Under the pieces are notes generated by a model, which worked only from the letters and a program-made list of their open reading frames with translations, was not told where the DNA came from and did no database searches. The translations under genes and the position numbers were made by a program. 24,000 nt of DNA from an uncultured Candidatus Saccharibacteria bacterium. Lineage in GTDB: Bacteria; Patescibacteriota; Minisyncoccia; Phycocordibacterales; UBA918. Of the stretch, positions 1 through 24,000 are shown one piece after another (position 1 is the first letter of the stretch; each line of letters starts with the position of its first letter). The DNA lies in contig CAYGOP010000010.1 of the NCBI GenBank assembly GCA_964351645.1, positions 1,775-25,774 on the forward strand, written 5' to 3'.

Positions 1-162
1 TGCATAGTTCGAGTATATCAGAGACCTGAACGCTTAAACCGCCCAAACAGGCGGTTTAAAATGCTGGTGAGCGACGTCTTTCTACATTGAACTATTACTC
101 AAAATACCCACTTGTTATATTTTGCCCAGATTTTGGTGAATCTATAAAAGGAAGAAGAAATT

Positions 163-972
163 CTACTCTACAGAGTCATCTTTAGGAGGTATTTCTGGTT
201 TGTTTTGTTCCGGCTTCATTGAGAGTAGTTTTTGGAGTACGGTAGACTTTTCCTGTGGTCGTACATATATTTCAGCCAGAACTTCTTTTGTAACCTCAAC
301 TAAAAAATGAAAGGTTTTCTGCGTGAATGGTTTCCAGTCACCTTCGTGTAGTTGTTCGCTGGTCATTCCTTGTATATTTGCCAAAGCGTCGAAGTACTCT
401 GGTGGAACAGTTGGATACTTACTCTTTAGTACTTTTATTCTCGCACCATACGCAATTTCATTGCCTTCTCCGTCTTTATCGGGTATTTGTTCAATTTTAA
501 GTAGCTCGTATATTGCCTTACGTAAACAGCCAGACGCACCTACTAGGTAGTTCATTTTTGAACAACCTTCTGCTTCTGAAATTAACTTACGCAGCTTCTC
601 GTTTACGCGTGAGTCAATTGTAAAAAACGTCGTAGGGTGATGGTAGAAAAATAGTGAGTCAATATCTACCTCTTCAGGAAGACTGCCTATTGGGTATCTT
701 TCATACTCGCCGTCTTCAAATATATCTACTACATAAAACCCATTATTAAAAATTTCAATATGGTGATTTGTGAGATGTAGTGATGTCTTCTCACAAGAAT
801 CCCCACCACACTTGATTCTATATCCATAAACAACCTTCTCGTTTGACCAATCGAAACTAAAGGTACTAGCTACCTTGTAGGTTACCGATTTTCTGTTGCA
901 GTAGGGGCAATTATACTTGTGTGCGTCAATAAAGTATTTACTGTCTAGGTGTGACTGGTCAAAAGAGTTCAT
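163..972 (-). CDS. N-terminal Zn-ribbon-like domain fused to a DUF4145-like helical C-terminal domain; function unknown
   Basis: 269-aa ORF with an ATG start. Cys pairs at C22xxC25 and C55xxxxC60. The segment LISEAEGCSKMNYLVGASGCLRKAIYELL resembles my recollection of the DUF4145 core. Not verified by any search. Confidence 0.55.
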   Translation of the reverse strand: MNSFDQSHLDSKYFIDAHKYNCPYCNRKSVTYKVASTFSFDWSNEKVVYGYRIKCGGDSCEKTSLHLTNHHIEIFNNGFYVVDIFEDGEYERYPIGSLPEEVDIDSLFFYHHPTTFFTIDSRVNEKLRKLISEAEGCSKMNYLVGASGCLRKAIYELLKIEQIPDKDGEGNEIAYGARIKVLKSKYPTVPPEYFDALANIQGMTSEQLHEGDWKPFTQKTFHFLVEVTKEVLAEIYVRPQEKSTVLQKLLSMKPEQNKPEIPPKDDSVE

Positions 973-1054
973 TAGTACTTATGATACCTGTACGGTCTAA
1001 AATAACAATAGAAAATAGCCTTTACAGGCTGCTCTCGGTGCGTAGAATATAAAT

Positions 1055-1288
1055 ATGGATAAACACTCCAAAGAAGAGCGAGAAAGGGAACTAGCGCGTA
1101 AATTTGACCTCGGAGAGGGTATAAATATCACTTTTGGTGATGGTGAGAAGGTGGATTATTTCTTCACTAATAAGGTTGAGGGTATAAAACCTTCTACAAA
1201 GAAGGCTTTTGGGTTACTTGAGGTCGAGATGTCTTCTACTCAAGCTGATGATGAGCAATTACTTAAGAAATTACACACCAGTCTATAG
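1055..1288 (+). CDS. Hypothetical small acidic protein (77 aa)
   Basis: ATG ORF divergent from 163-972. A TAGAAT -10-like hexamer at 1043-1048 sits 6 nt upstream of the ATG, so the mRNA may be leaderless. No recognisable motif. Confidence 0.45.
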   Translation: MDKHSKEERERELARKFDLGEGINITFGDGEKVDYFFTNKVEGIKPSTKKAFGLLEVEMSSTQADDEQLLKKLHTSL

Positions 1289-1296
1289 GTCTCTGT

Positions 1297-1839
1297 ATGG
1301 AAATACTGAATCCGGAAGAGAATATTGACCCAGAACAGTTGCTGTTCTTTTTCAACGTTGGTCACGAGTGCAGTTTTGAGTTTAAGTCCTTCGGTAACCC
1401 CCTAGAAAATGAATATAATTTTTACTGGTTCCACGATCGTTACTACGACCATCAGTCAGTTGAACATCAGCCCAAGTATCTACATTTATTTATTGAACCA
1501 GAACACAAGGTGCACCCTCGCTGGTTCAGAAGCGATATTGGAGAGAATACTATAGCGAACGCATACAAGTATTATCTTGGTACTGATGGGGTAATGGAGG
1601 GTTCTGGAGTCGAGCCGGCTATCTTACGCTGTTCCGCTACTTTTACCCCAAGTATAGTTTTTGAGTTTGATACAGAAGGTGGTAATACAGCAACAGCAAT
1701 ATTCCCAGACAAGCTCAAGGGACACAGCTTCGAGTTCTTCACTAAAGAACATAAAGCAATACCTTTTGTAGACATAGAAGGCCTTGTAGAGCTTGTGCCT
1801 ACCCTTGGAAAGGCTGTCCCTATTGTCCCTCTATGCTAG
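1297..1839 (+). CDS. Hypothetical protein (180 aa)
   Basis: ATG ORF 8 nt after the stop of the preceding ORF on the same strand, so an operon is likely. No recognisable motif. Confidence 0.55.
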   Translation: MEILNPEENIDPEQLLFFFNVGHECSFEFKSFGNPLENEYNFYWFHDRYYDHQSVEHQPKYLHLFIEPEHKVHPRWFRSDIGENTIANAYKYYLGTDGVMEGSGVEPAILRCSATFTPSIVFEFDTEGGNTATAIFPDKLKGHSFEFFTKEHKAIPFVDIEGLVELVPTLGKAVPIVPLC

Positions 1840-1964
1840 GTTTTGCTAGGGTGAAAATGTAAGGTTTTGTAGGGTTTGCGGGGAAGTGTTAGTTAGAGAG
1901 TTTTAGTGCGATAATAACCTTGTATATCAACATATTGATAGTCAGAATATTAGGTTTTATGAGG
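1838..1964 (+). repeat. Three degenerate direct copies of AGGTTTT(G/A)(C)T(A/G)AGG, plus a short palindrome TATCAA-cata-TTGATA at 1925-1940
   Basis: aggttttgctaggg at 1838-1851, aggttttgtaggg at 1862-1874 and aggttttatgagg at 1952-1964, all read directly from the sequence. Confidence 0.35.
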
Positions 1965-2017
1965 TCCGTAAAATAGTCAAAATGTTAGTAAATGTAAACA
2001 GCTGTAAAAGAACCATG

Positions 2018-2044
2018 AGGTACTTATAAAGTGCCTTTTTTATT
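2018..2044 (+). terminator. Weak-to-moderate rho-independent terminator
   Basis: A 7-bp stem pairs aggtact (2018-2024) with agtgcct (2030-2036), including one G-U pair, and is followed by tttttattt. Confidence 0.4.
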
Positions 2045-2123
2045 TACTTTTACTACCTCAAGAGGTATCGTAATGAGTACAACAAATGCCTAACCCTTGT
2101 CCTCTCTTTAAGTGAGGTGAGGT

Positions 2124-2258
2124 ATGGCAGGAAAACCCGTGAAAGATAGAAAGCTCCTCGTTAGGAGCGTCCTTTCACGGGTTGTCGTGGGAAACTGCGG
2201 CAGGTGGGTTCGCCCATCGCCTAGCGGGGAGCTTTCTGAAGACGCGCTAGGCCTTTAA
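2124..2258 (+). CDS. Possible 44-codon basic mini-ORF (MAGKPVKDRKLLVRSVLSRVVVGNCGRWVRPSPSGELSEDALGL) embedded in the structured element
   Basis: Below the ORF-track size cutoff. GAGGTGAGG lies immediately upstream of ATG 2124. Its TAA stop (2256-2258) overlaps ATG 2258 as TAATG. It could equally be a non-coding structured RNA. Confidence 0.3.
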   Translation: MAGKPVKDRKLLVRSVLSRVVVGNCGRWVRPSPSGELSEDALGL

Positions 2259-2271
2259 TGGCCTATTTTTT
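2248..2271 (+). terminator. Rho-independent terminator spanning the mini-ORF stop and downstream ORF start junction
   Basis: taggcc (2248-2253), loop tttaat, ggccta (2260-2265), then tttttt (2266-2271). Confidence 0.55.
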
Positions 2272-2446
2272 GTATATGAAAGACAAAGATGGACGATTTG
2301 CAACGTTTCTATTTTTAATTATTACTTCTACTTATATTGTTGCTTCAGTATATCCGTTAGAGAAGGGTAACTACATTTGGCTGGGTATTTTGTGGTTCGG
2401 GTTCGGTTTTTTATTGAGTTATATATGGAGGAAGTACTGGAATTGA
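2258..2446 (+). CDS. Small two-TM membrane protein (62 aa from ATG 2258, 56 aa from ATG 2276)
   Basis: Two hydrophobic segments, FATFLFLIITSTYIVASVY and IWLGILWFGFGFLLSYIW. It lies directly downstream of the structured element and its terminator. There is no SD before either ATG. Confidence 0.45.
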   Translation: MAYFLYMKDKDGRFATFLFLIITSTYIVASVYPLEKGNYIWLGILWFGFGFLLSYIWRKYWN

Positions 2447-2458
2447 AAGCTTGACTAC

Positions 2459-3505
2459 TTATTTTCGATAACTTGGTAACTTAATCTTGAAGATATTTTT
2501 TTCGTATTGCAAACCATCTTTATTTACACTCGCTTCTTCGGGCCTTGGCTCTATTTCGATAGAGGAATTTATCATTTGTAAGGTTCTATATACCGCAAAC
2601 ATCCCTATTCCTTCACCATTAAGTCCGCTTTTTTTTGCCTGCTCGCCGCAAAATCGTTCTTGTACTATCTTCGGTATCTCCTCGGGTTTAATTTGAAGGC
2701 TAATCATTGCTATTGAGACCGCTATACAGTCACTTTCTTTTGAAAATGATATTTCAATATCGGACTCGTTTAAAGCATATTTGGTTGCATTATCAAATAT
2801 TTGGAAGAAGGCACTCTGGAATGCGCTGTAATCTATATAAACGATACCTTCAAACTCATCAACACTTACTTTGATGCCTTTATCGTGAAAATCTTGAAAA
2901 AAGTTGTGAGCAACGTTCATCAGAGCCCTTCGTAGTTGGTGTGGCTGTTTGCTCAACTTTATTTTTTTGTTGTTTAAAAGGTTTTGAAAGAGAGCAAACT
3001 CTGTCTTAATACCAGTGTTATTCTTTATGAGATTTAGGATTTTTCTATGGATGTCCTCCATCCGGCCTTTGATAATGTTCTGTATTAACAACTTCCTTTC
3101 TTCTGGTCGGGCATTCCGTAGTTGATCTTCTGGTACTAATTCAAAAAGTTCTTGGATACTGTGTCCGTTTATAGCTTCAATATTATGAATTAGTCTGTTG
3201 ACATGGACAGTATTTCTTTCGCGTTCCTCTCTGGTAGCTCTATAAATTGAAGGTATGACAAATAGTTGAGCTTGAAGTATTTCTTTAAAATAACGAGACC
3301 TGCTTACTATTTCTTGGTCTTCAGTAAGGCCGTATACTTCTCCGTGTTCTCCACTAATTTTTCCGTGGCGGATTTTTTTACCCTTAATTACTTGGGTTTC
3401 CGTCCCAGAATCAATGCTTCCATATAACGCATCGTACTCTTGGGGAAGAGTATTGTGCACAACAGTGCCCTGCTTATCTGTAATTAAAAACCACACAATT
3501 AACAA
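2459..3505 (-). CDS. Cytoplasmic histidine-kinase-like ATPase (GHKL/HATPase_c) with a divergent H-box
   Basis: N-box-like FQIFDNATKYA and G2-like GLNGEGIGMF. Candidate phospho-His in VNRLIHNIEAIN, of the H-(D/N)-x-x-N AgrC/GHKL-like type. No TM segment. The only start options are TTG 3505 or GTG 3496, and both overlap or abut the upstream TAA (3499-3501), which suggests translational coupling. Confidence 0.7.
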   Translation of the reverse strand: MLIVWFLITDKQGTVVHNTLPQEYDALYGSIDSGTETQVIKGKKIRHGKISGEHGEVYGLTEDQEIVSRSRYFKEILQAQLFVIPSIYRATREERERNTVHVNRLIHNIEAINGHSIQELFELVPEDQLRNARPEERKLLIQNIIKGRMEDIHRKILNLIKNNTGIKTEFALFQNLLNNKKIKLSKQPHQLRRALMNVAHNFFQDFHDKGIKVSVDEFEGIVYIDYSAFQSAFFQIFDNATKYALNESDIEISFSKESDCIAVSIAMISLQIKPEEIPKIVQERFCGEQAKKSGLNGEGIGMFAVYRTLQMINSSIEIEPRPEEASVNKDGLQYEKNIFKIKLPSYRK

Positions 3506-4107
3506 TAAATTTCTGCGCTATATATTTCGACCAAGTTCTCAAACTCGTATGGGTCTGCATTTTTAGGTAGTTTCGCATGGGCATTTTCCCAAATAGGGTC
3601 AAATACATCCCTTTTAGTTTGCGAAGAATAAACAACTACTTTTTTATTAGGATGCCTTTCTCTTATTGCGGCAACTAGACCCAGTCCTTGGTCTTTAGGA
3701 AACAAATTCTTCGCCACTCCGTTAATATCAATGAAGCATATGTCCGCATCAATAATATTTTGGTCGTCTATACCAGATACACGGCTAATTATTTTAGTGT
3801 TTTTCCACCCACTTTTTTTAAGGATGTTAACAACTTTAAAGTCCGTTTTGTCATCAATAAAAAGGATTTTTGTTAGACGCTTTCTCTCTTCAGGGGTGTG
3901 AGCGCAAACACTTGGCTGGGAGGCAGCATGAAGGGTTTGGATAGGAGTGAGTGGCTGTTTAATTAAGTTTAGTATTCCTTTGAATATGTACTTAAACATT
4001 CCAGTAAATTTTTCAAGAATAAACAATAGTAACGGAATTCCTATTCCACCAAATACCCATTCTTTGTTCAATTTTATCCATGCCCACGCAGCTGATATTT
4101 CATCCAT
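3499..4107 (-). CDS. Membrane-anchored protein with a C-terminal CheY-like receiver (REC) domain
   Basis: N-terminal TM segment WVFGGIGIPLLLFILEKF. REC-like strands KILFIDDK, ADICFIDING (putative acceptor Asp) and KKVVVYSSQT, then AKLPK. The ORF track starts at TTG 4143; I prefer the first ATG at 4107 (MDEISAAW...). Confidence 0.65.
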   Translation of the reverse strand: MDEISAAWAWIKLNKEWVFGGIGIPLLLFILEKFTGMFKYIFKGILNLIKQPLTPIQTLHAASQPSVCAHTPEERKRLTKILFIDDKTDFKVVNILKKSGWKNTKIISRVSGIDDQNIIDADICFIDINGVAKNLFPKDQGLGLVAAIRERHPNKKVVVYSSQTKRDVFDPIWENAHAKLPKNADPYEFENLVEIYSAEIYC

Positions 4108-4110
4108 ATA

Positions 4111-4199
4111 TTGAATGCTACTTGAATGCTTGTTGTGTGACAAGGTGCCAAGTTTCCCTTGCTGTTTTATAGTATTGTAGTTAGATAGTTCAATACTAT
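4111..4199. promoter_or_regulatory. Divergent control region between the REC gene and the recombinase gene, carrying a tandem repeat and an inverted repeat
   Basis: TTGAATGCT occurs twice, at 4111-4119 and 4122-4130, with an 11-bp period. A 9-bp inverted repeat pairs atagtattg (4169-4177) with caatactat (4191-4199). Confidence 0.35.
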
Positions 4200-4213
4200 G
4201 TTGCTCTAGTTAT

Positions 4214-5992
4214 ATGAATGTAAAAATCGAGAACCAAAAACGTGTCGCTATTTACCTTCGAGTCTCTACTGATGAACAAGTAGAGCGTCATGGCCGTGAC
4301 CTACAAGAAGCTGCCGTGCGAGCGATGATACAGTCAAAAGCAGGGTCTGATGAACCTTTTGTTTTTGCTGGAGATGAACATATTTATTTTGATGATGGTG
4401 TTAGCGGTACGATTGAGCTAGGTGAGCGTCCAGCATTTGCACGTTTAATGGAGGCTGTGACGCTAGCTCCGAAAGGGAGTAAACCTTTTGATGCGGTAGC
4501 GGTATATAAAATTGATCGCTTTGCTAGAAAACTGACTATATTGCTCGACGCAATATCATTCTTTAAAGAGTACGACATAGAGTTCATTTCAGTGAACGAA
4601 AGTATAGACACCTCCACTGCATTTGGGAGGGCTATGCTAGGTATCATAGGTGTGATAGCGGAGTTGGAACGCGACACCATCTTCGATCGTACCCAAGCAG
4701 GAAGGATACAAGCTCTTCAAAAAGGTGTGCATATGGGTAATGCATCAAAATATGGCTATATTAAAGACTCGAGTAAACGTCTCGTAATTCTTGAAGAAGA
4801 AGCCGATACAGTCCGGATGATGTTCCAAATGTTAACCAGCAATAAGATGTCTGTTTACAACATAGCCGATTTCTTAAAAGAGAATGAGCATTTAACTCCT
4901 GATGCTTCGTCAATTAAGCATCAGAAAAGAAAAGGCATAGCTAAAAATAAAAAGTCCCTTTATAACTGGCACCCAGAAGCAATTCGTAGGATGCTGCAGG
5001 ATGAAATTTACGTTGGGCGAGCATACTACAACAAGACCAAGAATGGTAAGAAGGTTCCAAAAGAAGACTGGTTTGTTCAACATGTACCACAGATAATAGA
5101 TACTATTACTTTTGACCGAGCACAAAAGATATTAAGTGAAAATAAGCATCAAAAGAAAGAGACTCCGAGCAAGCACACCTATTTGTTGAGTGGCCTACTC
5201 CGATGCGAAGCCTGCCGTGATGGAGCAAATGCAAAGCATTACATTGGGACTCCTCAAACAGTAAAGAGCACTGGTAAAAAAGTGTATTACTACAACTGCA
5301 AAGGGAAGTCTCATCTTTACAAGGAAGACCCTTGCTTAACAACCCCGCTCCCAGCTGATGCGATTGAAGATTATGTAGTAAATATCTGTAAACAGATACT
5401 GGAAAATCCAATTGATACCTTTGAGTACCAACAGAAACTCAAGTCTACACGGGTAGAAATAAAGCATTTACAAAAGGAGGAGGACCGAGTCCTAAAGCTT
5501 GTTGAAGGTATACCCGCACGGAAGGACTTACTGCGGGAGCAGCACGAGGCAGCAATTATTGATACTCCTACTATTAAGGCTAAATTTGCTGAACTAGATG
5601 AAAAAGAAAAGTCTCATAAAGAGCAACTAACGCAAATACAGTCGCGTCTATCCCAAAACACTTTGAATGAGGGTTATATTGAAACTTTTAAGTTGTTCAA
5701 TGAAAATTATAAAGAGATGCTTAAGCAGGTAAGTAAGAACCGGTTAGATATTTATGACATCATCCATACGATGATTGATGAAATTACAGTCTACTCACGG
5801 CCGGTAGAGGAGGGTGATAGTGTGGCTGGTCGGAAGAAAAAGGGGCAACAGGTCCCGTATCGTATCCATATTAAGTTCAAGCTCCCGCAAGAGATGTTGA
5901 ATGCCTTTGGTAAGCAGGAGGTAGTAATAACAGAAAATGCACCCGAGGTGGGTGCAAGTTCTAGTCAAAAAGACATTGGTGGTGCGCGATGA
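4214..5992 (+). CDS. Large serine recombinase (resolvase/invertase N-terminal domain, recombinase domain, Zn-ribbon and coiled coil)
   Basis: VAIYLRVSTDEQ contains the catalytic Ser motif. YKIDRFARK is present. A Cys cluster LLRCEACRDG...YYYNCKGK forms the Zn-ribbon. A long charged helical region spans QKLKSTRVEIKHLQKEEDRVLKL. The ORF is 592 aa. Confidence 0.9.
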   Translation: MNVKIENQKRVAIYLRVSTDEQVERHGRDLQEAAVRAMIQSKAGSDEPFVFAGDEHIYFDDGVSGTIELGERPAFARLMEAVTLAPKGSKPFDAVAVYKIDRFARKLTILLDAISFFKEYDIEFISVNESIDTSTAFGRAMLGIIGVIAELERDTIFDRTQAGRIQALQKGVHMGNASKYGYIKDSSKRLVILEEEADTVRMMFQMLTSNKMSVYNIADFLKENEHLTPDASSIKHQKRKGIAKNKKSLYNWHPEAIRRMLQDEIYVGRAYYNKTKNGKKVPKEDWFVQHVPQIIDTITFDRAQKILSENKHQKKETPSKHTYLLSGLLRCEACRDGANAKHYIGTPQTVKSTGKKVYYYNCKGKSHLYKEDPCLTTPLPADAIEDYVVNICKQILENPIDTFEYQQKLKSTRVEIKHLQKEEDRVLKLVEGIPARKDLLREQHEAAIIDTPTIKAKFAELDEKEKSHKEQLTQIQSRLSQNTLNEGYIETFKLFNENYKEMLKQVSKNRLDIYDIIHTMIDEITVYSRPVEEGDSVAGRKKKGQQVPYRIHIKFKLPQEMLNAFGKQEVVITENAPEVGASSSQKDIGGAR

Positions 5993-6055
5993 GAGACTTG
6001 AACTCCCGACCTTCTCGGTGTAAACGAGCTGCTCTACCAACTGAGCTAATCGCGC
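5980..6055 (-). tRNA. tRNA-Val (anticodon UAC), CCA encoded
   Basis: The reverse complement reads GCGCGAT-TA-GCTC-AGTTGGTA-GAGC-A-GCTCG-TTTACAC-CGAGA-AGGTC-GGGAG-TTCAAGT-CTCTC-ATCGCGC-A-CCA. This hand-folded cloverleaf has a 7-bp acceptor stem and a GTTCAAGT T-loop. Confidence 0.9.
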
Positions 6056-6090
6056 ATATATTTGTAGGCACTATCGTACCTAATTTTAGT

Positions 6091-6128
6091 AAAAAAACAA
6101 GAGCAGCTGACCGGCAAAGGTCAGCTGC
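6091..6128 (-). terminator. Rho-independent terminator on the minus strand
   Basis: On the minus strand the sequence reads gcagctgacc-tttgcc-ggtcagctgc, a 10-bp stem at 6103-6128, followed by tcttgttttttt (6091-6102). Confidence 0.7.
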
Positions 6129-6365
6129 GAGGTGTTTACCGACGGAAGCCGGTTTGAGTACAGCGTGAGCTGGAAGGGGGGCGCCGGCACAAGCCGGGGC
6201 GGTCATGGGAAATGGCTTTGTTGTTTGGGACAGTTTGTCTGTCGCTTGTGTCTTCGTGTGAAAAGTCCTCAGTACCGTTTCTGCCGATGGCAGTCCAGTC
6301 ATTGTACATTCCAGCTGAGTCGCTGTTACTCATGGATGGTGCCCTTTGTTTTTAAAGTTACGCCT
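6091..6365 (-). ncRNA. Candidate structured ncRNA of about 275 nt, class not identified
   Basis: It has a minus-strand promoter and terminator. A roughly 20-bp interrupted closing helix pairs 6309-6331 with 6156-6175. Several GC-rich hairpins are present, including one at 6141-6154 that has a G-U pair on the minus strand but an A-C mismatch on the plus strand. There is no credible ORF. It is GC-richer than its flanks. Confidence 0.45.
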
Positions 6366-6371
6366 AAGTTC

Positions 6372-6400
6372 TTTATAATTCGAATATTCTTTTTTGGCAA
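6372..6400 (-). promoter_or_regulatory. Sigma70-like promoter TTGCCA-N17-TATAAA driving the candidate ncRNA
   Basis: The reverse complement of 6395-6400 is ttgcca and of 6372-6377 is tataaa, with a 17-nt spacer. It lies back-to-back with TATACT (6403-6408) of the acyP gene. Confidence 0.45.
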
Positions 6401-6416
6401 GGTATACTGCAGGGAT

Positions 6417-6689
6417 ATGGTTGAAATGAGATGTACCGTGTTTGGATTGGTGCAAAATGTGCAGTATCGTGTATACGCTCAAGACTCAGCAGTTGAGCTT
6501 GGTTTGGTTGGATATGTTAAACATAATCCCGATGGTTCAGTTGAAGTCTTAGCCCAAGGATTGCCTGATGAGTTAAAAAATTTCGTGGAATACTTGTACG
6601 AAGGTTCATTATTGTCCAAGGTGGATAGTATTAGTGTGGATTGGAAGACTCCAAAGAAAACTTTTACAGAATTCTCTGTGTTACATTAA
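6417..6689 (+). CDS. acyP: Acylphosphatase
   Basis: 90 aa. VFGLVQNVQYRVYA and GLVGYVKHNPDGSVEVLAQG match the acylphosphatase signatures V.G.VQGV.FR and G.V.N..DGSVE. The 5' extension in the ORF track (from 6132) covers the ncRNA region and was trimmed. Confidence 0.8.
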   Translation: MVEMRCTVFGLVQNVQYRVYAQDSAVELGLVGYVKHNPDGSVEVLAQGLPDELKNFVEYLYEGSLLSKVDSISVDWKTPKKTFTEFSVLH

Positions 6690-6701
6690 ATATCTACGTG
6701 T

Positions 6702-7049
6702 ATGAGAGGAAAACGAACACTCATCGCTACGGCAGTAGCCATATTCCAAACCGTCTTGATAACTTGGTGGTTTGAGAATTCCTTGATTGTGAATACCGGG
6801 ATAGTGCTCTCAAGCATTTTTTTGTTATCAGTGTTCAAGTTTCGAAAACCGTACCTGTTAATGTTTCTGGTGACTGGATTGAGTGGATTTATTGCTGAGG
6901 CGATTGTGGTTACTCGTGGAGCATGGCACTATGCAACCCCGGATTGGCTCGGGCTACCATTTTGGCTCTTTTTAATCTGGGGTTCAGTAGGAGTGATGTT
7001 TACTCACTTTGGTGGAAAAGCAATGGAAAAATATGGAACAGAAAAATAA
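6702..7049 (+). CDS. Hypothetical integral membrane protein (3-4 TM)
   Basis: 115-aa ORF made of hydrophobic segments. No recognisable family motif. Confidence 0.55.
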   Translation: MRGKRTLIATAVAIFQTVLITWWFENSLIVNTGIVLSSIFLLSVFKFRKPYLLMFLVTGLSGFIAEAIVVTRGAWHYATPDWLGLPFWLFLIWGSVGVMFTHFGGKAMEKYGTEK

Positions 7050-7737
7050 TATTCACTGTCTTGGTTTCATTATGGATGGTAATCGCCGGTGGGCGAAGAC
7101 TCAAGGCCTGCAAACGTACGAAGGTCATAAAAAGGGCGGAGAAGTCTTTGCGGAGTCTGTGCAGTGGGTGCGCGACGCTGAAGTAAAGCACGCAGTGTAT
7201 TACGCGTTTTCAACCGAAAACTGGAACCGGAGTGAAGCGGAGGTGAACTACTTAATGGACCTATTTCGTGATTGGCTCAAAAAAATTGATGAGAAGGTAG
7301 ATGAAAATCATAAGTCTGACAAAAAAATTAATATTCGGATTATTGGTCGACGAGCAGATTTTGCTGCAGATTTGCAAGAGCAGATGGATGATTTAGAGAA
7401 GAGAAACGAGGAGTTCCCAAATCCTTCTTCAACTATTTGGATTGCTCTTTCTTATGGTGGAAGAGCGGAACTGATTGAGGCAATCAATACAGCTATTAAA
7501 AACGGAGAAGAGGTTGATGAGCAGAGTTTTGAAAAGCTTCTCTGGACGGCTGATATGCCGGACCCAGACATGATTGTGCGCACGAGCGGTGAGCATCGAT
7601 TGTCTAACTTTGTGACCTGGCGTTCGGTGTATAGCGAGCTCCATTTTATAGAAAAGCATTGGCCGGCTTTGACGGAAGCTGATTTTAAAGACATACTCTT
7701 GGAATATGAAAACCGCGAACGGCGCCGAGGCAAATAA
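7033..7737 (+). CDS. uppS: Undecaprenyl-diphosphate synthase (cis-prenyltransferase)
   Basis: GFIMDGNRRWA, YAFSTENWNR and RTSGEHRLSNF motifs. The track start at 7009 is TTG; the first ATG is 7033. Confidence 0.9.
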   Translation: MEQKNNIHCLGFIMDGNRRWAKTQGLQTYEGHKKGGEVFAESVQWVRDAEVKHAVYYAFSTENWNRSEAEVNYLMDLFRDWLKKIDEKVDENHKSDKKINIRIIGRRADFAADLQEQMDDLEKRNEEFPNPSSTIWIALSYGGRAELIEAINTAIKNGEEVDEQSFEKLLWTADMPDPDMIVRTSGEHRLSNFVTWRSVYSELHFIEKHWPALTEADFKDILLEYENRERRRGK

Positions 7738-8473
7738 AGAACCAGAAATCCTCTATGAAGATGAGGATGTATTAGTGCTGAACAAGCCCTATGGTTGGCT
7801 AGTCCACGAAGATAAAAACACTGACGCTCCAACAGTGGTTGATTGGTTTGTGGCCCGGTGTCCGGAAGCTTCCGAGGTGGGCGAGCCGGGGTTTCGACAA
7901 GATGGACAAGAGCTCAATCGAGCTGGCGTAGTCCACCGCTTAGATCGCGAAACATCAGGCGTGATGATTTTGGCGAAAAACCAAGATGCCCACCAGTATC
8001 TGAAAAAACAATTCAAAGATAGATTAGTTGAGAAAGAATACCGAGCGTTTGTGTATGGTCGCATTAACGACCGGTGGGGGACTATCAATCGTTCTATTGG
8101 CCGTAATGCCAAAGACCACCGCAAGCGCTCAGCTGAGCGTGGTGCAAAAGGAGTATTACGCGAAGCAATTACTGACTTTGAGCGAATCGGAATGGGTGAG
8201 TACAATGAAGAACCTTTTTCCTACGTAAAACTCATGCCTCAAACGGGACGTACTCACCAATTGCGTGTTCATTTACGAGCCTTGGATAGGCCGATTGTCG
8301 GCGATTCACTCTATGCTGATTATAAGATTGAAAAGTCATGCAATCTTGATACTGACAGATTGATGCTTCATTCCCATATTCTTGAGCTGGTACTCCCAAA
8401 CGGCACTACTGAGCGGTTTATCGCAACAGTCCCAGCAGAGTTTGAATTTGCCGCCGAAAAGATTGCAGAGTAA
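7706..8473 (+). CDS. RluA-family pseudouridine synthase (RluD-like, no S4 domain)
   Basis: HRLDRETSGVMILAK contains the catalytic Asp motif. GRTHQLRVH is present. The start overlaps uppS by 32 nt. Confidence 0.85.
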   Translation: MKTANGAEANKEPEILYEDEDVLVLNKPYGWLVHEDKNTDAPTVVDWFVARCPEASEVGEPGFRQDGQELNRAGVVHRLDRETSGVMILAKNQDAHQYLKKQFKDRLVEKEYRAFVYGRINDRWGTINRSIGRNAKDHRKRSAERGAKGVLREAITDFERIGMGEYNEEPFSYVKLMPQTGRTHQLRVHLRALDRPIVGDSLYADYKIEKSCNLDTDRLMLHSHILELVLPNGTTERFIATVPAEFEFAAEKIAE

Positions 8474-8537
8474 GGTTCTTTGTGGTAGATTGTGGCACGT
8501 TTAGACGGCTCACTCGTTTAATAATCAAGAAAATAAT

Positions 8538-9137
8538 ATGAAAGCAGCATTAGCAGGGGTAACTGTTTCCCCAGTAAATATGGAAGAACGAAAGGATCTC
8601 GGAATCAAAGCCGGAGATACTGTTAAAGTTCACCAAAAAATTCAAGATAAAGGTAAAACTCGAATTCAGATTTTTGAAGGTCTTGTTTTAGCTCGAAAGC
8701 ACGGAAATGAACCTGGAGCTACATTTACAGTGCGAAAGGTTGCGAGTGGAGTTGGAGTAGAAAAAATCTACCCACTGTACTCTCCATTGATTGATAAAAT
8801 CGAAATTGTAAAACGAGCGAAGGTTCGTCGAGCAAAGCTTTACTACATCCGAGAAAAGGTAAATCGAGAAATCAAACGACAAATGCGTCGTATGACTCTG
8901 ATGTCACTTTCAACTGAGTCTGAAGCAGAACTAGCAGTGAAAGCTGCTGAAGAAGCTAAGAGAGCAGAGGAAGAGGCAGCAAAGGCCGCTGAAGCGGAAG
9001 CAACAGCTAAGGCTGAAGCAGATGCAAAGGCTGCTGAAGAAGCAGCGAAAGCCGAAACTCCAGAAGGAGAAGCAGTTGCAGAAGAAACTCCAGCTGAAGA
9101 AAAAGCAGAAGAAGTGGAAGCAGAGAAGAAAGACTAA
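8538..9137 (+). CDS. rplS: Ribosomal protein L19 with an Ala/Glu/Lys-rich C-terminal extension of about 85 aa
   Basis: Core sequence [31 protein letters not shown]...[46 protein letters not shown], followed by a low-complexity [37 protein letters not shown] tail. Confidence 0.9.
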
Positions 9138-9160
9138 CTTTCTCTCATCGAAACAAAAAA

Positions 9161-9187
9161 GGCCGGCGCTATGCGCCGGTTTTTTTG
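9161..9187 (+). terminator. Rho-independent terminator after rplS
   Basis: ccggcgc-tat-gcgccgg stem followed by ttttttt, and preceded by an A-run. Confidence 0.8.
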
Positions 9188-9204
9188 TGTTACCTTAACT
9201 GTAT

Positions 9205-10041
9205 ATGAATATCGAACCACAATTTCACAGCCTAATTGAAGAGATTAAGTTAGCCGGAAAAGTTGCTCATGATTATTTTGTTTCAGACAGCATTGTAAAC
9301 CAACAAAAAACGGATGGTTCGGTGGTTACTGAGGTTGATAAAGTAATTGAGCGTCGGCTACGTACTTGGATTGAGCGAGAATTTCCAGATGATGCAATCG
9401 TGGGGGAAGAGGAAGACGGTAGGGCGGGAGCTAGTGGGTTTGTCTGGCACATTGATCCGATTGATGGAACCGATAATTTTCTCAGGAAGATTCCATTTTG
9501 CGCCATTTCAGTGGCTCGACTTGGTCATGATTCTGAAGATTCATTTGGAATTGTGTACAACCCCCTCACCGAACAACTGTTTTCATCCTTGATGGAGGCT
9601 GGAACGTATGAAAATGAACGTGTGAATAATCTGACGGCTGAGCCGTTAGGAGGTAAGTTGGTGATTGGACTAGGTCGCTCGCGCAAAGCGTCGTGGATGC
9701 AGCCATCAGCCTATAAAATTCAAGAAGCAGTAGGTGTGAAGTTTGGGCGATGCCAACCGTTTAATTGTACAGCGCTTGAGTTGGCGTACCTCTCTGCGGG
9801 TAGGATAGATGGATTTCTCACTTTTGGGCTGAATTCCTACGATTATGCGGCTGGTTTATATTTAGTTCGCGCAGCTGGAGGAATGATTAGTGTATTTGAA
9901 AATGGCGAATGGAAAGTCTTTGAAAGAAGTTTGAAAGATTTGTGTGCCGAACATGGAAAAACTATTTTTGCGTCACATCCAGACATCCATTGTGAGATAC
10001 GTGATTTTATCGGAAATCCAGAGCAGTGGGCTGCGCAATAA
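9205..10041 (+). CDS. Inositol monophosphatase family protein (SuhB/CysQ-like)
   Basis: WHIDPIDGTDNF and YDYAAGLYLVRAAGG motifs. Confidence 0.85.
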   Translation: MNIEPQFHSLIEEIKLAGKVAHDYFVSDSIVNQQKTDGSVVTEVDKVIERRLRTWIEREFPDDAIVGEEEDGRAGASGFVWHIDPIDGTDNFLRKIPFCAISVARLGHDSEDSFGIVYNPLTEQLFSSLMEAGTYENERVNNLTAEPLGGKLVIGLGRSRKASWMQPSAYKIQEAVGVKFGRCQPFNCTALELAYLSAGRIDGFLTFGLNSYDYAAGLYLVRAAGGMISVFENGEWKVFERSLKDLCAEHGKTIFASHPDIHCEIRDFIGNPEQWAAQ

Positions 10042-10094
10042 AAACCCATGTAGCACTTGGGTATAAAAGCAGCATGATTCAGTTTTTATGATAC

Positions 10095-10123
10095 TTGAAT
10101 CCGGTTCTAAGTTAGTGCATAAT
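10095..10123 (+). promoter_or_regulatory. Sigma70-like promoter TTGAAT-N17-CATAAT for tRNA-Leu
   Basis: Hexamers at 10095-10100 and 10118-10123 with a 17-nt spacer, about 24 nt upstream of the tRNA 5' end. Confidence 0.5.
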
Positions 10124-10146
10124 GGCGCCACCTTAGAAAGGTGAAT

Positions 10147-10230
10147 GTCCAGGTGGCGAAATTGGTAGACGCGCTACCTTGAGGGGGTAGTGGGAGTTAT
10201 CCCGTGCTGGTTCAACTCCAGTCCTGGACA
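10147..10230 (+). tRNA. tRNA-Leu (anticodon GAG), long variable arm, CCA not encoded
   Basis: GTCCAGG-TG-GCG-AAATTGGTAGA-CGC-G-CTACC-TTGAGGG-GGTAG-(variable arm TGGGAGTTATCCCGT)-GCTGG-TTCAACT-CCAGT-CCTGGAC-A. Confidence 0.9.
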
Positions 10231-10240
10231 CAATAACAAA

Positions 10241-10277
10241 AACGAAGCACAAGCACCGCTTGTGCTTCGTTTTTGTT
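10241..10277 (+). terminator. Rho-independent terminator after tRNA-Leu
   Basis: A 13-bp stem pairs aacgaagcacaag with cttgtgcttcgtt, followed by tttgtt. Confidence 0.75.
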
Positions 10278-10288
10278 ATACTCAAGAT

Positions 10289-10735
10289 ATGAAAGAGAAG
10301 ACAGACAAATCATTTGGCATTATTCCAGCTCGAAAAACTCCAGCGGGCTGGGAGGTTTTACTTATCCATCAGTTCAGCAAGATTGGAAATAATTCGTACT
10401 GGGTGTTCCCAAAAGGACATGCCGAAGGGGAGGAGACTCCGCTCGAGTCAGCTACTCGAGAACTCTTTGAAGAAACTGGCTTGCGAGCAGAAAAGATTCT
10501 TCAGGCACCAACTTTCTCCCTTGGCTATACATTCATGTTTGAGAATGAGCGAATCAGCAAAACGGTAGATTTCTATGTCGGGATTATTTCAAACTTTGAA
10601 ACTACCTTAGATGCTCAGGAGGTGAAGGAGGCAGGGTGGTATTCCTTGGATGAAGCGCTCGAGCGGCTCGACTATGCGGACACCAAAAACATGTTTAAAG
10701 AGGTACAGGAATTCTTAATAACCTACCAAGGTTAA
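10289..10735 (+). CDS. NUDIX hydrolase
   Basis: Nudix box GHAEGEETPLESATRELFEETGL. The track ORF (from 10190) runs through the tRNA and terminator, so it was trimmed to ATG 10289. Confidence 0.85.
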   Translation: MKEKTDKSFGIIPARKTPAGWEVLLIHQFSKIGNNSYWVFPKGHAEGEETPLESATRELFEETGLRAEKILQAPTFSLGYTFMFENERISKTVDFYVGIISNFETTLDAQEVKEAGWYSLDEALERLDYADTKNMFKEVQEFLITYQG

Positions 10736-10766
10736 ACTAGCTTTTTATACCATTTTATGGTATAAT
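10736..10766 (+). promoter_or_regulatory. Extended -10 promoter (TGGTATAAT) with upstream ACTAGCTTTTT box
   Basis: tggtataat at 10758-10766. The same architecture recurs at 11337-11367. Confidence 0.5.
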
Positions 10767-10821
10767 ATTAAATAATATAGTCCTTTGACTTCAGTCATCA
10801 GCTCAAACACAGGAGGCCGAC

Positions 10822-11271
10822 ATGCGCGCCATTCTTGCAATTGCCCTTATTTTTCTTTCTTCTGCCGCCTGGGCCGGACCTAAGCATCCGACCTGTCAGT
10901 ACCTGTATGGGCTGACACAGCGATTGGAAGTAATCGTGAATGAACAACAGCTCCGCAATGTCAGCCACGACGTGTGGCAGTCCAAAGATGGTTGCACCTG
11001 GACCTATCGAGATTTCTCGCCAGTCGGACTGGTTGGGTTCTACGAAACGGACCAGTTCTATTTCGCAGTCGTTCGAGTGCGGTATCACGACAATCAAGCA
11101 GTTGCTTGGGTTCCCGACGAGGTGTTCCCGAAAAACCGGTTTCGGCTTGGTGTTGGGTGCGAACAAAACCCCCAACAGCTCGAAAGCCAAGGTCGTACGG
11201 TGACCATCAGCAATCCACTGCGGCGTTCAGACCGTTGGAATGAGAGCTGTGACAGGCTCTATATTCGCTAG
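10822..11271 (+). CDS. Secreted small Cys-containing protein, unknown function (paralog A)
   Basis: Signal peptide MRAILAIALIFLSSAAWA. AGGAGG SD 5 nt upstream. Followed by its own terminator. Confidence 0.65.
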   Translation: MRAILAIALIFLSSAAWAGPKHPTCQYLYGLTQRLEVIVNEQQLRNVSHDVWQSKDGCTWTYRDFSPVGLVGFYETDQFYFAVVRVRYHDNQAVAWVPDEVFPKNRFRLGVGCEQNPQQLESQGRTVTISNPLRRSDRWNESCDRLYIR

Positions 11272-11289
11272 GGAAGCGAACAGCAAACA

Positions 11290-11321
11290 AAGCCGCCGGC
11301 TTTATAACCGGCGGCTTTTCC
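11290..11321 (+). terminator. Rho-independent terminator
   Basis: A 10-bp stem pairs aagccgccgg with ccggcggctt, followed by ttcc; the T-run is short. Confidence 0.6.
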
Positions 11322-11336
11322 TATGGTCGAGGAAAG

Positions 11337-11367
11337 ACTAGCTTTTTTATAAAATATGTGGTATAGT
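11337..11367 (+). promoter_or_regulatory. Extended -10 promoter (TGGTATAGT) with upstream ACTAGCTTTTTT box
   Basis: 22 of 31 positions are identical to 10736-10766 in my ungapped hand alignment. The spacing between ACTAGC and TGGTATA is the same in both. Confidence 0.5.
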
Positions 11368-11404
11368 TTAAAGCAAAGTTCATTCAGATTAGAAAGGATA
11401 CGCC

Positions 11405-11878
11405 ATGCGTATATTCACTGCACTATTCCTTGGCGTGTTCGCTCTGACCGCCTGTTTTACCAAGCCGGCCTCAGCCGAAATCAATTTCTATCTTGTCTGT
11501 GACAAGATGTCGAGATTGGTTGAGTCGCTCGACAATATTGTCGATGTTCGGCAATCGCTGGAGCGGGATGAATCGGTCTTGGCTTCCGGCTGTCGTTGGA
11601 GTACACTCTCGGCCTACAGCTTCGAGCTGTATCCGGATTGGTGGTATCACGCTGATGCCAACAATCTCTTCTTTGACGTTGACCGCATCAAGTTGTTGGT
11701 CAATGGTCATGTGACTGAGTGGTACACCATGAGCCGTACTTCGATTATCGACGAGTTCGAGGCGCGACCAAACTTCTTGATGCGTCTGTGTCAGCGAGTC
11801 GAAGGGCGTCTTGGGTGCTGGACCAACCGGGGAAGAGTGTTCTCTCTTGATCCGCCGTGGTCAGATGATGGTTCGTAA
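11405..11878 (+). CDS. Secreted small Cys-containing protein, unknown function (paralog B)
   Basis: Signal peptide MRIFTALFLGVFALTACFTKPASA. It shares Cys spacing and a GC.W motif with paralog A (DGCTW versus SGCRW). Confidence 0.65.
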   Translation: MRIFTALFLGVFALTACFTKPASAEINFYLVCDKMSRLVESLDNIVDVRQSLERDESVLASGCRWSTLSAYSFELYPDWWYHADANNLFFDVDRIKLLVNGHVTEWYTMSRTSIIDEFEARPNFLMRLCQRVEGRLGCWTNRGRVFSLDPPWSDDGS

Positions 11879-11892
11879 GAGTCATGGCAAAA

Positions 11893-11930
11893 GGGCCGAA
11901 GGTTTTACACCTTCGGCCCTTACTTTATTT
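11893..11930. terminator. Bidirectional terminator between convergent genes
   Basis: A 10-bp stem pairs gggccgaagg with ccttcggccc, with T-rich sequence on the + side and A-rich sequence upstream. Confidence 0.65.
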
Positions 11931-12546
11931 ATAGTTCACAGGTCAGTCCACAACTCTCGGGAGGAGCGATTCCTCGTTCGGGGCAGGTGCCACTGTAGTA
12001 GCAAGAGTCAAACGGTATTTCTTCAAGGTACGTTTGAATATTTTCAGCTTGGGAGTTTCCGTAGTAGAGCAGAATCCGGTCATCATCCACCGGTACATAT
12101 TGTGATAGAGGTTGGGTGTACAGCTCATTGTTTACATACAATAATACTTCCTCTTGCTCGCCCGAACAGAGAGACTCTGCTTCAAAGAGTGTGAGGCAAG
12201 AATCAGTCAAAGTAATACCGAGCGATTGTAAAAATGCTGAGAAGGTGACATCTTCTGCGTGAATGTGTTTTACATCACCATTTCCATCGTGCAAATGGGC
12301 ATGTTCGTCCACTGTATGCGTACCAGTTGTCATGAATTCATCAGCACTTAAATCGACCTGTTCATCTCCAATAAAAATGTGAAAGTCAGCATGCACATGA
12401 TATTCAGTATCGAACGGATTGGCGATAGGGTGTGTAAAATCGTCGTGTGTGGAGGTGGTCCCGAGGAATGTGTGCGTTACAAAACCACCAATGAGCGTGC
12501 CGGCTAGAAGAGCCAGAACGATTGAAGGAGAAAAATTTTCACTCAT
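11929..12546 (-). CDS. Membrane-anchored or exported His-rich protein with a Cys-rich C-terminus (possible metal binding)
   Basis: N-terminal TM SIVLALLAGTLIGGFV. His clusters YHVHADFHIF and DEHAHLHDGNGDVKHIHAED. C-terminal CYYSGTCPERG...CGLTCEL. It begins 5 nt after the response regulator stop, which suggests an operon. Confidence 0.65.
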   Translation of the reverse strand: MSENFSPSIVLALLAGTLIGGFVTHTFLGTTSTHDDFTHPIANPFDTEYHVHADFHIFIGDEQVDLSADEFMTTGTHTVDEHAHLHDGNGDVKHIHAEDVTFSAFLQSLGITLTDSCLTLFEAESLCSGEQEEVLLYVNNELYTQPLSQYVPVDDDRILLYYGNSQAENIQTYLEEIPFDSCYYSGTCPERGIAPPESCGLTCEL

Positions 12547-12551
12547 ACAAG

Positions 12552-12923
12552 CTATGTAAGAATGTGCAATTTCACTTTTGCTACAATTTCGTCCAAACTA
12601 CTGTGCGGCTTAATCAGATAGTCAGTGATAGAACCTTCGTGTGCACTCGCAACGTTTCTCACATCATCCATTGAGGTAAGCATGACCACTTTTGCTTTTC
12701 GTCCCCATGGGTGCTCCCGGAGCTTTTTAAGAGTGGTGTGGCCATCCATTACTGGCATAACTATATCAAGTAAAATAAGGTCCGGCTGCTCAGCAATAGC
12801 TGTCTCATATCCAACGGCACCATTTTCTGCGGTCAGTACAGTAAAGCCAGCGTCAGCTACTGCTTCGGCCATGGCTTCTCGAATATCTGGTTCGTCTTCA
12901 ATGATGAGTATCTTTTTATCCAT
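12552..12923 (-). CDS. Single-domain response regulator (CheY-like receiver)
   Basis: KILIIEDEPD, DLILLDIVMPVMDG, VVMLTS and LIKP motifs. Confidence 0.9.
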   Translation of the reverse strand: MDKKILIIEDEPDIREAMAEAVADAGFTVLTAENGAVGYETAIAEQPDLILLDIVMPVMDGHTTLKKLREHPWGRKAKVVMLTSMDDVRNVASAHEGSITDYLIKPHSSLDEIVAKVKLHILT

Positions 12924-13001
12924 AATAGATATATCGTAGCATGATTTATTGATATGAGTATAGCTCGCTGTTTACGTGTTTGGAGCTGGTAATATAGGAG
13001 T

Positions 13002-14282
13002 ATGATTACGGAATATAAAATTCGTCGACTTCGCTATTTAGAATGGTTTAGCATTGTTTCATTTATTGCCTTAGTGTTTGCTGCGGTGTGGGCATTTGAT
13101 ACGCAAATTGATATTTACATTCAGTACGGAATTGTTGCCGGAATTGCACTCGTTATTTTCATTTTGTATTTTGTCCAGAGGAAAATGGACGGCTGGCTGG
13201 TAGCCACCTCAATGCAAAGCAGTGTGGCTGCAAATGAGGAATTTAATTCTCTCTACCAAAGTAGCCCAGTGGCATATATCACCATCGACTCAAAAGGGAA
13301 CATGATTGATTTCAATCCAGCGGCTATTAAATTATTTCATGGTACTGCCAACGAGATGGTGAACCAGAACTTTTTTCAACTGGTCCATCCCGATTTTGAT
13401 ATTTCAGTGATTCAAGGAAAAATCAAAGGAGGAGTCACGCTCAACGAAGAGGTAGCAGCGATGCGTTCGTATACCGGGGAAGATATTTGGGTCAAGATGT
13501 CAGTCTACTCAAAACGATTTGATGAAAAGCGGATGCTCTCGTTGGTTGATATTACTGAACAACGAGCAGTTGATACTGCTAAGTCAGAGTTTGTGGCGCT
13601 GGCTACTCACCAACTTCGTACCCCAATTGCCGCTATTCGCTGGAATGTCGAGCTCTTGCAAAAGAAGATGAAAGACACGATGACCCCAGATCAAGATAGG
13701 TATCTGGTAAAAATTAACCGCAACGTGCAACGGATGGTACATCTCATTAATGACTTCTTGAGTGTTTCAAAGTTGGAGATGGGAACGTTTGCGAGTTCTC
13801 AAGAAGCTCTAAACTTATCTGAATTTTTTGACTCAATTTTGGATGAGTTCTCTGAAAAGATTACTGAAAAAGCACTGACAGTTGATAGGCATGATAATCC
13901 GCCGCAAGTGCAAATAATGACTGATAGTCGATTGTTTCATATTATTGTCAGTAACTTGGTTTCAAATGCTACAAAGTATTTGAACCCGCAAGGCTCACTT
14001 ACGTTTAGCTACGACTTAGAGGGGAGTAAGCTCAAGATTGTGGTGGCTGATAATGGAATCGGAATTCCTGAAGAAGAAATTGACCGCTTGTTTAGTAAGT
14101 TCTTCCGAGCCACAAACGCCCAGACTCACCAAACACAAGGAACTGGACTTGGTTTGTACGTGGTAAAGCAGTCAGTAGAAAAATTAGGTGGTGCAATTGA
14201 GGTCCAATCAAGAGAAAATGAAGGAGCGACCTTTAGTGTTGAGTTGCCAGTAACGGTGCTTTCAAGCGCTCCTGCTCAATAG
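13002..14282 (+). CDS. Sensor histidine kinase (2 TM, PAS-like, HisKA, HATPase_c)
   Basis: H-box FVALATHQLRTPIAAI, N-box VSNLVSNATKY, G1 box VADNGIGIP and G2 box GTGLGLYV. Confidence 0.9.
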   Translation: MITEYKIRRLRYLEWFSIVSFIALVFAAVWAFDTQIDIYIQYGIVAGIALVIFILYFVQRKMDGWLVATSMQSSVAANEEFNSLYQSSPVAYITIDSKGNMIDFNPAAIKLFHGTANEMVNQNFFQLVHPDFDISVIQGKIKGGVTLNEEVAAMRSYTGEDIWVKMSVYSKRFDEKRMLSLVDITEQRAVDTAKSEFVALATHQLRTPIAAIRWNVELLQKKMKDTMTPDQDRYLVKINRNVQRMVHLINDFLSVSKLEMGTFASSQEALNLSEFFDSILDEFSEKITEKALTVDRHDNPPQVQIMTDSRLFHIIVSNLVSNATKYLNPQGSLTFSYDLEGSKLKIVVADNGIGIPEEEIDRLFSKFFRATNAQTHQTQGTGLGLYVVKQSVEKLGGAIEVQSRENEGATFSVELPVTVLSSAPAQ

Positions 14283-14285
14283 TCT

Positions 14286-15206
14286 ATGAAATGTATTCAA
14301 GGACTCATCGGAGTGTGTCTGCTGATGGTTTTTCTTGGTGTTCCAGACACCGCGCAGGCGCAAGTACAGACAAGTCAGGCCGAATATGAAAGACAGGTGT
14401 CTGACCTGATTGAATCTTTGCTGGCTCAAATCCTGGTACTACAAGCTCAACTTGACGCTCAGCTGGCAGCCGAAGCGGTGGCGAATCAACCAGCTGTCAA
14501 ACGGCCGCGTGAAATCTTTAACGGCTCGCCGGTATTGAAACGATACTTTATTTCTGGTGAAAAAGATGTCAAAGAAATTACCAACCTCAGTCACCGCCTC
14601 TACCTACAAAAAATATATGATATTTTTCCCGATACCTATGACAAAAAGCTCAGTGAGTTTGTTGTCTTTAGAGATAAACGAGGCGACTTTGATGCGTTTG
14701 TGGAGACAGTTCCTCCGAGCCATACAACGTGGACGTTTGCGGTAAATTCTGATGTGCTGTCGCAGGTGAATAAAGATTCAAATAGAGAACTTATTACCCA
14801 CGAGCTGGCACATATTATTTCGTATGAAGAAATTCCAAACACTGCTCTGGCTGGAAGAGCTTCTTGTCATGAGTACTTTAGTAGAAACGGGTGTCCAAAA
14901 AGTAACTCATATATTGCTTCTTTTGTGGAAACATTTTGGGGAGACGAAGCGCTGGACAGAGCGATTGAATTTAAAACGTACAAAAATCCTATCGATGAAG
15001 CATACGACTACTATGAAGACTTTGAAGATGAGTATGTCAGTGGGTATGCAGCACTTAGTCCCGAAGAGGATTTTGCTGAGAGTTTTGCTGAGTATGTAGT
15101 TGATAGGGGAGTAGAAAAGAACGAGATTGAATCGCAGAAAGTATGGTGGTTCGAGCAGTTTGCCGACTTGCAGGACATGCGACGTACTATTCGGTCTTCT
15201 TTTTAG
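14286..15206 (+). CDS. Exported protein with HExxH motif (putative zinc metallopeptidase)
   Basis: Signal peptide LLMVFLGVPDTAQA. THELAHII motif plus a downstream EDFAESFAEYV. The start lies 3 nt after the HK stop. Confidence 0.6.
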   Translation: MKCIQGLIGVCLLMVFLGVPDTAQAQVQTSQAEYERQVSDLIESLLAQILVLQAQLDAQLAAEAVANQPAVKRPREIFNGSPVLKRYFISGEKDVKEITNLSHRLYLQKIYDIFPDTYDKKLSEFVVFRDKRGDFDAFVETVPPSHTTWTFAVNSDVLSQVNKDSNRELITHELAHIISYEEIPNTALAGRASCHEYFSRNGCPKSNSYIASFVETFWGDEALDRAIEFKTYKNPIDEAYDYYEDFEDEYVSGYAALSPEEDFAESFAEYVVDRGVEKNEIESQKVWWFEQFADLQDMRRTIRSSF

Positions 15207-15960
15207 GTGACTGTGCCGCTGGTTCTAGTTTTCGAAACAACATCTTAAAAATGTCTTTTTGGAACTGTGCCAAAGTAGGATTTTCAATAATCGTCGCAAT
15301 GGGCTCGGTGTAATCAATAAAGGCTATTTTATTACCGTAAATAATTTGCGATACGTTGTATTCAAATGGCCAGAAGTTTTCTGGTACTACTCGGAGTGAT
15401 TCTTCTAGGCTAGGTTCCCTTGATGCGATATAGTCGGGATTTGATATAACGAGACGTTCTAGTTGCTTTTCGTCTCGCATCTGCTCGTACGATTCAGGTA
15501 GGCCAATTTTTTGCAGGTCTTCGTGACTGGCGGCATTGTAGCGGTAAAATTCCTCTCCCTTTTTTAGAGTATGAACAATGTCTTCATAGACGGCATAAAT
15601 ACCTTCTTTTCCGTCTAGTCTACGCACGATAGGGGTGTTGGCATTGCGAATAGCATGCAACTGAGGAATTACTGTATCCAGTTCTGCCTGGATATTTTTT
15701 AAGAGTGAGCTCAGACGGTTTGGCGATTCAGCGTTGTATCTAGTTTGTTTTCCAATCAGTCGACTATTTACAAGTCCTTTGCTCTGCAAAAGGGGAATGA
15801 CTGAATAAATGGCTGGACGATGTAATTCGCTAATGCGAGAGATGGCTGCAACAGTCAGGTTGCCGTGTTCTAGGAGTGTAATATAGACCTTTGCTTCGTA
15901 CGAAGACAGTCCGGCAGCAGTGAGAAGCTTCTTTAATTTTTTCGGATGGTTTAATTTCAT
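15187..15960 (-). CDS. TrmB-family transcriptional regulator
   Basis: N-terminal wHTH LGLSSYEAKVYITLLEHGNLTVAAISRISELHRPAIYSVIPLLQSKGLV, typical of TrmB. Confidence 0.75.
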   Translation of the reverse strand: MKLNHPKKLKKLLTAAGLSSYEAKVYITLLEHGNLTVAAISRISELHRPAIYSVIPLLQSKGLVNSRLIGKQTRYNAESPNRLSSLLKNIQAELDTVIPQLHAIRNANTPIVRRLDGKEGIYAVYEDIVHTLKKGEEFYRYNAASHEDLQKIGLPESYEQMRDEKQLERLVISNPDYIASREPSLEESLRVVPENFWPFEYNVSQIIYGNKIAFIDYTEPIATIIENPTLAQFQKDIFKMLFRKLEPAAQSPKKKTE

Positions 15961-16097
15961 AGTAGTGTATATATAATTTACACATATTTATATCACAGAA
16001 AACTATATTTTTCCATCTAATATTACCAATATATACTTATCTACTTCACTTTGAATACTTTTTTTTACACAAAAATTAATTTCTCATCTATAGTGTA

Positions 16098-16265
16098 AGT
16101 AATGAAGAAATAACTTCATTACACCAGTTCTTTTCAACCAGCTAAATCTGACAACTTAGAAGGAAGGTTCCTTGCAAGGCTTTTCTTGTGAGCACTTTTG
16201 TCAGATTTAGTGTTCACAGAACAGCTTTGCAAAGAGCGTTTCTTCTTAAGAGACGCTCTTTTGCG
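16098..16265 (+). promoter_or_regulatory. Structured leader or operator region upstream of the lipoprotein-M50 operon
   Basis: Hairpin gtaatgaag/cttcattac near 16100-16123. A 13-bp inverted repeat pairs ctaaatctgacaa (16142-16154) with ttgtcagatttag (16198-16210). Two 10-bp palindromes, ccttgcaagg (16170-16179) and ctttgcaaag (16226-16235). A terminator-like hairpin pairs aagagcgt with acgctctt (16232-16260) and is followed by tttgcgtt. Confidence 0.35.
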
Positions 16266-16329
16266 TTATCGGAGTGATGGTACTTCGGTGATATGGCGCA
16301 ATGTTCTTTGACAGCCAAAGGAGGCTTCA

Positions 16330-16602
16330 ATGTTTAAGAACTCCCTTCGTCCACTTGTGCTACTCGTGTTGGTGGGTTTGGTGTCGGCGTGTGCTGGTCC
16401 AAACACGCTAACTGATATCCCTGCACCCGACACTTCAATTGCCGGTTTCTGGTGGGGTCTGGTCCATGGTGTCATTTTGCCGTTTAGTTTTATCGGTTCG
16501 TTGTTTAGTGAAAACATCTCTATCTACGAGGTGCACAACACTGGCGGCTGGTATGACTTTGGGTTTGTGCTTGGGGTTATAGGTCTCACTTCAACTACCT
16601 AA
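16330..16602 (+). CDS. Small lipoprotein or membrane protein
   Basis: Lipobox LVSAC after a hydrophobic signal. Strong SD AAAGGAGG. Two further hydrophobic segments. Confidence 0.65.
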   Translation: MFKNSLRPLVLLVLVGLVSACAGPNTLTDIPAPDTSIAGFWWGLVHGVILPFSFIGSLFSENISIYEVHNTGGWYDFGFVLGVIGLTSTT

Positions 16603-16656
16603 AGAAAGGGCTGGCGAATGTTCTCGCCAGTCTCCCTGCAACATAAGGAGGCTCTC

Positions 16657-17595
16657 ATGAGCAGTTCTAAACTCGGTAGGTTCATCCTGCCAGCCTTGCT
16701 GGTTTCGACGAAGCTGACAAAGCTCGCAAAAGCAGCTAAGTTTCTGAAAGTCGCCAAGCCAATGATAACGCTGGTGACGATGTCGATTTCGGCTATCGCC
16801 TACGCGTTTTGGCTTGGTCCGTGGTTTGCGATTGGTCTGGTCGGCATGCTGTTTGTGCATGAAATGGGCCACGTGTTTGCGATGCAAAAACGTGGCTTCC
16901 AAGCATCAGCGCCGGTCTTCATTCCATTTTTGGGTGCGGTTATCTTTGCTCCCAAAATGGACAGTCGTGATGACGAAGCGTTCATCGGTATCGGTGGACC
17001 AGTGCTTGGCAGTCTGGCTGCGCTCGCAGTCTTGGGTGTTTGGTTTCTGGTCGGGGATAAAGAAAGTGACTTGGCGGTAATTCTCCTGATGGTGAGTTAC
17101 GTTGGTATCTTTCTGAATCTTTTTAACTTGGTACCAATTCGTCCGCTTGATGGCGGTCGGATTACTCAAGCGGTGGGGCCTTGGTTCAAGTATGTGGGAG
17201 TCGCTGCCCTCGCAGTAGTGTCGTTTCTGTTTCAAGAGCCGGTCATTCTCTTCATTTGGATTCTGGTGTTGCCGGAGATTACCGCGTTGCCACTGAAGTT
17301 GCGGGCGATGCTTGGAGTTGGACTCTGGGTGTCGATGGTGACTTTGATGGGTCTTGGATATAGCCATCAACCGTTCTGGATTGATGTGTTTGATTCAGTC
17401 ATGGCAGCCTTGTTGGTTGCCATGAATGCGGTGCTGGCGTGGAAAGAAATCGATCCAGCGATTGAGGACGATGAGCGTCCTGCGCTCTCCAAGCGTGAGC
17501 GCCTGAACTGGTTGGGATGGTACGTGCTTTTGACGGTATTTCTGGTCACAGTAATGGCGTATCAAATACAGCATATCCCAGTACCAGCAGGCTGA
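16657..17595 (+). CDS. M50-family (site-2 protease-like) membrane metalloprotease
   Basis: HEMGHVFAM (HExxH) within a TM segment. NLFNLVPIRPLDGGR motif. Start moved from 16618 to ATG 16657, which follows AAGGAGG. Confidence 0.85.
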   Translation: MSSSKLGRFILPALLVSTKLTKLAKAAKFLKVAKPMITLVTMSISAIAYAFWLGPWFAIGLVGMLFVHEMGHVFAMQKRGFQASAPVFIPFLGAVIFAPKMDSRDDEAFIGIGGPVLGSLAALAVLGVWFLVGDKESDLAVILLMVSYVGIFLNLFNLVPIRPLDGGRITQAVGPWFKYVGVAALAVVSFLFQEPVILFIWILVLPEITALPLKLRAMLGVGLWVSMVTLMGLGYSHQPFWIDVFDSVMAALLVAMNAVLAWKEIDPAIEDDERPALSKRERLNWLGWYVLLTVFLVTVMAYQIQHIPVPAG

Positions 17596-17631
17596 AGCTC
17601 CTAATCTGGCGTGTAGTCTGAAAAGACTCTT

Positions 17632-17665
17632 AATCCCGGCGAAAGGTATTTCGCCGGGATTTTCT
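17632..17665. terminator. Bidirectional terminator between convergent genes
   Basis: A 13-bp stem pairs aatcccggcgaaa with tttcgccgggatt, followed by ttct. Confidence 0.65.
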
Positions 17666-17683
17666 ATATAGGGTGATATTCGC

Positions 17684-18763
17684 TTATTTTGTTTTATGCT
17701 CCATGATGAGCAGGTAGCTGGTTTTAATATTTTCTTCCAAGGCAGTAGATTGGTTTGCTGCTGTGAAGACTGATTCGTAGATGGTATTGATGCTTTCCGG
17801 TTCAGCGGCTAACAAAATAATATTTGCCCCAGCTTCGAGCGCAAGTTTGCTCGCTTCAGCACTGGCCCAGTTTTCATCAATCGCATCCATACTCATGTCG
17901 TCGGTGATAATGATGCCAGTGAATTCTAACTGACTTCGTAAGTAGGTGTGTAGGAAATAAGGGGAGAGCGTGGCAGGCAGAATATCAATATTTGGAAACT
18001 GGACATGGGCCGTCATGATAAAGTCTGGCTGACTGATGGAAATAATATCTGAAAATGGTTTAGCAAAAGTTGCTAGTTCAGATTCTGAAATGTTCACCAC
18101 CGGGAGTGCGAAATGAGAGTCCGTGCTGGTGTCGTCGTGACCAGGGAAGTGCTTCACTGAGCCGGCTACTCCATGTGAAGCAAGACCGCGCATCATAGCA
18201 TCGGCGAGCTCAACTGGGTTTGTGTATTCTGGAAATGTTCGACTATGCATAAATGAGTCAGACTGGTGAGCTGTATCAAGGACTGGAGCAAAATTAAGAT
18301 TGATACCAAGGTTGCTCAACTCTTCACCACGAGTTGTACCTACCTCAAACGCTTGTTCAGGGGAGGTGATGTCTCGCTGGCCAGTTTGGATAAAAGCATC
18401 ACCTTTCAAGCGAGTGACTGGCCCGCCTTCTTGGTCGATGGCAATCAGTAGGGGAATGTCGCTCACACTGTTCCATTCATTCACCCAGTTTTTTATTTCG
18501 TCTGGATTTTCTGGAGCGCTCATGATAATGACGCCACCGAGCTGATATTTCTCAATGAGGGCAGTAGTACTTGCCACCGGTGTATGAGCCCAGTGGCCAA
18601 TCATAAACACTTGGCCCAACTGAGTCTCGAGAGCAATTTCAGGAGCCATGGCTTCTGTGGCAGAGGGGGTGACGTTAGGGTTTTGTCCAGGTTCATAAGA
18701 GAAGGCAAGCCATACCAATCCAGGTATACAAATGAAAGCGATTGCGATGAGAATTTTTTTCAC
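17684..18763 (-). CDS. nagZ: Glycoside hydrolase family 3 N-terminal-domain protein (NagZ-like beta-N-acetylhexosaminidase), exported or anchored
   Basis: KHFPGHDDTSTDSH motif, N-terminal TM KKILIAIAFICIPGLVWLAF. The track start at 18787 is TTG and contains the promoter -10. I prefer GTG 18763, which lies 6 nt after TATACT. Confidence 0.8.
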   Translation of the reverse strand: MKKILIAIAFICIPGLVWLAFSYEPGQNPNVTPSATEAMAPEIALETQLGQVFMIGHWAHTPVASTTALIEKYQLGGVIIMSAPENPDEIKNWVNEWNSVSDIPLLIAIDQEGGPVTRLKGDAFIQTGQRDITSPEQAFEVGTTRGEELSNLGINLNFAPVLDTAHQSDSFMHSRTFPEYTNPVELADAMMRGLASHGVAGSVKHFPGHDDTSTDSHFALPVVNISESELATFAKPFSDIISISQPDFIMTAHVQFPNIDILPATLSPYFLHTYLRSQLEFTGIIITDDMSMDAIDENWASAEASKLALEAGANIILLAAEPESINTIYESVFTAANQSTALEENIKTSYLLIMEHKTK

Positions 18764-18821
18764 GACTTGAGTATAGCAAATTCGCAACGGCCATGAGCTT
18801 CTTTTGCTATACTGTTGCGAT

Positions 18822-19451
18822 ATGAAACAAAATACGATTTTGATTGCGATTATTGCTGCTCTGGTTGGGGGTATTGCGGTGTATGTCTTTGTAGATGGCA
18901 GTAGTGAGTACGAGATGGACCATAAGATGCATGACCAAATGGGCGAACGTGAGTATGATGATATGCCGATGGGAAATGCTGATGGAATGGGAGGGATGGA
19001 TCATTCAATGATGATGGTCTCGAGTGAACGAGAGTTTTTGACCGGTATGATTCCGCATCATCAGGAGGCAGTTGATACTGCGAAGGAAGTGGTAGAGCGG
19101 GGAGGGAGTACTCCAGAAATCAAAGCTCTGGCAGAAAACATAATCATTGCTCAAGAGCTAGAAATAGCATCCATGAAACAGTGGTATCAAGATTGGTATG
19201 GAGTTGCGTACGAAGAAAAGCCTGAGGATTATCAGCCAATGATGCGTGAGTTGGCGGACCTATCTGGAGCGGAGCTTGATAAGCGTTTCCTAGAGGATAT
19301 GGTGATGCACCATATGGGAGCAATTATGATGGCTCGAAGCGTACAACCATATATTGAACATCAAGAAATTACCAACTTAGCGTCAGCTATTCAGACTACT
19401 CAAACTGCAGAAATCGCACTGATGAGAGAGATGCTGGAAGAGTTGGAATAA
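18822..19451 (+). CDS. DUF305-family protein with a Met/His-rich N-terminal region (possible copper handling)
   Basis: Paired motifs MIPHHQEAVDTAK and DMVMHHMGAIMMAR. N-terminal TM followed by MDHKMHDQMGEREYDDMPMGNADGMGGMDHSMMM. The track start at 18804 is TTG; the first ATG is 18822. Confidence 0.75.
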   Translation: MKQNTILIAIIAALVGGIAVYVFVDGSSEYEMDHKMHDQMGEREYDDMPMGNADGMGGMDHSMMMVSSEREFLTGMIPHHQEAVDTAKEVVERGGSTPEIKALAENIIIAQELEIASMKQWYQDWYGVAYEEKPEDYQPMMRELADLSGAELDKRFLEDMVMHHMGAIMMARSVQPYIEHQEITNLASAIQTTQTAEIALMREMLEELE

Positions 19452-19462
19452 TGTCCACGTAT

Positions 19463-19492
19463 AAAAACACCTCCGATATCGGAGGTGTTTTT
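19463..19492. terminator. Bidirectional terminator
   Basis: Perfect palindrome acacctccgat/atcggaggtgt flanked by an A-run and a T-run, between convergent genes. Confidence 0.75.
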
Positions 19493-20939
19493 ATTGTTGG
19501 AGATAGGTTCGTGCAACAGTCTGATATTGAGTGCGTTTCTCTGTATCCATTTTTTCTAGCAAGCGGGGCATCATCGCCAGGCGGTGGTTGCCGAGGAAAA
19601 ATGTCTGATGGGTTTCGATAAAATTCCAGTACAAGGCGGTCCAGACTTCTCCCCAATCACCTTTTGGGTAATCGGACATTTTTTTCAGGTAGTTACTGCC
19701 AGAAATATAAGGCTTGGTAGCGAAACTTCCACCATCAGCAAACTGGCTCATTCCATACACGTTGGGGACCATTACCCAGTCGTAGGCATCTACATACATC
19801 GCCATAAACCAACGGTACACAGCATCTGGGTTTGTTTGGCGAAGGAGCATGAAATTACCAAGTACCATCAAACGTTCAATGTGGTGGTTGTAACCAGAGG
19901 AGAGTGCTTTCTTGATTGCATCGTCGATTGGTTCCATTCCGGTAGTGGCGTCCCAGAAAGAAGCGGGGAGTCCTGTGCTGTGTCGCCAAAAGTTTTTTCT
20001 GCGCATGGCTGACCCCTCGCTTTCATAGCTGGCGCGAATAAATTCTCGCCAGCCTAAAATCTGCCGTATAAATCCTTCCAGTGAATTGAGTGGAATATTG
20101 TGCTCTGTACCGTACACGATAGCTCGGTCAAGGACGTGCTGTGGTGTCAGTAATCCAATATTCAAAAGGGGGGAAAGAGTCGAGTGCCACAGCCTGGTGC
20201 CTTTGGTGGTCATAGCGTCTTCGTAGGTGCCAAACTCAGAAAATCGTTCAGTGAGAAAGGTTTCTAAGTATTCTTCGGCGCCTACGTGTGTATAGGGAAG
20301 CCAGCAGGCAGCTTGTCCATATTTTTCCGCCTCTACTGTTTCTGCCCAGTCTGCTGCGGCGAGCGTAGATTCGTCACTGTATTGGCTGATGTCTTCAGGT
20401 AAGGTGGTTCCTTTGGGTATTTTCTTGCGGTTATCTTCATCAAAACTCCACTTGCCACCAACTGGAGAACCGTCTGGTTCTAAGAGAATACCTTTGTCTT
20501 GCCGAAGTGCTTTGTAAAAAGTAGCCATTCGTCGCTTTGAGTTTACAAATCTTTCCACTGCCTCTGCTTTCGGGAGCATAAAAAGGGGAGAGTCGTACCA
20601 GACCCGCTCAAGACCACTGCTTGTAATCTCCATCTCAAGATAATTATCGGTGGTATCGACCACATGAATCTTTTGTACTCCAGCAGACTGTAAAAAAGCA
20701 AAAATTGAAGCGGTGGTAGCGTGTTCTTGTATTTTGACCCTATGTACTGAATATCCGGCTGTTTCTAAATACGTTTGATATGCATCCATCGACAATTTAT
20801 GGAGCATGAGCTTTTGTCGATGAATTGGGTTGTGGGTGAGGAAAAGCGGCTCTTCGATTACATAAATAATCCGGCCAGCGGCAATAGCTGGCGATTCCTT
20901 GAATAATTGGTGCGGATAGACAAGAGTAGCTTCTGACAT
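19491..20939 (-). CDS. Cryptochrome/photolyase-related protein (COG3046 / FeS-BCP-like family)
   Basis: RRMATFYKALR, GGKWSFDEDNRK, HSTLSPLLNIGLL, YNHHIERLMVLGNF and GMSQFADGG..ATKPYISGSNY motifs as I recall them for this family. Confidence 0.8.
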   Translation of the reverse strand: MSEATLVYPHQLFKESPAIAAGRIIYVIEEPLFLTHNPIHRQKLMLHKLSMDAYQTYLETAGYSVHRVKIQEHATTASIFAFLQSAGVQKIHVVDTTDNYLEMEITSSGLERVWYDSPLFMLPKAEAVERFVNSKRRMATFYKALRQDKGILLEPDGSPVGGKWSFDEDNRKKIPKGTTLPEDISQYSDESTLAAADWAETVEAEKYGQAACWLPYTHVGAEEYLETFLTERFSEFGTYEDAMTTKGTRLWHSTLSPLLNIGLLTPQHVLDRAIVYGTEHNIPLNSLEGFIRQILGWREFIRASYESEGSAMRRKNFWRHSTGLPASFWDATTGMEPIDDAIKKALSSGYNHHIERLMVLGNFMLLRQTNPDAVYRWFMAMYVDAYDWVMVPNVYGMSQFADGGSFATKPYISGSNYLKKMSDYPKGDWGEVWTALYWNFIETHQTFFLGNHRLAMMPRLLEKMDTEKRTQYQTVARTYLQQ

Positions 20940-20960
20940 AGGTCTTAGTATACTTGAAGT

Positions 20961-21098
20961 ATGAAAAAACCAGAGACAAAAATATGTCCGGTGTGCAAAC
21001 GCCCGTTTAGTAACCGCAAGACATGGAAACTAAGAGGGCAGTGGGACAGTGTTATATATTGTTCCGACCGTTGTCGGAAAAACCAGAAGACACAGTAA
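20961..21098 (+). CDS. DUF2256-like small zinc-ribbon protein (45 aa), absent from the ORF track
   Basis: [45 protein letters not shown]. The CxxC...W..W..V.YCS.RCR pattern matches my memory of DUF2256. It is divergent from the photolyase-related gene. Confidence 0.7.
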
Positions 21099-21166
21099 AA
21101 CATCCACTTCTTGTCAGGGTCTGAAATTGGGGTATATTGCACTCATCATCAAAGGAGGAACAAAGA

Positions 21167-21721
21167 ATGATGAATGGTGTTCTTTACGAAGGTTCAGAGG
21201 AGGGACTGGTAGATTGCGAAGAATTATTTTCGCAACGTGGAATGTCTCTCACTCAGGCGTATGAAATTATTGCCGGAGCAAAAGCAGCCGCGCAGAAATC
21301 ATATGCCCCGTACTCCCACTTCAATGTTGGAGTGGCTGGGGTTTTTGAAGCTCCCGAGAAAAGCATGCTGATTATCGATGGGGCCAATCAAGAAAACGCC
21401 GCGTACTCGCCAGTGCAGTGTGGCGAGACGGTTGCTATCGCTCAAGCTCGAGTGCGCGGGTATCACACGATTCGTGCATTAGCTGTGTACGGAATGCCAG
21501 ATTTTTCGGTTGACGGAAATATCCGTAATGTGGCACGGACACAGTGGGTGGCGCCCTGTGGTCGATGTCGACAAGTGATAAACGAAACAGCTGCCGACAA
21601 CTGTATTATTGTCTTTGTTCGCGGTGATGGTCAGATTATGATTGTCACATTCGCTGCCTTGTTTCCGTTTGCGTTTGGACCGCGCAACCTCGGTATTGAT
21701 CCGACGGCGTATCATGTATAA
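21167..21721 (+). CDS. cdd: Cytidine deaminase-like protein
   Basis: APYSHFNVGVA, CGETVAI (the CAE-type Zn and Glu motif with Gly in place of Ala) and PCGRCRQVINE. AGGAGG SD 8 nt before ATG 21167. Confidence 0.75.
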   Translation: MMNGVLYEGSEEGLVDCEELFSQRGMSLTQAYEIIAGAKAAAQKSYAPYSHFNVGVAGVFEAPEKSMLIIDGANQENAAYSPVQCGETVAIAQARVRGYHTIRALAVYGMPDFSVDGNIRNVARTQWVAPCGRCRQVINETAADNCIIVFVRGDGQIMIVTFAALFPFAFGPRNLGIDPTAYHV

Positions 21722-21741
21722 ATAGACTGATTTCCACTTTG

Positions 21742-21773
21742 GTGCCACGTATATACGTGGCACTCTTTTTATT
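21742..21773 (+). terminator. Rho-independent terminator after cdd
   Basis: Palindrome gtgccacgtat/atacgtggcac followed by tctttttatt. Confidence 0.75.
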
Positions 21774-21938
21774 GCAGAGGTAATTATTTCTTGCTGTAGC
21801 CGCCCACGAAAAAATTCCCGAAGGGCCTTTTGTTCGTGGGCGACGGTGTAGTGGTAGAGGATGTTGTAATTGTGTTTGAGGAGAAGGGAGATGTGACTAT
21901 GTATATTCCTGATTTACAAATGCGGTAAGTATGTATAC

Positions 21939-22334
21939 ATGTGTGCAGTTTGCGGCTTACCTACCACTCATGTTAATACGTTCTCAACGGTTAGTATGGT
22001 GTCACTTTTCTTGATGGTGTTCTGGACGTTTGTTTGGGCGTGGTGGATAGTGACTAAGGTCAAAGTAGGAAATTATTTTATCAATTCTTTACAGTCAGTT
22101 GTATCTGCAAAGCGGGTAGGATACATGCGTACGGTGAGACAGCTACTTGCGAGAAACAAAAAGTTTCAAATTGGGACATTTTTATTCCTGATGAGAGTAG
22201 CATTGCTGGTGTGGGCATACTTTGATAGTCAAAAAGTAGTTAACTTAGTGGAGCCGACTTATACCGATCAATATATTGCAGTTCCAATTATTGATACTGA
22301 TGGTAAGGAGATATTGCAACTTAAGAAATTATAA
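21939..22334 (+). CDS. Hypothetical membrane protein (2 TM)
   Basis: 131-aa ORF with hydrophobic segments VSLFLMVFWTFVWAWWIV and IGTFLFLMRVALLVWAY. Start uncertain. Confidence 0.45.
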   Translation: MCAVCGLPTTHVNTFSTVSMVSLFLMVFWTFVWAWWIVTKVKVGNYFINSLQSVVSAKRVGYMRTVRQLLARNKKFQIGTFLFLMRVALLVWAYFDSQKVVNLVEPTYTDQYIAVPIIDTDGKEILQLKKL

Positions 22335-22359
22335 GGTATATTTGCAAATCATTTGCAAT

Positions 22360-23202
22360 ATGATTTTAGGATTCTTAGGTAAAGGGGGGAGTGGTAAGTC
22401 ATCAGTTTCAAGTCAGATGGCGCTGTATCAAAACACGGCGGGTATGTCTGTGCTTGCAGTCGATGCCGACCACAATATGGATTTGTCGTATAACTTATCA
22501 AGTGGAGATGTCCCTTCGTTTGAGTACTTTAGCCAAAGTCTATCTGTCTTGCAAAAAGCGGTTGGATTGTCAGAAGGGGATAAATACACAGAAGCATTTT
22601 TGTCTGATGTAGAGACTCGGTTTGCTCTTTCTCCAGTCTCTGTAGAAATCGAACAGTACTCAATTGTTTTAGAAAATAATATTCGACTCATGACTGCTGG
22701 TCCTCAGACAGATGACGTAATGTATGGACAAAAATGTAGTCATAGTTTGACCACACCACTTAAAATCCTTCTGCCTCTTCTAGAACTGCAAGAAAACGAA
22801 GTTGTTGTAGTAGATGAAAAGGCTGGAGCTGACGGTGTTTCAACCGGAATTGTTACAGGAGTTGATGTGGGGGTAATTGTGTGTGAACCAGCACTTCACA
22901 GTATAAAGACCGCTAAGCAGATTGCTGAGCTGATGGATTTCTACAGCACCCCGTACATATTTGTTGGTAACAAAATCGCCTCATCTGAAGATAAAGATTT
23001 TATTATTGAGCAATTAGGACAAGTGCCTGTTACATTTTTGATGCAAAGTAACAGTATAAAACGAGATCCTTCTTCATTGGTGGAGGAGTGGACTGATGAG
23101 CTGGTTACTGTGTTTGAGAAAGCTAAGAATCTTAACCAAAATAACCGCCTAGAGCGTACGGTTGAGAAGTTTAAGCGTAACAGTGATTTTGTAGCAGCAT
23201 AG
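22360..23202 (+). CDS. CooC/MinD/ParA-like (SIMIBI) P-loop NTPase
   Basis: Deviant Walker A GKGGSGKSS, AVDADHNMDL, VVVDEKAGADG. Start trimmed from 22276 to ATG 22360 (MILGFLGKGG). Confidence 0.8.
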   Translation: MILGFLGKGGSGKSSVSSQMALYQNTAGMSVLAVDADHNMDLSYNLSSGDVPSFEYFSQSLSVLQKAVGLSEGDKYTEAFLSDVETRFALSPVSVEIEQYSIVLENNIRLMTAGPQTDDVMYGQKCSHSLTTPLKILLPLLELQENEVVVVDEKAGADGVSTGIVTGVDVGVIVCEPALHSIKTAKQIAELMDFYSTPYIFVGNKIASSEDKDFIIEQLGQVPVTFLMQSNSIKRDPSSLVEEWTDELVTVFEKAKNLNQNNRLERTVEKFKRNSDFVAA

Positions 23203-23304
23203 TCGTCGAGGTGACAGGGGTTGTTTCGTTTGAAATACCTCCTGCAACACTGATGACAGTGCCAAGTTTTGTTCTTCTTTCAACCCAACTCAATGAGGTG
23301 ATAT

Positions 23305-24000
23305 ATGTGCACAGAGCACCAACTACCCGAAATGGCTGGCCTTCACGCTGGTCATCTGCCGATTCTGCAAGCTGCCAGTCCTGAACAGGCAAATCTTACA
23401 GCGAGTCTCCATCAGGCTCTGACCGAAAACCTCAATCCTCACTTACCAGCTCTGCCCGCATTACTGGCGATGGTTGAGGCGTACCAACATGAAGACTTCG
23501 GTGTGCTGTCTGAACACAGGCTGGTCCGTTTGCCGTTGTCCGTCATCGGCATAGACAAGGTTCGCTATCGGACCGAGGTGGTCGATTGGTTACACGAAAC
23601 CATTCTTTCTCTGCGGATGTCTGACATCACAGTGGAAGCGATTCGTTCAGCTCTGCGTCCACATGGTCTGTGTATTCTGTTCATGTGTTCTTGTGGTATG
23701 GCGCTCGGACGTTGTGAGGACGTTAAAGCCTACTACGGCACAGACGAACATCGTCGCATGGACCGTTTGCGCTCTGCCATCGACGCGGAAGGCAACCTAG
23801 TTCGGAATATTGATGCCTTCGAGGATATCAAAGTTCCGACCATGGACTTGCACGCCAATGGTGCTGAGCTGCGACTGTTTGCTCGCATTGAAGAGCTGAC
23901 CCGTCTGGCTTCGTCTGTTGGTCATCGTGATTACGGCTGGCTGGGTGCTGAGCTGCGTCGCTTCACCTTGAAAGCACAACCTGTTTCAGTTGCAGCTTAG
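23305..24000 (+). CDS. Hypothetical protein, GC-rich relative to neighbours
   Basis: 231-aa ORF with a GAGGTG SD 4 nt upstream. No recognisable motif. The stop codon is the last triplet of the window. Confidence 0.5.
   Translation: MCTEHQLPEMAGLHAGHLPILQAASPEQANLTASLHQALTENLNPHLPALPALLAMVEAYQHEDFGVLSEHRLVRLPLSVIGIDKVRYRTEVVDWLHETILSLRMSDITVEAIRSALRPHGLCILFMCSCGMALGRCEDVKAYYGTDEHRRMDRLRSAIDAEGNLVRNIDAFEDIKVPTMDLHANGAELRLFARIEELTRLASSVGHRDYGWLGAELRRFTLKAQPVSVAA

Follow-up and report, generated by a model that had tools for sequence, protein, structure and literature searches.

The GC-rich element described here is a new copy of LOOT, an already catalogued RNA family. It lies in a stretch of 24,000 nucleotides from an uncultured Candidatus Saccharibacteria bacterium (the window), where positions 2087-2218 of the + strand match the Rfam model LOOT (RF03000) with 76.9 bits against a gathering score of 46.4 (cmscan, E 3.7e-13). 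The match spans model positions 1-121 of 121. We propose, with a probability of roughly 60%, that LOOT acts as a cis-acting two-state leader with a conditional terminator before a small membrane-protein gene on a mobile island, a model drawn from the comparison of homologs and from predicted folding energies. If it holds, it would be among the first regulatory RNA mechanisms for mobile elements of the CPR/Patescibacteria, a group which is almost entirely uncultured, and LOOT would be an orphan switch with a signal that deserves to be sought. In the window the surroundings of LOOT can be read: the copy lies on a serine-recombinase island integrated at a tRNA gene, beside a candidate defence system. 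The comparison of the family gives a model open to laboratory tests: a leader with two states, a terminator of its own and, probably, a tetraloop-receptor clamp.

The LOOT element of the window

LOOT is listed among the metagenome-based RNAs in Rfam 14 (PMC7779021), with the type 'Gene; sRNA'. The family originates from the Weinberg/Breaker comparative-genomics collection. We found no account of its function in the open literature, and LOOT is not a validated riboswitch. The preliminary description of this DNA, made by reading the letters, could not assign the element to any known class; cmscan gives the family LOOT, and none of the Rfam riboswitch families matched the element in that search.

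The preliminary description had pointed to a GC-rich block in AT-rich surroundings, and the base composition agrees (GC content 0.505 at 2101-2300, as compared to 0.31-0.37 in the flanks). The 201-nt stretch has a folding z-score of -4.87, and 0 of 200 shuffles were as stable. That a structured RNA extends from about 2100 onward was right as to the structure, not as to its start: P1 and P2 begin at 2087, 13 nt earlier, and the GAAA-capped hairpin P4 had been missed as well. The features of the window RNA and of its surroundings are the following.

2069-2074, + strand: candidate -10 box CGTAAT, weak (only 4 of 6 positions match), at a position equivalent to the peak in homologs
2079-2086, + strand: conserved 5' motif ACAACAAA, family form ACAAYTKAAT, identical in the close relative L244
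2087-2218, + strand: LOOT core, P1-P5 (cmscan)
2087-2090 with 2126-2129, + strand: P1 (Rfam alignment)
2095-2101 with 2116-2122, + strand: P2 (Rfam alignment)
2089-2094 (CCUAAC) and 2123-2127 (UAUGG), + strand: receptor-like strands within the P1/P2 element 2087-2129
2136-2145 with 2172-2181, + strand: basal helix of P3 (in the repeat search a 12-bp helix, 2134-2145 with 2172-2183)
2153-2158 with 2163-2168, + strand: apical hairpin A of P3, gctcct-cgtt-aggagc (2153-2168), fold energy -9.1 kcal/mol
2183-2202, + strand: P4 hairpin, GAAA tetraloop at 2191-2194
2203-2218, + strand: P5 hairpin, UUCG loop, G2204-U2217 wobble
2220-2237, + strand: conserved 3' tail, the predicted 3' strand of helix B (18 bp with 2148-2165), outside the Rfam model
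2219-2226 with 2245-2252 (3' arm), + strand: putative helix C, 8 bp, pairing read from the sequence
2248-2271, + strand: intrinsic terminator (terminator scan), stem 2248-2253 with 2260-2265, T6 at 2266-2271
2124-2258, + strand: spurious 44-codon ORF, a by-product of the structured RNA
2276-2446, + strand: gene of a 56-aa protein with two predicted transmembrane segments

The helices P1-P5 of the LOOT model, the conserved CCUAA, (G)CAUGG and AUGG, the A-rich linker (AAAA) and the GAAA loop are all found in the window. All the helices of the preliminary description are present at the coordinates given there. Its 12-bp helix enclosing the small apical hairpin, recovered here by repeat search and fold energy, is P3 of LOOT, and its UUCG-capped hairpin with a strand-specific G-U pair is P5. 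The 8-bp helix 2219-2226/2245-2252 and the terminator stem that it had set against each other (2248-2265, followed by T6) are both present, and its alternative pairing of 2148-2157 with 2228-2237 is confirmed as part of a longer match of 18 bp (2148-2165 with 2220-2237), which the repeat search recovered as well.

P1-P5 are common to the window and the Rfam model, which ends at P5. Beyond the model, the window and about 100 homologs have in common an upstream motif, the tail that forms helix B, either a U-tract or a terminator, and an ORF close by. The window is unlike most LOOT members in its UUCG loop on P5, its degenerate U-tract and its extra, separate terminator. We favour the reading that the window from about 2079 to 2271 encodes a LOOT member which serves as the 5' leader of a one-gene unit, the gene being that of the 56-aa membrane protein (2276-2446). 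LOOT is an sRNA in Rfam, whereas its context here points to a cis-acting leader.

Covariation among LOOT homologs

Homologs were collected with a DNA motif taken from the 5' domain of LOOT alone, which gave 119 loci in the genome collection; 107 of these also match the LOOT sequence profile. The 5'-domain positions fixed by the pattern are invariant by construction, and everything from P3 onward was free to vary. Hosts are overwhelmingly metagenome-assembled genomes of Patescibacteria/CPR. One locus, L244 (LOOT 72.4 bits), is a close relative and syntenic with the window; a metagenome scan found no further close relatives of the window's own LOOT subtype. The covariation counts below come from an alignment of 86 sequences, many of them from related lineages, and are not counts of independent events.

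In all homologs a 3' tail with the consensus CGCUGGCGGGGAGCUUUUUGU continues beyond the Rfam model; its complement is the 5' arm of the apical P3 hairpin together with the loop. The pairing between them, helix B, is by its pattern of substitutions a new helix, absent from the Rfam model. Both sides change in 15 of its 17 aligned pairs, and 90.8% of the cells are paired across the 86 homologs. RNAalifold, run on the alignment with no structure supplied, selects helix B. The whole structure including B is 88.9% paired in the 86 homologs, as compared to at most 45.6% with the partners slid by 1-3 columns; its covariation score of 0.522 (at most 0.13 for slid partners) was reached by 0 of 500 shuffles. 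G-U pairs are frequent in B, for example UG in 78 of 86 sequences at columns 81/169, which argues for an RNA transcribed from the + strand.

The basal helix of P3 is 92.8% paired in the 86 homologs, with abundant double changes. Hairpin A at its apex is present in 92% of the homologs in several sequence guises (mean z -2.0) and is poorly aligned by position, with 55-68% paired in the MAFFT alignment. All 8 pairs of P4 covary and 99.1% of their cells are paired. The P5 loop belongs to the GNRA type in most homologs and is UUCG in the window. Between L244 and the window alone, compensatory changes are found at one P3 pair (U-A to A-U), three P4 pairs and one P5 pair (G-C to A-U). The structured RNA proposed from the window, with mutually exclusive helices linked to a terminator, is supported; covariation in 86 homologs and the double changes of L244 in P3, P4 and P5 speak for RNA structure.

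The stems of helix C and of the terminator are unchanged in L244. A tail hairpin of at least 6 bp, equivalent to helix C and in the same position, occurs in about 37 of the 86 homologs (about 43%); in a shuffle test of low power, 14 of 86 reached p<=0.05. The case for helix C, a modelled pairing, rests mainly on its constant position and on the predicted folding path of the window.

The 11-nt GAAA tetraloop receptor occurs in group I and II introns and in RNase P. Its canonical sequence is CCUAAG/UAUGG (bioRxiv 10.1101/2024.03.11.584472). The P1/P2 internal loop of the window, CCUAAC/UAUGG, agrees with it at 10 of 11 positions. As with the 11-nt receptor, an internal loop between two helices goes together with a GAAA loop in the same RNA, here on P4, where GAAA is found in 83 of the 86 homologs and is invariant apart from the other three. 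Where the canonical receptor closes with G-U, the window has C.U and most homologs have A.C. At these receptor positions, which were free in the search, the 86 homologs have A.C (58), C.U (21), C.C (6) and G.U (1); the two positions covary and never form a Watson-Crick pair. Judged from these motifs, the GAAA loop of P4 may dock into the receptor-like motif of P1/P2 and stabilise the P3 state. Such docking would make the balance of the folds sensitive to Mg2+ or to any binder of the folded core.

Two predicted folds and the terminator

The basal helix of P3 and helix B cross each other, and the linker between them is 2-4 nt. This was judged too short for a 17-bp helix, so that P3 and B are read as alternatives, a full helix B being expected to exclude P3 sterically. 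The two might also coexist as a pseudoknot rather than alternate. In transcripts ending at the U-tract, the median energy difference between forced P3 and forced B (P3 minus B) is 0.0 kcal/mol (IQR -3.1 to +3.1) at totals near -60 to -70 kcal/mol, in a calculation that leaves out tertiary contacts and folding kinetics. In transcripts longer by 50 nt the median difference is -5.0 kcal/mol, favouring the P3 state; part of this gain is due to helix C, in which the tail pairs with the downstream segment.

The minimum-energy fold of the 201-nt stretch uses the 18-bp pairing of 2148-2165 with 2220-2237. Helix C is a competitor of B, with which it shares the tail, and of the terminator, with which it shares 2248-2252. 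The predicted fold of the window flips as the transcript grows:

transcript ending at 2219: P3 fold predicted, -62.1 kcal/mol
transcript ending at 2238: helix B predicted, -68.1 kcal/mol
transcript ending at 2253: P3 plus helix C predicted, -79.0 kcal/mol
transcript ending at 2266: helix B plus terminator predicted, -81.5 kcal/mol

At least 6 U within 9 nt after helix B are found in 78 of the 86 homologs. The weakest U-tracts are those of the window (UUUCUGAAG) and of L186. Only these two carry a separate canonical terminator, and in both its 5' arm overlaps the 3' arm of helix C.

We propose the following mechanism. The RNA would start from its own promoter and fold into P1-P5, the structure of the Rfam model. 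In a second state the 3' tail would invade the apical half of P3 to form the 18-bp helix B. In most family members, where the U-tract directly follows B, helix B would itself be the terminator stem. In the window, with its degenerate U-tract, B would work one step earlier: once it has formed, 2245-2252 would be free, the terminator 2248-2271 could form and transcription would stop 4 nt short of the gene. With the P3 fold kept instead, the tail would pair with 2245-2252 as helix C, the terminator would be blocked and the gene transcribed. A ligand, Mg2+, a protein or temperature are candidate triggers that may shift the balance. Conditional termination is what the model predicts in vivo; the mutually exclusive terminator and antiterminator pairings are present in silico, by pairing geometry and predicted energies. 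The preliminary description had suggested an attenuator-like leader gating a small gene with two transmembrane segments, and this is probably the correct reading and the best supported one.

The c-di-GMP-I riboswitch terminates transcription and also uses a tetraloop-receptor clamp. As in such terminating riboswitches, the structured domain of LOOT precedes antiterminator and terminator pairings that exclude each other, with an ORF beginning shortly after them, and a motif of the tetraloop-receptor type is common to c-di-GMP-I and LOOT, where docking is suggested by the motif. Unlike them, LOOT has the 5' strand of its terminator inside the structured domain, about 55-70 nt away, and it precedes genes which do not share a pathway. 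It speaks against the model that helix B, with P4 and P5 inside it, would be a terminator stem of unusually long range.

Genomic position, island context and alternative readings

The conserved structured domain sits upstream of a gene, as is found for riboswitches. A co-directional ORF of at least 40 aa begins between -15 and +200 nt after helix B in 67 of 81 loci, most commonly at +20 to +50; most of the remaining loci show a co-directional ORF in a simpler scan, and the share is at least 83% of loci overall. In the window the distance from T6 to ATG 2276 is 4 nt, which leaves no room for a second promoter. Upstream, -10-like hexamers are present in 56 of 85 loci and peak 16-20 nt before P1; from its position, CGTAAT at 2069-2074 may be the -10 box of the leader's promoter. 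The motif ACAAYTKAAT ends at most 14 nt before P1 in 37 of 85 loci and has 2 occurrences elsewhere in -120 to -15. Its placement suggests that it probably marks the first transcribed bases.

The genes downstream of LOOT are very diverse, with 92 of 136 neighbouring proteins being singletons. Pfam assigns DNA methyltransferases, several nuclease families, HsdR N-terminal domains and ankyrin repeats; most of the downstream proteins have no Pfam match, and many are small membrane proteins. A pathway shared among these genes, as expected for riboswitches, was not found, and this diversity speaks against a metabolite-sensing riboswitch that serves a single pathway. A gene for a large serine recombinase occurs in 47 of 112 LOOT loci, as compared to 0 of 12 loci with a chance match. 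In 33 of these 47 it lies upstream and divergent, in 7 upstream and co-directional and in 7, like in the window, downstream and co-directional. The recombinase gene ends at most 900 nt from a convergent tRNA gene in 25 of the 47. From this association with serine recombinases and tRNA genes we conclude that LOOT units are cargo of tRNA-integrating islands. The island of the window continues downstream of the LOOT unit as follows.

2459-3505, - strand: PDC-M43B (PADLOC, E 2.4e-93)
3499-4143, - strand: PDC-M43A (PADLOC, E 5.9e-56)
4214-5992, + strand: large serine recombinase gene (Pfam Resolvase, Recombinase, Zn_ribbon_recom)
5980-6055, - strand: tRNA-Val, overlapped by the 3' end of the recombinase gene; end of the island

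The PDC-M43 pair, a candidate two-gene defence system (2459-4143, - strand) with a Pfam HATPase_c domain, thus stands between the LOOT unit and the recombinase. At the left boundary of the island, no repeat of the 3' end of tRNA-Val was found. A wider proposal, which we put forward tentatively and rate below an even chance, is that LOOT represents a new class of cis-acting RNA switches of CPR serine-recombinase islands and phages, which would gate defence, restriction-modification and membrane cargo by an antiterminator stabilised through a tetraloop-receptor contact, set against a long-range terminator helix. In a subset, the variable arm of P3 would be matched to the translation start of the element's own cargo gene.

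The main rival to the cis-acting leader is a free-standing, trans-acting sRNA, in which helix B with its U-tract (in the window the hairpin 2248-2271) is a constitutive terminator and the gene is expressed independently or by leak-through. Terminated riboswitch leaders act in trans in other bacteria, which counts for this reading, as do the element's own -10-like promoter, its terminator-like 3' end, the Rfam type sRNA and the absence of a function common to the downstream genes. We nevertheless regard it as rather unlikely, since the next ORF is co-oriented and tightly spaced in so large a share of the loci that a promoter would find no room, since helix C lies downstream of the U-tract and would never be transcribed in a terminated sRNA, and since at the U-tract neither fold is predicted to be more stable than the other. 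A compact conserved fold that immediately follows a promoter and leads into cargo genes, on mobile elements as well as on one phage fragment, would also suit an RNA which modifies RNA polymerase to ignore terminators, like the put RNA of phage HK022 or the Bacillus EAR, and so secures the expression of the island cargo. This is improbable: it leaves the pairing of the tail with P3, the energy balance of the folds and the terminator inside the element unexplained, and a scan of Rfam gave no similarity of the window element to the put or EAR families. The window resembles type I toxin-antitoxin systems and holin-like peptides in that the gene of a small hydrophobic peptide with two transmembrane segments adjoins a structured RNA on a mobile element, and the preliminary description had suggested a type I toxin. 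The RNA would then be the antitoxin or a translational lock of a peptide toxin, and in about 12-18 other LOOT loci the 3' arm of P3 does match, by exact complementarity, the region around the translation start of the gene that follows. These loci, however, carry restriction-modification genes, not peptides, and across the family, genes for methyltransferases, nucleases and large proteins follow LOOT just as frequently as those for small peptides. The RNA of the window lies upstream on the same strand, with neither antisense overlap nor antisense complementarity, and its P3 3' arm pairs with the start region at -5.0 kcal/mol, which is background (unrelated pairs -6.2). We therefore consider a type I system very improbable. 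A general anti-start-site role of the P3 3' arm was rejected as well, for outside about 10-18 loci its own start region gives -4.7 and unrelated ones -4.8 kcal/mol.

Ordinary coding DNA, in which the 44-codon Arg/Lys-rich ORF is translationally coupled to a 62-aa ORF, is a reading to which we give next to no weight. Both ORFs of the preliminary description exist mechanically, with a purine-rich run upstream and the overlap TAATG; the shorter one, which has no Pfam match, is not conserved in length and was rejected as a gene. From the invariant ATG the reading frame has a median of 14 codons in the 86 homologs, with 2 codons in 15, fewer than 40 in 60 and at least 40 in 26. Its ATG (2124-2126) is part of the family-invariant AUGG within the P1/P2 element, and GAGGTGAGG (2114-2122), earlier taken for a Shine-Dalgarno site, contains the 3' strand of P2 (2116-2122), so that both are structural nucleotides. 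TAATG at 2258 reads TATTG in L244, which so has neither the stop nor the overlapping ATG, and with these the proposed coupling and the start at 2258 are gone. Substitutions in the helices are compensatory and not codon-periodic. A codon-periodic pattern is seen only in the downstream ORF, which differs from that of L244 at 13, 9 and 35 sites in codon positions 1, 2 and 3, with 19 synonymous codon changes; by this pattern, the ORF from 2276 is a real gene.

Its start follows from the single relative found for the downstream protein, P0002, a protein of 56 aa with 70% identity from the L244 locus (HMMER, 1.84 billion representative proteins). The alignment begins at residue 7 of the 62-aa query, which places the true start at ATG 2276 and gives a protein of 56 aa. 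The protein had no Pfam or PADLOC match, and a word-index search returned only the protein itself. For annotation this means that the start of the membrane-protein gene is to be moved to 2276, and that neither the 44-codon ORF nor a 76-aa ORF called at the corresponding place in a relative should be annotated as a gene.

LOOT is nearly always single per locus, L236 with two copies being the exception, and this rules out integron-like arrays. Among viral contigs, a looser pattern (GCCTAA..ATGGC..AAAACC) matched 119, none of them LOOT-like under a hairpin filter. A tighter pattern gave one true viral match, on contig L120, where a LOOT element of 93.8 bits adjoins a terminase gene.

Arm copies at downstream start sites

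The LOOT leader (Rfam RF03000) contains a helix, P3, one strand of which recurs just 5' of the downstream gene in a part of the family. At approximately 12-18 LOOT loci, the sequence UAAAACC plus the P3 5' arm is duplicated exactly, over 15-17 nt, at a position 2-5 nt 5' of the downstream start codon (loci named for this copy are L131, L135, L136, L139, L145, L155, L157, L162, L181, L182, L184, L189, L202, L218, L220 and L229). The sequence of the arm varies among these loci, each arm being identical to the copy at its own locus. Pairing of the P3 3' arm with its own start site yields -13 to -24 kcal/mol, as compared to approximately -5 kcal/mol for unrelated pairs. Because the exact copy of the 5' arm is located just 5' of the start codon, the sequences suggest that the P3 3' arm could mask the start site of the downstream gene. 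Downstream genes with a Pfam name at these loci are mostly of restriction-modification or nuclease type. The LOOT locus of the window is without a start-site copy of the P3 5' arm.

The LOOT unit and its surroundings

The following features of the window flank the LOOT unit, which consists of the leader and a gene encoding a 56-aa two-TM protein:

2017-2043: terminator-like hairpin, GAGGTACTTATAAAGTGCCTT followed by a T-run, 5' of the LOOT promoter region
2459-4143, minus strand: PDC-M43 candidate defence system (PADLOC), HATPase_c protein and receiver-like protein, adjoining the LOOT unit
4214-6055: large serine recombinase ORF (592 aa) and tRNA-Val(tac)

The hairpin probably ends the 1297-1839 gene, so that the LOOT unit would be insulated. 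In the predicted minimum-energy fold, the 5' motif ACAAA (2082-2086) pairs with the terminator U-tract UUUGU (2269-2273); a G is also conserved in the U-tract of the family. PADLOC assigned the adjoining pair with E-values of 2.4e-93 (PDC-M43 B) and 5.9e-56 (PDC-M43 A). In L244, a close relative syntenic with the window, an FtsK_gamma gene is found at this place. L244 also carries an additional 76-aa two-TM ORF (2345-2575) between LOOT and the 56-aa ORF; therefore, the cargo immediately 3' of the leader varies even among near-identical leaders. Two LOOT copies are present only at L236 (1612-1770 and 1988-2132, same strand, 376 nt apart); they belong to different subtypes and each is followed by a short ORF.

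Island boundaries and host labels

One boundary of the island is marked by a 13-nt overlap between the recombinase ORF and the 3' end of tRNA-Val(tac). No left boundary was found. L240, a copy of the contig, reaches approximately 1.8 kb further left and has Zeta_toxin/AAA_33 genes.

Since LOOT loci labelled Bathyarchaeia or Gammaproteobacteria (L124, L169, L178 and several 'uncultured Gammaproteobacteria' loci) closely resemble CPR loci, mis-binning, mislabelling or recent transfer is suggested. For instance, LOOT flanks are near-identical across L124 (Bathyarchaeota), L129 (Microgenomatus) and L168 (Woesebacteria).

Follow-up and report, generated by a model that had tools for sequence, protein, structure and literature searches.

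Defence driven by a His-Asp relay is known from Detocs, in which three genes encode (i) the TPR-kinase DtcA, phosphorylated on the histidine at position 645, (ii) the buffer receiver DtcB and (iii) DtcC, a receiver (REC) domain followed by an effector (Rousset et al. 2023, bioRxiv 10.1101/2023.01.24.525353). The DtcC effector is a PNP in 80% of Detocs operons, some effectors are membrane-spanning, and both the phospho-His of the kinase and the phospho-Asp of the effector are required for defence (Rousset et al. 2023). Ambrosia, a validated five-gene defence system, combines a HATPase kinase and a REC protein beside RM-type genes; its REC protein carries a wHTH and was proposed to control transcription of the RM-like enzymes (bioRxiv 10.1101/2025.09.30.679545). 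A precedent for membrane depolarisation is Cam1, whose roughly 200 aa comprise a TM helix joined by a linker to a cytosolic sensor domain (Baca et al. 2024, PMC10808066). Finally, PDC-M43 is a phage defence candidate, one of 145 listed as untested, and goes back to cassettes found inside BREX, DISARM or type I RM systems (Payne et al. 2024, bioRxiv 10.1101/2024.01.29.577857). A literature search found the term PDC-M43 in no paper, a search for membrane-anchored response regulators gave no result, and the family is a computational candidate for which no domain analysis, phenotype or mechanism was found in the published literature.

In this study, a pair of minus-strand genes, A and B, was analysed within a stretch of 24,000 nucleotides (hereafter the window, meaning this whole stretch). 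The presence of this pair, reported in the original prediction, was confirmed, and the interpretation offered there was partly supported. A PADLOC run matched both genes to PDC-M43: A to PDLC04646 (PDC-M43A; E 5.9e-56, residues 22-211 of a 214-aa ORF, profile positions 3-200 of 203) and B to PDLC04647 (PDC-M43B; E 2.4e-93, residues 6-345, profile positions 5-343 of 347). The genes follow the cassette order of the family (FAM_00604>>FAM_02649), being adjacent, on the same strand and separated by 2 nt, and at E-values up to 1 B was matched by PDC-M43B models only. Judged by these profile matches, the pair is a member of PDC-M43, from which it does not differ at the family level, and since this family is already catalogued by PADLOC, the pair is not new as a defence candidate, contrary to the suggestion of a novel module. 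The window copy is carried by an island that has a serine recombinase and borders a tRNA-Val gene, whereas the cassettes of the family originally came from RM, BREX or DISARM operons.

A Detocs-like identity had also been proposed. The pair shares with Detocs a His kinase and a REC protein forming a stand-alone unit that does not serve transcription control, with conserved His and Asp residues. DtcA is, however, a large protein with TPR, while B has 345 aa, a β domain of about 60 aa and no Pfam TPR match; Detocs has three genes, including a buffer REC, and the pair has two; and in DtcC the REC domain comes first and the effector is C-terminal, while in A the helix comes first and REC last. No REC match was found in the window ORFs flanking the pair. 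Apart from PDC-M43 models, a PADLOC scan of the window (with a release that may not hold Detocs models) gave only two weak matches (E 0.004-0.03). Membership in Detocs is ruled out by the architecture (no DtcA TPR, no DtcB and reversed DtcC order) together with the PADLOC result. Ambrosia likewise joins a HATPase kinase to a REC protein, but it has five genes and a wHTH on its REC protein, whereas PDC-M43 has neither a DNA-binding match nor obligatory RM partners.

The two genes are translationally linked, as originally claimed. The junction occupies 3494..3501 (minus strand), comprising the TAA stop of A (3499-3501), 2 nt and the GTG of B (3494-3496). Two possible B starts, TTG 3505 and GTG 3496, had been put forward; because homologues open with MWFLI or MKYLI and the NCBI call gives 345 aa, the start is, on this comparative evidence, GTG 3496, 2 nt past the TAA of A. 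Across 75 loci, the distance from the A stop to the B start is at most 14 nt in 74 and the genes overlap in 43, an ATGA overlap being the commonest form of the junction. Of 62 genome loci, spread over more than 10 phyla, 60 have B as the next gene after A.

Architecture of the protein encoded by gene A

Gene A (PDC-M43A; 3499..4107, minus strand) encodes a protein of 202 aa whose N-terminal hydrophobic helix is joined by a flexible linker to a REC domain at the C-terminus, in agreement with the domain order originally described. The window contains an ORF at 3499-4143 (minus strand) opening with TTG 4143. Alignment with homologues, like the gene call in the database (P0001, 202 aa), places the start at ATG 4107, which for this reason is taken as the true start, TTG 4143 being wrong by the same comparison.

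The predicted membrane helix covers residues about 17-36 (EWVFGGIGIPLLLFILEKF; 4000..4059, minus strand), which are helical in the AF2 model. It is preceded by a conserved NKEW motif, and within NKEWxFGGIG the residues G21 and G23 are present in at least 90% of the aligned homologues. By the Kyte-Doolittle scale its KD19 is 1.58 compared with a mean of 1.73 in 26 homologues, and in the window protein the helix is short and borderline. A hydrophobic helix at equal spacing from REC is nevertheless retained in 67 of 75 A family members despite sequence turnover. A pore-like pattern of polar residues was sought in the alignment of this Gly-rich helix and none was identifiable. The following linker (residues about 37-71; 3895..3999, minus strand) has pLDDT below 50 at residues 42-62 of the AF2 model, varies in length and sequence in the corresponding columns of alignment A1, and is Asn-rich and of low complexity in many homologues.

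The receiver domain, of the CheY type, spans residues 72-202 (3502..3894, minus strand). Its acceptor is D127 (codon 3727-3729) and the acidic pair is D85/D86; together with S161 and K182 these residues are invariant in 26 homologues. The segments KILFIDDK, CFIDING and VVVYSS, read from the sequence beforehand, are all present and hold D85/D86, D127 and S161, respectively. In the AF2 model (pLDDT above 90, 92-97) five β strands alternate with helices as a (βα)5 fold, and Foldseek matched this model to CheY, PorX, NtrX and RR468 with E of about 1e-5 (TM-score to target 0.65-0.75 for the CheY, PorX and NtrX receivers). The Pfam Response_reg match is weak (E 0.0088), and a profile sequence search against the PDB found nothing, matches coming from the fold search alone. 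The REC fold of A is confirmed at the level of the structural model. The polypeptide terminates at helix α5 of this domain, with no C-terminal output, and no Pfam match to a DNA-binding or other output domain was obtained for A or for B, as had been noted earlier for DNA-binding outputs. Compared with classical CheY-type systems, A is distinguished by a REC domain placed C-terminal to a membrane helix and by the lack of an output domain.

In layout and size A resembles Cam1, the TM-CARF protein of type III CRISPR systems: in both, a TM helix at the N-terminus is followed after a short linker by a cytosolic α/β sensor domain at the C-terminus, neither has an enzymatic domain, and their lengths are 206 (Cam1) and 202 aa (A). 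They differ in that the sensor of Cam1 is a CARF domain binding cA4 and activated by this ligand, while that of A is a REC domain for which activation by phosphorylation is proposed. There is no sequence relationship between them, and the conserved pore-lining Asp of Cam1 has no evident counterpart in the Gly-rich helix of A. We therefore regard A as an analogue of Cam1 by layout and size, not as a member of that group, and by this analogy A may form pores; a membrane-disrupting output would follow the same parallel.

The same features could be read as non-abortive superinfection exclusion, in which a kinase-controlled, membrane-tethered REC protein blocks an inner-membrane component needed for the entry of phage or conjugative DNA. 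Single-domain receivers such as CheY work by binding partners, and the fold matches of A are to receivers of this kind; also, A offers only a Gly-rich helix without an identifiable pore-like polar pattern. On the other hand, no conserved neighbour of the pair encodes a membrane target, and since the family spans more than 10 phyla (Saccharibacteria, Bacteroidota and Pseudomonadota among them), a conserved host membrane target is hard to imagine. We consider such exclusion very improbable.

Gene B and its atypical catalytic motifs

Gene B (PDC-M43B; 2459..3496, minus strand) encodes a soluble histidine-kinase-like protein of 345 aa. It gave a Pfam HATPase_c match (E 3e-9), and its model matched WalK, HK853, CpxA and LOV-HK in Foldseek (E 1e-12 to 1e-14). 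Homologues of B form 415 clusters (50% identity) at E 1e-30 or better, and among the 150 of these clusters that were listed nearly all match full-length, at about 345 aa. The claimed solubility holds: the maximal KD19 is 1.15, with no TM segment, and only 1 of 160 family members reaches 1.6.

The N-terminal β-rich domain (residues 1-60; 3317..3496, minus strand) is formed by strands 2-7, 12-15, 31-37, 40-48 and 52-58 of the AF2 model (pLDDT 81-91), and R43-H44-G45 within it is conserved among close homologues. No Pfam family matched this domain, which is a putative cytoplasmic sensor. It can be called PAS-like by position alone, because alignments of about 390 columns to the PAS/LOV kinases 4gcz and 8a6x have an rmsd of 20-27 Å.

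The DHp-like helical region (residues 67-174; 2975..3298, minus strand) comprises helices 67-94, 97-120 and 131-174. Its invariant His is H104 (codon 3185-3187, within RLIHNIEAINGHSIQE), found in 160 of 160 diverse B homologues, and the following N105 is present in 154 of the 160. Foldseek aligned 250-270 columns of B to chains with DHp and CA domains, e.g. HK853 (E 1e-12), the modelled DHp part having a low pLDDT of 52-71. No Pfam DHp model matched B even at E up to 10, and an hhalign alignment to a generic HisKA kinase covered the CA domain alone. A putative DHp/His site in B has for it the invariant H104 and the DHp-plus-CA structural alignment, and against it the low pLDDT, the Asn at H+1 and the lack of a Pfam DHp match.

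The catalytic ATP-binding (CA, GHKL) domain covers residues 183-341 (2474..2950, minus strand). The N box reads FDNATKY, with N236 at 2789-2791, the G2 box GEGIG lies at 2603-2617, and an F-box-like segment is IVQERF in the window protein and IFQEGF in the family consensus. The alignment of 160 homologues shows little or no variation at N236, K239, Y240 and G294/G296/G298. The originally listed motifs RLIHNIE, DNATKYA and GEGIGMF were all found, with invariant His, Asn and Gly residues across the 160 homologues; that list was correct for the H-box, N box and G2 box but had missed the absence of the G1 box. At the G1 position DxGxG is replaced by M264-x-S266 (M264 at 2705-2707), M264 and S266 being found in 159 of 160 sequences, and M264 aligns with the G1 Asp of SrrB, YycG, CpxA and the generic HisKA kinase. 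The G1 Asp of GHKL ATPases contacts adenine. Judged from the sequence, the atypical features of B (Met for the G1 Asp, Asn at H+1 and no Pfam DHp match) could reduce or abolish autokinase activity.

Class I HK/CheY systems (HK853-RR468) share with the pair, by Foldseek, the DHp-plus-CA and REC folds, and further the RR-then-HK gene order, as well as the invariant His, the N box, an F-box-like segment and the G2 box of B and the REC quintet of A. B departs from them in the MxS at G1, the Asn at H+1, the lack of a Pfam DHp match, and in combining solubility with a β domain (about 60 aa) that is unclassified. New here is a kinase family with MxS for the G1 DxGxG motif, Asn after the phospho-His and no Pfam DHp match.

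These features of B bear on whether the pair could be a dead-man switch or addiction module, in which B keeps A phosphorylated, or dephosphorylated, and thereby inactive in healthy cells; the labile phosphoryl state would decay after phage shut-off of host expression or energy, or after loss of the element, making A toxic. The N-terminal domain of B has no sensor family recognisable by Pfam, and the replacement of HE/HD by HN and of DxGxG by MxS would fit a protein that acts mainly as a phosphatase or as a low-rate kinase. The ratio of A to B is set by their tight translational coupling, a trait shared with toxin-antitoxin pairs, and on plasmids and integrative elements the pair adjoins TA genes. 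There is also a precedent in Detocs, which turns toxic once its phosphate sink is lost (Rousset et al. 2023, bioRxiv 10.1101/2023.01.24.525353). However, the invariant N box, G2 box and His argue for real nucleotide use and His chemistry and not for a pure scaffold, and the gene order is effector-first, against the usual antitoxin-first. We consider a switch of this kind unlikely.

Genomic context of the pair

When representative genomes from 185,579 species were scanned by pattern, 62 loci were obtained, which is a patchy distribution; the nearest relative in this collection is a Saccharibacteria MAG (L014), and on this basis the host may be Saccharibacteria-like. At least four loci, checked with Pfam, place the pair inside or next to type I RM operons: HsdM-Fic-HsdS-[A-B]-DUF3800-HsdR (L056), HsdM-[A-B]-HsdS...HsdR (L073) and two loci with HsdR directly upstream of the pair (L058 and L022). 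In four divergent P2-like prophages the pair is located between gpA and the portal gene gpQ, an interval that is the old/tin defence hotspot of P2; one such hotspot copy lies at 6273-7991 of L078. Conjugative plasmids carry the pair beside HigBA, NACHT, DUF3800 and IS elements, and it is also present on an E. coli IncF plasmid, at 52495-54157 of NZ_CP148569.1. A search of cultured phage genomes gave no match. The pair thus occurs in mobile and defence-type contexts (RM, P2 hotspot and plasmids). At many loci, on the other hand, its neighbours (pooled-neighbour scans giving top families alone) are housekeeping genes with no defence gene among them, e.g. between rpsI and grpE (L004). The survey of homologue pairs hence bore out the original prediction in the linkage of the genes (60 of 62 loci) and in the RM, P2-hotspot and plasmid contexts, but not at the many loci among housekeeping genes. 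That the module is a defensive two-component one, as first guessed, is in line with the independent computational prediction of PADLOC, with these contexts, with the patchy spread and with the lack of a conserved neighbour.

A conserved third gene was searched for among 319 neighbours of the pair and was rejected: because these neighbours split into 303 clusters, the pair has no third component.

The window copy is placed on an AT-rich island beside a serine recombinase, as described before, with a GC content of 39.3% in the island and 45.0% in the flank, the step lying across the tRNA-Val gene. The recombinase gene (4214..5992, plus strand) is the mobility gene of the element; its product, a serine recombinase or integrase of the large type, matches Resolvase, Recombinase and Zn_ribbon_recom in Pfam and the phrog_95 integrase (E 7e-101). 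The gene is divergent from the A-B pair, an arrangement repeated in L087, L089 and L090, so that the recombinase-pair unit is conserved in the closest subclade. The island edge is marked by tRNA-Val(TAC) (5980..6055, minus strand; ARAGORN), which at its 3' end shares 13 nt with the end of the recombinase gene. This tRNA end is the probable attachment site; no att repeat of it was found in the 13.8-kb contig.

Gene A and the recombinase gene are separated by a divergent intergenic region (4108..4213), in which the repeats reported earlier were found exactly as claimed: TTGAATGCT occurs twice at 4111-4130, abutting the ATG of A, and ATAGTATTG/CAATACTAT form a 9-bp inverted repeat at 4169-4199. 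In the three related elements conservation is limited to AGTATTGAAC and to GTAGCAT, which immediately precedes the ATG. The first direct-repeat copy and the right inverted-repeat arm are not conserved in these relatives, and a conserved operator was rejected on this ground. Promoter-like matches in the region showed no excess over chance.

This neighbourhood raises the question of whether A and B do not serve defence at all and instead form an ordinary accessory signalling pair or regulate the excision or transfer of their own element. Two-component operons normally run RR then HK, which is the order seen here. In the window and its three close relatives the pair diverges from the serine recombinase across a partly conserved region of 100 nt, and the housekeeping neighbours at many loci would also fit. 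However, serine recombinases account for only 2 of 116 immediate neighbours (64 loci), so that a recombinase link as the general role of the pair was rejected. There is no conserved partner gene, A and B have no Pfam DNA-binding or other output domain, the spread is patchy (62 loci among representative genomes of 185,579 species) and the pair turns up repeatedly in RM operons and in the P2 hotspot. Regulation of island excision, proposed earlier as an alternative to defence, is unlikely given the recombinase count and the lack of a DNA-binding domain, and ordinary signalling or excision control taken together appears quite improbable.

Proposed mechanism and its meaning

We give about an even chance to the reading that the pair is a self-contained, horizontally mobile two-gene phosphorelay (PDC-M43), most likely serving in defence against phages or mobile elements. 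We infer for it kinase activity, phosphotransfer, a trigger, a membrane effect and a phage phenotype, which could be connected as follows. The soluble kinase B would sense an intracellular infection cue via its small N-terminal β domain, autophosphorylate on H104 and hand the phosphoryl group to D127 of A. The phosphorylated REC domains would then associate; because A offers only a conserved Gly-rich membrane helix and a flexible linker, with no enzymatic or DNA-binding output, phosphorylation would bring the helices of A together. Once clustered, the helices may depolarise or otherwise disturb the membrane, whereupon the infected cell would cease to grow, in a manner similar to Cam1. A more specific version, which we hold tentatively and consider rather unlikely, is a minimal phosphorylation-gated immunity in which REC directly gates a single-helix membrane pore and is driven by an unclassified HK subtype (H-N, M-x-S), maybe using a different phosphodonor or a decay-timed switch. 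If this gated-pore reading is true, receiver domains would have an effector logic not seen before, and the GHKL kinase fold would gain a new catalytic variant.

The invariant loss of the G1 Asp from an otherwise intact active site bears on nucleotide binding by GHKL kinases, and genes A and B should not be annotated as ordinary two-component regulators. Since its occurrence ranges from genomes of the Saccharibacteria type to an IncF plasmid of E. coli and the defence hotspot of P2-like prophages, the pair is experimentally tractable. If it does protect against phages, Detocs would no longer be the only kind of defence based on His-Asp phosphotransfer; this second kind would be the simplest, consisting of two small proteins with no enzymatic effector, and a receiver domain would be shown to be able to act directly on the membrane.

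Gene pair and family assignment

Two ORFs are found on the minus strand between positions 2459 and 4143, at the coordinates given in the original prediction, and the motifs quoted there (KILFIDDK, CFIDING and VVVYSS in protein A; RLIHNIEAIN, DNATKYA and GEGIGMF in protein B) are each present as stated. TTG codons at 4143 and 3505 are possible starts of genes A and B, respectively. For gene A, ATG 4107 (MDEISAAW...) is the start used both by P0001, a database gene call of 202 aa with 100% identity, and by 25 aligned homologues, and GTG 3496 of gene B aligns with the N-termini of homologues (MWFLI or MKYLI) and matches the NCBI call of 345 aa. Gene A (3499-4107) thus ends with TAA (3499-3501), followed by two bases and then by the GTG of gene B (2459-3496). 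No Shine-Dalgarno-like sequence is evident before either gene. Measured from the stop of A to the start of B in 75 non-redundant loci, the spacing is -4 (ATGA) in 24 loci and -1 in 9; the genes overlap in 43 and lie no more than 14 nt apart in 74, so that translational coupling is, judging by this spacing, a conserved property of the family, and the value of +2 in the window falls within its range. In L008, from a Thermodesulfobacteriota MAG, the deposited B call (10882-11661, 259 aa) is truncated; an intact ORF of 352 aa (10603-11661) with a 4-nt overlap with A is present there, so the short call is an annotation artefact and the gene is not broken. This pair adjoins PemK/MazE and an SbcCD-like pair.

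A PADLOC-DB scan identified protein A as PDC-M43A (E 5.9e-56) and protein B as PDC-M43B (E 2.4e-93), the only other matches being two weak ones for A (E 0.004-0.03). In the supplementary table of Payne et al. (2024, bioRxiv 10.1101/2024.01.29.577857) the cassette CAS_00151 (FAM_00604>>FAM_02649) carries the entry "Assign as candidate PDC-M43"; the idea of a defence module, proposed for this DNA from its sequence, had also been reached from genome context by a published pipeline. PDC-M43 is mentioned in no paper of the searchable literature. The pair is a PDC-M43 member by that family's own profile criteria, and its defence function is that of a candidate. The further assignment to a Detocs-like system did not hold, and Detocs membership was rejected: all three defining proteins fail, as the pair comprises neither a TPR kinase, nor a buffer REC, nor a REC-then-effector protein.

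Probable membrane-anchored receiver and atypical kinase-like protein

Protein A matches Pfam Response_reg only below threshold (E 0.0088), and searching PDB sequences with its profile gave no match. In the AlphaFold model (26 homologues) residues 72-202 form alternating β-α elements at pLDDT 92-97, and receiver domains, among them CheY, PorX, NtrX and RR468, make up all of its best Foldseek matches in the PDB (E ~1e-5, TM to target 0.65-0.75). A receiver active site consists of an acid pair, an acceptor Asp, a Thr/Ser and a Lys; the counterparts D85/D86, D127, S161 and K182 are invariant in the alignment of the 26 homologues. The modelled fold and this alignment settle the C-terminal part as a receiver (REC), as originally proposed, despite the weak Pfam score.

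The receiver is preceded by a disordered, often Asn-rich linker (pLDDT <50 at residues 42-62), upstream of which a conserved NKEWxFGGIG leads into a hydrophobic helix. The expected membrane anchor ahead of REC is borderline in this protein (Kyte-Doolittle 1.58 over 19 residues; mean of 1.73 across the 26 homologues), though a hydrophobic segment lies 56-94 residues before the DD motif in 67 of 75 non-redundant family members, even in subfamilies with unrelated N-terminal sequence. The anchor, predicted from Kyte-Doolittle values only, is therefore counted as a feature of the A family, and in A a receiver whose phospho-acceptor site is intact is tethered to a probable membrane helix.

Protein B is matched by Pfam HATPase_c (E 3e-9) and, in its C-terminal half, by NCBIfam models of VanS, PhoR, WalK and others. 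Its AlphaFold model (pLDDT 79.5) comprises a β-rich domain (2-58), long helices (67-174) and an α/β domain (183-341). Foldseek aligned 250-270 columns to DHp+CA structures (HK853, CpxA, CusS and WalK; E 1e-12 to 1e-14) and ~390 columns to PAS/LOV-kinase chimeras, but the latter at an rmsd of 20-27 Å, so these matches say little on the fold of the N-terminal domain. In a whole-library profile search with B, 415 clusters made at 50% identity scored E 1e-30 or lower; among the matches listed (150 of 415 clusters) nearly all are full-length, ~345 aa. As originally noted, B has no predicted TM segment: its maximum hydrophobicity is 1.15, a value of 1.6 being reached in just one of 160 family members, and the protein is predicted to be soluble.

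Conservation was counted in 160 sequences taken from the profile-search matches. H104, N236, Y240, G294 and G296 are present in all of them, K239 and G298 in 159, and N105, the residue after the His, in 154. The G1 box DxGxG is adenine-contacting. In HMM alignments to SrrB, YycG and CpxA, and in a profile alignment to a generic HisKA kinase, M264 falls on its Asp and S266 on its first Gly (in three independent alignments), and both residues occur in 159/160 sequences. The B family keeps its His, the N and G2 boxes and a segment resembling an F box; its G1 motif is replaced by M-x-S (CA domain, window 2603-2950), a feature overlooked in the original prediction. The H-box described there as atypical is indeed so: H+1, which is Glu or Asp in HisKA and HisKA_3 kinases, is Asn in this family, and the DHp segment of nine diverse members matched none of the Pfam DHp models (HisKA, HisKA_2, HisKA_3, HWE_HK and others) at E up to 10. 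This segment is also the least confident part of the model (pLDDT 52-71). The B family appears to be an unclassified histidine-kinase subtype. Its odd motifs leave room for a non-ATP donor, and also for a switch working the other way round from the one proposed below, with phosphorylation kept up until infection or element loss lets it decay; B keeps the His and most nucleotide-binding residues.

Island and genomic contexts of the pair

The pair (GC 36.9%) lies inside a segment of 39.3% GC bounded on the right by tRNA-Val(TAC) (5980-6055); past this tRNA gene GC rises to 45.0% and housekeeping genes follow (acylphosphatase, uppS, rluA and rplS). Divergent from A is a large serine integrase gene (4214-5992; Resolvase, Recombinase and Zn ribbon; phrog_95), whose last 13 nt overlap the 3' end of the convergent tRNA gene. 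Given the GC shift across it, this tRNA gene is the probable integration site; the left island end and an att repeat were sought and not found. A divergent large serine recombinase gene, a ~100-nt spacer and the A-B pair recur in the three closest relatives (L087 3-2558, L089 11-3568 and L090 20-3574; A 61-80% identical); within this subclade the recombinase seems to move along with the pair. In L089 an FtsK/SpoIIIE gene downstream of the pair overlaps the end of B.

Upstream of A, the predicted direct repeat (TTGAATGCT twice, 4111-4130) and 9-bp inverted repeat (4169-4199) are both real. In the intergenic alignment of three related elements, GTAGCAT directly 5' of the A ATG and AGTATTGAAC are conserved, whereas neither the first copy of TTGAATGCT nor the inverted repeat's right arm is. 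In alignment A5 of the upstream regions (window 4108-4125), GTAGCAT, 6-12 nt before the ATG, is invariant in four related elements, and the surrounding direct repeat is not. Promoter-like matches in this region are at chance level, and the repeats are treated as unexplained, not as an operator.

For the rest of the island no annotation was obtained, save zeta-toxin and AAA_33-like kinases just past the window. Between these and other island genes, just past the left end of the window, a 38-nt motif with the core AAGTTCTAACGTCGTCCCACATCG occurs three times (L001 11002-11039, 12184-12221 and 12529-12566), its copies being 76% identical to one another. A minus-strand ORF of 269 aa (163-972) with an N-terminal CxxC pair weakly matches phrog_1305 'DNA binding protein' (E 3.8e-5), with no match in Pfam, PADLOC or NCBIfam. 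A hydrophobic plus-strand ORF of 62 aa (2258-2446), also present in Logan gene calls of the same contig, runs towards B, the 3' ends of the two being 12 nt apart, and weakly matches the 8xMP membrane-protein family (E 0.014); the sole terminator-like hairpin of the region (2248-2265) overlaps its start.

Pattern-based scanning of 185,579 species, each represented by one genome, yielded at least 62 loci in Saccharibacteria/Patescibacteria, Pseudomonadota, Bacteroidota (most), Planctomycetota, Verrucomicrobiota, Campylobacterota, Fibrobacterota, Bdellovibrionota and others. The co-occurrence check proposed originally was borne out: in 60 of these 62 loci the next gene after A, in the same orientation, is B. 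Clustering the three flanking genes on either side by sequence gave 303 clusters for 319 proteins, and thus no conserved third component was found among them.

Immediate neighbours are heterogeneous, many being housekeeping genes; in L004 the pair lies between rpsI and grpE with nothing mobile in the vicinity. Recurrent neighbour families are type I RM specificity subunits (4), HsdR (2), serine recombinases (2) and DDE transposases (2). Pfam-checked RM arrangements are HsdM-Fic-HsdS-[A-B]-DUF3800-HsdR (L056), HsdM-[A-B]-HsdS...HsdR (L073) and HsdR immediately upstream of the pair (L058 and L022); by sequence clustering only, a homologue of the latter HsdR lies two genes downstream in L057. Another pair (L010) adjoins a serine recombinase and RM-like helicase, methylase and DUF4145 genes.

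Intact pairs were also found on nine IMG/VR contigs, four of which are P2-like prophages (gpA 59-81% identical among themselves) with the pair at L078 6273-7991, L079 5265-7009, L080 5386-7079 and L081 6076-7736. There it lies between gpA (replication, phrog_91) and the portal gene gpQ, followed by terminase, scaffold, capsid and small terminase genes. Their A proteins fall into at least two subclades (33-34% vs 45% identity to A of the window), which suggests separate acquisitions. The gpA-gpQ interval, the site of old and tin, is an anti-phage system hotspot (Rousset et al.). None of the cultured phage genomes searched carries the pair. Three plasmids do: Shewanella baltica pSBAL11701, where it adjoins HigB/antitoxin and H-NS genes, a Burkholderia plasmid, and an E. 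coli IncF conjugative plasmid (NZ_CP148569.1 52495-54157, L086 7139-8801), in which a distant homologue pair has IS3 on one side and Tn3 on the other, with NACHT-domain and DUF3800 genes nearby, and which is a handy source for experiments. A non-defence role, with which the housekeeping neighbours would agree, is less likely than a defensive one.

Proposed working and significance

The pair would work in the manner of two-component systems, with B differing from kinases of class I in its G1 box and at H+1. B would sense an intracellular cue via its N-terminal domain and phosphorylate A; phosphorylated receivers would associate, and their helices may then disturb the membrane. In Detocs, a precedent for such working, a His-Asp relay drives abortive infection, defence is abolished in mutants of the His and of the Asp, and some effectors are membrane-spanning (bioRxiv 10.1101/2023.01.24.525353). 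For A the precedent is Cam1, a 206-aa protein of a TM helix, a linker and a sensor domain, which in Cam1 is CARF (PMC10808066). A non-suicidal exclusion mechanism is less likely than such membrane disturbance.

The TM-linker-REC layout across the A family, the MxS and HN signatures of the B kinase family, the conserved A-B translational coupling and the occupancy of the P2 hotspot by the pair were not found in the literature searched. The candidate itself was already known; new here are an additional PDC-M43 member and its unusual host and element. On the genomic evidence, the pair is a unit that moves between phyla, into places where defence genes gather.
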